This document shows positions 1-64,000 of a stretch of 64,000 bases of DNA, piece by piece (the stretch's first letter is position 1; each line of letters opens with the position of its first letter). Made by a program: the position numbers and the translations under genes. The DNA is from Candidatus Eiseniibacteriota bacterium (lineage in GTDB: Bacteria > Eisenbacteria > RBG-16-71-46 > JABDJR01), in contig CAVXKA010000003.1 of assembly GCA_963762255.1 (NCBI GenBank), positions 128,001-192,000 of the forward strand, read 5' to 3'. The notes beneath the pieces were generated by a model. The model made no database searches and was not told where the DNA came from. It worked only from the letters and a program-made list of their open reading frames with translations.

Positions 1-217
1 CAGCGGCGTCCGCCGCCAAAGGATAGGTGCCATCGTTCTGAACCGCGAAGTCTTCCACGCCGAGTTGGATCGTGTGCATGTTGGCCTTCACGCTGCCCTC
101 ACGTGCACGGTCCTGCATGGAAATGAAGTTCGGGATGGCGATGGCCGCCAGGATGCCAATGATGACCACGACGATCATCAGCTCGATCAGGGTAAAACCC
201 TTGGTGTTCCGCAGCAT
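1..217 (-). CDS. pilA: Type IV major pilin (3' end runs off the window)
   Basis: Manual translation from ATG at 217: MLRNTKG|FTLIELMIVVVIIGILAAIAIPNF..., a class III prepilin signal with G|FTLIE. A GGAGG RBS lies upstream. Not in the ORF track because it is truncated. Confidence 0.93.
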   Translation of the reverse strand, partial: MLRNTKGFTLIELMIVVVIIGILAAIAIPNFISMQDRAREGSVKANMHTIQLGVEDFAVQNDGTYPLAADAA

Positions 218-324
218 TGGATCAAACCTCCGTTTGCAGAAAAGGAACCGGTCTGTCAGATACTCTTGTTTTCGGCTTCGAGACCTCAAACTTGAGTTCG
301 TCGCCGTCATCGGACACTCATATA

Positions 325-340
325 AGCAGGTGCCGTGCCA
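325..340 (-). promoter_or_regulatory. Sigma54 (-24/-12) promoter of pilA
   Basis: Minus strand TGGCACGGCACCTGCT vs consensus TGGCACGNNNNTTGCW, with correct GG-N10-GC spacing. It lies upstream of the pilin gene and next to a sigma54 activator gene. Confidence 0.85.
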
Positions 341-505
341 ACCGGCCGACTTGTTACAACAGCCGCATAATCCATTGACCATCAATACGATACAAGGCTG
401 TCCCTCGTGAACCTGCCGCCCGCTTCCCGCCCCCGTCCGCAACTTCGCAGTGCGCGATGCAGGATGCCCATGCCCATTGCACGGTCTTGCAGGCTGCACG
501 GAACC

Positions 506-540
506 AACAGAAAGCCCCGCCGAGCGGAGCCCGGCGGGGC
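506..540 (-). terminator. Rho-independent terminator after pilR
   Basis: 9-bp stem GCCCCGCCG/CGGCGGGGC followed on the minus strand by TTTCTGTT, about 25 nt after the pilR stop codon. Confidence 0.7.
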
Positions 541-564
541 GATACCTGTCGGTGAGCGCGGCCT

Positions 565-1981
565 TCAAGCCGCTGCGTCGAAGATCTCGTCCTCCGGCTC
601 GCTGTCTCCCTCCCGGCCCTCGGGCAGGAGCCCCTGCAGCTTGTACGCCTGGAGCTTGCGATAGAGCGTCGACGCATTGATCCCCAGGATCTCGGATGCC
701 CGTTTCTTCTGCCAGCTCGTGAAGTCGAGCACCTTGAGAATGTACTCGCGCTCCAACTCCTCGAGGGTCACGTCGGGGCGATCGATGACCAGGCTCCCCC
801 GCGCCGCCTCGCCGCGCACGAGCTTCTCGGGAAGGTCGACGAGGTCGATGTCGTCTCCGTCGGAGAGGATCACCGCGCGCTCGATCACGTTCTCAAGCTC
901 GCGCACGTTGCCGGGCCAGTGGTACCGAACGAGCGAGTCCACCGCCGCCTTGGTGAGGCGCTTCGGACCGTTAGGCCCCAGGAATCGCTTGAGGAAGTGG
1001 TCGGCCAGGACGGGGATGTCGTCGACGCGCTGCCGCAGCGAGGGGAGCCGGATCGGAATGACGTTCAACCGGTAGTAGAGATCGGTCCGGAACCGCCCCT
1101 CCCTCACCTCTCGTTCCAGATCCGAGTTCGTGGCCGCGACGAGGCGCACGTCGACCTTGATCGGCTTGGTGCCGCCCACCGGGATGATCTCCCGCTCCTG
1201 GAGCGCGCGTAGCAGCTTGACCTGCGTGGCGGGCTGCATCTCCCCCACCTCGTCGAGGAAGAAGGTTCCTCCCTCGGCCACCTGGAAGAGCCCCATCTGA
1301 TCCCGCACCGCCCCGGTGAACGAGCCCTTCACATGTCCGAAGAGATTCGACTCCAGGAGATCCTTGGGGAGCGCTCCGCAGTTGATCGACACGAACGAGC
1401 CGACGGACCGCCGGCTCCGGTAGTGGATCTCCCGGGCGATCAGTTCCTTCCCGGTGCCGGACTCCCCGAAGATCATGATCGTCGAATCGGTGTCCGCCAC
1501 CTTGTCCACCATCTTGAAAACCTGGGACATCTGCTCCGATTTCCCGATGATCTCCTTGGTGGAATGGGTCTTCTTGAGCTGCCGCTTCAGGATACGAGTT
1601 CTCGGTGCGCACCTTACGCAGCTCGACGGCGTTGCGCACGACGAGCTTGATCTCGTCGTTCTTGGCGTGCTTCTCCATATACTGGAACGCGCCGAGGTTC
1701 AGCGCCTCGATGGCCGATTTCTGCGATGCGTAGGCGGTAAGCACGATCACCGGCAGGGTCGCGTCGATCGCCTTCACCTGCTCGAGCAGGGCGATGCCGT
1801 CCATGCCGGGCATCTTGAGATCGGTGACCAGCACATCCGGCGCACATTCCCGGATCATGTCGAGGGCTTCGGGGCCCGAGGAAGCGGAGAGCACTTCGTA
1901 TCCCTCGCGGCGAAGCAGGGCGCCCAGGAACTGCACCATGCTCTGCTCGTCGTCCACCACCAGGATCTTCTCTTGCGCCAT
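565..1981 (-). CDS. pilR: Sigma54-dependent response regulator (PilR/NtrC family), frameshifted near 1590-1598
   Basis: Receiver domain (MAQEKILVVDDE...TDLKMPGMDG) in one frame; AAA+ domain (GESGTGKE, GSFTGA, FFLDEVGE) and Fis-type HTH in another. Removing one base near 1590-1598 joins them. Confidence 0.88.
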
Positions 1982-2015
1982 TCTGTTCAGGTCCTTTCGT
2001 CGGCGTAGCCGACCC

Positions 2016-3620
2016 TCACGCCGCGGCAGAAACCAGGGACGGCTCCGCGGCCGGTTGCTGCAACTGCAGGCGAAAACGAGCGCCGCCGGACTTCGTTTCG
2101 AGAAGTTGCAGCTGCCCTTCATGTTCTTCGACGATGCGCGTCACGATCGCAAGCCCAAGACCGGTCCCCCCGGGCTTCGTGGTGAAAAACGGCTGAGCCA
2201 CACGGGACCGGAGCTCCGGCGGGATGCCGGGTCCGTCGTCCTCGACTTCGAGCCAACACTGCCCGCGGCCGGAGATGCCGGTGCGCAGGGTCACGCGCCC
2301 CGCCGGACCGGCCGCATCGACCGCATTGAGAGCCAGATTGCGCACCGCCTGACGGATCTGATCCGCGTCGGCCCACGCCTCGACCTCCGGCCCCTCCACG
2401 ATCACCTCCGCACCGGTCCGGCCGGAAAGCCTGAGATCCCCGACGATGTCGCCGGCCATTTCCTTGAGATCCACTCTTCCCAGGTGGAGGCTCTGCGAGC
2501 GTGTGTAGGACAGAAGAGCGCTGACGAAGCGCTCGACGTTTTCCATCTCGCGCTCGATCACCTCGAACAGCTTGGCCTGGTCGGAGTCGAGGGTCAGTTC
2601 CTGGGCCAGGATCTGCACCGACCCGCTGAGCGGCAGCACGCTGTTGCGAATCTCGTGGGCGATGCCCGCAGCCAGTTCGCCGACCGCGGCCAGCCGATCG
2701 CGCCGCCGGGCCAGGCTCTCCTGATGGCGAACGGCGGTGAGGTCCTGGAAGAGCGCCACCACCCCTGAAGGTTCGTTCTCTGCATCGAAGAGAATCGTCG
2801 TGCCCAGCCCCAGCGGAACGGTTCGCCCCCCGCATACCACATCGATCTCCGCCCGTCGCACGGGCTCGCGGGTGGAGAGGCTGCGCAGGATCGTCTGCAC
2901 CAGGGGCAAGAGGTCTGGAGGAAGCGCTCTGGCCGCCTCGTGACCGCGCACGTCGTCCGCACGGATCGCCAGCGTCTCCTCGGCGACGCGGTTCACGTGC
3001 ACCACGCCGCCGTTTCGGTCCACGCTCAAGAGGCCGCTGCCCAGGTTCTGCACGATGGTGTCGGTGTCCAGTCGCATGCGCTCCAACGCGCGCGATGCGT
3101 AGGCGAGCGCCCGCTCCCGCGACAGGATCAGCGAGCGCATGCGCTCGCTCACCCCGCCGAGAACGAGCACCAGGAGTCCCTCGATCACCACCCAGCCCAC
3201 GTCGATCTGGGGGTGCGGCAGGCCCTGCAGCGTCCCCACCAACGCAAGACCCGCCGTGAGGCTGAGGGCCAAGGCGAGCCAACCGCCGAGACAGAGTCCC
3301 GCCCCGAAGGCGACCAGCGGGAAGAGAAGCGAGAGGCCTACCTCGGCGCGCCCCGCCCCGACCACCGCGGCGGAGATCCACGCGACGTCGGCGACAAAGA
3401 GAATCGTCACCAGCGCGCGGCGGCGCCGCACCCACCACGTCAGCACCGCGGCCACCGAGGCGAGCCCCGCCGCTGCCACCATCAGGGTGGGCCAGCGGTA
3501 GTCCGGGCCGCCCGCGGCAACCAGAGCGCCTAGAAGGAGGGCCGCCCCCGCGCGCCACAGAATCAGCCACCCATGGCCCAGGTCCTGGTGCGGAAGAGAC
3601 GGAGATCGCTTAGTCGCCAC
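2016..3620 (-). CDS. pilS: Membrane sensor histidine kinase (PilS-like)
   Basis: N-terminal TM helices, PAS-like region, H-box AHEIRN, N-box NLALNA, G-boxes DDGPG and GTGLGLA. It lies between pilC and pilR. The GTG start is inferred. Confidence 0.85.
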   Translation of the reverse strand: MATKRSPSLPHQDLGHGWLILWRAGAALLLGALVAAGGPDYRWPTLMVAAAGLASVAAVLTWWVRRRRALVTILFVADVAWISAAVVGAGRAEVGLSLLFPLVAFGAGLCLGGWLALALSLTAGLALVGTLQGLPHPQIDVGWVVIEGLLVLVLGGVSERMRSLILSRERALAYASRALERMRLDTDTIVQNLGSGLLSVDRNGGVVHVNRVAEETLAIRADDVRGHEAARALPPDLLPLVQTILRSLSTREPVRRAEIDVVCGGRTVPLGLGTTILFDAENEPSGVVALFQDLTAVRHQESLARRRDRLAAVGELAAGIAHEIRNSVLPLSGSVQILAQELTLDSDQAKLFEVIEREMENVERFVSALLSYTRSQSLHLGRVDLKEMAGDIVGDLRLSGRTGAEVIVEGPEVEAWADADQIRQAVRNLALNAVDAAGPAGRVTLRTGISGRGQCWLEVEDDGPGIPPELRSRVAQPFFTTKPGGTGLGLAIVTRIVEEHEGQLQLLETKSGGARFRLQLQQPAAEPSLVSAAA

Positions 3621-4830
3621 CGGCCACCACGGAGACGAGCTTGAACATCGGCATGTACATGGCAACCACCATACCGCCCACGACCAGACCCATCACGACG
3701 ATCATGATCGGTTCGATGATCGAGGTGAGGGTGTCGACCGCGGTGTTCACCTCGTCGTCGTAGAACGCCGCGATCTTGTTGAGCATCTCGTCCAGAGCGC
3801 CGGTCTCTTCTCCCACCGAGATCATCTGCACGACCATGGGGGGAAAGACCTTCGATTGCTTCAGCGGGGCGGCGATGGTCTCGCCTTCCCGGATGGAGCC
3901 CCGCGTTTCGAGGATGGCCTCTTCGATGATCTTGTTTCCCGAGGTCTGTGCGGTGATCTCCAGACCGTCGAGGATCGGCACGCCGGAAGAGATCAGGGTG
4001 CCGAGAGTGCGAGTGAATCGCGCGATGGACCCCTTGCGCAGCACGTCCCCCAGGACCGGAATGCGCAGCTTGAGGCGGTCGACGTTGCGCCGTCCGCCCT
4101 CCGTCGCCACGTAGCGCCGGTAGGCGAAGATGCACGCTGCGATCCCTGCGAGGAGGATATACCACGCGTTGCGCAGGAAATCCGAGAGGGTGAGCACGAC
4201 TTTCGTGGGCAAGGGCAAGTCCCCGCCGAAGTCGGTGAAGATCTTGGCGAACGTCGGAATGATGAAGAGGAGCATGAACACGGTGGCCACGATCGCCACC
4301 GTCGCCACCACCAGGGGATAGGTCATCGCGCTCTTGACCTTCCGCTTCAGGGCCTCCGCCTTCTCGATATAGGTGGCAAGCCTGAGCAGAATGTCGTCTA
4401 GCACGCCGCCCGCTTCGCCCGCTTCCACCATGTTCGTGAACAGCTTGTCGAAGACCTTCGGGTGCTTGCGCAGCGCCTCGGCGAGGGTGGCGCCGGCTTC
4501 CACCTCGTGCATCACGGCGACGATCACGCCTCGGAAGTTGGCGTTCTGAGCCTGCTGGCCGAGGATGTCCAGGCACTGCACCAGGGGCAGCCCGGCGTTG
4601 ATCATCGTGGCGAACTGGCGGGTGAAAATCGCCAGCTCCTTCGTCTTTACGCCGCTGGCGCCGGTGAAGCGGAGGCTGAGCGAGACCGACTTGGGCTTCT
4701 CGCGCACGAAGGTGGCGATGATTCGCTTCTTACGAAGCTGCGAGAGCACCTCGTCCTGGCTTCCCAGGGTGAGTTCGCCGGTCTGGACCTCTCCGGAGAG
4801 GGTCTTTCCTTTCCAGATGTACGTGGGCAC
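3610..4830 (-). CDS. pilC: Type IV pilus platform protein (T2SSF family)
   Basis: FTRQFATMINAGLPL, GEAGGVLD, KVKSAMTYP, GEETGALDEML and AMYMPMF motifs. Confidence 0.95.
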   Translation of the reverse strand: MPTYIWKGKTLSGEVQTGELTLGSQDEVLSQLRKKRIIATFVREKPKSVSLSLRFTGASGVKTKELAIFTRQFATMINAGLPLVQCLDILGQQAQNANFRGVIVAVMHEVEAGATLAEALRKHPKVFDKLFTNMVEAGEAGGVLDDILLRLATYIEKAEALKRKVKSAMTYPLVVATVAIVATVFMLLFIIPTFAKIFTDFGGDLPLPTKVVLTLSDFLRNAWYILLAGIAACIFAYRRYVATEGGRRNVDRLKLRIPVLGDVLRKGSIARFTRTLGTLISSGVPILDGLEITAQTSGNKIIEEAILETRGSIREGETIAAPLKQSKVFPPMVVQMISVGEETGALDEMLNKIAAFYDDEVNTAVDTLTSIIEPIMIVVMGLVVGGMVVAMYMPMFKLVSVVAGGD

Positions 4831-4850
4831 GATCTCCTCCTCTTGGCCGG

Positions 4851-6031
4851 TTAGGCCGCGGCCTTAAGCCCGCTCTTGGTGATCATCTGCGTGAGCTCCT
4901 GAGGGTCGAAGCTCCGGCCGATCGCCTCATCGAAGGTGATCGCCCGGTTGGCGTAGGCCGTGAACAGCGACTGGTTCATGGTCTGCATCCCCCACTTCTG
5001 CCCCGCCTGCATCAGGGTGTAGATCTGATGGGTCTTTCCCTCGCGGATGACCGCCTTGACCGCCGGCGTGCAAACCAGGATCTCCGGGATGAGCACGCGG
5101 CCGCCGCCGCGGGCCCTCGGCAGGAGCTGCTGCGCCACGATTCCCTCCAGCACGAAGGCGAGCTGGGTCAGCACTTGCTTCTGCTGCGTGGGGGGAAGAC
5201 GTCCACGATGCGGTTGACCGCCTCGAAGGTCGAGTTGGTGTGCAGGGTGGCGAACACGAGGTGCCCGGTCTCGGCGATGGTGAGGGCCGCCGCGATCGTC
5301 TCCAGATCCCGCATTTCGCCGAGCATGATCACGTCCGGATCCTGGCGCAGCACGTATTTCAGCGCGCTCGCGAAGCTCTCGGTGTCCGCGTTTACCTCGC
5401 GCTGGTTCACGATGCACTTCTTGTGCTGGTGCACGAACTCGATCGGATCCTCGATGGTCATGATGTGGGAACGCCGCTCATCGTTGATCAGGTTGATGAG
5501 CGCGGCCAGGGTGGTCGACTTGCCGCTGCCGGTCGGCCCGGTGATGAGCACCAGGCCCTTGGGCTTCTTGGCGAAGTCCACGATGGTCTTGGGAAGTTGA
5601 AGCTGTTCGACGGTCTGTACGCTGTAGGGAATCTGCCGAATCGCCATCGCCACCACGCCGCGCTGCAGAAAGAGGTTGGCGCGGAATCTGGACAGGCCGG
5701 GAATGCCGAACGACACGTCCAGCTCGCGGTGCATCTCGAACCGCTTGCGCTGGTCCTCGGTGAGCACGGAGTACGAGAGCTTCTCGCACAGTTCCGGTTT
5801 GAGCGGGGCGTACGCGCCGGGCAAGAGCTGTCCGTCCACCCGGAACATGGGCGGCATGCCCACGGTGAGGTGGAGGTCCGACGCCTTCTTGGCGATCGTC
5901 TCCTTGAGGAGATCGTGCATGTTGATGTGCGCCCGACCGCTCTGAGGACCCTCGGGGGAGCCGGGACCCGCCGGCCTCAAGCCCGGCTCTTCGGGTCGGG
6001 GGCTCGTGTTCGGATGTTCCGGGCTAGTCAT
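4851..6031 (-). CDS. pilT: Pilus retraction ATPase, frameshifted at a C6 run (5190-5195)
   Basis: Walker A GPTGSGKST, TIEDPIE, LRQDPDVIMLGEMRD and TGHLVFATLHT. The C-terminal part (QQKQVLTQL...GMQTMNQSL) is in another frame and joins if the run has 7 C. Confidence 0.9.
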
Positions 6032-7715
6032 CTTGGGTCGTCTCCTTGAGGATTTCTTCCGCCGTGGTGATTCCGCTCTTGAGTTTCATGAGCGCATGGG
6101 CACGCAAGGTCAGCATGCCCTCCTGGATGGCGAGGCTGCGGATCTCGGAAGTCGGGGCTCGATCGAGGATGAGGTTGCGGATCGTCGGCGTGATCGGCAT
6201 GACCTCGTAGGCGCCCTCGCGGCCCTTGTAGCCGGTGTTGTTGCAGTCCACGCACCCCGTCCCCTCGTAGACCACGAGATCCTGCGCCTCCTCTTCGCTC
6301 AACCCCAGCTCTCCCAGCACCTCGGGGTGAAGCACGGTGGCCTGCTTGCAGTTCTTGCAGATCCGCCGGATGAGCCGCTGGGCCATGATGAGGTTCACGG
6401 AGGACGCGACCAGGAACGGCTCCACCCCCATGTCCACGAGACGGTTCAGCGTGCTGGGTGCGTCGTTGGTGTGCAGGGTGGAGAGCACAAGGTGGCCGGT
6501 GAGGGCGGCCTTCACCGCGATGGACGCGGTCTCGATGTCGCGGATCTCGCCGACCATGACGATATTCGGGTCCTGCCGCAGGAAGGCGCGCAGGGCGGCC
6601 GCGAAGGTGAGTCCGATCTCCTCGTTGATCATGACCTGGTTGATCCCCTCGAGGTTGTACTCGACGGGATCCTCGGCGGTCATGATGTTCACGGTCGGAC
6701 GGTTGACCTTGCTCAGCGCCGAGTAGAGGGTGGTGGTCTTGCCGCTTCCGGTGGGACCGGTCACCAGCATCATGCCGTAGGGCATCTCGACGGCGCGGAT
6801 CAGCTTCTTGAGCGACGACTCGTCGAACCCGAGCTTGGTGAGATCGATGTTGAGGTTCGACTTGTCCAAAATTCGCATCACGATCTTTTCGCCGAAAACC
6901 GTGGGCAGAGACGAGACGCGCAGGTCGATGTTCTTGTTGAGCATGCGCAGGCGGATGCGACCGTCCTGCGGGATCCGCCGCTCGGCGATATCGAGCTCGG
7001 CCATGATCTTGAGCCGGGAAAGCATGGCCGCCTTGAGCCGGTTGGGCGGGCTCATCATTTCGTAGAGAACGCCGTCGATGCGGAAGCGCACCCGGAGCGA
7101 GTGCTCGAAGGGTTCGATGTGGATGTCGCTGGCGCCCTTGCGAATGGCGTCGGCGAGGAGCGAGTTCACCAGCTTCACCACCGGCGCTTCCTCGGCCGTG
7201 ATCTCGCTCAGGTTGACCGCTTCGTCCTCGATGTTCTCGATGACCTCCACGTCGTCGTCCAACTGCTTCATGACGCTGGCCAGGGACTCGTGGGAATCGT
7301 AGAAGCGGTCGATCGCCTTCTTGACCGCTTCGTCCGAGGCGACGCAGGTCTCGACCTCGCATCCGGTGATGAACTTGATGTCGTCGAGCGCGAAGATGTT
7401 GGAGGGATTCACCATGACGACGGTGAGCTTGCGGCCGCTGCGACGGTAGGGCACGACCTGGAAGCGGCTCGCCACATCGGCGGGGATGAGCCGAATGACC
7501 GCCGGATCCACCTCGGCGGAGGCGATGTCCACCACCGGCGCTCCGTAGAACTTGGCCAGGAAGTCGTTCAGTTCATCCATGGTCAAGGCTCCGGCCTTGA
7601 CCAGATTGGACGCGAGCGACGTGCCGTTCGACTTGGACAGGCGCTCGGCGTCCAGGATGTGCTGCTTGGTGATCTTCTTGGCTTCGATGAGTCGCTGGTT
7701 GAGCGTGTCCTGCAA
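6024..7715 (-). CDS. pilB: Pilus assembly ATPase
   Basis: ASDIHIEP, RIPQDGR, GPTGSGKTT, LRQDPNIVMVGEIRD and tetracysteine motifs (CKNC...CVDC). TTG start follows a GGAGG RBS. Confidence 0.93.
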   Translation of the reverse strand: MQDTLNQRLIEAKKITKQHILDAERLSKSNGTSLASNLVKAGALTMDELNDFLAKFYGAPVVDIASAEVDPAVIRLIPADVASRFQVVPYRRSGRKLTVVMVNPSNIFALDDIKFITGCEVETCVASDEAVKKAIDRFYDSHESLASVMKQLDDDVEVIENIEDEAVNLSEITAEEAPVVKLVNSLLADAIRKGASDIHIEPFEHSLRVRFRIDGVLYEMMSPPNRLKAAMLSRLKIMAELDIAERRIPQDGRIRLRMLNKNIDLRVSSLPTVFGEKIVMRILDKSNLNIDLTKLGFDESSLKKLIRAVEMPYGMMLVTGPTGSGKTTTLYSALSKVNRPTVNIMTAEDPVEYNLEGINQVMINEEIGLTFAAALRAFLRQDPNIVMVGEIRDIETASIAVKAALTGHLVLSTLHTNDAPSTLNRLVDMGVEPFLVASSVNLIMAQRLIRRICKNCKQATVLHPEVLGELGLSEEEAQDLVVYEGTGCVDCNNTGYKGREGAYEVMPITPTIRNLILDRAPTSEIRSLAIQEGMLTLRAHALMKLKSGITTAEEILKETTQDD

Positions 7716-7918
7716 GGATGCCTCCAGGAGGGCGAGGAATGCGCGCGCCGCCGGTCCTCGCGGGTGCGCGACGACCGGGGCAGATTGCTGCCGCCTGCCT
7801 TGCCTTTTGCATAGAAAGTATCGGGTCCCCCGGTCCGGACTTGACCACGGGCGCGGCCGCCCCCGTGCAAATCGGCACGAGATGGGCGTCTCCACCCATC
7901 GGCGGGGCCGAAGCCCGC

Positions 7919-8368
7919 TCAGGGGAGGCCGAGCAGGGGGCGGATCCGGGCCAGGGTGGCGGGGCCGATCCCCTTCACGCGCAGGAGGTCGGCGGCCTCT
8001 CGATAGGGTCCGTTGGCGGCGCGATCCTCGAGAATCCGCCGGGCGAGGGCGGGGCCGATGCCGGGGAGGGTCTTGAGCGCGTCCAAGTCCGCAGTGTTGA
8101 GGTCAATCGGGCCGGCGGCAGCCCTAGGCTTCTCGGGGAATCCCGCCTTCGGCTCCTCGGGGGATGTCTGCGGGAGCGGCGCGAAGGACGACTGCTCCGT
8201 CGCCTGCGCGGAATCCCCCAGTACCGGTGCCGGGCCTGCCTGAAGCCAGGCATCGATCTCCGGTGAGAGCTCCCGGCCAACCCGGGCCGCTACTCCGATG
8301 AGGCTGAGGGTAAAGAGGAGCGTCGCTAGCCGCCGCTCGGAAGCGGTGAAGAGGTCCGGAATGCGCAC
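7919..8368 (-). CDS. comEA: ComEA-family helix-hairpin-helix DNA-binding protein
   Basis: N-terminal TM segment, then IDLNTADLDALKTLPGIGPALARRI...LLRVKGIG. The GTG start is inferred. Confidence 0.88.
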   Translation of the reverse strand: MRIPDLFTASERRLATLLFTLSLIGVAARVGRELSPEIDAWLQAGPAPVLGDSAQATEQSSFAPLPQTSPEEPKAGFPEKPRAAAGPIDLNTADLDALKTLPGIGPALARRILEDRAANGPYREAADLLRVKGIGPATLARIRPLLGLP

Positions 8369-8415
8369 GGCGCATTTTCCTTCCGGACGGGGGGTGCGGG
8401 AGGCGGGATCAGAGT

Positions 8416-10926
8416 CTACTGCGTGAGGTACAGCGTCAGCCCGAGAAGAAACGTACGCCCCGGCACGGCAAGGGGGGTGACCGTGTTCGACTCGCGCAGG
8501 TCCGATTCCATGTAGGAGTCGCTCAGGTTCTGGAACGCCAGCGTGAGGGTGCCGTTGTCGATGCGGGCCACCGCCTGAGCGTAGCCGAGCGCGGTGGTGA
8601 CGTAGCGCTCGCCGCCGGGATTGCGGCGCGGGCCGAAGGCGCGCCCACCCGCCGAGGCGTCGAGATCGAGCGAGTCCTTGAACCACTTCCGCCGCCAGTG
8701 CACCGATCCCTCGCCCTGCCACGACGCGAGGTACGGTGCTTCGCTCAGCGGCCGATCGTGGGCCCGGCCCTCTCCGAGGACGAAGACTCCTCGGCCGAGA
8801 TCCACGCGCAGCGACCCGTACGCGCCGAGCACGTCGGCCGCGTCGGGGGGCGCGGTCACCGGAGCGTAAGGGCTCACCCCCGTGATCCAGAGCGGATTCG
8901 CATCGAGCCGCTGGTGGCGCACCCGCGCCGTCCAACCGCCGAACGTGAGTCCCCATCGCCCGCGCGTCCACGCCCCTTCCGCGCGGACCGCGCTGCGGGA
9001 TTCGGGGAACTCCGCGGCCTCGAACCGCTCGAGATGCTTGCGCAACCCGTACTCGAGAATCGCGCGGTCCACACCGAGGACCATCGCGGGGAGATCCTCT
9101 TCGTGGCTGGCCACGATGCGCGCGCGCCAGGCACCCTGCTCCCACGCGAGCGCGGCGGCGCCCGTGGCGGTGCCCCCCCACGGCTCCTGGTGTCCCGCCA
9201 TCGCCTCGGCGGACGCCAGCCACGCCCCCCATCCCCCGCTCCAGAGGAGGCCGGCGGTGAGACCCCTGAACGTGCGGTCGGTTTCCAGCATCTGCCGGCG
9301 CCGGTCGAGATCCCAGCGCGCGCGCGCCATGAGACCGGGCACGCCGGACGCGGCCCAATCGGCCTGGAGCGTGATGCCGTCGAAGAGGACCTCGCCGATG
9401 TCGGAGACGACCTCGCCGTTGCCGGAGGATCCACGGTACACGCTCAGCGCCTGACGGCGTGCCTGCAATGCGAAGCGCGTCTCGCCGCCCAGGAACGGTC
9501 CTCGCAGCGAGGCTTGCGCGCGGCGCACGGAACGCTTGAGCGAGGCGCCGCTGAAGTCGACGGCCTTGTCCGAACCCATCGAGAGATCGAGCGACCAGTC
9601 GGGGCGCCGCCCGGCGCGCGAGTTCACTCGGAGCCAGACGCGGTTGGCGGTGACCTTGTCCAGGTCCACGATACCCAGTTCTTCGCGGTCGCGAAAATCC
9701 ACGCCGACGTCCACCGGGCCGAGGTTGCGGAAGAGCGCGAACTCGTCGCTGCGTCGCCCGAGGCTCCCGCTGGTGAGCGAGATCTGGCTCACGGGGTCGC
9801 CCTCCGCAGGCGGCGGCGCGCTAAGGTCGATCGCCGTGCCCGAGGCCGACGCGCGCTCGCGCCACGTACCGCGCCAGGCCAGCGGAAGATCGGGCGGATC
9901 GGCGAAGGAGTGCACCGGGCCGTTGAGCGGAACGCCGTCGTAGCTCAGTCGAACGCGGTTCCAACCCAACGCCCACCGATCCAGCGCGACCGGGGACGCC
10001 GGCGTGGTCACCCGCGAGATCTCCGACTCGGCTCCCCCGAGGCCCCCAAGCGCACCGGGAAGACCCTCCACCGCAGCGTCCCCGCCGGGATACGCGGTCC
10101 AGAGCGGCCCGGGAACCAGAGCGAGCGGCCGCAGCGGCCGGGCGGGCGCACGCGGCGCGCGAAACGTGTCGGCGGGGGCCGGCTCCGCAGTGCTGTCCGC
10201 CGCCGCAACGCTGTCCGCCGCAGCGGTGTCCGCGGGCGTACCCAGGCTTTCCAGAGGCACCCACACGCTATCCGCCGCCGCGCTCGAGCTGTCCGCCGGC
10301 GATTGCGCGCAGGTCGCCTCCCGCGGCGTCACGCACACGACCCACGCGACGACCAGCGCCGTGCGCGTCCACCATCCCCGGCTTCGCGCCAGCCGCCGCA
10401 ACTGCGAGGCCAGCGCAGGGCCCGCGGTCGCGAAGACGAGCGCGTTCACTCCCATGTCGAGGAGTCCGAACGCCATCCCCGACCAGAAGACCGGCCAGCG
10501 CGCGATCCCCGCTTCCGTGAGCAGGAACGCGAAGACCAAGTTCGTGATCGCCTGGAAGACCGCGGCGAGCGTCAATCCGATCGCCGGAAGCGCGAGAAGC
10601 GCTGTGCGACGAGGCCGCCCGCCGTACAACCACCATCGTCGCCACACGCCGCCGGCCGCTCCGGCGACCGCCATGCCGAGCGCCTGCGCCGCCAGGAGCG
10701 GAATCGGCGAGGGAGGGAAGCCGCGCGCCGCGCTGTTGGCGAACACGTAGAGCGTCATGCCCACCGCACCGACGAGCGCGCCGCGGCCCGCGCCCAGGAC
10801 GATCCCCGCGGAGAAGACGACGAGGGTCACGAGCTCGACATGCGGAACCAGGGACAGGCCGAGGCCGGCCACCACGACGGCAGCGAGGAATGCGGTGAAG
10901 AGAGCGAGTTGTTCGGTTTCGGTCAT
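8416..10926 (-). CDS. ECF-type S-component-like domain fused to a TonB-dependent-receptor-like beta-barrel
   Basis: About 175 very hydrophobic N-terminal residues (PHVELVTLVVFSAGIVLG...GALVG), then a signal-peptide-like stretch, an Ala/Asp linker, a plug-like motif (YDGVPLN) and amphipathic beta-strands ending NLSD...PGRTFLLGLTLYLTQ. Confidence 0.65.
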   Translation of the reverse strand: MTETEQLALFTAFLAAVVVAGLGLSLVPHVELVTLVVFSAGIVLGAGRGALVGAVGMTLYVFANSAARGFPPSPIPLLAAQALGMAVAGAAGGVWRRWWLYGGRPRRTALLALPAIGLTLAAVFQAITNLVFAFLLTEAGIARWPVFWSGMAFGLLDMGVNALVFATAGPALASQLRRLARSRGWWTRTALVVAWVVCVTPREATCAQSPADSSSAAADSVWVPLESLGTPADTAAADSVAAADSTAEPAPADTFRAPRAPARPLRPLALVPGPLWTAYPGGDAAVEGLPGALGGLGGAESEISRVTTPASPVALDRWALGWNRVRLSYDGVPLNGPVHSFADPPDLPLAWRGTWRERASASGTAIDLSAPPPAEGDPVSQISLTSGSLGRRSDEFALFRNLGPVDVGVDFRDREELGIVDLDKVTANRVWLRVNSRAGRRPDWSLDLSMGSDKAVDFSGASLKRSVRRAQASLRGPFLGGETRFALQARRQALSVYRGSSGNGEVVSDIGEVLFDGITLQADWAASGVPGLMARARWDLDRRRQMLETDRTFRGLTAGLLWSGGWGAWLASAEAMAGHQEPWGGTATGAAALAWEQGAWRARIVASHEEDLPAMVLGVDRAILEYGLRKHLERFEAAEFPESRSAVRAEGAWTRGRWGLTFGGWTARVRHQRLDANPLWITGVSPYAPVTAPPDAADVLGAYGSLRVDLGRGVFVLGEGRAHDRPLSEAPYLASWQGEGSVHWRRKWFKDSLDLDASAGGRAFGPRRNPGGERYVTTALGYAQAVARIDNGTLTLAFQNLSDSYMESDLRESNTVTPLAVPGRTFLLGLTLYLTQ

Positions 10927-10990
10927 GCTGGTGGCGCCGGACGGGGGGGACGGCCTTTGAATCGTACGCGGCCGGCCGGAAACCCCTGAC

Positions 10991-11836
10991 TCACCGGCGA
11001 GCGCGGCGCGCGCGCAAGCGCTCGACGGTTTCCGCCGGAACCGGCTCCTGGCCGACCAGGGAGTCGCCGACGCGGGTTCCATGATAGTCGGAACCCCCGG
11101 AGGCGACCAGACCGAGGTCCCGCGCCATGCGCAGATAGGTCGCGCGCTGGTTCAGGTTGTGCTTGGGGTGCCAGACCTCCATCCCGTCCAGACCGGCCGC
11201 AGCCATCTCGGCGATCCACCCGTCATGGCGCAGCGGCCCCGGATGCGCGAGAACGGCGATGCCCCCCGCCTCGTGGATCCAGACGATCGCTTCCGCCGGT
11301 GTCGGGCCGGGCTTGGGCACGAATCCGGGCGTGCCGGGACGCAGGAATCGCCGAAACGCCTCGTCCACGCTCGGCACCACACCCATCTCCACGAGCGCGT
11401 GCGCGACATGCGGGCGCCCCACCGTCCCCTGCCCCGAGAAGCGCGCGACATCGTCTTCACGGATCTCGATACCCAGGATCCGCAGGCGGTCCACCATCGC
11501 CGAGCTGCGCGTGCGTCGGGAGTGGGCCAGGTCGGCGAGATGCCGGTTCAGCTTCTCGTTGCCGGCATCGATGAAGAGGCCGAGGATGTGCACGTCGGAG
11601 GACTCACGCCGCGCCGAGATCTCGACGCCGCACACCGCGAGGAATCCCTCGGCGGCGTCTACGAACTCCTGAAGACCGTCCAGGCAATCGTGGTCGGTGA
11701 GGGCGAAAGCAGAAAGGCCCGCTTTGCGGGCCATCGCGGCGACATCGCGGGGAGCGTGATCGCCGTCGCTGAAGAAGCTGTGGCAGTGCAGGTCGACGCG
11801 CTCGGAACTCGCGGGACTAGGCGACCCCCCGCTCAC
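10991..11836 (-). CDS. PHP-domain phosphoesterase (TrpH/YciV-like)
   Basis: DLHCHSFFSDG, LTDHD, GVEIS, HILG, GRPHVA, LAHP and GGSDYHG motifs. Confidence 0.92.
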   Translation of the reverse strand: MSGGSPSPASSERVDLHCHSFFSDGDHAPRDVAAMARKAGLSAFALTDHDCLDGLQEFVDAAEGFLAVCGVEISARRESSDVHILGLFIDAGNEKLNRHLADLAHSRRTRSSAMVDRLRILGIEIREDDVARFSGQGTVGRPHVAHALVEMGVVPSVDEAFRRFLRPGTPGFVPKPGPTPAEAIVWIHEAGGIAVLAHPGPLRHDGWIAEMAAAGLDGMEVWHPKHNLNQRATYLRMARDLGLVASGGSDYHGTRVGDSLVGQEPVPAETVERLRARRARR

Positions 11837-13703
11837 GACGATCTTCCAGACGCTCGAGACGCTCCACGGCCTCGTCGAGATTCTCGTCCAGCTCGAGCGC
11901 GCGATAGTACGCTTCTTCCGCTTGGTCCCATGCCCCCATGCCTTCGTAGACTCGGCCCATCTGCACGTGTATCCGGGCCGTGCCGTCTCCGTCCGCGCCG
12001 TCGAGGATTTCGCTCAGAACTCGGAGCGATTCTTCGGGCCGTTCCAGAAGAAGATAGCATTCGCCGAGCATCTCGAGCGAGCGCGAACGGTCCGTCTCCG
12101 CCGCCGCCGCCTGCTCGAGCTCCGAGACCGCCTCCGGAAGAAGGCCCATTTCCTTGTAGGTCAGGCCGAGATCGAAGTGGCTCTCGCCGTCGCCCACCTC
12201 GATCTGATCGGTCATCGCCGTCTTGAACTCGTCCAGAATTCGGGAGAGATCGAAGGCGCTCTGCGTCCCGGTGGGCTCGTCCTTGACCGTGACCTGCGCG
12301 CCCCGCACCTCACCGGCGTCGGGGACCAGCTCACCGAAGTTCGCATCGTTCACCCCGGCGATGGTGTTGAGGCGGTTCACCCGGGCGCGGGCCTTGACAT
12401 TGTCCGCATCGAAGGCGAGCACGCGCTCGAACTGGACCTTGGCGTCGGCGTACATCTCGCGGGCCAGAAGCACGTCGCCGAGTTCGGTACCCCAGTGCGC
12501 CATCTTGCCGCGCTCGCCGTTGATGTAGGCCAGCTCGACCAGGCCGCGCAGCGCGTCGAGGTGGTTGGGATCGAGGTGCATGACCTTGCGGTAGAGTTCC
12601 TCGGCTTCCCGGCTCCGCCCTCCCTGGAAGTAGGCCCTGGCCGCGCGGACGAGTTCGCGCTGGGCGCGGGCGATGTCGCCCTTCTCCAGGAACTCCATGG
12701 CGCGCGTGCGCAAGCTCTCCGGGTCGTCGTCGTGTTCGAGAACGATCTCCACGTCCTCGGCGGGTGGTTCCCCGGATTCCGAGAAGGCCGCCTCCGGCGA
12801 GGCGTACTCCTCGATGAATGCGTCGGCGAACCCGTCCGTCTCGACCGTGACTTCCGGCTCCTCGGCTGGAGCCAACTCGGGGGCCGGCTCCACAACACCC
12901 TCACCCGGTTCATCCAGTTCGTTCGCCGTTGCCGGCGAAGACGACTCGAGAAGCACCGAGTGGAGGGCGTCGAACGTGAACCCTTCGAGCGAAAGAACCG
13001 CCGGCTCTTCAGAAGTCCCCTCGGCGAGGTCCACCGCGCTCGGATCGAAGAGCGCCGTGGACGGCGTCGCGGGATGCGAGGAAGGCGCTTCCCGGAACGC
13101 GCCGTTCGGGTGCAGCTCCTTGGCGAGACCCTGCAGTTTCGTATGGTTCTCGGTATCGCCGCGCGCCAGCGCGCGCTGGGCCTGACCGAGAATGCCGCCG
13201 GCAACCGCCTCGCCGAAACCCGCGTCGCGCGCGATCATCGCGATACGTTCAACCATGCTGACCGAAGGGAGTTCGATCTCGAGGAGTTGCTCGCACACAT
13301 GCTGCAACTCGTCCTGGACGCCTTCGGCCTCGCGGTCGACGCGATCCAGGTACTCGGTGTAGTACCGGCACGCCTCCCCTTCGAGGCCCTCGGCGAGGTA
13401 GAGATCTCCCAGACGGCGATGCACGAAATAGAGCTTGGGGGCCAGACGGTGGACCTTCTTGGCCAGCGCGATGGCGTTGCGGCTGAGGCCCGCTTCGGCA
13501 TACGAATTCAACGCTTCGCGATAGCGCTCGACGGCTTCGACGCGCTTCCCGCAGCGGATCAGCAGATCGCCGAGGACCACGTAATCGTAGGACTGCAAAT
13601 CGCCGGCGCCCGCCAACTTCTCATAGATGGCGGTGGCGTCGGCATATGCGCCCTTCTTGATCAGGTCCTGGGCTTTGCGCTTGATGCTGGCATTCTGATC
13701 CAA
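11817..13703 (-). CDS. TPR-repeat protein with an acidic linker
   Basis: Helical TPR blocks at both ends, an E/A/P-rich linker and a C-terminal SHFDLGLTYKEMGL motif. The TTG start is inferred from an RBS. Confidence 0.8.
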   Translation of the reverse strand: MDQNASIKRKAQDLIKKGAYADATAIYEKLAGAGDLQSYDYVVLGDLLIRCGKRVEAVERYREALNSYAEAGLSRNAIALAKKVHRLAPKLYFVHRRLGDLYLAEGLEGEACRYYTEYLDRVDREAEGVQDELQHVCEQLLEIELPSVSMVERIAMIARDAGFGEAVAGGILGQAQRALARGDTENHTKLQGLAKELHPNGAFREAPSSHPATPSTALFDPSAVDLAEGTSEEPAVLSLEGFTFDALHSVLLESSSPATANELDEPGEGVVEPAPELAPAEEPEVTVETDGFADAFIEEYASPEAAFSESGEPPAEDVEIVLEHDDDPESLRTRAMEFLEKGDIARAQRELVRAARAYFQGGRSREAEELYRKVMHLDPNHLDALRGLVELAYINGERGKMAHWGTELGDVLLAREMYADAKVQFERVLAFDADNVKARARVNRLNTIAGVNDANFGELVPDAGEVRGAQVTVKDEPTGTQSAFDLSRILDEFKTAMTDQIEVGDGESHFDLGLTYKEMGLLPEAVSELEQAAAAETDRSRSLEMLGECYLLLERPEESLRVLSEILDGADGDGTARIHVQMGRVYEGMGAWDQAEEAYYRALELDENLDEAVERLERLEDRRERGVA

Positions 13704-13889
13704 CGAGCTGCCCCCTCTCCCACTGCCGCCATCCCGAGATCGGCGGACGACAAACGGTGTTAACGGGTGGGCGCACCGGTGCGCGTCCACTCGTCCTCCA
13801 TGGTTATCGTCGCGGGGATGGGGAACGTTACCCCGAAGTGGGAAGAAATCCGTCCAGGGCCGGGGCGTGGTCGAGGGGCAGCTCCTGGC

Positions 13890-15152
13890 CTAGTCGAGGG
13901 GCGCGCCGAGGACCTGCCGCCCACCCCGGAACACCGCCCGAACATGCGACACGCCAAAGTGATACGGAAGCTGGCGAGCGGCCGGGAGATCCAGCACTTG
14001 CAGGTCGGCCCGGTACCCTGGACGCAGCCGCCCGACGCGGTCGCCCAGCGCGAGCGCCGCGGCCCCGTTGGCGCTACAGGCGACCAGCGCTTCCTCCGGG
14101 GTCAGGCGCAGTTGCACACAGGCCAGAGTCGCCATCATCGGCATGGACTGCGACATGCACGATCCGGGGTTGAAGTCGGAGGCGACCGCGACCGGGAGCC
14201 CGACGTCGATCATGCCTCGCGCCGGCGCCTTGTCGCGCATGTTGAGGAAGAAGGACGTTCCGGGCAGGAGCACGCCGATGGTCCCCGCATGAGCCATGGC
14301 GCGTGCAACGTCCGGAGGCGTGCCATGGAGATGGTCTGCGGAGACGGCGTGCAGCTCGGCCGCGAGCCGCGAGCCGCCGGTGTCGCCGAACTCGTCGGCG
14401 TGGAGTTTGAGTTGGAGGCCGTGGGCACGCGCGGCGTTCAAGATCGTGCGGCTTTCCTCCGGGGTGAAGACTCCCTCTTCACAGAAGACGTCGCAGAAGA
14501 CGGCAAGCCCCTCGCGCGCGACGGCGGGGATCATGGTCTCGCAGACGAGCTTCACGTACCCTGCGCGGTCGTGCTGCCATTCCATGGGGATTTCGTGCGC
14601 ACCGAGAAAGGTGGGGATGATATCGATGGCTTCGGTGTCGCGAAGCGTGCGGATGAGGCGGAGCGCTCGAAGTTCGTCGTCGGTGGAGAGCCCGTAGCCG
14701 CTCTTGATCTCGATCGTCGTGGTGCCGTGTTGGAGCGCGAGCGCCAGGTTGTGCCGTGCGCGCAGAAGGATGGCTCCATCCGAAGTCTCGCGGAAGTGGC
14801 GTACGCTGGCGTGGATGCCGCCGCCCGCTGCGGCGATCTCCTGATAGGTCCTGCCTTGTATGCGCAGCGCGAACTCGTCCTCGCGGGTGCCGGCGAAGAG
14901 GAGATGCGTGTGGGCATCCACCCAGCCGGGGAGCACGGTGCGGCCGCGCGCATCGAGGATCTGTTTCGCTCTGTTGCCGTGTGCGCCCTCAACCTCTTCG
15001 CGAGGACCGGCCGCAATGACCTGGCCGTTCTCGATGGCCAGCGCGGCATTCTTGACGGAGCCGGTGTCGCCCTGTGTCGCGCCCGCCTGCGGGCCGGGCT
15101 TGTCGCTCATGCGGCAGAGCTCGCCGATGTTGGTGAGGAGGAGATCTGTCAT
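13890..15152 (-). CDS. hutI: Imidazolonepropionase
   Basis: PGWVDAHTH, GGGIHASV, EIKSGYGL, DVFCE, KLHADE, SADHL and SDFNPGS motifs. Confidence 0.96.
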   Translation of the reverse strand: MTDLLLTNIGELCRMSDKPGPQAGATQGDTGSVKNAALAIENGQVIAAGPREEVEGAHGNRAKQILDARGRTVLPGWVDAHTHLLFAGTREDEFALRIQGRTYQEIAAAGGGIHASVRHFRETSDGAILLRARHNLALALQHGTTTIEIKSGYGLSTDDELRALRLIRTLRDTEAIDIIPTFLGAHEIPMEWQHDRAGYVKLVCETMIPAVAREGLAVFCDVFCEEGVFTPEESRTILNAARAHGLQLKLHADEFGDTGGSRLAAELHAVSADHLHGTPPDVARAMAHAGTIGVLLPGTSFFLNMRDKAPARGMIDVGLPVAVASDFNPGSCMSQSMPMMATLACVQLRLTPEEALVACSANGAAALALGDRVGRLRPGYRADLQVLDLPAARQLPYHFGVSHVRAVFRGGRQVLGAPLD

Positions 15153-15510
15153 GTCAGTGGTCCTCGCTGTTCCGTGTCACTCGTGCGGGCGCGGCGTAGC
15201 CGGATCGCCCCGCGAACGACGAAGCGTCTCTGAGCCGCGGCGGGAGCGACGCGGCGCCGTCGTACTGTTTCTGGGCGGCTCGACAACTAGGCGGTAGGTC
15301 GGTGTCGTTTACCCGGGGAAAGTGCGCAGCGAAGCGGGGACCCGCCGCGGCGAAGGAGCGAGCGAAGAACGCTCCTGCGGAGCGTTCGCGCGAGCGCGCC
15401 CGAGGAGTGCGCGGGGCGAGACGACGAGAGCCGCGCCCGCGAGCGCCACGATCCGCGAGCGCATAGAAGTACAGGCAGGCAAACCAGTGCGTGTTAACCG
15501 CAAACAGCAG

Positions 15511-15532
15511 CGAGTCCAGCCGGCTGGACTCG
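15511..15532. repeat. 22-bp perfect palindrome CGAGTCCAGCCGGCTGGACTCG
   Basis: The sequence is self-complementary and ends 11 bp before palindrome copy 1. Confidence 0.85.
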
Positions 15533-15543
15533 AATGGCGACTG

Positions 15544-15563
15544 ATGCTCACCCGGGTGAGCAT
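15544..15563. repeat. Palindromic repeat copy 1 (ATGCTCACCCGGGTGAGCAT)
   Basis: Perfect 20-bp palindrome, 9 bp beyond the stop codon of the 15573-18140 gene. Confidence 0.93.
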
Positions 15564-15572
15564 GGCTGCGCA

Positions 15573-18140
15573 TCACCGCGGCAACACCACGATCTTGCGC
15601 GACGCATGTCCGGCCTCGGTATCCAGCCGCAGGAAGTACACACCCGCCGGCACCCGTCTCCCGCGCTCGTCCATCAGATCCCAGGTCATCGTGTGGGCCC
15701 CGCCGACCTGCGGTTCCGCATACAGGAGCGCAATGTGACGCCCCTGCACGTCGGCTACGCGCAGCACCGCAAGACCCGGCTCCGGAGCGAACCAGTCTAT
15801 GGCCACCGGTCCGGCCGCGGGCATGGGAGCGACGCCGAGCGAAGGGCCCCCGGCCTTCGCGGCAGGGTAGGCGTGCCCGTCCCACCGCGCGATGAACGCG
15901 GATGGGTGATTCCCCGCGTAGTCGAAGGTCCCACCCAGGTACAGGGAGCCCTGCCATTCCGCGATAGCCGTGACTCCAACCCAGCGCATCGACACCGTCC
16001 GTACGTCTCCGCCCAATCCCAACCATCGCGTTCCGTCCCACAGAGCGACATGGCGGACCGAGTCTGGAGCGTCCGGCCAGAGCAACTCGCCCCCCACCAC
16101 CAGCCTCCCATCGTAGATGCCCAGCTTGTAGACATCGGAACGGTCCGTCAGCCCCAGGGATTGCCAGTTCAGCGCATCCCATGCGACCAGAGCGCCTGCC
16201 GTTTCTCCCCCCGCTGTTTCGAAGTGAGGGCCCGCCGCGTATAGCCTTCCGTTCAGCACGGCGATATCGTTCACCCGGATGCGGCTCCAATTCACGGTCA
16301 AGCCCTGATCGATGGACAACCAGTCCCAACCGTCCCAGATGGCGAGGCTGTTGACCCCTCGATACCCGGCAAAGGTGAAATAGCCGGAGACGATCAGAGC
16401 CGGCCCGACCGCCTTCATGGCAGTGGCCGACGAGTAGCTGCCGAGAAGACCCCGGCCGAGCGGAGTCCATGTCACCCCGTCCCAGGCGGCGATGCCGTAG
16501 GCCGAAATGCCCCCGGCGGACCGGAACGATCCTCCGGCTATGAGTTGCCCCTGGTACTCCACCAGCGCGTACACAGCTCCGTCCATGCCGCCGCCGAACG
16601 GCTCCCAGCTACTTCCGTCCCATGCGGCGATGTGATTCGCCTCAATCCCCCCGATGTGCTGGAAGGAACCACCGACGATCCAGGTGCCGTTGAAGGGCAT
16701 GAGGACTTGTATCGGACCGTCCATGTCGTCCTCGAGAAGGGTCCACACCGTTCCATCCCAGCGCGCCAGCCCGGTGATCCGGGTCCATTGCCCGGCGGGT
16801 CGGAAGGTGCCGGCGACAAGCAGGCCCGAGTCCGTGGGGAATATCCCGCTGGGCGAGTACACCAGTTCCGGCCCGCGCTCTCCCAGCGGGGCCCAGTCCG
16901 TTCCGCTCCACTTCAGCACTCGACCGGGCTGGGATTCGACCGGACTCAACGTGGGTCCCGGCAACGAGAAGCTGCCGCCGATCACCAACTCGCCGCGGTA
17001 GAGGGCAACCGCTTCGATCTTCCGGTTGAAGGCGGTGCAGGTCTGCTCGTTGCCGGGGCAGTTCCACCGCGCACCGTCCCATATAGCAGCACCCGGGGCG
17101 AAGGTCTCCATCTCCGGCACGAACGAAGCGCCAGCCACAGCGAGCCTCCCATCGAAGGGGACGAGATGACCCACCCAGTAGTCGGGAACCAGGCGCTCGT
17201 CCGCAGACCCCAACGCGCTCCAGGTCTCCCCGCTCCACGTAGCAACGTTCCTGACCGCGGCACCCCCCGCCTGCGCGAAGTTACCCGCGGCCACCAAGTG
17301 CCCCTGGTATGCCGCGAGATCGCGCACCTCGCCGTCGGTGCCGCCGGCCGGCGCCGACCAGTGCTCGTCGTCCCAACGCGCGATGTTGCCGAGCGTATCG
17401 TCGGGCGCTAGACGAAACCGCCCACCCATCCAGAGGTCCCCGTCGCGCCATTCAAGAGCGCGAATGGACGGAGAGAACTCGTAGAGCGTGTCGGGGGTGA
17501 GATCGCTCCAGCCGGTCCCGTCCCAGAGCAGCACGAACGGCGTATCCGGATCCGCCCCGTAGAACGGGAAGGGGTCGAATCGCTGGCCGCAGACGAAAAG
17601 GCTGTCCCCCACCGAGACGATGTCGTTCACCGTGGCGTTCCCCGACAGCAGATCGGCGCCCAACGGTTCCCACTCCGCGCCGGTCCATTGGTGGAGTGCG
17701 CTGGGCAGCCTCGGGTCCAGCAGGCGCGGGTTGGATTCGGGCCTTCCGCGCGCGGCGAGCAGGCGACCCTGATGCGCTGACATCAGTGTCGGAAACCCGG
17801 AGACAGGCAATCCCTGCGGCCAGGCCTCGTACCCCGCTCCGTCCCAGACGGCCAGCCCGGGTGCGGCCACGCCGTTGATGAAACCGAACGCCCCCGCCAC
17901 AAGAAGCTTCCCGTCGAATTCGAGCAGGGAAGAGATCGTCGGGCCGGATCCGCTGCCGGAGGTGGGCAACGCGGCAGGAGGGTAGAACCCGTCCCACCAG
18001 AGTTCACCGCCGCCGAGCGTGGTGTCGGGCGACCCGGGGAGCGCAGCCGCGTTGGACGGCAGCAAGAGCGCAGCGAGAAGCGCCGCGACGCCGGCCGCAA
18101 TGCTCACCCGGGTGAGCATTCGCCGCGCCTCGGTCCGCAT
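15573..18140 (-). CDS. Secreted beta-propeller repeat protein with a FlgD-Ig/T9SS-like C-terminal domain
   Basis: Signal peptide, then many repeats of the form IARWDG..W..LG.G...V.AL...G.L.AGG.F, and a C-terminus VADVQGR...WDLMDERGRRVPAGVYFLRL...RKIVVLPR. Confidence 0.82.
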   Translation of the reverse strand: MRTEARRMLTRVSIAAGVAALLAALLLPSNAAALPGSPDTTLGGGELWWDGFYPPAALPTSGSGSGPTISSLLEFDGKLLVAGAFGFINGVAAPGLAVWDGAGYEAWPQGLPVSGFPTLMSAHQGRLLAARGRPESNPRLLDPRLPSALHQWTGAEWEPLGADLLSGNATVNDIVSVGDSLFVCGQRFDPFPFYGADPDTPFVLLWDGTGWSDLTPDTLYEFSPSIRALEWRDGDLWMGGRFRLAPDDTLGNIARWDDEHWSAPAGGTDGEVRDLAAYQGHLVAAGNFAQAGGAAVRNVATWSGETWSALGSADERLVPDYWVGHLVPFDGRLAVAGASFVPEMETFAPGAAIWDGARWNCPGNEQTCTAFNRKIEAVALYRGELVIGGSFSLPGPTLSPVESQPGRVLKWSGTDWAPLGERGPELVYSPSGIFPTDSGLLVAGTFRPAGQWTRITGLARWDGTVWTLLEDDMDGPIQVLMPFNGTWIVGGSFQHIGGIEANHIAAWDGSSWEPFGGGMDGAVYALVEYQGQLIAGGSFRSAGGISAYGIAAWDGVTWTPLGRGLLGSYSSATAMKAVGPALIVSGYFTFAGYRGVNSLAIWDGWDWLSIDQGLTVNWSRIRVNDIAVLNGRLYAAGPHFETAGGETAGALVAWDALNWQSLGLTDRSDVYKLGIYDGRLVVGGELLWPDAPDSVRHVALWDGTRWLGLGGDVRTVSMRWVGVTAIAEWQGSLYLGGTFDYAGNHPSAFIARWDGHAYPAAKAGGPSLGVAPMPAAGPVAIDWFAPEPGLAVLRVADVQGRHIALLYAEPQVGGAHTMTWDLMDERGRRVPAGVYFLRLDTEAGHASRKIVVLPR
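18099..18120. repeat. Palindromic repeat copy 2 (AATGCTCACCCGGGTGAGCATT)
   Basis: Perfect 22-bp palindrome with a 20-bp core identical to copy 1. It encodes MLTRVSI at the start of the signal peptide. Confidence 0.93.
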
Positions 18141-18144
18141 GCTC

Positions 18145-19812
18145 CTACCCCTCCACCATCGGCATCCGTATCCCCTTCGCCTTCGCGACCGCGATCGCCT
18201 CGTCGTACCCCGCGTCGGCGTGGCGCACCACACCGGTGCCGGGATCGTTGGTGAGCACACGCTCGAGCCGTTGCGCGGCGTCCTCGGTGCCGTCCGCCAC
18301 GATGACCATCCCCGCATGCAGCGACAATCCGATCCCCACACCGCCGCCGTGATGGAAGGAAACCCAGGTCGCACCGGACGCGGTATTGAGCAACGCGTTC
18401 AGGATCGGCCAGTCCGCGACCGCGTCCGAACCGTCCTTCATCGCTTCCGTCTCGCGATAGGGACTCGCCACCGAACCGGTATCCAGATGATCGCGCCCGA
18501 TCGCGATCGGCGCTTTCACGCGCCCGCTCTTGACGAGATCGTTGAAGAGGAGCCCCGCCTTGGCGCGGTCGCCGTAGCCGAGCCAGCAGATCCGCGCGGG
18601 CAACCCCTGAAAGTGCACGTGCTTCGTCGCGAGCGGCAACCATCGCGCGAGCACCTTGTCCTTCGGAAACGCGGCCAGGAGCGCCTCGTCGGTGGCGCGG
18701 ATGTCCTCGGGATCGCCCGACAACGCCACCCAGCGGAACGGGCCTTTGCCCTCGCAGAAGAGCGGCCGGATGAACGCCGGCACGAAGCCAGGATAGTCGA
18801 ACGCGTTCGCCACACCCGCCTTCTCGGCCTGCCCGCGCAGGTTGTTGCCGTAGTCGAAGACGGTGGCGCCGCGCTTCTGGAACTCGAGCATCGCCCGGCA
18901 GTGCACCGCCATCGACTCCATCGAGCGCTTGACGTAGGTCTTGGGATCGCTCGCGCGCAGCCGCAGCGCCTGCTCGTACGACATGCCGTGCGGCACGTAG
19001 CCGTTCAATTCATCGTGCGCCGAGGTCTGGTCGGTCACGTAGTCGGCCGCGAACCCGCGCAGGACGAGTTCCGGCAGGATGATCGCCGCGTTCCCGTGTA
19101 CCGCCACCGAGTAGGGCCGCTTCTCCTTGCGCGCGGCTTCGACGCGCGCGATCGCCTCGTTGAGCGTCTCCACCGCCTCCATGCAGTAGCCGGTGGCGAT
19201 GCGCCGATCGATGCGATCGCGATCCACCTCCACCGCAAGACATACGCCGCCGTTCATGGTGACGGAGAGCGGCTGCGCGCCGCCCATGCCCCCGAGACCC
19301 GCCGTCACCAGCACCTGCCCCGCCATGTCGCCACCCGCGCGCTGCCGCGCCGCCTCGGCGAAGGTCTCGAAGGTCCCCTGCACGATTCCCTGCGTGCCGA
19401 TATAGATCCACGACCCCGCGGTCATCTGCCCGTACATCATGAGGCCCTTCGCCTCGAGGTCGCGGAAGTGCTCCCACGTCGCCCACTTCCCCACCAGGTT
19501 CGAGTTGGCGATGAGCACGCGCGGCGCGCCGGCGTGCGTGCGGAAGACGGCGACCGGCTTGCCGCTCTGCACGAGCAGGGTCTCGTCGGCGGCCAGCGTC
19601 TTGAGGGTACGGACGATCGCGTCGAAGGCCGCCCAGCTTCGCGCGGCGCGACCGGTACCGCCGTAGACAACCAGATCGTCAGGACGCTCGGCCACGTCCG
19701 GATCGAGGTTGTTCATGAGCATGCGCATGGCCGCTTCCTGCGGCCAGCCCTTGCAGGTGATGGCGGCGCCGCGCGGGGCGCGGACGGTGCGAGCGGTGGC
19801 GGTCGAGGTCAT
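18145..19812 (-). CDS. hutU: Urocanate hydratase
   Basis: [44 protein letters not shown] and HHGGGVG motifs. Confidence 0.98.
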
Positions 19813-21941
19813 GTCGGGTCTCCTTGTCGCGAAAGCTTGCGGGCGCGCCGGGGCTTGGCGGGCGCTGTCGCCGGCACCGCGGCCGGCGCCCGCAACTCCT
19901 CCGGCGCATGCGCCCCGCTATTCCACCACGAAGCGGCCGCCCGCGCCAGCGCCGCGCCGTCCTCCACCGAGGTCACCGGCAGCGGAAGCGCGTCGCGGAA
20001 GCGGCCGCCGTAGTTCTTGCTCAAGAGCCTCGTGTCGAGCACGGCGACGATGCCGCGGTCGGCGCGACGACGGATCAACCGCCCGAAGCCCTGCTTGAAG
20101 CGCAGCACCGCTTCGGGAAGGTAGAGGTCCGTGAACGGGTTGCCCCCTTCTGCCTCCAGCCGCTCCGCGCGCGCCTGATAGCGCGGTTCGGTGGGCACGC
20201 CGAACGGAAGGCGGGTCAGCACCAGCACCTCGAGATCGTCGCCGGGAAGGTCCACCCCTTCCCAGAAGCTTGCGGTGCCGAGCAAGAGCGCGCGCTCGGC
20301 GCGGCGGAACGCCGTGAGCACGTCGCTCGCGGTGCCGTGCTCGCCCTGCGCGAAGACCTCGTAGGCGGATCCGCCCACCAGCGCGCGCACCGCGTCGAGA
20401 TCGCGATACGACGTGAAGAGCGCCATCGTCTTGCGCGCCGGATCGTGCATGAGAGCGTCCAGCGTCTGTGCGGTGGCCTCGGCCCACCCCGGCTCGCGCG
20501 GATCGGGGCCTCGCCGCACTGCCAACGCCAGCGCCTGAGTCGTGAAATCGAAGGGCGAAGGATACGCGATGGCGGGAAGGGCGCCCTCGAAGCCGACCTC
20601 GCGCGAGAAGTAGTTGAAGTCCTTCCCGGCGGCGAGCGTGGCCGAAGTGAAGACGAGCCGCTCCGGCCCGTTCGCGAGCGCCGCCGCCACGCGCGGTCCT
20701 GCCTCGAGCGGCGACGCGTTCAGCGAGAACCCGTCCTCCGACCACTCCTTCCAGTGGACGCGCTCGCGATCCTGCGGATCGGGATGGAGGAGCACGTCCA
20801 TGTCCTTGCGCAGCGCGTCCACCTCCCCCTGGAAGCGGTCGATCTCGGCGAGGAACGCTCCCTCGCTTTCGCTCTCCACACCGTTGCCGTCCAGGTACGA
20901 AGCGAGCGCGCCGGCGTCCGCGGAAAGCGTGCCCAACGCGTGGAACACCGGCTCCGCATCGAGCGGGCAGAGCGCGGCCAACTCCTCGGGATCGCTATAG
21001 CGGCGGCGGTCGTCCCCGTTGCCGCGCGCGCCGTTCTTCTTGCCGAACCACTCGCGGGCGATGCGCTCGGCGGTCGAGAGCGAGCGGTGCACCGCCACGA
21101 GCCGCGACGCCCCCTCGCCGGAGCGCGCAACCTCGGGAAGGCCCCCACCGCCGCCGGGCGACGCGTCCACCAGCGACTGCAACCGCGACGGCCCCGCCGC
21201 GACCGTCAGGTGATCGATCGCCACCCGCACGAACGCGTGCGCCTCGTCCACGATCAACGCGGGGAACTCCGGGAGCACGTCTCCTTCGCCGAAGAGGTGC
21301 GTCGCGAGAAGCGCGTGGTTCACCACGAGGAGATCCGCAGTACCCGCGCGCGCGCGAGCCTGCTTGAAGAAGCAACCCGACTGCGGCGAGCACGCGGAGC
21401 CGCGACAGAAGCGCGGTTCGCTGGCCGCGTGGAGGGCCAGGAACTTGAGATCCCGCGCGCCGCGCTCGCCGCAGGTGCCGAAGTCGCCGGTCTCGGTGCG
21501 CTCCACCCAGGGGCGGATGCGCTCCAGGAGGCGCTGCGTGCCCTCGGTGGTCGCGTCGCGGACGGCCGCTTCGTAGCGGCGTCGGCAGAGATAGTTCGCG
21601 CGCCCCTTCAGGAGAAAGACGCGCAGGTCCGGACCGACCGCGAGCCTGAGCCGCGGCGCCTCCAGGTCGAGGAGTTGGTTCTGCAGCGCCTTGGTGTGGG
21701 TGGAGACCACGACCGGGCCGTGTCCTTCCGCCGCCCAGAGTGCCGCGGGGAGTCCATAGGCGAGCGACTTACCGATGCCGGTGGGCGCCTCCACCGCAAG
21801 TCGTCCGCCGTCCTCGAAGAGGCGCGCGATCTCAAGCGCGAGCTCCCGCTGGAACGGGCGGTCCTCATACGGGGCAAGCGCCGCGGCGAGGACGCCGTCG
21901 GGACCGAGGAGATCCGGCACCTGCTCCGCGTTGTAGCTCAT
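19809..21941 (-). CDS. dinG: DinG/YoaA-family ATP-dependent DNA helicase
   Basis: [17 protein letters not shown], Fe-S cysteines, VVNHALL, VDEAH, TSATL, FWEGVD and QGFGRLIR motifs. Confidence 0.92.
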
Positions 21942-21974
21942 CGTTCCGCCCGTCCCGCGCACAACCGCGTCATC

Positions 21975-24134
<2,160 letters not shown>

Positions 24135-24141
24135 TCAATCC

Positions 24142-25191
24142 ATGAGCCGTCATCACCTCGCCCCGTCCGCTCCCCGGTCCCTTGCGGCGGCCGTGCTCCT
24201 GATCGCCCTCATGGTCGCCGGTTCGGCCTCGGCGGCGGTGGCGGCCTCCCTGAGCGGCGGCTACCGCCCCGACTCCACCTGCACCGGCGATCGCGCGCTC
24301 CATCCCAGCGAGCCCTCGGCCAAGCAGGCGATCGCCTCCTCCGACGTCATCTTTGTGGGCAATCCGTTCGCCGTGCACGATCCGGTGCCGCTCTCGGTTC
24401 AGCTCCCCGAAGACGAGATGGTGATCGACATCGGTTTCCAGGTGCTGCGCGCCTGGAAGGGCGGGGTAGCGGACACGGTCTGGGTACGCACGATGCGTAA
24501 CCCGCAATCGGGCGGATGGGCCATCGGAACCGAGTTCACCTACCTCGTGTACGCGCGCCGTTACGGGGACGTGATCTGGACCGACGCGTGCAGCCGATCG
24601 CGGCTCGCGCGTAATTCCGAGACCGACCTCTACTACCTCGGCAAGCCGACCTTCGACGACGGCTCGGGCGGAGTGCCGGAAGTCACGATCGAGACGCTCC
24701 TCCAGACGGTGCGGGACAACACAGGAACCCGACGCCTCCTGGCCATGCAAGCCGTGTCGCACATCACGGAGGAAGCCGCGCGTGTCCTTCCCGTGCTGAC
24801 GGAGGTCTACCGCACCGGGCGCGGCTCCGAGCGCTCGGAGGCGCTCAACGCGATCGGCAACATGGGCGCGCAGGGTCGCGGCGGGGTGCCGCTCTTGCTG
24901 GAAGCCTCGGCGGATACCACCGCGTACATCCGTCAGGCTGCAGCCGGCGCGCTGGGGCAGATCGGCGATGACTCCCCCGAGGTCGTGGACGCGCTGGTGC
25001 GGCTGACCGCGGATCCCGAGACCGTAGTGCGGGGAATGGCGGCGCGCGCGCTGGGGCGGATCGGCGTCGGCGGCGAGAAGGTGATCGCCGCGCTCAAGCC
25101 GCTCCTCGATGACCGCGCCCGTTTCTGCCGCGAGTCGGCACAGGCCGCACTTGACTCGATCGCCGAGAAGGCGCAGAAGCAGTCGCGCTAG
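24142..25191 (+). CDS. Secreted protein with a TIMP/NTR-like domain and HEAT repeats
   Basis: Signal peptide; SDVIFVG...FQVLRAWKG...YLVYA...CSRS resembles bacterial TIMP-like domains; C-terminal repeats of the form R..AA.ALG.IG. Confidence 0.7.
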   Translation: MSRHHLAPSAPRSLAAAVLLIALMVAGSASAAVAASLSGGYRPDSTCTGDRALHPSEPSAKQAIASSDVIFVGNPFAVHDPVPLSVQLPEDEMVIDIGFQVLRAWKGGVADTVWVRTMRNPQSGGWAIGTEFTYLVYARRYGDVIWTDACSRSRLARNSETDLYYLGKPTFDDGSGGVPEVTIETLLQTVRDNTGTRRLLAMQAVSHITEEAARVLPVLTEVYRTGRGSERSEALNAIGNMGAQGRGGVPLLLEASADTTAYIRQAAAGALGQIGDDSPEVVDALVRLTADPETVVRGMAARALGRIGVGGEKVIAALKPLLDDRARFCRESAQAALDSIAEKAQKQSR

Positions 25192-25289
25192 TCGCGCGGC
25201 GGGTTGCGCCGCTTCGCGTCTCGCCCGTCGCCCTCGCCGACGGGTCCCCCGCTTCGCGGCCCGTCGGACTGCGGTCGACGGGCGTGCCT

Positions 25290-26588
25290 CTACGCGGCGC
25301 GATGATCACCCGGGTGGGCATCAATCCCGGAACCGCGCCGCAGCGGCCATCCCTCGCTGCCGCCGGCCCGCGCGTGAATCATCCCGTGGCACGAGCTGCA
25401 CAGCGTGATCAGGTTGTCAGGATGATTGGCGCCACCGTTCGTGCGCGGCACGACGTGATGCACGTCCAGGAAACGCGCGCTGCCGCATCCCGCGGTGCGA
25501 CAGCGGTGACCGTCTCGCGCCAGAACCTCACGCCTCACGGACGGCGGGATCGTTGCGTGGTTCTTCTCCCCCTTCCGATCCACGCGCGCGTCGCAGAGCG
25601 CGGTTTCGAGCGTCTTCGGCGAGACGGGCAATGGGCCGCGCCCGGTGGCGATCTCCGCGCGGCCACACGTCTCACACTGGCGGATCACGATCTGATAGCG
25701 CGGCTCCGATCGGGCTTCACGTCCACGGGTTTCGCGGACAGTTGCGGGTTGGTCTTCACCGCCAGATCCGGTTTCGACAGCGGACTTGCTCATCCGGGTG
25801 AGCATTTCCCATGCAGCGAGGAACAACTCTTCTCGCGCTCCGTGCGCCCCGGTCTTGCGTGCCTTCTCGAGGATCGCTTCGTACCGCGCGTACTGCTCGG
25901 GTGAAAGCGTGAACGACACCGTGACCGGGACTTCGACCGCCGGGTTCACGACCGCGCCCACAGCTCCGTCCGCCGCGTCATAGGTCCCGGCCGCCAACCC
26001 ATTCGCCGGGCCATCCACGCCATTGGCCACCAGCAGCTCCCCCTGCCCCGGCGCGCGCCGCCGGACCCTCGCCGCGCCCTGCGTCACCGCTATCCGCCGC
26101 TCCAACTCCCGCCGGCCCGTGCTCTGCGCCTGTTCGACCCAGAACCGTTCCGTCTCCGGCGTGGCCACCTTCACGACCTCCCGGGCCTTCGTCCACGGGA
26201 CCGCTCCCGACGCGACCGACTCCTTCAACGCCGGCAGCGCATCGAATGCCCGGCACAGTCGCAGGAAGTACGCGGTGCGCGCCCGCGAGAACCCGAGCCG
26301 CTCATGGGCATAGTGATAGATGCTCGAGCAGCCCAGCTCCAGGTAGAGCTTCCGGCTCAGGATCTCCCCGAACCAGATCACCGCGTTCTTGCGCGCGGCG
26401 TCCAGATCGCTCAGCGCGGCAACCAGACGCGCTTCGACCTCGGCTGCGGGGAGCGGTCGGCCAGACGCAGATTCCGCGGAGTCGGCGAGGGGCGAAAGGT
26501 TCTGGACCCCGGTGCTCACCTCAGCGAGCAGGGTCTCAACAGCCGGAGCAGCGGCGTCAGCATGCAGTGCGACAGTGTCAGCGGACAT
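25290..26588 (-). CDS. HNH endonuclease with a long N-terminal (DUF222-like) region
   Basis: C-terminal CRTAGC...LDVHHVVPRTNGGANHPDNLITLCSSCHGMIH, preceded by CETC and LCDA. The N-terminal region is helical (VPWTKAREV). Confidence 0.88.
   Translation of the reverse strand: MSADTVALHADAAAPAVETLLAEVSTGVQNLSPLADSAESASGRPLPAAEVEARLVAALSDLDAARKNAVIWFGEILSRKLYLELGCSSIYHYAHERLGFSRARTAYFLRLCRAFDALPALKESVASGAVPWTKAREVVKVATPETERFWVEQAQSTGRRELERRIAVTQGAARVRRRAPGQGELLVANGVDGPANGLAAGTYDAADGAVGAVVNPAVEVPVTVSFTLSPEQYARYEAILEKARKTGAHGAREELFLAAWEMLTRMSKSAVETGSGGEDQPATVRETRGREARSEPRYQIVIRQCETCGRAEIATGRGPLPVSPKTLETALCDARVDRKGEKNHATIPPSVRREVLARDGHRCRTAGCGSARFLDVHHVVPRTNGGANHPDNLITLCSSCHGMIHARAGGSEGWPLRRGSGIDAHPGDHRAA
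25302..25321. repeat. Palindromic repeat copy 3 (ATGATCACCCGGGTGGGCAT)
   Basis: 18/20 match to the consensus; lies in the last codons of the HNH gene. Confidence 0.85.
25786..25805. repeat. Palindromic repeat copy 4 (TTGCTCATCCGGGTGAGCAT)
   Basis: 18/20 match; inside the HNH gene, in the linker before the HNH domain (encodes MLTRMSK). Confidence 0.85.
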
Positions 26589-26641
26589 GACGGTCCCTCC
26601 GTGGACGGGTGGAAGGACGGGGGAAGTGGGCGGGCAAGGAC

Positions 26642-26670
26642 AATCTATCGCGACGGTAGAGATACGTCAA
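26642..26670 (-). promoter_or_regulatory. Sigma70-type promoter of the HNH gene
   Basis: Minus strand TTGACG-17 nt-TAGATT with an AT-rich tract upstream. An inverted repeat CGTCA-N9-TGACG (26665-26683) overlaps the -35 box. Confidence 0.7.
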
Positions 26671-26705
26671 TAATAAAATGACGACATCGACAACAAAATC
26701 TCACT

Positions 26706-26725
26706 ATGCTCACCCGGGTGATCAA
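26706..26725. repeat. Palindromic repeat copy 5 (ATGCTCACCCGGGTGATCAA)
   Basis: 18/20 match; intergenic, upstream of the HNH promoter. Confidence 0.87.
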
Positions 26726-26757
26726 CAGTCGCTGAAGCGCCTGCGCCGATCGCGCAA

Positions 26758-28275
26758 CTAGAACGCCGCGTCGAGTCGCAGATGGATGCGTCCGTCGAGC
26801 GGGCTCTCTCCCTTGGCCACGCCGTACTCGATCCCGAGCAGGCCGAGCTTGCTCGCTTGCCGCACTCCCACGCCGGTCCCCAGAAGGAACGTGCGGAAGC
26901 TATCGCGCAGTTCCTGTCCGTGGCGAGGTGAGATGAGGGCGGCGTCGGCGAAGAGGTAGAGCGCGGACCCTCGGGCATCTGCGAGCCAACGCCATTCCGC
27001 CTGAACGAGCCAGGCCGCCGGCGTCAGGAACTGCTCCTCGCGGTAGCCGCGCAACGAGGACGCCCCGCCCACCGCGAAGAGGTCGTAGCGCGCGAGCGAA
27101 TCCTCCGGAGTGTCGAGGTACTCGAACGATCCGCGCAGGGCGAGAAGCCACTGCCGTCCCGCGCGGCGATACGCCTCGGCGCCCGCCGTCCAGCGCGTGC
27201 GGTCGATGCGCACCTCGAGCGAGTCCCGCGCCGCCGCGAAGCTCTTCTGGCCCCGCCGGCTCTCCAGGAAAACGCGCCCGCCCGCCGTGGGCACCAGCTG
27301 GGAATTCCGCCGGTCCCACTCCACGCCGAGGATATAGAAACCCTCGGTGACGGTGCCGACATCGGAGGCGGTTTCGACGGCCTGAGTTCCTCCCCGACCC
27401 ACCCGGAATCGCCACCCGCCCGACCGATCCAGGTTGGCCGCAACTTCCCATTTCGTATACGAATAGACGCCCTGGTTCACGTCATGGGTGAGGCTGCCCT
27501 GCACGCCGATCGGGATCAGCGGCAACCACGGCTCGTGATAGCTCAAGGCGAACCGGCTCAAGCCGTCGCCACGGTCCTCCCAACGCCCGGTGGCGCGGCG
27601 CGCGGTGCCGGCGATGTTGGCCAGATCGAGATCGACAAGTCCGGTGACCCGCGAGTCGCGGCCGCTCACTCCCAGCACACCGGCGAAGCGCGTGAAGGGC
27701 GGTTCGGTCACCGGCACTTCGAGAAGCACGTCGTCGGGCGTGCCGCCCGGGTTCAGCCTCACCTCTCCGACCGAGAGGAAGAGACCGGAGCGGGCGAGAG
27801 CTTCCGCGAGCGCGCGATCCTGTCGGCCGGTGTAGGGCTCGCCGATCCGCACGCCGGCGACGCGCAGCGCGGTGGCGGGGCGCGTCACCTTGCCGCCGGT
27901 GAGAAGCAGACCTGCCACGCGCGCCTTGGGACCTACATCCAGCGTGACGGTTCCCTCCAGCCGGCCATCGCGCAGGTCGAAGGAACCCGGCGAGGCCTCT
28001 GCGAAGGGGTACCCGATGTCGGAGAGCCACGCGAGCGCGCGGCGGAGCGCGGGGCCGATCGGCGCGTCGCTCACAGGCCGTCCTTCGAGATCGAGCGATC
28101 GCGCCCATGCGATGCTGTCGATGGGAGCGGTCGTGACCAGGCGAAGTCTCCCCCACCGCAGCGGCTCGTCCGCTTTCGCAGCGTCGGCGCCGGCGAACGC
28201 GCCCGCCGGCACGGACGCGAGCAGCATCGCGACGGCTAACCCCCGCCGCACCGCGCACGAAGCGCCCGCGCGCAT
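26758..28275 (-). CDS. Omp85 (BamA/TamA-like) outer membrane protein
   Basis: POTRA-like motifs (GYPFAE, LARSGLF), barrel motif GGASSLRGYREEQF and a C-terminal Phe. Translationally coupled to the upstream gene by TGATG. Confidence 0.85.
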   Translation of the reverse strand: MRAGASCAVRRGLAVAMLLASVPAGAFAGADAAKADEPLRWGRLRLVTTAPIDSIAWARSLDLEGRPVSDAPIGPALRRALAWLSDIGYPFAEASPGSFDLRDGRLEGTVTLDVGPKARVAGLLLTGGKVTRPATALRVAGVRIGEPYTGRQDRALAEALARSGLFLSVGEVRLNPGGTPDDVLLEVPVTEPPFTRFAGVLGVSGRDSRVTGLVDLDLANIAGTARRATGRWEDRGDGLSRFALSYHEPWLPLIPIGVQGSLTHDVNQGVYSYTKWEVAANLDRSGGWRFRVGRGGTQAVETASDVGTVTEGFYILGVEWDRRNSQLVPTAGGRVFLESRRGQKSFAAARDSLEVRIDRTRWTAGAEAYRRAGRQWLLALRGSFEYLDTPEDSLARYDLFAVGGASSLRGYREEQFLTPAAWLVQAEWRWLADARGSALYLFADAALISPRHGQELRDSFRTFLLGTGVGVRQASKLGLLGIEYGVAKGESPLDGRIHLRLDAAF

Positions 28276-31200
28276 CAGAACGACCCCCGCACTTCGAGCC
28301 GTCCCTCGTGAAGCGCGCCCAGCCCGCGCGGATGATCGAGCGCGAGGGCGGCGGTGAGCACGACCCCTTCGCGCAGCCGCGCCTCGGCGAGGAGATCGAA
28401 TCGCCATCCTTCGCTCAGGGACGGCGCGCCCGGGCCGCGCACGCCGATGAAGCCTTGGCGGCGAAGCAACGTTGTGCGCGCGTAGCGCAGGTCGAGACGT
28501 CCGAAGCGAGACAGCGACCACTGCACACGCGGCCGCAGCACCCAGCCCGCGGCATCCCGATCGCGTCCCGTCTCCTCGCTGTAGGTGGCCTCGGCCGAGA
28601 CGCGACCGTTGCCCCCCGCCGCACCGATGCGCCGGCCGCCGCGCGCGGTGGCAGCGCGCAGGTCGGTGGTCTGCGCGAAGCGCCCATCGCCCCCGAGGTC
28701 CACCTCCTCGCGACGCGATCCCAGCGACCCTTCGATCTCCGCATCCCAACCCGGCCCCGGCGTGGCCCGCAGCGTGGCGGCGTAGGTATCGTCCCCGCTC
28801 GTCTCCACGAGCGCGTCCTCCCCCGCGCCGGGCGTACGCGCCACCCGGCGGTTCGCTTCCTGCCGCAGGCGCGCTCCGAACGCGCGGTTCAGCGGCAAGA
28901 GATCGATCGTCTGGCGCTCGTTCAGCCGCCCGTCCACCGTCGTACGTCGGCTCAGGTACGAGCTCGGCGAGAGGAAGTAGCGCGGCGTGACCAGCGGAAG
29001 GAGCGAGGCTTCGTTCAACGTGGCGAAACCCTCCCACGCGACCTTGCGCATCCAGGGCGCGACGCGCACATCCGGTCCCGGCGGCGACCAGCGCAAGCGC
29101 GTGGACATCTCCACCTGCCCCGTGAGCGTCTCCTCTCCGAGCGGCCCGTAGACGACGTCGTAGCCGCCGCCCGAGCCCACGTAGTTGCCGAAGCGATCGA
29201 AGTAGCCGGCGCTGTCGGAGACCGCGGGCACGATGGTCTTCGAGCGCCGCCGCACTCCCTCGGTGCCGATGTCCACGGTGAGGAGCCCGCTCCACGCGCC
29301 GCTCATCGCCCGATGGCGCAGGTCGAGCCGCCCGAGGTCGCGACGCTCGTCGCCGGAGCCGGCCGCATCCACGCGCCGCGCCTCGTAGCGCACGGCCGCG
29401 CTCACCGAGCGCAGGTCGGCGGTGAGCGAAGCGAAGAGGGTGCGCGCATCCTGGGTCTCGCGCCAATCGCCGGTCGCGGTCTGAAGCGAATCGTCGAGGC
29501 GCCTGCCCACCCCGATCTCCCACTCCACCGGCCACACGTCGCGCGGGAACAGCAGCGCGGCCTGCCAGTCGCGATGCCGCTCGCCCGCGCCGGTGGCCGC
29601 GCGGCGGCGCGTCTCGTTCGAGGCCTGGACGCGCGGTCGCACCCACCCCGCGCGCCAGTTCGCGTTGCCTTCCACGCGATCGAGTTCGCCTCGGCGGGTG
29701 CCCGCCTCATCGCGAGCGCTCGTCCACGCGACGCCGGCGCCGAGACGCGTGTCGCTCCAGTCCAAACCCTGTCGCTGGCGAAGCGCGGAGAACGTGTCGG
29801 CGAGCGCGAATCGTCCCCCCTCGGCGGACCAGCGCAGGCGATTTCTCCATCGCAGCTCGAAGGCGGCCTCGCCCAGGCTCTCATCGCGGATCTCCTCGGT
29901 GCCGGTGAGGTTCCACTGGCGCGCGAAGAACGCGGGGCGCAGGCGCGCGGGCGCGTCGAAACCCTGGCCGGTGCGCCGCACGCGGAATCGCGGCGTCCAT
30001 GCGAAGCCGCGGCCGAGGGAGCGCGCGCTCAGGTTTCCTTCTGCGAGGAACGCGCCTCCCTGGTTGTCGCCGTCATCGAGAGGGCTCAGCACGTTGCGGT
30101 CCGCGTTGGCGATCGCCCCTTCCACCGCGAGTCGTCCCGCCGCGCCGTTCAGGTCCCAGCGCAGGCTTCCCACCTCGCGGCGTTCGGGGGCGGGAAGGTT
30201 GCGCCGCACGACGTAGCTTCCTTCGCCTTCACCGACGAAACGGAACACGGTGCGTGTCGTCGCGATTTGCGTGTCGATCGCGTAGTCGCCGCGTCCTTCG
30301 CCCACGCTCACGAAGGTGACGTCGTACTCTCCCGCGCCGTCGAGGAACACGTAGATCTCGCGGCCGGTGGCGGGGTCCACCACGAGTCGATAGTCGCCGC
30401 CGTTGGGGCCGCGATACTTCGGGCCGCCGCTCGCGGAGGCGGAGTCCCCGAGCGCCGCGAGTTGGTCGCGTTCGGCCTCGCTGAGTTCCCCGCCGAAGGG
30501 ATCGTCGGCGCTGTCCCCCTCGCGAAAGTAGCCCGCGCGAAGGGCGCCGAAGCGCGCGTCGGAGCGCGACTCCCCTCCGGCAAAGGTCACGCGTCGCCGG
30601 TAGCGTGATGTGGCGAACTGATAGTCGACGGAGATCTGCGTGTTGGCGGTAACCGGGCGGCGGCCCGTGAACGTGATCTCGCCCAGGCCGTAGTCGATCA
30701 CGTAATCGTTCTCTTCGCCGCGCGCGAGCAGCGCGCCGTCGAACCAGATCTTCTCCGAGCCGGCCACCACCACGACCCCGATCGAGTCGGCGCGGTCGGT
30801 GAGGCGATACGGTCCTTGCTTGCCGTCCACGCCGAAGAACGAGAGGCTGGCGTACTCCCCTTTTGCGGAGGCCACCGCGCCGCGGGCGCGGCCGGGCCCC
30901 ACCGAGGCCTCGGCGGTGAACCCCTCCATCTCGCGCCGCACGTCGAGGAACGCGAGCCCCCCCACGGTGAGCGCCACGTCGCCCAGGTTCGCCTCCGCGC
31001 GCGGCGACTTGACCTGCACGAGGATGCGATCGATCTCCTCCAGCTCCGCGGTGTTTCCCTCCGGCTCGAACGGAATGTCCTGATCGGACAGGATGGCCAG
31101 GAGCGAGACATCGCGCGTCACCTGACCGGTAAGCTTGAGATCGAGGGTCTGGCGGAGTTTGAGATCGCTGCGGTTGCCGACCTCGATACCGAGCGTCTTG

Positions 31201-31649
31201 CTCCCCGACAGCGCGAGCCCCGCGCTCTCCTCGTCGCCGGTGAACGGCGTCGGACGCGCGACCGGCTCCGGAGTCTCCACCGTCGGCGGCCGGCGGCGAT
31301 GCGGATCCTCGCGAAGGCGGTAGGGCCCATCGAGCGTGAGCGGCAACGCGCGATAGATGGCGACCAGCGTGTGCCCCACCCGCAGGGTATCCACGCCGAG
31401 CAGCGTGAAGCACCCGGCGTCCGAGTCGAGCGCGTAGTCGACGCCCGGGACGAGGAGTCGCTCTCCCTCGCGGATCTCCACCGTGGAGACGAGAAGGTAG
31501 CGCCGGCGCAGGCACGCCACGCGCTCGTCGCGCTCCAGGCGAACGGTGTCGCTCTGCGCGGCGATCGCCGGGACGGCGTGAGACGGTGGAGGCGGCGGCC
31601 CGCCCGCCGCGGCGACCGCAAGAAGAACGATCGCGGCGCTCAAGATCAC
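28275..31649 (-). CDS. Very large outer-membrane beta-barrel-like protein (uncharacterised, FCB-type)
   Basis: Signal peptide; SGSKTLGIEVGN...LSDQDIPFEPEGNT...GKQGPYRL...DYVIDY..GEITF; long amphipathic beta region; ends LEVRGSF. Confidence 0.7.
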   Translation of the reverse strand: MILSAAIVLLAVAAAGGPPPPPSHAVPAIAAQSDTVRLERDERVACLRRRYLLVSTVEIREGERLLVPGVDYALDSDAGCFTLLGVDTLRVGHTLVAIYRALPLTLDGPYRLREDPHRRRPPTVETPEPVARPTPFTGDEESAGLALSGSKTLGIEVGNRSDLKLRQTLDLKLTGQVTRDVSLLAILSDQDIPFEPEGNTAELEEIDRILVQVKSPRAEANLGDVALTVGGLAFLDVRREMEGFTAEASVGPGRARGAVASAKGEYASLSFFGVDGKQGPYRLTDRADSIGVVVVAGSEKIWFDGALLARGEENDYVIDYGLGEITFTGRRPVTANTQISVDYQFATSRYRRRVTFAGGESRSDARFGALRAGYFREGDSADDPFGGELSEAERDQLAALGDSASASGGPKYRGPNGGDYRLVVDPATGREIYVFLDGAGEYDVTFVSVGEGRGDYAIDTQIATTRTVFRFVGEGEGSYVVRRNLPAPERREVGSLRWDLNGAAGRLAVEGAIANADRNVLSPLDDGDNQGGAFLAEGNLSARSLGRGFAWTPRFRVRRTGQGFDAPARLRPAFFARQWNLTGTEEIRDESLGEAAFELRWRNRLRWSAEGGRFALADTFSALRQRQGLDWSDTRLGAGVAWTSARDEAGTRRGELDRVEGNANWRAGWVRPRVQASNETRRRAATGAGERHRDWQAALLFPRDVWPVEWEIGVGRRLDDSLQTATGDWRETQDARTLFASLTADLRSVSAAVRYEARRVDAAGSGDERRDLGRLDLRHRAMSGAWSGLLTVDIGTEGVRRRSKTIVPAVSDSAGYFDRFGNYVGSGGGYDVVYGPLGEETLTGQVEMSTRLRWSPPGPDVRVAPWMRKVAWEGFATLNEASLLPLVTPRYFLSPSSYLSRRTTVDGRLNERQTIDLLPLNRAFGARLRQEANRRVARTPGAGEDALVETSGDDTYAATLRATPGPGWDAEIEGSLGSRREEVDLGGDGRFAQTTDLRAATARGGRRIGAAGGNGRVSAEATYSEETGRDRDAAGWVLRPRVQWSLSRFGRLDLRYARTTLLRRQGFIGVRGPGAPSLSEGWRFDLLAEARLREGVVLTAALALDHPRGLGALHEGRLEVRGSF

Positions 31650-31652
31650 CGA

Positions 31653-32591
31653 TCAGTCTCCGGAGACTCGAAACGCGGCGAGCCTCCCCGAGCATCCTTC
31701 CCCCACCAGGAGGCGGCCTCCCGCAGCACCCACGGCGCCGGTGGCGTAGGTGTGGCCGGCGCACGGTCCGGACCCTTGCAGCGCGAACACCCGCCGGGAC
31801 ACGAGCGCGCCGTCGAGGATCTCTACACCGCTTCCGCTCACCACCGCGTAGCCCTCGCGACCCAGCGCCGCCACGCCGCGCGGCGGTTCGGCCCAGCTCC
31901 GCGCCCCGCGCACGCCTCCCAGTTCATCGATCAGGACGATTCGCGAGTTGCCTTCGTCGGCCACGATGAACGGAGGCCGATCCCCGACGGCCACCGCGCC
32001 GGGGCGCCGCCACGAGCCCAACTCGGACCCGGTCTGCCCCCACACGCCCTGGAACCCCCAACCGGGTCCGAAGACGAGGAGGCGATCGCCGCTCCGGTCG
32101 GTAACGACGGCGAGCCCGCTGCGGTCCACCGCAAGCCCCGCGGGCTCGATCACTCCCAAGCCCTGATCGTCAGCCACGCGAGCGAGGTCCACGGCAACTC
32201 CGAGGTAGTTGCCGCGCAGATCGTACTGGTGCACCGCGCGGCCGGGGCCGTCGAGCGCGTAGAACGCGAGACCCGGTGCCGGCGCGAGCGCGGTCCACTC
32301 CACGCGCGAACGGCCGGGACCGGGAAGTCGCGCGGTCTCGCGGCCGGCGGCGTCGAGAAGAAAGATGCGATTCTGGTCGGTCTCGGCCACGGCCCAGTTG
32401 CCGTCCGAGAGAGGCAGAATCGCGGCGGGAAACCAGCGGTCGGCGGGCCCGGGGACGGGCCACATCGCGGCCACCGTATCCGCGCCGGCAGGGCCGCCCA
32501 CGACGGGTGACGGCGGGAGCGATTCGGCGTGCCGCCCCGCGGCGCAGCCGAAGGCGCAGATCAACCCGAGAAACGCCGCCCCCCGGCGCAT
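31653..32591 (-). CDS. NHL-repeat beta-propeller lipoprotein
   Basis: Lipobox-like AFGC; NHL motifs EPAGLAVD, RPGAVAVG and VADEGNSRIV. Confidence 0.75.
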   Translation of the reverse strand: MRRGAAFLGLICAFGCAAGRHAESLPPSPVVGGPAGADTVAAMWPVPGPADRWFPAAILPLSDGNWAVAETDQNRIFLLDAAGRETARLPGPGRSRVEWTALAPAPGLAFYALDGPGRAVHQYDLRGNYLGVAVDLARVADDQGLGVIEPAGLAVDRSGLAVVTDRSGDRLLVFGPGWGFQGVWGQTGSELGSWRRPGAVAVGDRPPFIVADEGNSRIVLIDELGGVRGARSWAEPPRGVAALGREGYAVVSGSGVEILDGALVSRRVFALQGSGPCAGHTYATGAVGAAGGRLLVGEGCSGRLAAFRVSGD

Positions 32592-32619
32592 GCGCGCCCG
32601 AACGGGGTGACGCGCCGGA

Positions 32620-33429
32620 TCAGAACGAACGGCTGAGGGTGACGCGGGCGTTGGGCCCCTTCCGATCCGCATCGATCTCCCAGGAGAGGGTGGCCTGATC
32701 CTTACCACGCGCGCGGCTTCTCGCGCTGATCAAGCCCACGTCGAGCACGGACAGGAGACGGTTGGCCACCATGAGCCCCACCGTGAGGTTGGCGCGATGG
32801 TACGCGTCGAGGCTCGAGGAACGCATGTCCTTGAAGCGCTGACGCTCCTCCTCGCTCGCCCACCGCCAGGCGTCGTCGCCGGTGTACTCGTTCGCGGCGA
32901 TGTACTCGTCCTGCCGTTCGCGATCGTTGGGAAAGATGGAGCGCGCCGCGCGGCGCACCTGCTCGTTCGCGCTGTAGGCCCCCTCCGAGGCGATGAAGTT
33001 GCCGACGATGCGGTAGTACTCGTCGTCGTCCCGCACGCTCACCCCCGCGCTCGCGCGCGCGTATTCCTGGAAGAGATCTTCGCGATGGCCGCCCTGCATC
33101 CGAAACACGCCGAACCCGGCCCAGATCGCCCCTTCCGCCACGAAGAACCCCTTCGCCCGCGAGCTGTGGCCGAGGTAGTGCTCGCCGAGGCCCGGCAGGA
33201 GCAGCGAGTAGAGCATGGCCAGCTTCGGGTTCTTCTCCCCCGCCGGCGTGGTCATGACCATGCCGCTTTCGGAGGACGCGTTCCGCAGAACGTCCTCAGC
33301 CGTGTACATCCGATCGGGCACCAGAAGAGGCGCCGCGGTCGCGTTCCGAGGCGCAGCCGGGACCACGGCCCCCGCGAGCAAGAGCCCACCGATAAGCGCC
33401 GCCAGGCGTTGTGCGTATCTCCGGGTCAT
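32620..33429 (-). CDS. Exported hypothetical protein (paralogue of 33446-34249)
   Basis: Signal peptide, LAMLYSLLLPGLGEHYLG motif and C-terminal VTLSRSF. Confidence 0.7.
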   Translation of the reverse strand: MTRRYAQRLAALIGGLLLAGAVVPAAPRNATAAPLLVPDRMYTAEDVLRNASSESGMVMTTPAGEKNPKLAMLYSLLLPGLGEHYLGHSSRAKGFFVAEGAIWAGFGVFRMQGGHREDLFQEYARASAGVSVRDDDEYYRIVGNFIASEGAYSANEQVRRAARSIFPNDRERQDEYIAANEYTGDDAWRWASEEERQRFKDMRSSSLDAYHRANLTVGLMVANRLLSVLDVGLISARSRARGKDQATLSWEIDADRKGPNARVTLSRSF

Positions 33430-33445
33430 GCGAGCCCCACCTCCA

Positions 33446-34249
33446 TCAGAAGCTTCTGGCCAACTCCACCCGCAGCGCAAGATCGCCGCGCGGTGACGCG
33501 CTCCAACCCATGCGCAGCGCGTGCGCTTCGTCTCTCTTGCGGCGATTGGACGCGCTCTTGGCCGCGTCCACCGCACTCACCACGTGGTTCAGGAACATCG
33601 CGGTGACCGCGTAGCGCGCCGCGCTGAACAGACCGTTGGCGTCGTCGCGCATCCCCTCGTACTCACCCCGGCGATCGAGCGCGTCCCAACCGCATGCGTA
33701 GACGTTCAGCCGCCCGATGTCCTCGTAATACTGGTCGCGCGCGTTCTCATAGACGTCGCGCAGCGCGTCGCGTTCGCGTTCGAAATCGACCGGCCCGAGG
33801 CCGTCGCCGCAGGAGGAGGCCGTCTCGTAGCGTTGCCACGCCCAATGCACGTCGGCATATTGCTGATAGTCCTCTTCGGCCTGGTTGCCCGCCGAGCGCA
33901 ACGCGACCGCCGAGAAGATCGAGACCACTTCCGCTCCGAGGTAGAACCATCCCCGGCGCTGCCCCTGCACGAGCTGTCCGGTTCCCGGCACCAGAGCGGA
34001 AAGGAACCCGGCGAGGGCGGGAGAGACGGAGCGTGAGCCGCCCTCTGCGCCGCCGTTCTCTTCTGCGAGCATCGCCAGGTACGGAGCCGTTTCCAAACGC
34101 GCCCCCGCCAGCCCGGGACGCTCGGCTCCAGCGCCCGCGGCGGACCACGCGAGCGCAGGCGCGGAGCCTGCCTCTCCCGCCGCACAGGGGATCGCGGCGC
34201 CAAGCGCACAGGGCACCCAGAGCAGCAGGAATGCCGCGGCCCGTCTCAT
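33446..34249 (-). CDS. Exported hypothetical protein (paralogue of 32620-33429)
   Basis: Signal peptide, LAGFLSALVPGTGQLVQG motif, NHVVSAVDA and C-terminal VELARSF. Confidence 0.7.
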   Translation of the reverse strand: MRRAAAFLLLWVPCALGAAIPCAAGEAGSAPALAWSAAGAGAERPGLAGARLETAPYLAMLAEENGGAEGGSRSVSPALAGFLSALVPGTGQLVQGQRRGWFYLGAEVVSIFSAVALRSAGNQAEEDYQQYADVHWAWQRYETASSCGDGLGPVDFERERDALRDVYENARDQYYEDIGRLNVYACGWDALDRRGEYEGMRDDANGLFSAARYAVTAMFLNHVVSAVDAAKSASNRRKRDEAHALRMGWSASPRGDLALRVELARSF

Positions 34250-37200
34250 CGCATCACCACGATCTTGGTTATGTCCACGGTGCTTCGACCTCTCATGTGG
34301 CGTTCCAGGCGACAGAGGTACAAACCCGGAGCGACGTCGCTGAGGTCCCAGCGTACCGCGTTTTCTCCCGGATGGAACCCTCCCCGCGGATCGAGCCGGG
34401 CATCGGCGATCTCGGCCCCGGTCAGATCGAAGAGCCTCAGACCCGCGGTCTCGTCGTCGTCCAGCAGGAAGCGGATCTCCGCCGCGCGGCGGGCGGGGTT
34501 CGGGAAGACGAGCAACCGGTCCGGGCCGAGGTCGGGCCCCTCCGCCGCGACCGGGCCCGCTGACGAGGCGGCCTGGAAGCCCCGGCCTTCCACGTCACCG
34601 CGGCCGAAACGCCAATCGCCGGCCATGGCCCGGGCTCCCGGGAGCCGGAAGGCAAGCAGCTCGCCATAGTCGCCCGTCGCCACCCAGGTGAGCCGCCCGT
34701 CCCCGTCCAGGTCTGCCACGAACGCGTCGGTGACCTGCGCGGACCCGGCTGTGCGGGGATACCCCGGCAGCTCGTGGCCGCGCCCGTCGAAGCCGTGGAA
34801 CCTCCCCTCGCCGTCGAGCACGAGCAGGTCGAGATCCTCATCACCGTCCAGGTCTACGATCTTGAGATCCTGGGTCGGGCCGACCACGAGGCGAGGCCAC
34901 CCCACCGCATAGCTCCCGTCCCCGTTCCACACCGCGACCAGCCCGGTGTCGGCGAGCGCCGCGATCTCGTCGAGTCCATCCCCATCAAGATCGCCCAGCG
35001 CGATTTCGGGGCTCACCATCCCCATCCCGGCCGGCAGCGCCCATGAAGCCTCCGGGGCCACACTGAGCCGAGAAGGGAGCCGGGAAAGGCCCAGCACGAA
35101 GACCGATCGCTCGGTCATCACGACAAGACGCGGCTCCTGGTCGGAGTCGGGAAATCCCGCGGCGAGGTGCACGACTTCGCCGCCGGAAATCTCGGTGACA
35201 TCCCCGTCCTCGGCATCGTCGAGATCGAAGGCCGCCAGACGCCCGCCGGCAAATGCGAGCGCGGCTCGGAAGAGCGCGGGAACCGCGTCGCCCGAAACCC
35301 GCCGGTCGGGGATCATGACCGGGCCGGCCGCCGGAAGCACCCCCGCCAAGCCGGCGGGCTCGCTGCGAAAAACCACGTCTCCCGGGACCAGAATCGCAAA
35401 GAGGCCGCCGGCCCCACCGAAGAGGACACGATCGGCGCCCTCGCCGCTGGGCCAGATCACAGGCGCCGTGCGCGCGGGCTCGACCGGGCGGTCACGAAGA
35501 AGATCGGCGCCGGATGCGTCCCACAGATGGAGGAGACCGCCGGTCTCGCTCGCGGCAAAGACGGGAACGCTTGGCCCGTCCCCGGCGCGCCGCTGGAACG
35601 CGGGGGACGCGGCGAGGCGAGGAACGAGACCGTTGTTCGCCGAGCCGAGGAGCGTGGTCACGAAGGGAGTGCCGTCCCTCTTCACCGCGCCCACCCCGTT
35701 CGCGCGGCTCGTCGGCGGCGCGAGGTTCAATCGCTCGAGTCCGAACAGCACCTCCGCACCACCGCCGTCGAGATCGAGCGGCACCGTGCCCCCCAAGGTC
35801 GTGGTGACCTCGGACGTCCAGGGCAAGTACACCGGCCACCCGCCGCGGGCGCCCGCGCGCTCGATCGTCACGTCCATGAAGCGCCCGGGGTTCGACGCGG
35901 TCGCGATGGTCACGCCCGACCACGCGCCGTCGTTGGCCGCGCTCGAGGGAATCGTCTCGGGTCCCAGACGGGGGTTGTTGTCGAGATAGAATGCGTCCTC
36001 GGGTGTGCCGAGATCGTAACGCCCCTGATCCCACGTGCCATCCGCCTCCACGATGGCGATGCCGCGTTGCTTGGTCCAGAGGTTCACCTGCCCGCGGTCG
36101 GCCAGCGCCGGCAGCACGAGTCGGTCGTCGATGTGCCAGACCAGAAGACCGCCCCCGGGGAGCACCGCGTCGTACTCGAACCGACCTCCTTGACCGGCAA
36201 GGTCGGGATCGTCCACCGGGCCCATGAACACGCCGGTCGTCGAATCCTGGCGCACGAACGGAAACCCGTTGCCGTCCAGGTCGAGTGCGCGGTTCTCGAC
36301 CAGGAAGTGCTCGTAATCGTCCACGATCACGAAGGGGAGCCTCGGGTCGGTCTCTGTCGCCTCGAGTGCGTCGCTCCAGCGCTCCTCGACGAGAAACGGT
36401 GCGACTCCCTTGGGGAACGCCTGCAGCTTGCTCCAGGGATCGAAGCTGGTGGGAAAGATGCCGATCGCCTCGAACTCCTCCTCCGTGACGGGATCCACGA
36501 CGATCGCGGGGATGTTCTCGCCGCTGTCCATGAGGCTCCAGTACCCCACTTGCGGCACACCGGTGAAGATGTTGTAGAGATCGGGGAGCCCCAGGACATG
36601 CCCGAACTCGTGGGCGAAGACGCCGTTCAGCGCGCCCAACCCGCCGTCCTGGCTCACCGTTTCCGGCAGCACGAGCACGCGCCCCACCTTGCCGGTGCTC
36701 ACCGAGAGCGATTCGCCGAGGCTCAACGTGAAGGTGGGAATGTCGCGGCTCGAGTTGCGATCGATGTCGCTCTGGTAGTCGGCGCCCGCGTGCACCACGA
36801 CGAACGCGCCGAACGCGGAGAAATCGATGTCCCCGCTCGCGTCAGCCGCGCGGACGGCGGCGGTGACGAATCGCTCCGCCCTCACGATGACGCTGTCCGC
36901 CTGCGAGACCGCCCAGGGTCCGAAGTCCATGGTGTCGCCGAGGTGATACGCGCTGTCGGGGTCGGAGGGAAACACCGTGGTCACGATGACCAGCGATCCG
37001 TAGGACTGCGCGGCGTAGTAGCGCGCGAGCGCCTCGGCGTGCGCCTCGAAATAGGGTTTGTTGTGGGGGGGCGGATCGACGGGAACGCCGGTCACGCCGG
37101 TGCGCAGATCGAAACGGCCGTCCCCTGTGGTCGAGTCACCCGCCGAGTCGCGCAGGAAATCCACGCGGAAGACGGCCAGTCGAAGGGTGTCGGGGGCGGG

Positions 37201-37488
37201 CTCGGCGGCGGCGGCAGCGAGCCCCATACGCACCAGTTCCGAAACCGGGCGAAACACGGGAGCGGCGGCGCCGGGCGCATAGAGATCGTCCGGAAACTCG
37301 CGCCGCCGGGTGAGAGCCCGCGGCAACTCGCTTAGGTCACGCGCGAGCGAAGGGACCGCCGAGACCCGCGCGGCCACCCGGTCCCGCTGGACGACCACTC
37401 GCGGCGAACCGGCCCCGGCCGAGGCCGGGACGGAGAGTCCCAGGAGACATGCCGCGACCAGAGCCCTGGGACGAATCCGTCTAATCAA
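34246..37488 (-). CDS. M6 (immune inhibitor A-like) metallopeptidase with FG-GAP repeats and a C-terminal sorting-like domain
   Basis: VVHAG, HEFGHVLGLPDLY zinc motif, WSLMDSG, FLVENR, GLLVWHID; DLDGDG repeats; C-terminus FPNP...GLYL...KIVVMR. Confidence 0.9.
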   Translation of the reverse strand: MIRRIRPRALVAACLLGLSVPASAGAGSPRVVVQRDRVAARVSAVPSLARDLSELPRALTRRREFPDDLYAPGAAAPVFRPVSELVRMGLAAAAAEPAPDTLRLAVFRVDFLRDSAGDSTTGDGRFDLRTGVTGVPVDPPPHNKPYFEAHAEALARYYAAQSYGSLVIVTTVFPSDPDSAYHLGDTMDFGPWAVSQADSVIVRAERFVTAAVRAADASGDIDFSAFGAFVVVHAGADYQSDIDRNSSRDIPTFTLSLGESLSVSTGKVGRVLVLPETVSQDGGLGALNGVFAHEFGHVLGLPDLYNIFTGVPQVGYWSLMDSGENIPAIVVDPVTEEEFEAIGIFPTSFDPWSKLQAFPKGVAPFLVEERWSDALEATETDPRLPFVIVDDYEHFLVENRALDLDGNGFPFVRQDSTTGVFMGPVDDPDLAGQGGRFEYDAVLPGGGLLVWHIDDRLVLPALADRGQVNLWTKQRGIAIVEADGTWDQGRYDLGTPEDAFYLDNNPRLGPETIPSSAANDGAWSGVTIATASNPGRFMDVTIERAGARGGWPVYLPWTSEVTTTLGGTVPLDLDGGGAEVLFGLERLNLAPPTSRANGVGAVKRDGTPFVTTLLGSANNGLVPRLAASPAFQRRAGDGPSVPVFAASETGGLLHLWDASGADLLRDRPVEPARTAPVIWPSGEGADRVLFGGAGGLFAILVPGDVVFRSEPAGLAGVLPAAGPVMIPDRRVSGDAVPALFRAALAFAGGRLAAFDLDDAEDGDVTEISGGEVVHLAAGFPDSDQEPRLVVMTERSVFVLGLSRLPSRLSVAPEASWALPAGMGMVSPEIALGDLDGDGLDEIAALADTGLVAVWNGDGSYAVGWPRLVVGPTQDLKIVDLDGDEDLDLLVLDGEGRFHGFDGRGHELPGYPRTAGSAQVTDAFVADLDGDGRLTWVATGDYGELLAFRLPGARAMAGDWRFGRGDVEGRGFQAASSAGPVAAEGPDLGPDRLLVFPNPARRAAEIRFLLDDDETAGLRLFDLTGAEIADARLDPRGGFHPGENAVRWDLSDVAPGLYLCRLERHMRGRSTVDITKIVVMR

Positions 37489-38566
37489 ACCGCGCGACGA
37501 CCGAGAACTTGCTCACCCGAGGCAGGTCGAGCGCCTGCGGGATCGATGCGAAATCGAAGCCGAACCCCTTGAGGCGGAATCCGACACCGTACGTCATGGC
37601 CGTGATGCCACCGCTCTCGTCGCGGAGGTACCCCATGCGTCCAAAGACGAGATCGTTGAAGCCGACCTCGACGCCCCCGGAGGCGATGATCTCGTGGCGC
37701 TCGAAGTACGACAGCTCGCTCTTCACCGAATCCGGGAAATCCGCAAACACGAGACTCTTCTCGACGCCGATGCCGGCGAGGATGGAGTAGGAGTTCGGGA
37801 CTCGGGCCCCGTAGGAGACACCGAGCTTGAGATTGCGGGGAAGCGGGTCGGACTGCTTGTCCTCGGTGAGTGAGATGTTGGGCCCGAGATTGGCCACCGT
37901 GGCCCCGATTCCCAACGTCGTCGTCGCCGGACCGCTGCCGAAGAAACTGTCGGTCTCGCGCTCGAGCCGGTATAGCGCGCCCAGATCCACCCCGAAGCTC
38001 GTCCCCTGGCCGCCCTGCAACCCGAGTTGATCGCGGACGCTGCTGTCCACACCGCTCAGCAGATCGATGTAGACGAACTTGAGGTTCATGCCCAGGCCGA
38101 GGTTGGGAAGTACGGTGGTGCCCAGCGCCACCGAAGGCGCGAACTCGAACGAGGAAAACGTGCCGAGCTGGGTCGAGGATCCGTCGGTGAGCGGGCTCTC
38201 GCCGTAGTTCAGGTAGGAGATCGTCCCCGCGAGCCCGCCCCATCCCTCGATGTAGGTGGACGCGCCCAGGTACTCGAAGTAGACGGCGTCCTCGGAGAGA
38301 CCCTCCGCCAGCCGCGAGTGCATGAGGCCGGCGTTGATACCCCGGGTGAAGGCAAGCCCCGCGGGGTTCCACCATGGAGCGAAGGCATCATCGGCGACGG
38401 ACTGGTAGAAGCGTCCCGTAGCCTCGGCCCGTGCGCCCGGGGGGATTTGCAGCGAGAAGGCGCCGGCGGTGGATCCGGCCAGGGCGACCTGCGGAAGGGC
38501 CCCGGCGGCAAGGATCAGGCCCAAGCCGACGGCAAGGGGGCGGACAAACGCGTAGCGCAAACGCAT
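37481..38566 (-). CDS. porV: PorV/PorQ-family outer membrane barrel
   Basis: LQIPPGARAEATG...DDAFAPWWNPAGLAF N-terminal signature, SDPLPRNLKLG and a beta-barrel; adjacent to porU. Confidence 0.82.
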   Translation of the reverse strand: MRLRYAFVRPLAVGLGLILAAGALPQVALAGSTAGAFSLQIPPGARAEATGRFYQSVADDAFAPWWNPAGLAFTRGINAGLMHSRLAEGLSEDAVYFEYLGASTYIEGWGGLAGTISYLNYGESPLTDGSSTQLGTFSSFEFAPSVALGTTVLPNLGLGMNLKFVYIDLLSGVDSSVRDQLGLQGGQGTSFGVDLGALYRLERETDSFFGSGPATTTLGIGATVANLGPNISLTEDKQSDPLPRNLKLGVSYGARVPNSYSILAGIGVEKSLVFADFPDSVKSELSYFERHEIIASGGVEVGFNDLVFGRMGYLRDESGGITAMTYGVGFRLKGFGFDFASIPQALDLPRVSKFSVVARFD

Positions 38567-38669
38567 GCTGAATCCTCCGTGAACACACTGCAGGCGAGAC
38601 AACTCGCTCTAGGAACCCAGGCAGGGTGTCCCGGTTCCCGGAAACCCCGTTGGGCGAAACCGACGTATC

Positions 38670-41600
38670 CTACCGGATCACCGCCAACCGCTCCAGATGG
38701 CGCCGCGTACCCCCCTCCCCTTTGGCCGTCAACTGAACCAGGTAAACCCCGTTGGCCACAACGTCTCCGGCCTCATCCTTCCCATCCCACGCGAAGGCGT
38801 TTCCTCCCGACACCGCATCCATGCTCCCCCGCCGGACCAGCCGACCCGAGACGGAGTACACCCTCACGGTGACCTGGGCGGGCAGATCCAGGGTGAAGAG
38901 CACCCGGGTCGGCTCGCCGTCCGGGTCGAACGGATTCGGATATGCGGCTACGGAGGTGAACCCGTTTCCGCCGGAGGCCTCTCCGACCTGGACCTCCAAG
39001 CTGATCTGGGTGCGATTGTTGTAGTTATCGGCCGCGCTCACGAGAACTGTGTATCGCCCCGCTTCGAGGTCTGGAACCGGGAAGACGACCCGCCCGCGGG
39101 TGGCACTTCCCGGGTCGTAGGCGAAACGGGAGGTGATGTCCTGCCGTGTCCGCTCAAGACCCGCTTCGTCGAACACCTTGAGCTGAACGGAAAGGAACTC
39201 GAAGATCCCGGTCAGGTTGATTCCGCCGGGATCCTCCAACACGACCTCCACTTGTTGGCCGGGGCGCCAGGATGCCCCCGCCGCCGAAAACGTGATGGCC
39301 GGCCCAAGCGTGTCCGGCGATGCCGAACTCTGGGGCACCACCGGAAGCACCAGAACCCCCGCACCGTCCCACCCTTCGCCCGAGGCATAGACGCGAACTC
39401 TTCCATCGGGTCCGCCGCGCAGGGCCACCGGGACCGTGAACTGCACATGCGCCGTATCGGCTACGAGCGTGGCGGTGCCGCGGTAGATCGTGGCGCCCGG
39501 GAGACGGTACGGGTCGATCGCCGCACCCTTCTCGTTCTGGCTCCTCACCAACCGCGCGTCCTGCGCCAACACGTCGAGATCGCCCGTCCCGACGCCGCTC
39601 GCCTCGACGCGCACATCCACCACACTCCCCCGCTCCAACCGATCCGGCCCTTGAACTTGCAGGGTACGCCCGGGAGTGCTGATCCGGCTTGCGGGATCGC
39701 CAAGACAAACGTACCTGTCGTCCCCGCCCCTGCCCCGCTTGGCTCGCATGAGCGACACCCCTGCCGGCACCGACTGCGAGAGATCCGCGGCGTCTGGGAA
39801 CATGCCTCGGACGAAGTCGATGTTCATGGGCCCGTTACTCGGGGAAGAGGTCAGGTACGTCGCCGCGGCCGAGACCAGGGCGCCCGTTCCGTGGGCCAGC
39901 ACCAGCGACTCCCCGATCCCCTGCTGGGCGGTCTTGGAGAACTTGCCCACGCTGCACGAGAAGGCGCTGAACACAGGAAGCCGGTTGTCGTTGGTCAGGG
40001 TCGGGACATCGGCCAGATCGAAGACATGCTCATCAGCGAGCACCACGTCCGCGCCGTGCCCGATGTAGTTCATCAGCCACGCCCCATCGCTCCAGGCGCG
40101 CAGGAGCGCCCGCTTCGCGTCGGGCTTGCTGTTTGTGGGGCACTCCTGCCCGTACTCGTACAGGTAGATCTTTTGCCGATCGAAGGGGGCGGGTATGACA
40201 GCGTCCAAAAGCTCGGTCTGCAACACATGGGGGAGGTTGTCCAGTCTGCCGTTCTGGCACTTGTCGTCCGCGACGAGAATGGCCTTGGTGCGCCAGGCTC
40301 CGTGGGCGGGCGCGCGCTCCGAGCGGATCACCTTGTCGACGACGACGTCACGCGCCTCCTGGCGGTTGGTCACGGTGATACGGCCGAGGTAGATGTCCGT
40401 GAACGAGTCGAAGGGTCCGTGGAAACGGGCCAGCGGATCGTCGGTCACGTACTGCACGTTTCCGTATGAAATATCGAAAATGCTGGCGCGGTTATCCTCC
40501 CAGGACGGCACGAAGTCCAGGATCCCCGACTGCTCGTTGTCGCGGAAATCGTAGGTGTGATCGCCGAAGAAGAGGCAGTAGGAGAGGCGGTCGTCGCTTC
40601 CACAGGCGCCGTAGTATCGGTAGGTGTATTCGAGGAAGTGGCGGAGCGCGATCGGATCCCACATCCCGTAGGTGAACTCGTCCATGATGTCGTTCACACG
40701 GACCACGCGCACCCGCGCCTCGCGCGTGTCCGTGATCTCGTACAGGTTCGCGCGCCGCCACGCGGCGAGGATCTCCGCCTCCTCCGCGAAATCGTCGTAG
40801 GCGATGATGACGTAGTCGATCGGCTCCCGGGTGTCGCGCAACCAGCGCACGTCGCTCCCGCCGGGACGCAGCCGAGGCGAGGTCTTCAGCGACACCTTCG
40901 CAGGCACCGGGACGCCGGACGCGGGTACGAACGCCACCACCGCCGACGCTGCGCGGTCCATGGCGAACTCCAGCGTCGCCGTCGTTCCCGAACCCGCCGT
41001 CACCCCGCCCGTCAGCTCGCGCGGGTTGCGGGGATCGGTGACGTCGAGCACGACGAGCGTGCCCGCCGGCGGTCGCGCGATCCGAACGGTGCGCCCGGCC
41101 TCACCGGCGTCGATCTCCAACTCCCCAGCCTTGCTGTCGGCGTTCAGCGTGCGCCGGTAGGCGAGATCGATCCACGCCAAATGAACGTAGTCGCGGCGGT
41201 CCGGGTTGGTCCCCACCGCCGGCACGGTGAAGATCATCGTGTCGGGGGAGTCGGTGACCACGTCGGCCAATTCCACATCGAAATGGGTGTATGCCGCACT
41301 CCCCAAGCCGCCCCAGACCGCCAACGGCGCCGGCGTGCCGTTCACATCGATCTGGACGTGGTGCTGCGCCTCCTCACCCACCGCGCCGTTCAGGGGGACG
41401 ACATAACCCCACAGGCGGACACGAGCGTCGAAGGTGCTTCCCGCCGCCACATGAGGAAGCACGATCTGCTTCACGCGGGGAGGGTTCTTGCTGTCGAAGC
41501 TGTCCCAGAACCACGTCTCCCAGCGGTACCCCGCCTCGTACATCGAGGGATCGTAGATCCCGTTCTGCTCGAGGTGGAGCCGGGCCTCGCTCTCGGTAAC

Positions 41601-42878
41601 GACCGGCGCACCGGCCGACGGGGCCACCGCCACCGGCGCGATCCGCTTTGGCGCGCCCGGCAACGACCCACCCCAGGCGAGCCAGTACACCGTGTGATCC
41701 GTGAAGGGATTCTCCAGGTATTCCGCGCGCGGATCGCTCGCGAGACCGAACCGGTCGCGGTAGTTGTCCGGTCCGAGGGCGTAGAAGATGATCGTGTCCG
41801 CGGTATCGAACTTGCCGTCGCTCTCCCCGTTCACCAGGATCGGGATCTCGCTGAACGCCCCCCCGGCAAAGCCGTCGGTAAAGTCGGGGCGATCGTACAC
41901 GTGTTCCCACGCCGGGCCGGCGATCAAGTCCGGGTTACCCGGGTACGGCCTCCAACCGAGTCCCGCCCACCCCACTTCGGGCAGGAGCGGGCCGGCGAAG
42001 AGCCTCAGGCCCCTCGGATCGAGCACGTCAACGCTCGCACCCGCGTCGGCCAGCGCGCGCCGGCTCAACCGGTAGATCCCGTTCGCGCCGATCTCGATCC
42101 TGACCCAGCCTTCGGCGTCGTCGAACCAGGTCTCCGGCATGCCGTCGGGGGCGTTCGGTTGCGGCACGGTGTCGCAATCGGGGACTTGCCACGCCGAGGC
42201 GTCCGCCGCGTTGAGGAGCGCCCCGCTCCATCTCTCGCGCGCCGCGCGAGCGGGCCTCGCAGCCGACGGGGCTTGCAGCGCCGAGGCGCCACTCACTCGC
42301 ACCGTGACCGTGATCGCGCGGGCCCAGGTCGCCTCACCGGTCGCCGGATTCCAGCTCACCGGGCGGATCAGAATGTTGGCCACCCGCACGCCGCGCTCGT
42401 TGCCGACGGTTTGCAGCTCGGCCTGCGCGTTGGCGACCGAGACGCCGAACCCACGGCCTTCGCGGAGATCCGGGTCGGGCACCGGATCCTCGCGGCGCCC
42501 CCCCACGATGGAGCCGGGAATCCAACTCGGAATCGGAGGGAACCGCACGTCGCCCGACCGTCCACCCGGCTCGATGGTCAGGCTCAGCGAGGGCTCGCCG
42601 CCCGCCGGGAGTGCCACCCGCACGATGCGGCTCGGAAGCGCGGGATCGCCGGCCTCCCCGCCGCCGGCCAGCCCCGGCCAGACCGGGTATCGGTAGGCGA
42701 TCCCATTCAGATCGTCCACGATCCACTGCGGCTCATCGAAACGGACGGTGAAGCGAACTTCGCCGGCGGGCGCCTCCAACAGATCCAGCGTGTCGCGCCC
42801 CTGCGCGTGCAGCGGAGTTGAGGCCAACCCAATCCCCATGGCGAGAACGACGAGTGAGAGCAGACGTGAGTTCGTCAC
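38670..42878 (-). CDS. porU: PorU-like C25 (gingipain-family) sortase
   Basis: Propeptide-like N-terminus, NGIYRL, NPFTDHTVYWL, DYVIIA, IMDEF, LFFGD, IYLGRI, catalytic YIGHG and FSC, YVCLGDP, and a FlgD-Ig C-terminus. Confidence 0.88.
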   Translation of the reverse strand: MTNSRLLSLVVLAMGIGLASTPLHAQGRDTLDLLEAPAGEVRFTVRFDEPQWIVDDLNGIAYRYPVWPGLAGGGEAGDPALPSRIVRVALPAGGEPSLSLTIEPGGRSGDVRFPPIPSWIPGSIVGGRREDPVPDPDLREGRGFGVSVANAQAELQTVGNERGVRVANILIRPVSWNPATGEATWARAITVTVRVSGASALQAPSAARPARAARERWSGALLNAADASAWQVPDCDTVPQPNAPDGMPETWFDDAEGWVRIEIGANGIYRLSRRALADAGASVDVLDPRGLRLFAGPLLPEVGWAGLGWRPYPGNPDLIAGPAWEHVYDRPDFTDGFAGGAFSEIPILVNGESDGKFDTADTIIFYALGPDNYRDRFGLASDPRAEYLENPFTDHTVYWLAWGGSLPGAPKRIAPVAVAPSAGAPVVTESEARLHLEQNGIYDPSMYEAGYRWETWFWDSFDSKNPPRVKQIVLPHVAAGSTFDARVRLWGYVVPLNGAVGEEAQHHVQIDVNGTPAPLAVWGGLGSAAYTHFDVELADVVTDSPDTMIFTVPAVGTNPDRRDYVHLAWIDLAYRRTLNADSKAGELEIDAGEAGRTVRIARPPAGTLVVLDVTDPRNPRELTGGVTAGSGTTATLEFAMDRAASAVVAFVPASGVPVPAKVSLKTSPRLRPGGSDVRWLRDTREPIDYVIIAYDDFAEEAEILAAWRRANLYEITDTREARVRVVRVNDIMDEFTYGMWDPIALRHFLEYTYRYYGACGSDDRLSYCLFFGDHTYDFRDNEQSGILDFVPSWEDNRASIFDISYGNVQYVTDDPLARFHGPFDSFTDIYLGRITVTNRQEARDVVVDKVIRSERAPAHGAWRTKAILVADDKCQNGRLDNLPHVLQTELLDAVIPAPFDRQKIYLYEYGQECPTNSKPDAKRALLRAWSDGAWLMNYIGHGADVVLADEHVFDLADVPTLTNDNRLPVFSAFSCSVGKFSKTAQQGIGESLVLAHGTGALVSAAATYLTSSPSNGPMNIDFVRGMFPDAADLSQSVPAGVSLMRAKRGRGGDDRYVCLGDPASRISTPGRTLQVQGPDRLERGSVVDVRVEASGVGTGDLDVLAQDARLVRSQNEKGAAIDPYRLPGATIYRGTATLVADTAHVQFTVPVALRGGPDGRVRVYASGEGWDGAGVLVLPVVPQSSASPDTLGPAITFSAAGASWRPGQQVEVVLEDPGGINLTGIFEFLSVQLKVFDEAGLERTRQDITSRFAYDPGSATRGRVVFPVPDLEAGRYTVLVSAADNYNNRTQISLEVQVGEASGGNGFTSVAAYPNPFDPDGEPTRVLFTLDLPAQVTVRVYSVSGRLVRRGSMDAVSGGNAFAWDGKDEAGDVVANGVYLVQLTAKGEGGTRRHLERLAVIR

Positions 42879-42983
42879 GGCCTTGGCATCCTTGGCTGAA
42901 GGGTATCCCGGCGTGTGTCGCTCGGACGGATCGTGCGCCCGGCTCGGGCGCGGCCCGCCGTAAATCGGCGGTAGGCAAGGGTA

Positions 42984-43964
42984 TCAACGCGGTGCGGTGT
43001 CGGCTCCCATGTCCTGGAATACCCCCATGGCCAGATATTTCTCCAGCCTCTGGCGTCGCAGGGTGGCGAGATCGAGGAGCTGCAGCTCGGCGATGGCGCG
43101 GACCACGGTGGCCTTCACCGCGCGCGCGGTCTGCTCGGGGTCTCGGTGCGCCCCCCCCAAAGGTTCGTCGATGAGCCCGTCGATGACGTTCATCTGCAGG
43201 ACATCGCGCGCGGTGACCTTCATCATCTCCGCCGCCTCCGGGGCCTTCGCTTTGTCGCGCCACAGGATCCCCGCGCATCCCTCGGGGGAGATCACCGAGT
43301 AGATCGCGTTCTCCAGCATGTAGACCCGATCCGCCACGGCCAGCGCCAGGGCGCCGCCGCTTCCTCCCTCACCGATCACCACGGTCACGATCGGCACGGC
43401 GAGCGCGGCCATCTCGCGCAGGTTTCGCGCGATGGCCTCCGACTGGCCCCGCTCCTCGGCTCCGATGCCCGGATACGCGCCGGGGGTGTCGATGAGGGTA
43501 AGGACGGGCACATTGTACCGCTCGGCGAGCTTGAACAGGCGGAGCGCCTTGCGATATCCCTCCGGGTGCGGCATGCCGAAGTTGCGGTGGATGTTCTCCT
43601 TGGTGTTGCGCCCCTTCTGCTGGCCCACGACCAGGAGCGGCTTGCCGTCGATGCGGGCGAATCCGGTCACGATGGCGGGATCGTCGGCGAACGCGCGGTC
43701 GCCGTGGAGTTCGAGAAAGTCGTCGCAGATGAACCCGATGTAATCGAGCGAGTACGGCCGGCGCGGATGGCGGGCGAGCTGGACGCGCTGCCAGCGCGTG
43801 AGGTTGGAGTAGATGTCGCGCCGCATCTTCTCCGCCTTCTTCTCGAGACGGCCAAGCTCCTCCCCCACCTCGAGGTTCGAGGATGCGGCGAACTCCCGGA
43901 GTTCCTTGATTTTGGACTCCAACTCGACAACCGGCTTCTCGAAGTCGAGCCAAATGCTGCTCAA
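42984..43964 (-). CDS. accA: Acetyl-CoA carboxylase carboxyltransferase alpha subunit
   Basis: LDFEKP, ARHPRRP, ELHGDR, NFGMPHPEGYRKALR and GEGGSGGALA motifs. Confidence 0.98.
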   Translation of the reverse strand: MSSIWLDFEKPVVELESKIKELREFAASSNLEVGEELGRLEKKAEKMRRDIYSNLTRWQRVQLARHPRRPYSLDYIGFICDDFLELHGDRAFADDPAIVTGFARIDGKPLLVVGQQKGRNTKENIHRNFGMPHPEGYRKALRLFKLAERYNVPVLTLIDTPGAYPGIGAEERGQSEAIARNLREMAALAVPIVTVVIGEGGSGGALALAVADRVYMLENAIYSVISPEGCAGILWRDKAKAPEAAEMMKVTARDVLQMNVIDGLIDEPLGGAHRDPEQTARAVKATVVRAIAELQLLDLATLRRQRLEKYLAMGVFQDMGADTAPR

Positions 43965-46900
43965 CGACCGTTCCTCCCGTTGACCGTTTCCCCCAGGCGG
44001 ACCGCGTCCCCGCCGAGTTCCGCGCGCAGCTCGACGAGGAGGTCCGGATGCACCCCTACTTTATAGCGTCCGGACTTCATGCGCACCCGCCGGCCGGTCT
44101 CGGTCTCCAGGTGGATCACGACGTCCCCCCGGCCCGGGTAGCGCTCCAGGATACGCCCAATCAGGGCAAGCCGCCCCTCTTCAAGGCCGGACAGCGGAAC
44201 CCTCACGTACAGGGTGTGCGCGAGTTGCCCCCGGCACGCCTCGAAGTCGAACGCCTCGTTGGCCACGATCTTCGGCTCCCCCTCCGGCTCACGACGGTCG
44301 AGACGGCCCCGCACCAGCACCACCCGGTCGGGCTCCAGGAACTCCTTCGCCTTTTCGAACACGTCGCTGAAGAAGACGCACTCCACCACCCCGGCGTAGT
44401 CCTCTACCTGCGCGAAGCCGAACGGCCGTCCCTTCTTGTCGATGCGACGGTTGACCGCGGTGACCACGCCGAGGAGCCCGACGTCCGCCCCGTTGGGGAG
44501 GGTCTTGAGCCGCTCGGTATCGCCGGAGGCCACCGCGCAGATCTCGTCACGGTAGGCGTCGAGCGGATGCTCGGAGAGATAGAAGCCGAGCACTTCCTTC
44601 TCGCGACGCAGGCGGGCGCTGCGGTCCCACTCCGGCACCTCGGGGAGTTCCGGATCGTCGTCGCCGCCCGCGCCCCCACCGCCGAAGAGAGACGTCTGCC
44701 CCATGGCGAGATCGCGCTGGAAGCGCGCGCCCGCATCGAGTGCGCCGGGGACCGCGGCGAAGAGCCGGCCCCGCGAGGGAAGGAGCGCGTCGAGGGCTCC
44801 CGCCGCCACCAGACTCTCCAGCACGCGGCGGTTGATCGCGTCGTGGCCGACGCGGCGGGCGAGATCGTAGATACTCCGGAAGGGTCCGGCGCGCTCGCGC
44901 TCGGCCACCATGGCCTCGATGGTGTTCACGCCCACGTTCTTGACCGCCCCCAGGCCGAATCGGATCCCCTCGTCGGTGACGAGGAAGTCGGCGCGCGAGA
45001 GGTTCACATCGGGCGGGAAGACATTCATACCGAGACGGCGGCATTCCTCCACCAGCACCACCACCCGGTCGGTGGTTTCCATTTCGCTCGTGAGGGTGGC
45101 GGCCATGAACTCGGCGGGGTAATGCGCCTTGAGCCACGCGGTCTGGTAGGTGAGCAGCGCGTACGCGGCGCTGTGGCTCTTGTTGAAACCGTAGCCGGCG
45201 AAGAAGGCCATCTGCTCGAAGACCTTTTGCGCGGTCTCGCGAGGGATACTGCGGGCCACCGCGTCCTCGACGAACTTCTTCTCCAGCGCCGCCATCTCCT
45301 CCTTGTCCTTCTTCCCCATGGCGCGGCGCAGGAGGTCGGCCTCGCCGAGGGTGAAGCCGCCCATGACGCTCGCGATCTGCATCACCTGCTCCTGGTAGAC
45401 CATCATGCCGTAGGTGGGCATGAGGATCGGCTCCAGGGACTCGTGCATGCACACGATCGGTTCGCGCCCGTGCTTGCGATCGATGAAGTTCTGCACCATC
45501 CCCGAGCCCATCGGTCCGGGGCGATACAAGGCGTTCACCGCGACGATGTCGTCGAAACTCTCCGGCGCGAGCCGGCGAAGCAGATCGCGCATGCCGGACG
45601 ATTCGAGTTGAAAGACCGCCACCGTGCCGGCCCGGCGCAAGAGATCGAACGTCGCTTCGTCGTCGAGAGGGAGCGCGCGCAGGTCGGGACGCGTGCCGGT
45701 GCGCTCCCGAATGTGATCCAGCGCGTCCTCGATCACGGTGAGCGTGCGCAGCCCCAGGAAATCCATCTTCAAGAGGCCGACCTTCTCGACCGACTTCATG
45801 TCCCACTGGGTCGAGACTTCACCCTTCCCCGACTTGAAGAGGGGGACCATCTCGTCGAGGCGGCCGGGCGCGATGAGCACCCCGGCGGCGTGCGTGCTGG
45901 CGTGACGCGCAAGCCCTTCGAGAGTCCGCGCCACCCGGATGAGCCGGGCATGTGCCTCGTCCGAGCGCGCCATCTCCGAGAGCTCGGGAATCTGCTCGAG
46001 CGCGCGGTCGAGGGTGATTCCGAGTTCCCCCGGCACGAGCTTGGCGATGCGGTCGATATCCTCGAAGGCGATCCCCAGCGCACGGCCCACATCGCGGATC
46101 ACGCCCCGTGCGGCCATGGTCCCGAAGGTGATGATCTGGGTGACCGAACCCTCGCCGTACTTGGCCTTGACGTAGTCGATGACCTCGCCGCGGCGGCGGT
46201 AGTCGAAGTCCACGTCGATGTCGGGCATGCTCACCCGCTCGGGATTGAGGAAGCGCTCGAAGAGGAGCCCGAAGCGAATGGGGTCGATGTCGGTGATGCC
46301 GAGGCAATACGCGACGAGGCTCCCCGCCGCCGAGCCGCGGCCGGGTCCGACCGCGATTCCCTCCTCGCGCGCGTGGTGGATGAAATCCCGCACGATGAGG
46401 AAGTACCCGGCGTAGTCCATCTGCAGGATGATTTGGAGCTCGAATTCGAGGCGCTCCCGCAGGCTCTCCGTGGCCGCGCCGTAGCGCTCATCGAGGCCGC
46501 GGCGGGCCAGGTGTTGGAGGTACTCGTTGGGATTGTCGAACCCCTCCGGCAGCGGGAACTTGGGAAGGCGCAGATCGTCGAAGTTGAGTTTCAGGTCGAT
46601 GCGCTCCGCGATCTGGAGGGTGGCGGCCAGCGCCTCGGGGAGCGCGGCGAAAACCGCCCGCATCTCCTCGCCGGTCCGGAAATGTCGCTGGTCGGTGCCC
46701 GGGCTCAAGCGATTGGGCTCCGCCACCGTGCGCTGCTGCTGGATGAGGAGGAGGATCTCCTGCGCCTCGGCTTCGGCCGCGGTCATGTAGTGCACGTCGT
46801 TGGTGGCGACCAGCGGCAACCCCACCTTGCGCGCGACGTCGGTGAGCTGGGGGATGAGCGCCTGTTGGTGCGGGATGCCGTGGTCCTGTACTTCGACGTA

Positions 46901-47413
46901 GAAACGGTCGCCGAAGATCTCCTTGTAGCGTGCGGCCACTTCCAGCGCCTGCCTCGGGCGCCCGGCCAGGAGCTCCCGCGAGATCGCCCCGCTCATGCCG
47001 GAGGAGAGGGCGATGAGGCCCTCGGCGTGCTCCTCCACCATCTCGTAGTCCACGCGCGGACGATAGTAGAAACCCTCGAGATAGCCCGCGGTGGAGAGGC
47101 GCATCAGGTTCTTGAGCCCGGTCTGGTTCTGCGCGAGCAGGACGAGATGATCGAGGCCGCGCGCGCTCTTGACGGTCTTGTCGAAGCGGCTCCCCCGGGT
47201 GACGTACGCCTCCATGCCGAGGATCGGCTTCACCCCGGCGCGGGAGCAGGCTCGATAGAACTGGACCGCCCCGAAGAGGTTGCCTCCGTCGGTCAGCGCG
47301 AGCGCGGGCATGCCAAGCGCTGCCGCGCGCGCGACCAGGCGCTCGATGCGGGCCGCGCCGTCGAGGAGCGTGTAATCCGAATGGACGTGAAGATGGACGA
47401 ACGGGTCCGCCAA
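43961..47413 (-). CDS. dnaE: DNA polymerase III alpha subunit
   Basis: FVHLHVHSDYTLLDG, GPGRGSAAGS, FERFLNPERVSMPDIDVDF, KMDFLGL and YGFNKSHS motifs. Confidence 0.98.
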   Translation of the reverse strand: MADPFVHLHVHSDYTLLDGAARIERLVARAAALGMPALALTDGGNLFGAVQFYRACSRAGVKPILGMEAYVTRGSRFDKTVKSARGLDHLVLLAQNQTGLKNLMRLSTAGYLEGFYYRPRVDYEMVEEHAEGLIALSSGMSGAISRELLAGRPRQALEVAARYKEIFGDRFYVEVQDHGIPHQQALIPQLTDVARKVGLPLVATNDVHYMTAAEAEAQEILLLIQQQRTVAEPNRLSPGTDQRHFRTGEEMRAVFAALPEALAATLQIAERIDLKLNFDDLRLPKFPLPEGFDNPNEYLQHLARRGLDERYGAATESLRERLEFELQIILQMDYAGYFLIVRDFIHHAREEGIAVGPGRGSAAGSLVAYCLGITDIDPIRFGLLFERFLNPERVSMPDIDVDFDYRRRGEVIDYVKAKYGEGSVTQIITFGTMAARGVIRDVGRALGIAFEDIDRIAKLVPGELGITLDRALEQIPELSEMARSDEAHARLIRVARTLEGLARHASTHAAGVLIAPGRLDEMVPLFKSGKGEVSTQWDMKSVEKVGLLKMDFLGLRTLTVIEDALDHIRERTGTRPDLRALPLDDEATFDLLRRAGTVAVFQLESSGMRDLLRRLAPESFDDIVAVNALYRPGPMGSGMVQNFIDRKHGREPIVCMHESLEPILMPTYGMMVYQEQVMQIASVMGGFTLGEADLLRRAMGKKDKEEMAALEKKFVEDAVARSIPRETAQKVFEQMAFFAGYGFNKSHSAAYALLTYQTAWLKAHYPAEFMAATLTSEMETTDRVVVLVEECRRLGMNVFPPDVNLSRADFLVTDEGIRFGLGAVKNVGVNTIEAMVAERERAGPFRSIYDLARRVGHDAINRRVLESLVAAGALDALLPSRGRLFAAVPGALDAGARFQRDLAMGQTSLFGGGGAGGDDDPELPEVPEWDRSARLRREKEVLGFYLSEHPLDAYRDEICAVASGDTERLKTLPNGADVGLLGVVTAVNRRIDKKGRPFGFAQVEDYAGVVECVFFSDVFEKAKEFLEPDRVVLVRGRLDRREPEGEPKIVANEAFDFEACRGQLAHTLYVRVPLSGLEEGRLALIGRILERYPGRGDVVIHLETETGRRVRMKSGRYKVGVHPDLLVELRAELGGDAVRLGETVNGRNGR

Positions 47414-47494
47414 GGGTTGTGGTTCCGCGGGTGAGAGCCTACGAGATGCGCCGCTTTCGACCCGGCGATCTTATACCCCTCGGGGCGATGCCGG

Positions 47495-49231
47495 TCAACG
47501 CACGGTCACGATGAGCGAGCGCTCGGCGCGGTTCCCGACACGGTCGGCGGCGCGCACGACCCACGCGTGCTCGCCGGGGGCCGGGTCCGCGCGCAGATGG
47601 GCGACGAATCGTGCCGCCTCGGGATCCCATTCCGCAAGGACCGGCTCCCCGTCGAGCGTCATCTCCAGCGTCCGCCAGGTCACGCCGGCGCCGCCGTCCG
47701 TGATGCGCGCGACCAGGCGAGGGCGTTTCGCGGCCTTCGGGGCCTCCAGAGCGATCGCGGGGGGGGTGAGATCGCGCAGGAGGGCGAGATCCTCCAGGGC
47801 TCCGATCGAGCCGGCCACGCCCTCTCCGCTCGTGTCGGCGCCGACGAAGGACCACCCGTCGTCACGGCGGTAGAGCGCGAGCCCGCGCCGGGACGTCCCG
47901 GCCTCGACACGCAGCTCCACGCGCGCCTCCTGACGTAGCGGGTACGCCCAGGGGCCGAGCCGCAAGACCGGTGTTGCGGGATCGAGTTCGGGAGCCGCCG
48001 CCGAGCGGCCGGCCAGGGTGTCCTCCCACGACACGCCGACCTGGAGCGCGCCATAGGCCGCACCGGGCGGGAAACTCAAGCGCGCCAGGTCGAGGGTCGT
48101 GTCGACAGGAGCCGAGAGGACTCCGGCCGGGTCTCCACCGATCCGGATCGTGGGCGTCGACACCGAATCGCCGGGTGCGTCCAGCCTCGCGGACACTGCC
48201 AGCATCAGTTCGCGCTCCGTGCGGTTCCCGGCGGCGTCCCAGGCCTCGAATCGCACGTGGTGCGGCCCCGGCGCGAGGCCGGCAAACCAGTCGGGGCCGG
48301 CGTCCAACCAGCGTGCCACGCGCTGCCGCGCGCCCGGAGGAGGGGCCATGCGCACCCATCGTTCCCCGCGGGTGCGGGCCAGATCTTCGCGGAACGTCCA
48401 GCGCACTTCTCCCGGCGCGTTCCAGTCCACGCGATCGAAAGCGATCTCCGCGATCGCCCGCCCGTCGACGGCCCAGCGCACGCGATGGGGAGCCAGGCGG
48501 TTCCCGCCGACACAGGCGCGATCCTCCGTCTCGAGCCATACATCCACCCGTCCCGTTACCGTCACCTCCGGCGACCGGCCGCGAGCCAGGGAAACCACCG
48601 CGGGTCCGACAGCGCCGTTCACGCGAACGCCCGCCTCCGCGGATTCGATGAGAGCGCGAGTGACCGCGGGGGCGACGCTGTCGGCCACCGCCCAAGCGCC
48701 GGTGAGAGGATTCACAGCGATCGATGCATCGTCCCCCTCGCGCAGCTCCGCGTGCAGGTGCGCGGGACCGGCTCCGCTCGACCCGCTAAAGGCGATCACC
48801 TCGCCGGCCGCGAAGCGCAGTCCGTCCGCTGCCGGGAAGAAGTCGACCTCGTAGCGCCCCACGCGATCCTGCTCCCCCTCCACCGCTGCGGCGATACGCG
48901 GAGCGTACCGGCTCAGATGAGCGAAGACCGCGGTGCGCCCGCCACCCATCCGGAAGTAGACGGCGTTTCCGTAACCCGTGCCGGAAGCGCGCAACCGAGT
49001 GACCTCGCCGTCGGCGGGAGCCCGCACCGGTTCTCCTTCGACGCCCGCCGTCGAGAAGTCCAACCCACCGTGGTAGTGACCCGACCGGTACTCCCCGAAG
49101 GAGGAGGTGAGCACCCGGACACCCCGGAGCGGGGCGATCAGATCCCCGGCTCCCTCCGCGCCGGACGCCAGGAGGAGGGCGACGACGACTGAAGCGATCC
49201 ACGATGGGCGAAAGATGGCTCGAAACGGCAT
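47495..49231 (-). CDS. M23-family metallopeptidase
   Basis: SFGEYRSGHYHGGLD (HxxxD), GYGNAV and AHLHAE (HxH); signal peptide; C-terminal Ig-like region. Confidence 0.87.
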   Translation of the reverse strand: MPFRAIFRPSWIASVVVALLLASGAEGAGDLIAPLRGVRVLTSSFGEYRSGHYHGGLDFSTAGVEGEPVRAPADGEVTRLRASGTGYGNAVYFRMGGGRTAVFAHLSRYAPRIAAAVEGEQDRVGRYEVDFFPAADGLRFAAGEVIAFSGSSGAGPAHLHAELREGDDASIAVNPLTGAWAVADSVAPAVTRALIESAEAGVRVNGAVGPAVVSLARGRSPEVTVTGRVDVWLETEDRACVGGNRLAPHRVRWAVDGRAIAEIAFDRVDWNAPGEVRWTFREDLARTRGERWVRMAPPPGARQRVARWLDAGPDWFAGLAPGPHHVRFEAWDAAGNRTERELMLAVSARLDAPGDSVSTPTIRIGGDPAGVLSAPVDTTLDLARLSFPPGAAYGALQVGVSWEDTLAGRSAAAPELDPATPVLRLGPWAYPLRQEARVELRVEAGTSRRGLALYRRDDGWSFVGADTSGEGVAGSIGALEDLALLRDLTPPAIALEAPKAAKRPRLVARITDGGAGVTWRTLEMTLDGEPVLAEWDPEAARFVAHLRADPAPGEHAWVVRAADRVGNRAERSLIVTVR

Positions 49232-49481
49232 GCGGGAAGACCCCTCAAGTGCAAGTGGCGCATGAGGCTATCACTCAGTGAGAGCCAGGTCAAACCGGCC
49301 CAGCCACCCTGCGGCGGGCCCGATCGTGCATTGTGCACGCCCTGTCGCGGGAGAGTCGTGCGAAGCGCGACACCGGGGGGAATTTCGCGCAGACGGAGAA
49401 AAGTGATGCTCAAGATGCGAAATGAAATACCGATTGATTCCAACGGAACTTGTGAGATTCCCGCGGTCGCGCGACCGGGCT

Positions 49482-49497
49482 TGGTACGCCGGTTGCT
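49482..49497 (+). promoter_or_regulatory. Sigma54 (-24/-12) promoter
   Basis: TGGTACGCCGGTTGCT, one mismatch to TGGCACGNNNNTTGCW, about 100 bp upstream of an ATG with an AGGAGG RBS. Confidence 0.72.
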
Positions 49498-49600
49498 CAG
49501 TACACGGCCGGAGAAGGGAACCACTCCGCGTTCCCAGTGCGATTTCGCCCGGTCCAATTCCGGGTTCGAGTCGAGTGCCCGACAAGGAGGAGTTGAAAAC

Positions 49601-50038
49601 ATGAAGCGCTGCTTCGCGTCCCTGTTCGCAGCCGGCATCGTGGCCACCCTGATGGTGGTCGGGTGCGGTGATTCCGCGACGGTGTCCCAGCCCGACACCG
49701 CCCCCCCCCTGGCCCCGGTCATCTTGGGTGCCCGCGGGGATGACGGCACGGTCGGCATCTGGTGGAGAACCAACACCGAACCCGACCTCGCCGGCTACCT
49801 CGTTTACGTCACGGAGGCGGGCCTGACCCGTCGCATGAGCCAGTTTCCGATCGAGAACAACTACGTGACCTGGGAAGCGGACGGGCTCGAGTCGGTCCAT
49901 CTCTACGTGACGGCCATCGACTGGGCCGGTAACGAGAGCAGCCCCTCGGTGACGAAGATAGTGAGTCCTGTTCGGGGCGACCAGGACAAGGGGCCCATTG
50001 ACGGCCTGCAGAACAAGGAACTCGCCCAACCCCGCTAA
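49601..50038 (+). CDS. Lipoprotein with a fibronectin-III-like domain
   Basis: Lipobox VVGC; WWRTNTEPDLAGYLVY...YVTAIDWAGNES is an FN3-like pattern; strong RBS. Confidence 0.8.
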   Translation: MKRCFASLFAAGIVATLMVVGCGDSATVSQPDTAPPLAPVILGARGDDGTVGIWWRTNTEPDLAGYLVYVTEAGLTRRMSQFPIENNYVTWEADGLESVHLYVTAIDWAGNESSPSVTKIVSPVRGDQDKGPIDGLQNKELAQPR

Positions 50039-50125
50039 ACGGGCCTTCGACGATCCGGACTGGACTGGGAGGGACGGGGCTTCGGCCTCGTCCCTCGCCT
50101 TGTTCTCGTCGATCCCGCCGAGGCC

Positions 50126-53100
50126 TCAGCGCACGCGCACGAGCCGACGCGCGACGGTGTGCGCACCGTCGCTCACCCGCGCGAAGTAGATCCCGCCCGG
50201 AGCCGTGTGCCCGCGGCCATCGACGCCGTCCCAGAAGAAGGCGCCTGCCGGCTCGGAGAAGCGCTCCTCGCGCACGACCTGGCCGCGCACGTCGAGGATC
50301 GTGACCCTCACGCTTCCAAGCGCGCCGCTCCACGCGATACGCGTTCCGGATGGGGAGGGGTTGGGCTCGGGCGCCGCCACCCGAAGCCCCGGGGGCAGGA
50401 TGTCGAGAGAACGCAGCACGCGCCAGCCGCTCGTGCGACCCAGGCCATCCATCGCAAGCGTGCAGGCGGCATTCACGCCTTCGATCCGCACACAGCGCGA
50501 GTCGTAGGGCGATCCCGACCAGACTGCGTCGTCAGACCCGAGGTCGCGCACTCGCAGTTGGATAAAGGAATCGAGCCCCTCGCCCGACCAGCAGAGAACT
50601 CCCCCGACGTCTTTCCACGTCCACTTGAGCGAGCTCACCCCCGGCTCCACCGGGGTCGCGCGATCGAAACCGAGATAGGCGCGTCTGCCCGCGTCGCCGC
50701 GCGCGGTGGGCCACGGAGCGGGACGCCCGGCCGGGCCCATCGGGAGCGACCACAGCCCGCCCGCGGTGTCGGCGATCACGACATACCGAACGCCCTCGGC
50801 ATCGGCCACCATCGGTGTTTCGATTGCGCCGAACGGGAAACGCCGAGGAAAGCCGGCGAGCGGCGTGAGATCCGAGCGCCACGCGAGGAGGGTGCCGTCC
50901 CGGCGTAGCGCGATCAAGTCGGACTCCCAGTCGCCGTCCAGGTCCGCGCAGAGCACCTCGCCCGCGATGGGCCCGCCGGCGGAGACGAACTGCACGACGG
51001 GAACGGTCCCCGGTTCGATCACGTGAATGCCGCCGGCCGAATCGGCGGCCACCGCCACCAATCGCTTGTCCGCGGCGAAGCCCGCCAACGAGAGCGCGGT
51101 GAACGGCGGGGCGTCGATCGAGACGCCGTCCATCGAGAAGCCCACCTGGGGTACGAGTTGATACCGGCGCAGCCACTGGAGGGTGGACGGGGCCGAGGGA
51201 TCCGAACACGCAACGAGAACCTGTCCCCCGCTGGTGATGACCGGAGGTAGCAGGTCGAGGCCCGGCGCATCGTCCCACCGCGTCGTGCCTCCTGCTCCGC
51301 CCCGCAGAAAGATGTGCAGCGCGCCGGCGGAGTCCACCGCGGCAACGTCCACCGGGCCGACACTGTCGATCGATCCCACCGCGACTGACGAGCAGGCGAA
51401 CGAGAGTCGCTCGGTCGTGGGCTCTGCTGCGCCGTTATACCGGACGATGAAGAGCCCTTGTGTGGACGGGACGAAGACCTCGGGCTCGGTGGTGGAGGCG
51501 CTCGCCGCAGGCTGCCCCGCGTCCGCGTCGATCGACACTGGCCAACCCGGCGGTGCGACTCCGGCGAAGGGGACGCCGCGAAGTGAAGTCCCTTCGCGCC
51601 ACACCGCCATGGGGGCGCTCACCCCCGGCCACGCCATCACGAGCGGTAACTCCCCGGCGACAATCGGCGCTGACGCTACCGAGTCCATCAACTCCGGCGC
51701 CGCGCCGCCCGTCGCTGTGCTCCAGGCCTTCAACGAATTCGGAGCGACGAACAGGAAGCTCGGCGCCGTCTCGGGATCCCCCGCCGTGTACGGTGTCAAG
51801 GAGCGCGCGCGCGCCGGGGTGTCCCATCCACCCCCCGCCGCCTGCACCGCCGCCGCGGCATCGACCAGCCCCGAGCCGAGCAGCGTCGCATAGGACGGGT
51901 TCATCGCGGCCACGCTCCGGCCGGTCGTCTTGAGCCAGCCGCGCACCGCCGACGCCGAGGCCTGCGGCGCCACCCCGCGCACCAGCGCGGCCGCCGCAGC
52001 AACCTGCGGGGACGCGAACGAGGTGCCCGAGTTCACCTTGTATCCGGGAAGCCGGGTGGCGTAGGAGAGGGTGGTCGAGGGAGGCCCCGTGTAGAACCCG
52101 GCGAGATCCACCCAGGTGCCGAAGTTGCTTCCGATGTTGCCACTGCCGGGCTTCACCCCCGATTCGAGAACGCCGGCCACCCCAAGACAGTCCTCCCGCG
52201 ACGCGAGGTATTGGAACTCGGTCGAGCTCGTGTTGCTGTTCCCGGCCGAGCCGACCACTACGACCCCGTAGGTGTTGATGGCCACGTCCAGAGCGGCGGC
52301 CAATCCGTACTGCGCGTCCCCGATGCTGTCCCAGGAGCAGTTGAGTACGCGCGCGCCGTTCAACGCCGCGTACTCGATCGCTTGCGCGCAGAACGACATG
52401 TACACCACAGGCCCTACGCTGCTGAGCCATCCCGCGCGCAGGACCATGATGCGGGCCTGCGGCGCCGCCCCCGCGATCCCCACCCCGTTGTCGGTGAGCG
52501 CGTTGATGAAGCCCGCGACCTCGGTGCCATGCCCGGCCAGATCCGTGGGGTCATTGTCAGGAACATGGCCGTCTTCGCCGGAGACGGGAGCACTCTGGCC
52601 GAGCGATACGGGGATCGCGGAGACCTCCACGAAGTCCCAGCCGATGAAATCGTCGACCTTCCCGTTGCCGTCGTCGTCCACGCCGGCAGAGCCGTTGACC
52701 TCGGTCGCGTTCTGCCAGAAAACGCGCGCGTCGGGCGGACTGCCGCCGCCGCCCAGATCGGGATGGCGCCAGTACGCACCGCTGTCGATGACCCCGACGA
52801 TCACCTCGCGACCGGCGGGCATGAACGGCCAAGCCCTGGCGAAGCGCTCGGAGAGGCCGCTCGGGTTGTGGATGTGAAACTGTCGTGGCGGCCCCGGATT
52901 CCCCAGGAGATAGGGATCGTCGGGCAACGCAGCCATGTTCATCACCCAGTCCGAACCGCCGCGCACGACACTGGAGGATCGGCCGAACGACTCCAACCAT
53001 TCCCGGTTGAGCGGCGTTGCATCGGCACCTGCCGGCGGCTCGAAGGTGATCAGCGCGAAACGGGCGAGCGGGCCGGTGCGGCTCGTGAAGAGGGGTTCGA

Positions 53101-53287
53101 TGCGCGGGTGCATGGCCTCGCCTCCCGGAGGCAGAGGCAGCCGAAGCGTTCCCGCATGGAGCGCGCGGGCGCCGGCGTCGGTGAGTTCCACCACCAACCG
53201 GCCCGGGACCTCCTGCGCTGCGTGGACGGGGGTTGCGGCTGCGAGCGCGAGGCATACGAATCCCGCCAGAGCCAGTCGACGCATCAT
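50126..53287 (-). CDS. S8 (subtilisin-like) serine peptidase with FG-GAP-like repeats and a FlgD-Ig C-terminal domain
   Basis: Catalytic triad motifs VIDSG, GHGTEVAG and SGTSFASP; SAGN; DDDGNGKVDD; C-terminus WDGVDGRG...GGIYFARV...RRLVRVR. Confidence 0.92.
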   Translation of the reverse strand: MMRRLALAGFVCLALAAATPVHAAQEVPGRLVVELTDAGARALHAGTLRLPLPPGGEAMHPRIEPLFTSRTGPLARFALITFEPPAGADATPLNREWLESFGRSSSVVRGGSDWVMNMAALPDDPYLLGNPGPPRQFHIHNPSGLSERFARAWPFMPAGREVIVGVIDSGAYWRHPDLGGGGSPPDARVFWQNATEVNGSAGVDDDGNGKVDDFIGWDFVEVSAIPVSLGQSAPVSGEDGHVPDNDPTDLAGHGTEVAGFINALTDNGVGIAGAAPQARIMVLRAGWLSSVGPVVYMSFCAQAIEYAALNGARVLNCSWDSIGDAQYGLAAALDVAINTYGVVVVGSAGNSNTSSTEFQYLASREDCLGVAGVLESGVKPGSGNIGSNFGTWVDLAGFYTGPPSTTLSYATRLPGYKVNSGTSFASPQVAAAAALVRGVAPQASASAVRGWLKTTGRSVAAMNPSYATLLGSGLVDAAAAVQAAGGGWDTPARARSLTPYTAGDPETAPSFLFVAPNSLKAWSTATGGAAPELMDSVASAPIVAGELPLVMAWPGVSAPMAVWREGTSLRGVPFAGVAPPGWPVSIDADAGQPAASASTTEPEVFVPSTQGLFIVRYNGAAEPTTERLSFACSSVAVGSIDSVGPVDVAAVDSAGALHIFLRGGAGGTTRWDDAPGLDLLPPVITSGGQVLVACSDPSAPSTLQWLRRYQLVPQVGFSMDGVSIDAPPFTALSLAGFAADKRLVAVAADSAGGIHVIEPGTVPVVQFVSAGGPIAGEVLCADLDGDWESDLIALRRDGTLLAWRSDLTPLAGFPRRFPFGAIETPMVADAEGVRYVVIADTAGGLWSLPMGPAGRPAPWPTARGDAGRRAYLGFDRATPVEPGVSSLKWTWKDVGGVLCWSGEGLDSFIQLRVRDLGSDDAVWSGSPYDSRCVRIEGVNAACTLAMDGLGRTSGWRVLRSLDILPPGLRVAAPEPNPSPSGTRIAWSGALGSVRVTILDVRGQVVREERFSEPAGAFFWDGVDGRGHTAPGGIYFARVSDGAHTVARRLVRVR

Positions 53288-53308
53288 GGGTGCAGTCTAG
53301 CACGCCCC

Positions 53309-53337
53309 TTGACGGGTCCGCGGGGGCCTCGTAGCGT
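53309..53337 (+). promoter_or_regulatory. Putative sigma70 promoter of pyrE
   Basis: TTGACG-17 nt-TAGCGT upstream of a GGAGG RBS. Confidence 0.5.
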
Positions 53338-53366
53338 GGTCTCATCGGTCCCATACGGAGGTGCCC

Positions 53367-53915
53367 ATGCCGCTCAGTGCCCGCGATCGCCTGAAAGAGA
53401 TCCTCGTCCGCGAGAGCCTCCTCCGAGGCGACTTCGTGCTCTCCTCCGGGCAGCGCAGCTCGTTCTATCTCGACGTGCGACGCACCAGCATGCATCCCGA
53501 GGGCGCCGCGCTCTGCGCGGAACTCATCCTCGAAGGATTGAGCGACCTCGAACTCGACGCGGTAGGCGGGCCGGTCCTTGGCGCCGCGCCGCTGGTCGGC
53601 GCGCTCGCCTCGGAGAGTTTTCGCCGAGGCCGCCCGGTCAACACGTTTCTCGTGCGGCGCGAGGCGAAGGGGCACGGCACCGCCAAGCTCATCGAGGGAC
53701 TCTTTCCGGTGGGGGGAACGGTGGCGCTCGTGGAGGATGTGGTGACCACCGGCGGATCCGTGCTGCGCGCGCTCGCGGTGGCGCGCGGCGAAGGGGCCAG
53801 GGTCGCCCGCGTGATCTGCGTGGTGGATCGCGAGCAGGGAGGCGCCGAGGCCATGATCGAACACCAGGTGGACTACCGCGCGCTCTTCACGGTCTCCGAA
53901 CTCCTCGGTGGCTGA
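53367..53915 (+). CDS. pyrE: Orotate phosphoribosyltransferase
   Basis: GDFVLSSGQRSSFYLD, RREAKGHG and PRPP motif VEDVVTTGGS. Confidence 0.95.
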   Translation: MPLSARDRLKEILVRESLLRGDFVLSSGQRSSFYLDVRRTSMHPEGAALCAELILEGLSDLELDAVGGPVLGAAPLVGALASESFRRGRPVNTFLVRREAKGHGTAKLIEGLFPVGGTVALVEDVVTTGGSVLRALAVARGEGARVARVICVVDREQGGAEAMIEHQVDYRALFTVSELLGG

Positions 53916-53923
53916 GCCAGGAT

Positions 53924-54376
53924 ATGGGAGACCGCCTCGTCTGCCCCCATTGCGGCCTCGCGCTCGATCGCTATGACCAGCCGCGCCTGACCGTGGACGC
54001 GGTGGTGCACAACGCCGAGGGCGAAGTGCTCCTGATCGAGCGCGTGAATCCCCCTCACGGCTGGGCGCTGCCCGGGGGCTTCGTCGATCCCGGAGAAACC
54101 ATCGAGAACGCGGTCGCACGAGAGCTGAGCGAGGAGACCGGTCTCGAAGCGACCCGTGTCGAACAGTTCCACACCTACTCGGACCCGCGCCGGGATCCGC
54201 GTCATCACACGGTCTCCACGGTCTTCCTGGTCGATGCGGCGGGCGCGCCGAGCGCCGGCGATGACGCTGCTCAGGCGGCCTTCTTCGCCTACGACCGGCT
54301 CCCCCCGCTCGCCTTCGATCACGCCGAGATCCTCGTCGACGTGGCGCGGTTCCGCGCGGGCGGACGCCGGCCCTGA
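53924..54376 (+). CDS. Nudix hydrolase
   Basis: Nudix box GGFVDPGETIENAVARELSEETG; SDPRRDPR, AGDDA and LAFDH motifs. Confidence 0.92.
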   Translation: MGDRLVCPHCGLALDRYDQPRLTVDAVVHNAEGEVLLIERVNPPHGWALPGGFVDPGETIENAVARELSEETGLEATRVEQFHTYSDPRRDPRHHTVSTVFLVDAAGAPSAGDDAAQAAFFAYDRLPPLAFDHAEILVDVARFRAGGRRP

Positions 54377-54455
54377 AGTCCTGTGCTAGACTCGATCCGG
54401 ATGCCGAACGCCGCGTGGTGACAATCGGCAGGGCATAGCCGCCCAAGGAGACGAC

Positions 54456-54722
54456 ATGTTTGGAATCGGCGCGCAGGAGCTGATGATCATCTTCCTCATC
54501 GTACTCCTGCTCTTCGGGGCGAATCGGATTCCGGAGATCGCGCGCGGGCTCGGTAAAGGGATTCGCGACTTCAAACGGGCCACGCGGGAGATCGACGACG
54601 AGGTGCGGTACAGCGACGACGATCGCCGGCGTTTGAACGAGCGCCCCGCCTCGGTGCCGCCCGCCACACCACCTCCTTCGGAGACGACCTCGAGCCGTCC
54701 CCCTCAGGAGAAGTCCTCCTAG
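54456..54722 (+). CDS. tatA: Twin-arginine translocase TatA/E subunit
   Basis: [40 protein letters not shown]. Confidence 0.95.
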
Positions 54723-54773
54723 ACCCCGCCGCGCCCGGATCCCCGAGTGGCCGCGGGTTGCGGCCCTGGCCGA

Positions 54774-57218
54774 CTACTCGGCGTCGGGGATCCAGAGGAG
54801 GGCCACCTCCTCCACGCGCACGTCGTCCCGCTCCAGCGCAACCGGGAAGGTCGTGATCGTCCCCGCCAGCGCAGCCTTGTCGGCGCGGATGCGCTCGATG
54901 TCGCGGGCGAGCGAAGCCTCCAACTCCTGCATCTCGCTCTGCGCGCCCGCGAGTTGCGCCTCCTCCTTCTGGAGCTGCGACGCAGCGGAGCCGGCCATGC
55001 GCTGCTTGCTCGCGGTCTGGCTCAGGACGCGCGTGGGCTTGCGGCCGCCGAGCAGCACGCCCAGCACGCTCTCCCCCACCGAGAGAAAGGTCTCTTGCTT
55101 GCGCGCGCTGACCGTCGCCCGCGCGCGCTCCACGTCGAGCGATTCGGCCTGGATGCGATCCTCGATCCGGCGCTTCTTCTCGAGCACCTTGTCCCGCAGA
55201 GCCGCCATTTCCTGATCGGCGAGATCGTCGGCGAGCGCTCGCACGCGCTCCGCGAACGCTTCCTTGCTCTCTCCGACCCGCGAGTAGGTCTTGAGACCGG
55301 CGCAGAAGTAGAGCTCCAAGCGCTCGACACCCAACAGGGTTTCCTTGAGATCGCGCTCCAGCACCGTGAAGGTGCGGCGACTCTCGAGCGCGGGGGGAAG
55401 CGGCTCGAAGGGCACTCCCGGCACCGGCTCCGAGTCGAAGTCGTCGTTGAGATCGGGCGTGTCGGGCGCGGGCCAGCGCCAGCCATCCGCGCCCTGCAAC
55501 GGGAAGATGAGGCGCCACTCGGGCTGCGTGTGGTCGAGCGCCGCCCGGGTCTCGTCGAAGTGCACGGTGGCCCGGCCGAGGATGGCCGCGCGATAGCGTT
55601 TGGGGGGACCGGGTCGCGCGCCCGACACCGCGCCCTGCGGCCGGTCCGGCTGGAGCGCGCGCGGCGCCAGGAAACGCACGACCACTCCCGGGGGAGACGC
55701 CGGCATCGCGGCGCCGCCGGGGGTCGAAGTGGCACTCGATATCGCCGCGGCGCTGGGGGTCGCAGCGACGGCGGGCGCGGCGGCGGGGCCAGCCGCAGCG
55801 GCAGCCCCAGCCGCGACCGCGGCTCCGGCCCATGCCCGCGCTTCAGCGGGAACCAGTTTCCGCACCTCGTCGCGCGTCAGCGGCCCGCGCAGATACGACA
55901 TCGCCCAACGCGTGGAGAACACCTTGGGACCGCCCTTGTCGTGCACGTTGCGCATGAGGAACTGTCGGGGCTTGAGCGCGGAGATCACGTTGTCCATCTC
56001 CGCTCGCGTGGCGCCCGCGTCCACCATCTCCAGGCCGTCCAGCAACCGGGCCTTATCGCGCTCGGTGGAGAGACGCCCCACGCACCAGACGCCGGCATTG
56101 GTCAGCCCCTTGTAGTCGAGATCCACCGGGTTCTGCGTGGCCACCACCAGCCCCACCCCGAACGCCCGCGCCTGCTTGAGAAGCGTGAGCATCGGCTGCT
56201 TGGTCGGCGGGTTGGCCGGATGCGGAGGCATGAGTCCCCACACCTCGTCGATCACCATCAGGAGACGCAGCGAACCCGTCCCGCTCTGCCGGCGCATCCA
56301 GGAGATGACCTCGCCGAGGAGAAGCGTGGCGAACATCTGCCGATCCTCGTCGCCCAGATGCGCGGTGTAGAAGAGGCCGAGCGGGGTCTTGCCGGCGGGC
56401 GCCTCCATGAACCGATCGAGGCGAAGCGGCACCCCCACCTGCCAGGCCGCGAATGCTGGGCTGGCCAAGAGCGCGTTGAGCTTCTGCATCGTCTCCCGGC
56501 GGCGCTCGGGCGGATAGAACGTGTCGACGTGCAGGACTCCGAGCTTGGCGAAGGGGGGATGAAGAAGATAGCCGAGGATATCCTCGAGGCCGGGTCGCTC
56601 CCCCGCACGCCACCGATTCTCGAGAAGGTTGGCCAGAAAGATATGCGAAGGGCTCTGCAGCGGGTCCGCGTCTTCCCCGGCCCGGCTCAAGAGCGCCGAC
56701 ACCACCGCCGCGATCCGCTCGCGGATGATCTCCGCATCGGAGTCCCAGGACAGATCGGGTGGATCGAACCCGGAGAGCACGTTCACCGGCAAACCCGCGT
56801 CGCTTCCCGGGGTGAAGAGGCGCATCACCGTCTTCTCGCGCAGCTCGCGGATCCGGTCGCGGCCGAGGCCGTCGCGCCCGAGCCCCTCGGTCCATCGGGT
56901 CGCGGTCTGCGCGGCGAGGTCGTCCACGCTGATCCCGGCCCGCTGCGCCTCCTGCGGATCCACCCAGGGAGCGAAGTCGCGAGCCTCGAGGGAAGGGAAG
57001 GTGAGGAACAGGTTGGCGAGATCGCCCTTCGGATCGAGCACGACCGCTGGGATGCCGTGGCGCAGTGCTTCCTCGATGAGGGCGATCAGGAGTCCGGTCT
57101 TGCCGCTCCCGGTCATCCCCACCACCACCCCGTGGGTGGTGAGATCCGAGGGGGCAAGTTCGAGGCGCGAGGGGGCGTCTCCGGCCAGGTTCCCGAGAAA
57201 CAGCCCGTCGTCGCTCAA
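54774..57218 (-). CDS. HerA/DUF87-like P-loop ATPase with a C-terminal coiled coil
   Basis: THGVVVGMTGSGKT, LDPKGD, Walker B LMVIDE and QARAFGVGLVVATQNP. The TTG start overlaps the upstream stop codon. Confidence 0.85.
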   Translation of the reverse strand: MSDDGLFLGNLAGDAPSRLELAPSDLTTHGVVVGMTGSGKTGLLIALIEEALRHGIPAVVLDPKGDLANLFLTFPSLEARDFAPWVDPQEAQRAGISVDDLAAQTATRWTEGLGRDGLGRDRIRELREKTVMRLFTPGSDAGLPVNVLSGFDPPDLSWDSDAEIIRERIAAVVSALLSRAGEDADPLQSPSHIFLANLLENRWRAGERPGLEDILGYLLHPPFAKLGVLHVDTFYPPERRRETMQKLNALLASPAFAAWQVGVPLRLDRFMEAPAGKTPLGLFYTAHLGDEDRQMFATLLLGEVISWMRRQSGTGSLRLLMVIDEVWGLMPPHPANPPTKQPMLTLLKQARAFGVGLVVATQNPVDLDYKGLTNAGVWCVGRLSTERDKARLLDGLEMVDAGATRAEMDNVISALKPRQFLMRNVHDKGGPKVFSTRWAMSYLRGPLTRDEVRKLVPAEARAWAGAAVAAGAAAAAGPAAAPAVAATPSAAAISSATSTPGGAAMPASPPGVVVRFLAPRALQPDRPQGAVSGARPGPPKRYRAAILGRATVHFDETRAALDHTQPEWRLIFPLQGADGWRWPAPDTPDLNDDFDSEPVPGVPFEPLPPALESRRTFTVLERDLKETLLGVERLELYFCAGLKTYSRVGESKEAFAERVRALADDLADQEMAALRDKVLEKKRRIEDRIQAESLDVERARATVSARKQETFLSVGESVLGVLLGGRKPTRVLSQTASKQRMAGSAASQLQKEEAQLAGAQSEMQELEASLARDIERIRADKAALAGTITTFPVALERDDVRVEEVALLWIPDAE

Positions 57219-58342
57219 ACCACCCCTCCGGCCGCGACCGTCTCCCCGATCTCGCGGCGGGCTCTGAGTTCCGCCATGCGCTTGCGCTCCGACTTGGACA
57301 GGAACGCGATTGCCACCAGGATGAGTCCGAGCCCGAGCCAGTCCGCCGGCTTGGGAAAGCTTCCCTTGAAGAGAATTGCGAAGAGAAGCGTGCTGATGGT
57401 GCCGGCAATGAGCGAAGTCAGCCGGTTCACGAGCCCGGCAAACGTCGCCGTGCGTCCCTTGAACATGAAGAGAAAGACCGAGAAGAAGGAGACGGCGCCG
57501 AAGAACATGCCGGCGACGACGGCTCCGCGCCAGGCGGCGTGCGGCGCCTGGAACGCGCCGCGGAACTCCTCGATGAAGTGACCCGTGAGCTGGAGCAACT
57601 GCGGGGCGTTGAAAAGAAGGAGGCCCGCCACCAGGATCGTACTGCTCGCCGCGATCTGCTCCACCGCGAAGAACGCCTTGTTGTCGAGCTTCTGTCCCTT
57701 GCCACGGGTGTTCTTGTAGTAGTTCATGATGTAGATGCGGAACGAATAGGCGATGATGTAGCTGATCAGCACGGTCATCGCGGGCACGTTGTGGACGAAT
57801 TCGAGGCTGACCCCGCCCGACTTGTCCGTGGGGAAGAAGATGTTCACCAGGACGGCCAGGATCGCGAACACGACCGCGGCGTTCTCCTCCCAGTAGACCT
57901 TCTTGTCGAGAAGCCCCTGGCGGGTCTGGATCGCGTCCACGACCCGGCTGATCACGATTACGCTTCCCCGCATGATCACCATCGCCACCATGACCGAGCT
58001 GACCAGCAGGTACATGAGGGTCGTGGTCGGGATGACCACCGCGGTGAAGATCCCCGACGGGATGATGTAGAGGAGTTCGCTCGGGAAGCTCAAGCGGCCG
58101 ATGCGGATTGGCCGAATCGTCTTCAGCCGATACCAGCGCCAGGCGAGCACCACGAAGAGCGCCACGGCGGTGCCGCCGATGGTGCTGTACACCAGGAAGG
58201 CGACCTGCGACATCCCGGGAAGGCCGTGTTCCGCACTTCCAGGGAAGTACTTCGACGCCACCCCGAAGAACGTGTAGAAAAAGAAATAGCCGAGGCAGAG
58301 CTGGATGAGACGGCCCGTGCTCCCCTCGACGGTCTTCCACAT
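57215..58342 (-). CDS. Polytopic inner-membrane protein (possible DMT-like transporter)
   Basis: About 10 hydrophobic segments; no family signature recognised with certainty. Confidence 0.7.
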   Translation of the reverse strand: MWKTVEGSTGRLIQLCLGYFFFYTFFGVASKYFPGSAEHGLPGMSQVAFLVYSTIGGTAVALFVVLAWRWYRLKTIRPIRIGRLSFPSELLYIIPSGIFTAVVIPTTTLMYLLVSSVMVAMVIMRGSVIVISRVVDAIQTRQGLLDKKVYWEENAAVVFAILAVLVNIFFPTDKSGGVSLEFVHNVPAMTVLISYIIAYSFRIYIMNYYKNTRGKGQKLDNKAFFAVEQIAASSTILVAGLLLFNAPQLLQLTGHFIEEFRGAFQAPHAAWRGAVVAGMFFGAVSFFSVFLFMFKGRTATFAGLVNRLTSLIAGTISTLLFAILFKGSFPKPADWLGLGLILVAIAFLSKSERKRMAELRARREIGETVAAGGVV

Positions 58343-58390
58343 ACCGATTCCCCGCTTCCTGCTGCGGCGCATGGCGGCGCCGACCCCGGA

Positions 58391-59326
58391 TCAGACCCCT
58401 TTGGGCTTGCTCAGCCTGGCCGATCCATCGTCCTGTTCCGGCCATGCCTTGAGAAAACTGATGAACTCCTGGGCCGGCCGGCTGAGAACGCGCCGCTCCT
58501 TCCAGTACACCGTCACCGGACGGTCGAACTGCGCCTCAGGGATCTCCAACGCTTTGAGAACCTTGTCCTTGACCTCGAGTTCCAGCCCGATGCGGGGAAG
58601 GAAGGCGAGCCCCATCCCCGCCACCGCCAACTGCTTGATCGTGGCGATGTTGGAAAGCTCCAGCACGTAGTCGAGGTTGATGCCCAGGCTCTTGAAATGC
58701 GAGTCGATCATGATGCGGGTGGGCGTCCCGGGCTCGTACCCGATGAATTTCTGGTCGGCCAGATCCTTCAGAGTGAGCTTGCGCTTCTTGGCCAGCGGGT
58801 GATTCCCCGGCGCCACCAGAACCATGTGGTTGTTCATGATCACCGACGACTCGAGCTGCGGGTACTGACGGTTCCAGGCGATCAGGGCCAGGTCGATCTG
58901 GTTCTCCTGGAGCATCTCCAGGACCAGGTTCGAGCTGTGCATCTCGAGGTTGATCTGGACATCCGGAAACTGCGCATGGAAGGCGGTCAGGATCTCGGGG
59001 AGCAGGTAGATACCGATCGAGTTGACGCTCCCCACGTGAAGCGGTCCCCGGATCTCCGTCTCGGCCAGGACCATAGCCCGCTTCATCTCGTCGTACGTCT
59101 CGAACATCTTCGAGGCGTAGCGAAAGACGAGATCCCCGGTGTCGGTGAGGGCCATGCCCCCCTTGGTCCGGTTGAAGAGCGTGCTGTCCAGGGATTCCTC
59201 GAGCTGCTTGAGCTGGGTGCTCAGCGCCGACTGGGCGATGAGCAGTTCCTTCGACGCTTTGCTGACGCTCCTGTGCACCGCCACCCGGTAAAAATAGTAG
59301 AGATGATTATAGTTGCATGGGAGCAT
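58391..59326 (-). CDS. LysR-family transcriptional regulator
   Basis: NYNHLYYF...SVSKASKELLIAQSALSTQLKQLEE...LFNR HTH followed by a substrate-binding domain. Confidence 0.95.
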   Translation of the reverse strand: MLPCNYNHLYYFYRVAVHRSVSKASKELLIAQSALSTQLKQLEESLDSTLFNRTKGGMALTDTGDLVFRYASKMFETYDEMKRAMVLAETEIRGPLHVGSVNSIGIYLLPEILTAFHAQFPDVQINLEMHSSNLVLEMLQENQIDLALIAWNRQYPQLESSVIMNNHMVLVAPGNHPLAKKRKLTLKDLADQKFIGYEPGTPTRIMIDSHFKSLGINLDYVLELSNIATIKQLAVAGMGLAFLPRIGLELEVKDKVLKALEIPEAQFDRPVTVYWKERRVLSRPAQEFISFLKAWPEQDDGSARLSKPKGV

Positions 59327-59527
59327 GGACGTGGTTACCTCACTGGGCCAATGGCTGATACCGGGAAGCCGGCGGACAAGTTTTACGCTTTGACGTGATC
59401 AGGGTCAAGGCTACCACGGCGAGGGCATGGCGTGGGGGTGGGATGCGTCGCTTCGGCGGGCATCCCCGCGGGTGGGCGACGAGCCGATCCCGTGATACCA
59501 TCTCGTGCCTGGGAGGATCACCACGCG

Positions 59528-59788
59528 ATGATCGAGCATATCAACACGCAGCCCCTCAAGGTGGGCCAGCGAGTCGTCATTCAGCACAAGTTCAGCCGGG
59601 ACCTGGACACCACACGCCCCGGAGGTCCCATCGAGCAGAGCTACCAGTACATGCCGGGGAAGGTGACCGAGACGCGCATCCTCCACGGCCGCCTCGAGTT
59701 CAAGGTGCAGCTCGATCGGCCTCACCCCGTCGGGCAGGACTGGTTCTGGATGGGCATCGTCTTCCCCGAAGGCAAGCAGCCGGCGTAA
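59528..59788 (+). CDS. Small hypothetical protein
   Basis: GGAGG RBS, high third-position GC, 86 aa; lies upstream of the ferredoxin gene. Confidence 0.6.
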   Translation: MIEHINTQPLKVGQRVVIQHKFSRDLDTTRPGGPIEQSYQYMPGKVTETRILHGRLEFKVQLDRPHPVGQDWFWMGIVFPEGKQPA

Positions 59789-59820
59789 GCCGCTCCCCGA
59801 CCGACTCGAAGAGGAACAAC

Positions 59821-60102
59821 ATGACTTACGTGATCGGACAGCCGTGCATTGGGACCAAGGACACTTCCTGTGTGGACGTGTGCCCGGTCGATTGCATCCA
59901 CCCCCGCAAGGACGAGCCCGAGTTTGAAAAGGCCGAGATGCTCTATATCGATCCCGAGGAGTGCATCGACTGCGGCGCGTGCGAACCAGCGTGCCCCGTC
60001 TCCGCCATCGGTCCCGAGGACGCCCCCATCGAGGGGGTGAGCGAGGCCGAATGGAAGGAGTGGCTGCAGAAGAACACGGCCTGGTACACGGCACAGAAGT
60101 AA
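59821..60102 (+). CDS. fdxA: Ferredoxin (7Fe FdxA-type)
   Basis: [25 protein letters not shown]...[12 protein letters not shown]. Confidence 0.9.
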
Positions 60103-60107
60103 TCGCG

Positions 60108-62111
60108 GTGCGCGAACCCCTCGACTCCCCCAGCCTCGAGCAGCGCGCGGCCAACACGATTCGCGTTCTCGTGATGGACGCGGTGCAGAAGGCGGACAGC
60201 GGCCACCCCGGTGCCCCGATGGGGCTGGCCGATGTAGCCACGGTACTCTGGACCCGATTCCTGCGCTTCGACCCCACGTGCCCCGACTGGCCGAACCGCG
60301 ACCGGTTCGTCCTGAGCGCCGGGCACGCGTGCATGCTCCAGTACGCGCTTCTCCACCTGACCGGCTTCGACCTGTCGATGGACGACCTCATGGCGTTCCG
60401 CCAGTGGGAAAGTCGCACGCCGGGCCATCCCGAGTTCGGCCACACGCCGGGCGTCGAGATCACCACCGGCCCTCTCGGTCAGGGCATTGCGAGCGCGGTC
60501 GGCATGGCGCTGGCCGAGCGCCACCTGGCTGCCCGGCTCAACACACCGGACTTCGCCGTCGTCGACCACTGGACCTATGTCATCGCCGGCGACGGCGATC
60601 TCATGGAGGGGGTCCAGGCCGAGGCGGCGTCCCTGGCGGGTCACTTGGGCCTCGGCAAGCTGATCGTGGTGTACGACGACAACCGGATCACCATCGACGG
60701 GGCAACTTCCCTCGCCTTCGACGAGGATCGGGGGGCGCGCTACGAGGCTTTCGGCTGGCACGTGCTGCACGTGGACGGACACGATCGCGCGGCCATCGCC
60801 GAGGCGCTCACGATGGCGCGGGCCGACACCGAGCGGCCGTCGCTGATCGTGGCGCGCACGCACATCGCCTTCGGCGCCCCGACCAAGCAGGACACCTCGG
60901 AGGCCCACGGCACGCCTCTCGGGCCTGAGGAGATCCGCGGCGCCAAGACGGCCTATGGCTTTCCGCCCGACCAGGCGTTCTTCGTCCCCGACGACGTGCG
61001 CGCGCATTTCATGGAGGCGGGATCGCGCCATCGTCCCGAACGCGCGGAATGGGAAACGCGGTTCTCCGCGTGGCGCCGCACCCACGCGGAGAAAGCTGCC
61101 CTCTGGGATGCGCTCCACGCGCCCGCCGTCCCTGTGGAGGGGCGCCCAACCTTCGAGACCGGCAAGAGCATCGCGACCCGTGCCGCATCGGGAAAGGCGC
61201 TCGAGTGGCTGAAGCCGCGAGTGCCCGCGTTGATCGGCGGGAGCGCGGATCTGGAGCCCTCGAACAAGACGTGGAACAAGGGCGACGTCGCGTTCTCGCG
61301 CGAGACCCCCGAGGGGCGCTACATCCATTTCGGAGTCCGCGAGCATGCGATGGGCGCGATGATGAACGGCATGGCCGTGTACGGCGGGCTCGTTCCCTTC
61401 GGCGGCACCTTCCTCACCTTCAGCGACTACATGCGGGGCGCGATACGCCTCGCCGCGCTCATGGGCGTGCGCGTGATCTACGTGTTCACCCACGATTCGA
61501 TCTTCCTCGGCGAGGACGGCCCGACGCATCAGCCGGTCGAGCACCTGGCCGCGCTGCGCGCGATCCCGGGACTGCTGACGTTGCGCCCCGCCGACGCCGC
61601 GGAGACGGTGACCGCGTGGGAAGTGGCGCTGGAGCGCCGCGGTCCGACAGCGCTCTGCCTGACACGACAGGGCGTGCCGGTCCTGGATCACGCCGGGCGG
61701 GGCCCCACCGAGGGCCTGCGCCGAGGCGCCTACATCCTGGCCGGCGCGGATGCGGAGCCCGATCTCATCGCCTTCGCGACCGGTTCCGAGGTGCACGTCA
61801 CGCTCGAAGCGGCGGCGACGCTCGCCAAGGAGGGAACGCGCGTGCGCGTCGTCGCGGTCCCCTCGTGGGAGCTCTTCGCCGAGCAGGACGCGAGCTACCG
61901 CCGCGCGGTGCTCGCCCCGCAGGTGCGGCATCGGATGGCCGTGGAGGCCGCGGTGCCGCTCGGGTGGGAGCGCTTCATCGGCCTGGATGGAATGTTCGTG
62001 GGCATGCGCCGCTTCGGGGCGTCGGCCCCGGCCGAGGTGTTGCAGGAGAAGTTCGGTCTCGACGCGGATGCGATCGCCGCGGCGATGCGGCGCACGCTCC
62101 AACGAGGCTGA
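60108..62111 (+). CDS. tkt: Transketolase
   Basis: [42 protein letters not shown] and [16 protein letters not shown] motifs. Confidence 0.97.
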
Positions 62112-62113
62112 CC

Positions 62114-62908
62114 ATGCGTCCCTACCTGGACCTCATGCGGCGCATCCTCGACGAGGGGCGGCCGCGCACCGATCGCACCGGCACCGGTACCCTGAGCGTG
62201 TTCGGACACCAGATGCGCTTCGACCTCGCGCGCGGATTTCCGCTGGTCACCACCAAGAAGATCCACACGCGATCGGTGATCGAGGAGATGCTCTGGTACC
62301 TGCGCGGCGAGACCAACGTGCAGAGCCTCAGGGACCGCGGCGTGACCATCTGGGACGAGTGGGCGGACACGCAAGGGGATCTCGGGCCCGTCTACGGTTT
62401 CCAGTGGCGCTCGTGGCGGCGACGCGACGGCGGCACCGTCGATCAGATCGCCGAGGCGCTCCGCCTCATCCGCGAGCAGCCCGATTCCCGGCGCATCATC
62501 GTGAGCGCGTGGAACGTGGGCGAACTGGACGAGATGGCCCTCCCCCCGTGCCACCTCCTCTTCCAGTTCTACGTCTCCGACGGGCGGCTCTCCTGCCAGC
62601 TCTATCAGCGTAGCGCCGACGTGTTCCTCGGAGTGCCGTTCAACATCGCTTCCTACGCGCTCTTCACCCACATGATCGCGCAAGTGACGGGCCTCGAGCC
62701 CGGCGAGTTCATCCACACCTTCGGCGACGCCCATCTCTACACGAACCACCTCGACCAGGCTCGCCTTCAGCTCACTCGTGAACCGCGTCCGCTCCCCGTC
62801 CTGGAGCTCAACCCCGAGGTCACCGACCTCTTCGCGTTCCGCGCCGAGGATATCGTGGTACGCGGATACGATCCGCACCCGCACATCAAGGCCGCGGTGT
62901 CGGTGTGA
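62114..62908 (+). CDS. thyA: Thymidylate synthase
   Basis: [24 protein letters not shown] and [18 protein letters not shown] motifs. Confidence 0.98.
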
Positions 62909-63393
62909 TCCTCTCCATCCTCGTCGCCGTCGCCGAGAACGGCGTCATCGGTCGCGAAGGGCGTCTCCCCTGGCATCTCCCCGACGATCTACGCCGCTTC
63001 AAGCGCCTCACCACGGGACACGCCATCGTCATGGGGCGGCGGACCTACGAGTCGATCGGCCGCGCGCTCCCCGGACGGCGCTCGATCGTGCTCTCGCGCG
63101 ATGCGCGCTTCGCGTCGCCCGGGATCGAGATCGCACGCTCGCTGGACGCCGCGCTCGCCGCCTGCGCCGGCGAAGAGGAAGTCTTCGTGATCGGAGGCGA
63201 GAGCCTCTTCCGCAAGGCGCTGCCGAAAGCGGATCGCATCTATCTGACGCGCGTGCACGACCGGCCGGCCGGCGACGTTTGCTTCCCGGACTTCGACGAA
63301 TCGGCGTGGGATCGCGCGGAGAGCGAAGAGCACGCCGCGGACGAGCACCACGAGCATCCCTTCACGTTTCTCACGTATCGCCGGCGGGGGTAG
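62905..63393 (+). CDS. folA: Dihydrofolate reductase
   Basis: [30 protein letters not shown] and VIGG motifs; overlaps the thyA stop codon. Confidence 0.96.
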
Positions 63394-63447
63394 TGCCGAT
63401 GTGGGTCATCCTGGCCGCGCTCGTGCTTCATACCAGCGCACCCGCAC

Positions 63448-64000
63448 TCAAGCCGCGCGCCGCGTCTCCCACGGCACCGCGCCGCTAGCGCGCGTTCGCG
63501 CCCCGGTCCGCACCTCCACCAGATCTCCGCCCTGGCGGCGGAACGGTAGCCACGCCAATCCGGCCGGAGCCGCGAACATCGCCGGGGCCGCGTCCAGGAA
63601 TCGGATGAACGCACCGAGGCTCTCGCGCGCAAGCGCGCCCTCCACCGCCCACCGCCACCCGGCCGCCTCGGCGCTCCCTACCGCGGCGCCCGCCGGCAGC
63701 TCCACCGGGTCGTTCACCCAGGGACCGCGCGGGTTGTGCCGCGTGAGGCGCACGGCGAGGTGAAGTTGCGCCTCGAAGTGCCGCGCTTCATAGGCCGGCA
63801 CGAACACCGCATCCGCGGGAGGCGCCTCGGCGCCCGCCGGCGATCCATACACCCAGAACGGTAGCCACCGCCCGGGGCCGCCGATCGGCGCGTCCAGGAA
63901 CCACTGAGAGACGCGCCGCCGTTCGGCGCCGGCCGCCTCCCAGCACGCCGCGCAGTTGCGACAGGGAAAGAGCCGGTCGCGCTCGCGCAGAGGTAACTCG
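63448..64000 (-). CDS. Hypothetical protein, 5'-truncated, with a CxxC motif
   Basis: The frame is open from the window edge: ...LFPCRNCAACWE...WLPFWVY...FVPAY...WLPF. Confidence 0.55.
   Translation of the reverse strand, partial: ELPLRERDRLFPCRNCAACWEAAGAERRRVSQWFLDAPIGGPGRWLPFWVYGSPAGAEAPPADAVFVPAYEARHFEAQLHLAVRLTRHNPRGPWVNDPVELPAGAAVGSAEAAGWRWAVEGALARESLGAFIRFLDAAPAMFAAPAGLAWLPFRRQGGDLVEVRTGARTRASGAVPWETRRAA

Follow-up and report, generated by a model that had tools for sequence, protein, structure and literature searches.

A dispersed palindrome family linked to a multi-copy HNH nuclease gene: a candidate REP/RAYT-like system in an Eisenbacteria lineage

We found that a 20-bp palindrome, P (consensus RTGMTCACCCGGGTGAKCAY), forms a genome-wide repeat family concentrated at the paralogous copies of an HNH nuclease gene, and that homologous HNH genes in other genomes are often accompanied by palindromes of their own. 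We consider, with moderate confidence, that the HNH protein encoded at 25290–26588 of the window (the whole 64-kb stretch of DNA that was analysed) has P as its cognate, dyad-symmetric DNA site and that the two together make up a selfish system resembling REP/RAYT, with an unrelated enzyme. The core idea of the original prediction, a palindrome family tied in a REP/RAYT-like manner to a multi-copy HNH gene, is upheld, with P enriched at the paralogues and the same design recurring with other palindromes. The pairing of nuclease and palindrome may help to clarify the workings of a poorly understood selfish gene family.

Scanning of the window recovered the five predicted copies, ATGCTCACCCGGGTGAGCAT being found with no mismatch at 15544 and 18100 and with two mismatches each at 25302, 25786 and 26706, and no further match at three mismatches or fewer; in 100 dinucleotide-preserving shuffles of the window the mean was 0.00 matches and none had five. 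The copies are:

15544–15563, no strand: P, perfect, 9 nt past the stop of the inserted secreted-protein gene, at the outer end of the 392-bp composite repeat
18100–18119, no strand: P, perfect, within the inserted gene (5' coding region); 25 nt separate it from the stop of hutU
25302–25321, no strand: P, 18/20, in HNH codons for the disordered C-terminal tail
25786–25805, no strand: P, 18/20, at HNH residues 262–268 (MLTRMSK)
26706–26725, no strand: P, 18/20, 118 nt upstream of the HNH ATG

Two copies had been taken to bracket the gene inserted between hutU and hutI; that at 15544 does lie outside it, but that at 18100 falls in frame within its 5' coding region, where it encodes MLTRVS of the signal-peptide n-region. 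As for the three copies said to bracket or sit inside the HNH gene, all imperfect in this copy, those at 25302 and 25786 lie inside the ORF, the latter where the ribbon-helix-helix-like segment gives way to the disordered linker preceding the zinc ribbon, and that at 26706 is upstream of the ATG.

Over the whole genome, 82 sites match a degenerate P consensus at three mismatches or fewer, compared with one for the reversed control, and the core TCACCCGGGTGA occurs 70 times as against 0–8 for comparator 12-mers. Symmetry runs unbroken through the centre of the palindromes (CCCGGG, CCGCGG, CACGTG or GCCGGC across the family), a signature of duplex recognition by a dimer, and the position table has no conserved flanking tetranucleotide. 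Sites are mostly at gene ends: among the 68 at two mismatches or fewer, placed with a crude gene caller, 38 are intergenic (16 between convergent, one between divergent and 21 between co-directional gene pairs) and 30 lie inside called ORFs, 22 of these no more than 100 nt from the ORF end. Since convergent sites outnumber divergent ones 16 to 1, most copies are not at promoters, and in its placement P behaves like a REP and not like an operator. The expected enrichment near HNH homologues was also seen, nine of the 68 sites being in or near the paralogues (12.5 kb) against 0.21 expected, a Poisson figure that overstates independence because the paralogues are 70–90% identical in DNA and the matching position of P in five copies partly reflects shared descent. 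The other 59 sites are outside HNH loci, and most solo copies have flanks without homology to the interior of the HNH unit. A search for the Y1 HUH transposase of RAYTs (PF01797) gave no match in this genome, which is 93.6% complete; the same search matched six of 14 control genomes.

The HNH gene forms part of a unit that occupies the gap between a HEAT-repeat gene (ending at 25191) and an Omp85-family gene (ending at 26758), with the following features:

25207–26683, reverse strand: whole HNH unit, about 1.5 kb, as delimited by homology between paralogous loci
25290–26588, reverse strand: HNH nuclease gene, 432 aa
25207–25301, reverse strand: 3' module M, 95 nt, a long imperfect hairpin with two inverted CCCGTCG..CGACGGG stems
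26642–26670, reverse strand: promoter-like site TTGACG-17-TAGATT, conserved in paralogues

The unit contains a single ORF and no methylase. Module M, which is conserved after the stop in four paralogues and folds at −42.1 kcal/mol (z −4.5), is itself a dispersed repeat with 24 matches in the genome, and an inverted copy of it is found upstream only in paralogue C3b. The gene occurs in seven copies, two of them broken and one of the intact ones lying on contig C2 at 935542–936849, and P is present in five of the seven; copy C1a and the window copy lack a perfect palindrome of 14 nt or longer. Comparison of the paralogues revealed neither terminal inverted repeats, the homology edges not being inverted repeats, nor a target-site duplication at the unit ends.

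The predicted protein has a helical ParB/Noc-like part (residues 45–178), a ribbon-helix-helix-like segment (222–266), a zinc ribbon (302–338) and the HNH domain (349–408), these being separated by disordered linkers and preceded by a predicted disordered stretch (1–37). In the AlphaFold2 model the helical domain has pLDDT >90 and the overall pTM is 0.39, and the three coding-region P positions map to segments with pLDDT <50 or to their margins. Foldseek gave Noc/ParB DNA-binding domains as the best fold matches of the N-terminal part (6y93_A, probability 0.99, target-normalised TM 0.69), with weak E-values of 0.036 or more for the whole model and 0.09 or more for the Noc/ParB matches. No Pfam family for the ParB/Srx CTP-binding domain was matched in the window copy or its relatives. 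The label DUF222-HNH given to the protein holds for the HNH part, since the window copy matches Pfam HNH (PF01844, E 2.7e-10), but for DUF222 (PF02720) only by way of homologues: the window copy has no match at E ≤ 0.1, and the family is found in two of 13 relatives (best 2.4e-8) and in ten of the 120 homologues among the matches listed. The same relatives score for HNH in all 13 cases and for HTH_ParB in four (best 1.8e-5), and in their alignment H377, H378, N392, H401, H405, C363 and C368 are invariant, the His/Asn/His and Cys pairs being invariant or nearly so. Homodimer prediction for residues 40–270 scored 0.74 (best control 0.01); 20 of 30 solved homo-pairs and one of 23 single chains attain a score of 0.74. 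Overall, the protein resembles a nuclease coupled to a site-specific DNA-binding part.

We then surveyed 76 HNH loci of homologues in 26 genomes, taking each gene ±300 bp. Perfect palindromes of 14 nt or longer were present at 53 of the loci, and the 23 loci without one include all six scanned in G013, most of those in G006 and two of the present genome (C1a and the window copy). The same 12-nt core recurs at two or more places in 22 of the 76 loci (shuffles: mean 0.03, maximum 1 in 100), and palindrome density is 0.774 per kb as opposed to 0.198 per kb in the outer flanks. Their positions are stereotyped, namely upstream (70–270 nt before the ORF start, near promoters), in the inter-domain linker and at the 3' end. 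Moreover, the arms differ by gene subfamily even inside one genome, G004 having GTTTCCCCGGGGAAAC, AGATACCCGGGTATCT, TAGGGACCCGGGTCCCTA and TGGACCCGGGTCCA, and the same palindrome tracks the same gene subfamily across genomes. Cognate palindromes can be amplified as well: G004 has 15 copies of one, only four of them in HNH loci, and copy numbers reach 111, 210, 256 and 84 in G041–G044 (controls 1–2) and 25, 19, 6, 23 and 99 in G045–G049 (controls 0). The HNH gene is likewise multi-copy elsewhere, with many matches in G003, G004, G006, G007, G013, G021 and G028.

Both window loci differ from their counterparts in relatives. The features at the hut locus are:

15573–18140, reverse strand: inserted gene between hutU and hutI, whose secreted product has DUF5122 and, at the C-terminus, a domain of FlgD_ig type; its start codon is likely 18138–18140, the alternative being P's own ATG at 18117–18119
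15173–15564, no strand: composite non-coding repeat block, 392 bp, made up of a 240-bp repeat (15200–15441), GTTTACCCGGGGAAAG (15307–15322), hp2 and P
15512–15531, no strand: hp2, second palindrome (GAGTCCAGCCGGCTGGACTC), 12 nt from P

A genome of the same genus, G001, has neither the HNH unit nor the hut insert at the same sites, the gap between the HEAT and Omp85 gene ends being 67 bp there and 1,570 bp here, and that between hutI and hutU 51 bp as against 2,969 bp. Empty-site alleles with one and with no palindrome are both represented: the G001 hut gap has one related palindrome (GATTCCACCCGGGTGGAATC) at the spot matching 18100, and its empty HNH site has no P. Further, a tandem gene pair of this genome corresponds to a single gene in G001, the indel of 3,393 bp being close to the P-to-P distance of 3,403 bp. 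G001 carries P and the 3' module M; no HNH match was found in its assembly, which is 75% complete and in 360 contigs. Rearrangements ending at P were also found in metagenome contigs, and record 14 of contig X2 joins 26707 to 25786, a P-to-P junction with the 25786 copy as breakpoint. P is enriched at insertion boundaries, as foreseen, both in the same-genus comparison and in related contigs. Short palindromes can cause deletions via host replication slippage, with no need for a dedicated enzyme.

The composite block is an insertion relative to contig X4 (about 92% identical), whose record 24 joins 15172 to 15565 and is missing 15173–15564. The proposal that the hut insert is cargo is supported only in part: the 2,969-bp insert is real by comparison with G001, but X4 has the inserted hut gene without the 392-bp block that bears P at 15544, so the gene and both of its bracketing P copies were not acquired in one step. 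Two other places in the genome, both beside P, match the segment 15200–15441 at about 85% identity, and ten of the 19 hp2-like sites in the genome lie 27–53 nt from P, eight of these at 31–32 nt.

We infer from these data how the system might work. The HNH unit of roughly 1.5 kb would be the autonomous part, with its own promoter and one ORF, carrying P in the 5' region, the inter-domain linker and the C-terminal tail, and ending in the 95-nt hairpin module. Its protein probably binds duplex P as a symmetric dimer, by way of the ParB/Noc-like helix-turn-helix domain and/or the ribbon-helix-helix-like segment, and the HNH domain would then nick or cut near the bound P. Solo copies of P and composite P-hp2-module blocks may be footprints or non-autonomous derivatives, still open to recognition by the protein. 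A break at P would be mended either through recombination of one P site with another or with other copies as the source, and such breaks and repair could produce the spread of P, concerted evolution within units and indels ending at P.

That P is only the protein's operator for self-regulation, its genome copies being relics of degraded HNH units or sites recruited by chance and not moved by the protein, seems unlikely to us. Upstream palindromes do lie near promoters, ribbon-helix-helix-like and helix-turn-helix parts are typical of repressors, and the solo 3' modules resemble unit relics; however, the near absence of P between divergent genes speaks against operators, the 59 of 68 sites outside HNH loci and the up to 256 copies elsewhere are far above what relics of a few HNH copies would leave, most solo flanks show no homology to the unit interior, and indels end at P. 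Less probable again is that P is an older host repeat, REP-like or a recombination hot spot, that HNH units target and did not spread, much as some insertion sequences target REPs. This fits the P at 26706, which falls 8 nt beyond the point where paralogue homology stops on the left and is not part of the shared unit, the other four close copies (C3b, C2a, C2b and C2c) having none at that spot; it also fits the related palindrome at the G001 empty hut site and the occurrence of P in G001 with no HNH match in its 75% complete assembly. Yet the unit itself has P at constant positions, in three coding segments that are disordered, and P is absent from the G001 empty HNH site; a host feature would hardly be expected to have arms that vary with gene subfamily, even inside a single genome. 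A restriction-type or defence nuclease directed against a foreign palindrome, with host copies protected by, for example, CCCGGG methylation, is very improbable: homologues are named 'McrA' in sources, McrA and TagI are the top fold matches of the HNH part and P has a CCCGGG core, but host genomes normally avoid restriction sites and P is enriched 70-fold in this one, the site lies inside the gene itself, and the gene is multi-copy with broken copies in a single-ORF unit without a methylase.

The favoured reading, a cognate nuclease and palindrome, has counterparts among known systems, and we found no description of such an HNH/palindrome pairing in the literature. With REP/RAYT (Y1 HUH, IS200/IS605-like; 'REPtrons', REPINs) it shares a short, lineage-specific palindrome in tens to hundreds of copies, mostly extragenic and at 3' ends, found also in composite blocks and clustered at a nuclease gene that co-varies with the repeat. 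It differs in the enzyme, which is an HNH protein with a ParB-like DNA-binding domain and not HUH/Y1, in the multi-copy gene and in the presence of the repeat inside its own coding sequence. REPs, moreover, form imperfect hairpins, have a conserved head tetranucleotide and act as single-stranded DNA, in contrast to P with its perfect centre and no conserved flanking tetranucleotide. Free-standing HNH homing endonucleases are likewise single-gene selfish units with a site-specific HNH nuclease (predicted here) whose presence varies among close relatives. In homing, however, insertion of the gene destroys or occupies the site, whereas here intact P is kept in several copies in or beside the HNH gene and amplified genome-wide.

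ParB/Noc proteins have a similar helix-turn-helix fold (predicted here) and recognise 16-bp palindromes of similar make-up; going by the published parS (TGTTTCAC-GTGAAACA) and NBS (TATTTCCC-GGGAAATA) sequences (PMC7383237), several HNH palindromes resemble parS or NBS, some sharing arms or centre. Unlike ParB/Noc, the present protein has no CTP-binding domain among its Pfam matches and has its predicted DNA-binding domain fused to a nuclease, and P sites are scattered, not clustered near the replication origin. The DUF222-HNH genes of mycobacteria and other Actinomycetota ('REP13E12 / 13E12 repeat') are also multi-copy, about 1.3–1.5 kb long, and encode an N-terminal helical domain plus a zinc-binding HNH, and homologues at about 40% identity carry PF02720; the differences are that the window copy does not reach DUF222 in Pfam and that the host belongs to an Eisenbacteria lineage. 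REP13E12 loci are reported to be hot spots of gene conversion, 'lacking defined biological function' (PMC13061034), and the portions of the literature examined make no mention of a cognate palindrome family for them.

A bolder reading, which we regard as rather doubtful, is that the ParB-like/HNH protein and P constitute an undescribed site-specific rearrangement system, in which any DNA between two P copies is a cassette, integron-like without an integrase, and that the same logic extends to DUF222-HNH/REP13E12. If so, P-flanked cassettes could be excised, lost, duplicated or re-inserted at another P, shuffling accessory genes (here those for secreted, T9SS-tailed proteins) and even both halves of the nuclease gene, and the enigmatic DUF222-HNH/REP13E12 repeats of Actinomycetota would find an explanation in the same terms.

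The 20-bp palindrome P, ATGCTCACCCGGGTGAGCAT, occurs perfectly at 15544 and 18100 and with two mismatches each at 25302, 25786 and 26706 of the window (62–73% G+C). The original prediction held that the 64 kb contain these five copies and no other, and this was confirmed: no further match was found in the window at up to three mismatches, and shuffled sequences gave 0.00 matches. The features around the five copies are as follows.

13890-15152, − strand, hutI
Between hutI and the inserted ORF, a non-coding stretch
15512-15531, the second palindrome family hp2, GAGTCCAGCCGGCTGGACTC, adjoining P with 12-nt spacing
Between hutI and hutU, − strand, an inserted 933-aa ORF (DUF5122 and an FlgD_ig-type C-terminal domain)
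18145-19812, − strand, hutU
19809-21962, − strand, DinG-like helicase gene
21975-24050, − strand, ligA (NAD-dependent DNA ligase)
25207-25301, 95-nt module after the HNH stop, predicted to fold into a single long imperfect hairpin (−42.1 kcal/mol, z −4.5)
25290-26588, − strand, HNH nuclease gene, between a HEAT-repeat gene (+ strand, ends 25191) and an Omp85-family gene (− strand, ends 26758)

The window spans C3:128001-192000 in a 4.14-Mb genome of three contigs (C1–C3). Across that genome, 60 places match the exact 20-mer with at most three mismatches, against none for its reversed control, and its core TCACCCGGGTGA is present 70 times, against 0–8 for comparator 12-mers. With the consensus of the aligned copies, RTGMTCACCCGGGTGAKCAY, we identified 82 sites at up to three mismatches (39, 22, 7 and 14 at 0, 1, 2 and 3), compared to one for the reversed control. 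When the 68 best sites were assigned a gene context with a crude GC3-based gene caller, 38 were intergenic (16 convergent, 1 divergent, 21 co-directional) and 30 lay in called ORFs, 22 of these within 100 nt of the ORF end; among the remaining eight, internal to ORFs, are two in HNH linkers and a pair in one VWA gene. P is also clustered, with 25 neighbour pairs at most 8 kb apart, whereas 1000 random placements averaged 8.3 such pairs and never exceeded 17. The distribution of P is thus that of a REP-like repeat and not of a promoter operator. Many solo copies adjoin housekeeping genes, and the P-bracketed genes annotated besides the hut insert (the gene between hutU and hutI, for a secreted protein) likewise encode secreted accessory proteins. 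P was rejected as an intrinsic terminator, with no T-run following it and only three weak sites, none at P, in a terminator scan of 25100-26800. Because an Rfam search of the whole window (E ≤ 1) gave just one, chance-level, miRNA match, the repeats correspond to no known RNA family. Other palindrome families in the genome are small (two copies of the C2d-type palindrome TGTGTACCCGGGTACACA and 11 of hp2), so only P is strongly amplified.

P starts with ATG or GTG on either strand and contains TGA, and several ORFs, taken at their greatest length, begin exactly at P or terminate within it (C1:779991, C3:595591 and window 18100); P may therefore donate start and stop codons to its neighbours. 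A stretch of 5 kb at C1:1209413-1214232 with almost no called genes contains four P or P-like sites.

The HNH family occupies seven loci in this genome by tblastn, one split over two frames and another with three stops, so that five appear intact; a search of the genome for Y1/RAYT genes was negative. Homology among paralogues spans from ~118 nt upstream of the ATG to ~95 nt past the stop, and by these limits the HNH unit measures ~1.5 kb (25207-26683). Comparison of the paralogues revealed no terminal inverted repeats at its edges and a conserved promoter-like TTGACG-17-TAGATT in its upstream part. P is present at five of the seven loci, and the enrichment near HNH homologues that the original prediction called for was found, as nine of the 68 sites fall within the 12.5 kb of these loci (±300 bp) versus 0.21 expected, a comparison that overstates independence because the HNH copies share descent. 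On the protein alignment, P maps to residues ~19–26, ~262–268 and the C-terminal tail.

In Pfam, HNH was matched by all 13 relatives, HTH_ParB by four and DUF222 by two, while the window copy matched HNH only, plus a weak DUF1016_N; in NCBIfam, only the HNH part of IscB was matched, far under the cut-off. Homologues are named ‘HNH endonuclease’, ‘McrA’ or ‘hypothetical’ in their sources, with 10 of the 120 listed bearing PF02720; Krumholzibacteriia proteins are among them. The AlphaFold2 model (mean pLDDT 68, pTM 0.39) comprises a confident helical domain (45–178), a zinc ribbon (302–338) and the HNH domain (349–408), and residues 222–266 are modelled as a strand and two helices that, read from secondary structure, may be ribbon-helix-helix-like. 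The HNH histidines and asparagine and the cysteine pairs are fully or almost fully conserved. Segments 1–37, 179–220, 266–296 and 410–432 have pLDDT below 50; P at ~19–26 and at 424–430 falls within such segments, and P at 262–268 straddles the start of the third. Foldseek gave no match to the whole model at E ≤ 0.001; the N-terminal part best matched the DNA-binding domains of Noc and ParB (6y93_A, probability 0.99, target-normalised TM 0.69), and the C-terminal part the HNH domains of McrA, TagI and Gme. A homodimer of residues 40–270 was predicted with a score of 0.74, versus 0.01 for the best control, with contact agreement between runs of at least 39% and partner pLDDT of at least 66. Of 30 solved homo-pairs, 20 attained the mark used, as did one of 23 single chains; these counts hold only roughly here because our own alignment was used.

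The HNH protein family was matched in 26 of 41 same-class genomes, often repeatedly. The association of palindrome and HNH gene expected across relatives did recur, with other palindromes; P itself (18-mer, up to one mismatch) is abundant only in this genome (65 copies) and the same-genus genome G001 (6), against 0–3 in the other 39. Palindromes of other HNH subfamilies are of the types GTTTCCCCGGGGAAAC, GTCCACCCGGGTGGAC and CTTGCGCCGGCGCAAG. In the related genome G004, GTTTCCCCGGGGAAAC is found upstream of the two closest homologues and within their linker, and the other HNH subfamilies of that genome have AGATACCCGGGTATCT, TAGGGACCCGGGTCCCTA or TGGACCCGGGTCCA. In further metagenome genomes, one palindrome (for example GTCCACCCGGGTGGAC, GTCCCCCCGGGGGGAC, GACTTGCGCCGGCGCAAGTC, GCGTGCGCCGGCGCACGC or CGTGCCACGTGGCACG) recurs at three places, namely upstream, ~255–390 nt before the match end and at the 3′ end; TGGATCACGTGATCCA is confined to the 3′ end of its HNH locus. 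Scanning 76 loci of 26 genomes (gene ±300 bp) for perfect palindromes of at least 14 nt, we found one or more at 53 loci and none at 23, including all six scanned in G013. An identical 12-nt core was present at two or more places at 22 of the 76 loci (triplet shuffles, mean 0.03 and maximum 1 in 100), and palindrome density was 0.774 per kb at the loci versus 0.198 per kb in outer flanks. The palindromes of a genome's own HNH genes are dispersed as well, with 15 copies in G004, four of them in HNH loci (control 0), 111 in G041, 210 in G042, 256 in G043 and 84 in G044 (controls 1–2), and 25 in G045, 19 in G046, 6 in G047, 23 in G048 and 99 in G049 (controls 0). The arms vary with perfect dyad symmetry retained, the same sequence stands at several places within a unit, and palindrome type tracks the gene subfamily, not the host genome. 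Together these sequence patterns argue that the palindrome would be a functional site read by the encoded HNH protein.

At the hut locus, P at 15544 starts 9 nt past the stop of the inserted gene, whereas P at 18100 lies in frame within its 5′ end, the protein beginning MRTEARRMLTRVSIAAGVAALLAALLL with a signal peptide; of the two copies proposed to bracket this gene, the first therefore does so and the second is inside it. A gap of 4 nt separates the hutU stop from the start of the inserted gene (TAG GAGC ATG; 18138-18147) and a Shine-Dalgarno-like GGAGGGG lies in the end of hutU, so the inserted gene is probably co-translated with the genes of the hut operon. Immediately 5′ of hutU, in the same orientation, are the DinG-like helicase gene and ligA (19809-24050), odd surroundings for a histidine-utilisation gene.

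Empty-site alleles with one or no palindrome, as the original prediction envisaged, exist in G001. There, the hutI–hutU gap is 51 bp, compared to 2,969 bp in the window. In this spacer a single perfect 20-bp palindrome, GATTCCACCCGGGTGGAATC, shares the 10-nt core of P and lies 9 nt from the stop codon of hutU, in the position of window P at 18100 (25 nt from the hutU stop). The HEAT and Omp85 genes of G001 end within 67 bp of each other, without an intervening P, compared to 1,570 bp in the window. In a third case, G001 has one gene in place of a tandem pair here for T9SS-tailed beta-helix proteins (64% mutual identity), and the size difference of 3,393 bp is close to the P-to-P distance of 3,403 bp. 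All three cases are compatible with gain in this genome as well as with loss in G001. For two other P-bracketed genes, G001 offered matches only to paralogues, or the flanks were missing. Both tandem genes (C2:1040467-1047300) end with a TGA inside P, followed by the same P–GTTTACCCGGGGAAA–P block, and these non-coding blocks are more similar than the genes themselves.

Contigs of related organisms in metagenome runs, as opposed to reads of this strain, provided two further junctions. In run X2 (record 14), the Omp85 gene is followed by one P and directly by 25786 onward, removing 920 bp that comprise the promoter and N-terminal half of the HNH gene; the stretches flanking the junction measure 507 nt, with 24 differing letters, and 344 nt, with 45. 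In run X4 (record 24), 15172 is joined to 15565 with eight other letters between and sides of 430 and 377 nt, so that this relative (~92% identical) has the hut insert gene and lacks the 392-bp repeat block ending in P at 15544. Both boundaries of change at the hut site coincide with P. Nonetheless, the X4 contig makes the gene and its 3′-side P block separate events, and the hut insert as cargo, as originally stated, was not borne out. The best share of window words in the public runs was 0.15, and contigs of all four runs came from relatives, making depth uninformative. If the assembler word was 31 letters, as the 31-letter run index suggests, the 20-nt P is shorter than that word and a false assembly join at P alone is unlikely. 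An X3 joint from 18119 to 15185 (40 letters between), considered as an empty hut site, was set aside as ambiguous because its ‘from’ exceeds its ‘to’ and side lengths are absent; it may be another block of P, 12 nt, hp2 and repeat, or a tandem or circular junction. The joints X3 15566 to 25246 and X4 15323 to 26707 were set aside on the same grounds.

P also forms part of composite repeats. The hp2 family, with 11 copies genome-wide (up to two mismatches), keeps a fixed 12-nt spacing to P, and 10 of 19 hp2-like sites lie 27–53 nt from P, eight of them at 31–32 nt. The hp2 sequence closely resembles GAGTCCACCCGGGTGGACTC, the palindrome matched to HNH genes elsewhere; being without a cognate HNH gene here, hp2 may be the orphan of a lost HNH subfamily. 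Window 15200-15441 is ~85% identical to two other genomic places, both adjoining P. The 95-nt module, built from two inverted CCCGTCG..CGACGGG stems, has 24 genomic matches (the window and 23 others), five at HNH 3′ ends and several near solo P. Each close HNH copy ends in this module, and solo modules often lie ~40–100 nt from solo P. At least three copies (C60, C135 and, partial, C356) occur in G001, where no HNH gene was found. At the 3′ end of one HNH paralogue (C2:317844-318140), a ~75-bp direct duplication starting with P has its duplicates 218 bp apart, flanking a copy of the repeat also at window 15200-15317.

P and the HNH gene are thus a real, unusual repeat/nuclease pairing, the mechanism of which we infer, and the main idea of the original prediction, a palindrome family linked to an HNH gene in REP/RAYT-like fashion, survived its own test. 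The pairing resembles REP/RAYT (palindromic repeats with a Y1 HUH nuclease) in genomic behaviour but lacks its defining enzyme. The HNH gene is distantly related to the DUF222-HNH genes, which are widespread and multi-copy and for which we know of no function. Several of the HNH palindromes have arms or centre in common with ParB and Noc sites, the 16-bp palindromes TGTTTCAC-GTGAAACA and TATTTCCC-GGGAAATA (PMC7383237). For mycobacterial REP13E12 loci, a 2026 preprint states that they ‘lack defined biological function’ (PMC13061034), and the literature presents REP13E12/DUF222-HNH in M. tuberculosis as a repeat of unknown function and a gene-conversion hot spot. Among titles and abstract openings, no account was found of an HNH gene family paired with its own dispersed palindrome.

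If true, this would be a second, independent design of nuclease plus dispersed palindrome besides REP/RAYT, in which an HNH nuclease is joined to a ParB-like domain that binds duplex DNA. With a cognate site predicted for every subfamily, DUF222-HNH function becomes testable at the bench, by binding and cutting of defined 16–20-bp duplexes. Moreover, natural protein/site pairs with many long palindromic specificities would suit study of the evolution of DNA-binding specificity in the ParB/Noc fold, and the HNH proteins could supply rare-cutting or nicking enzymes.
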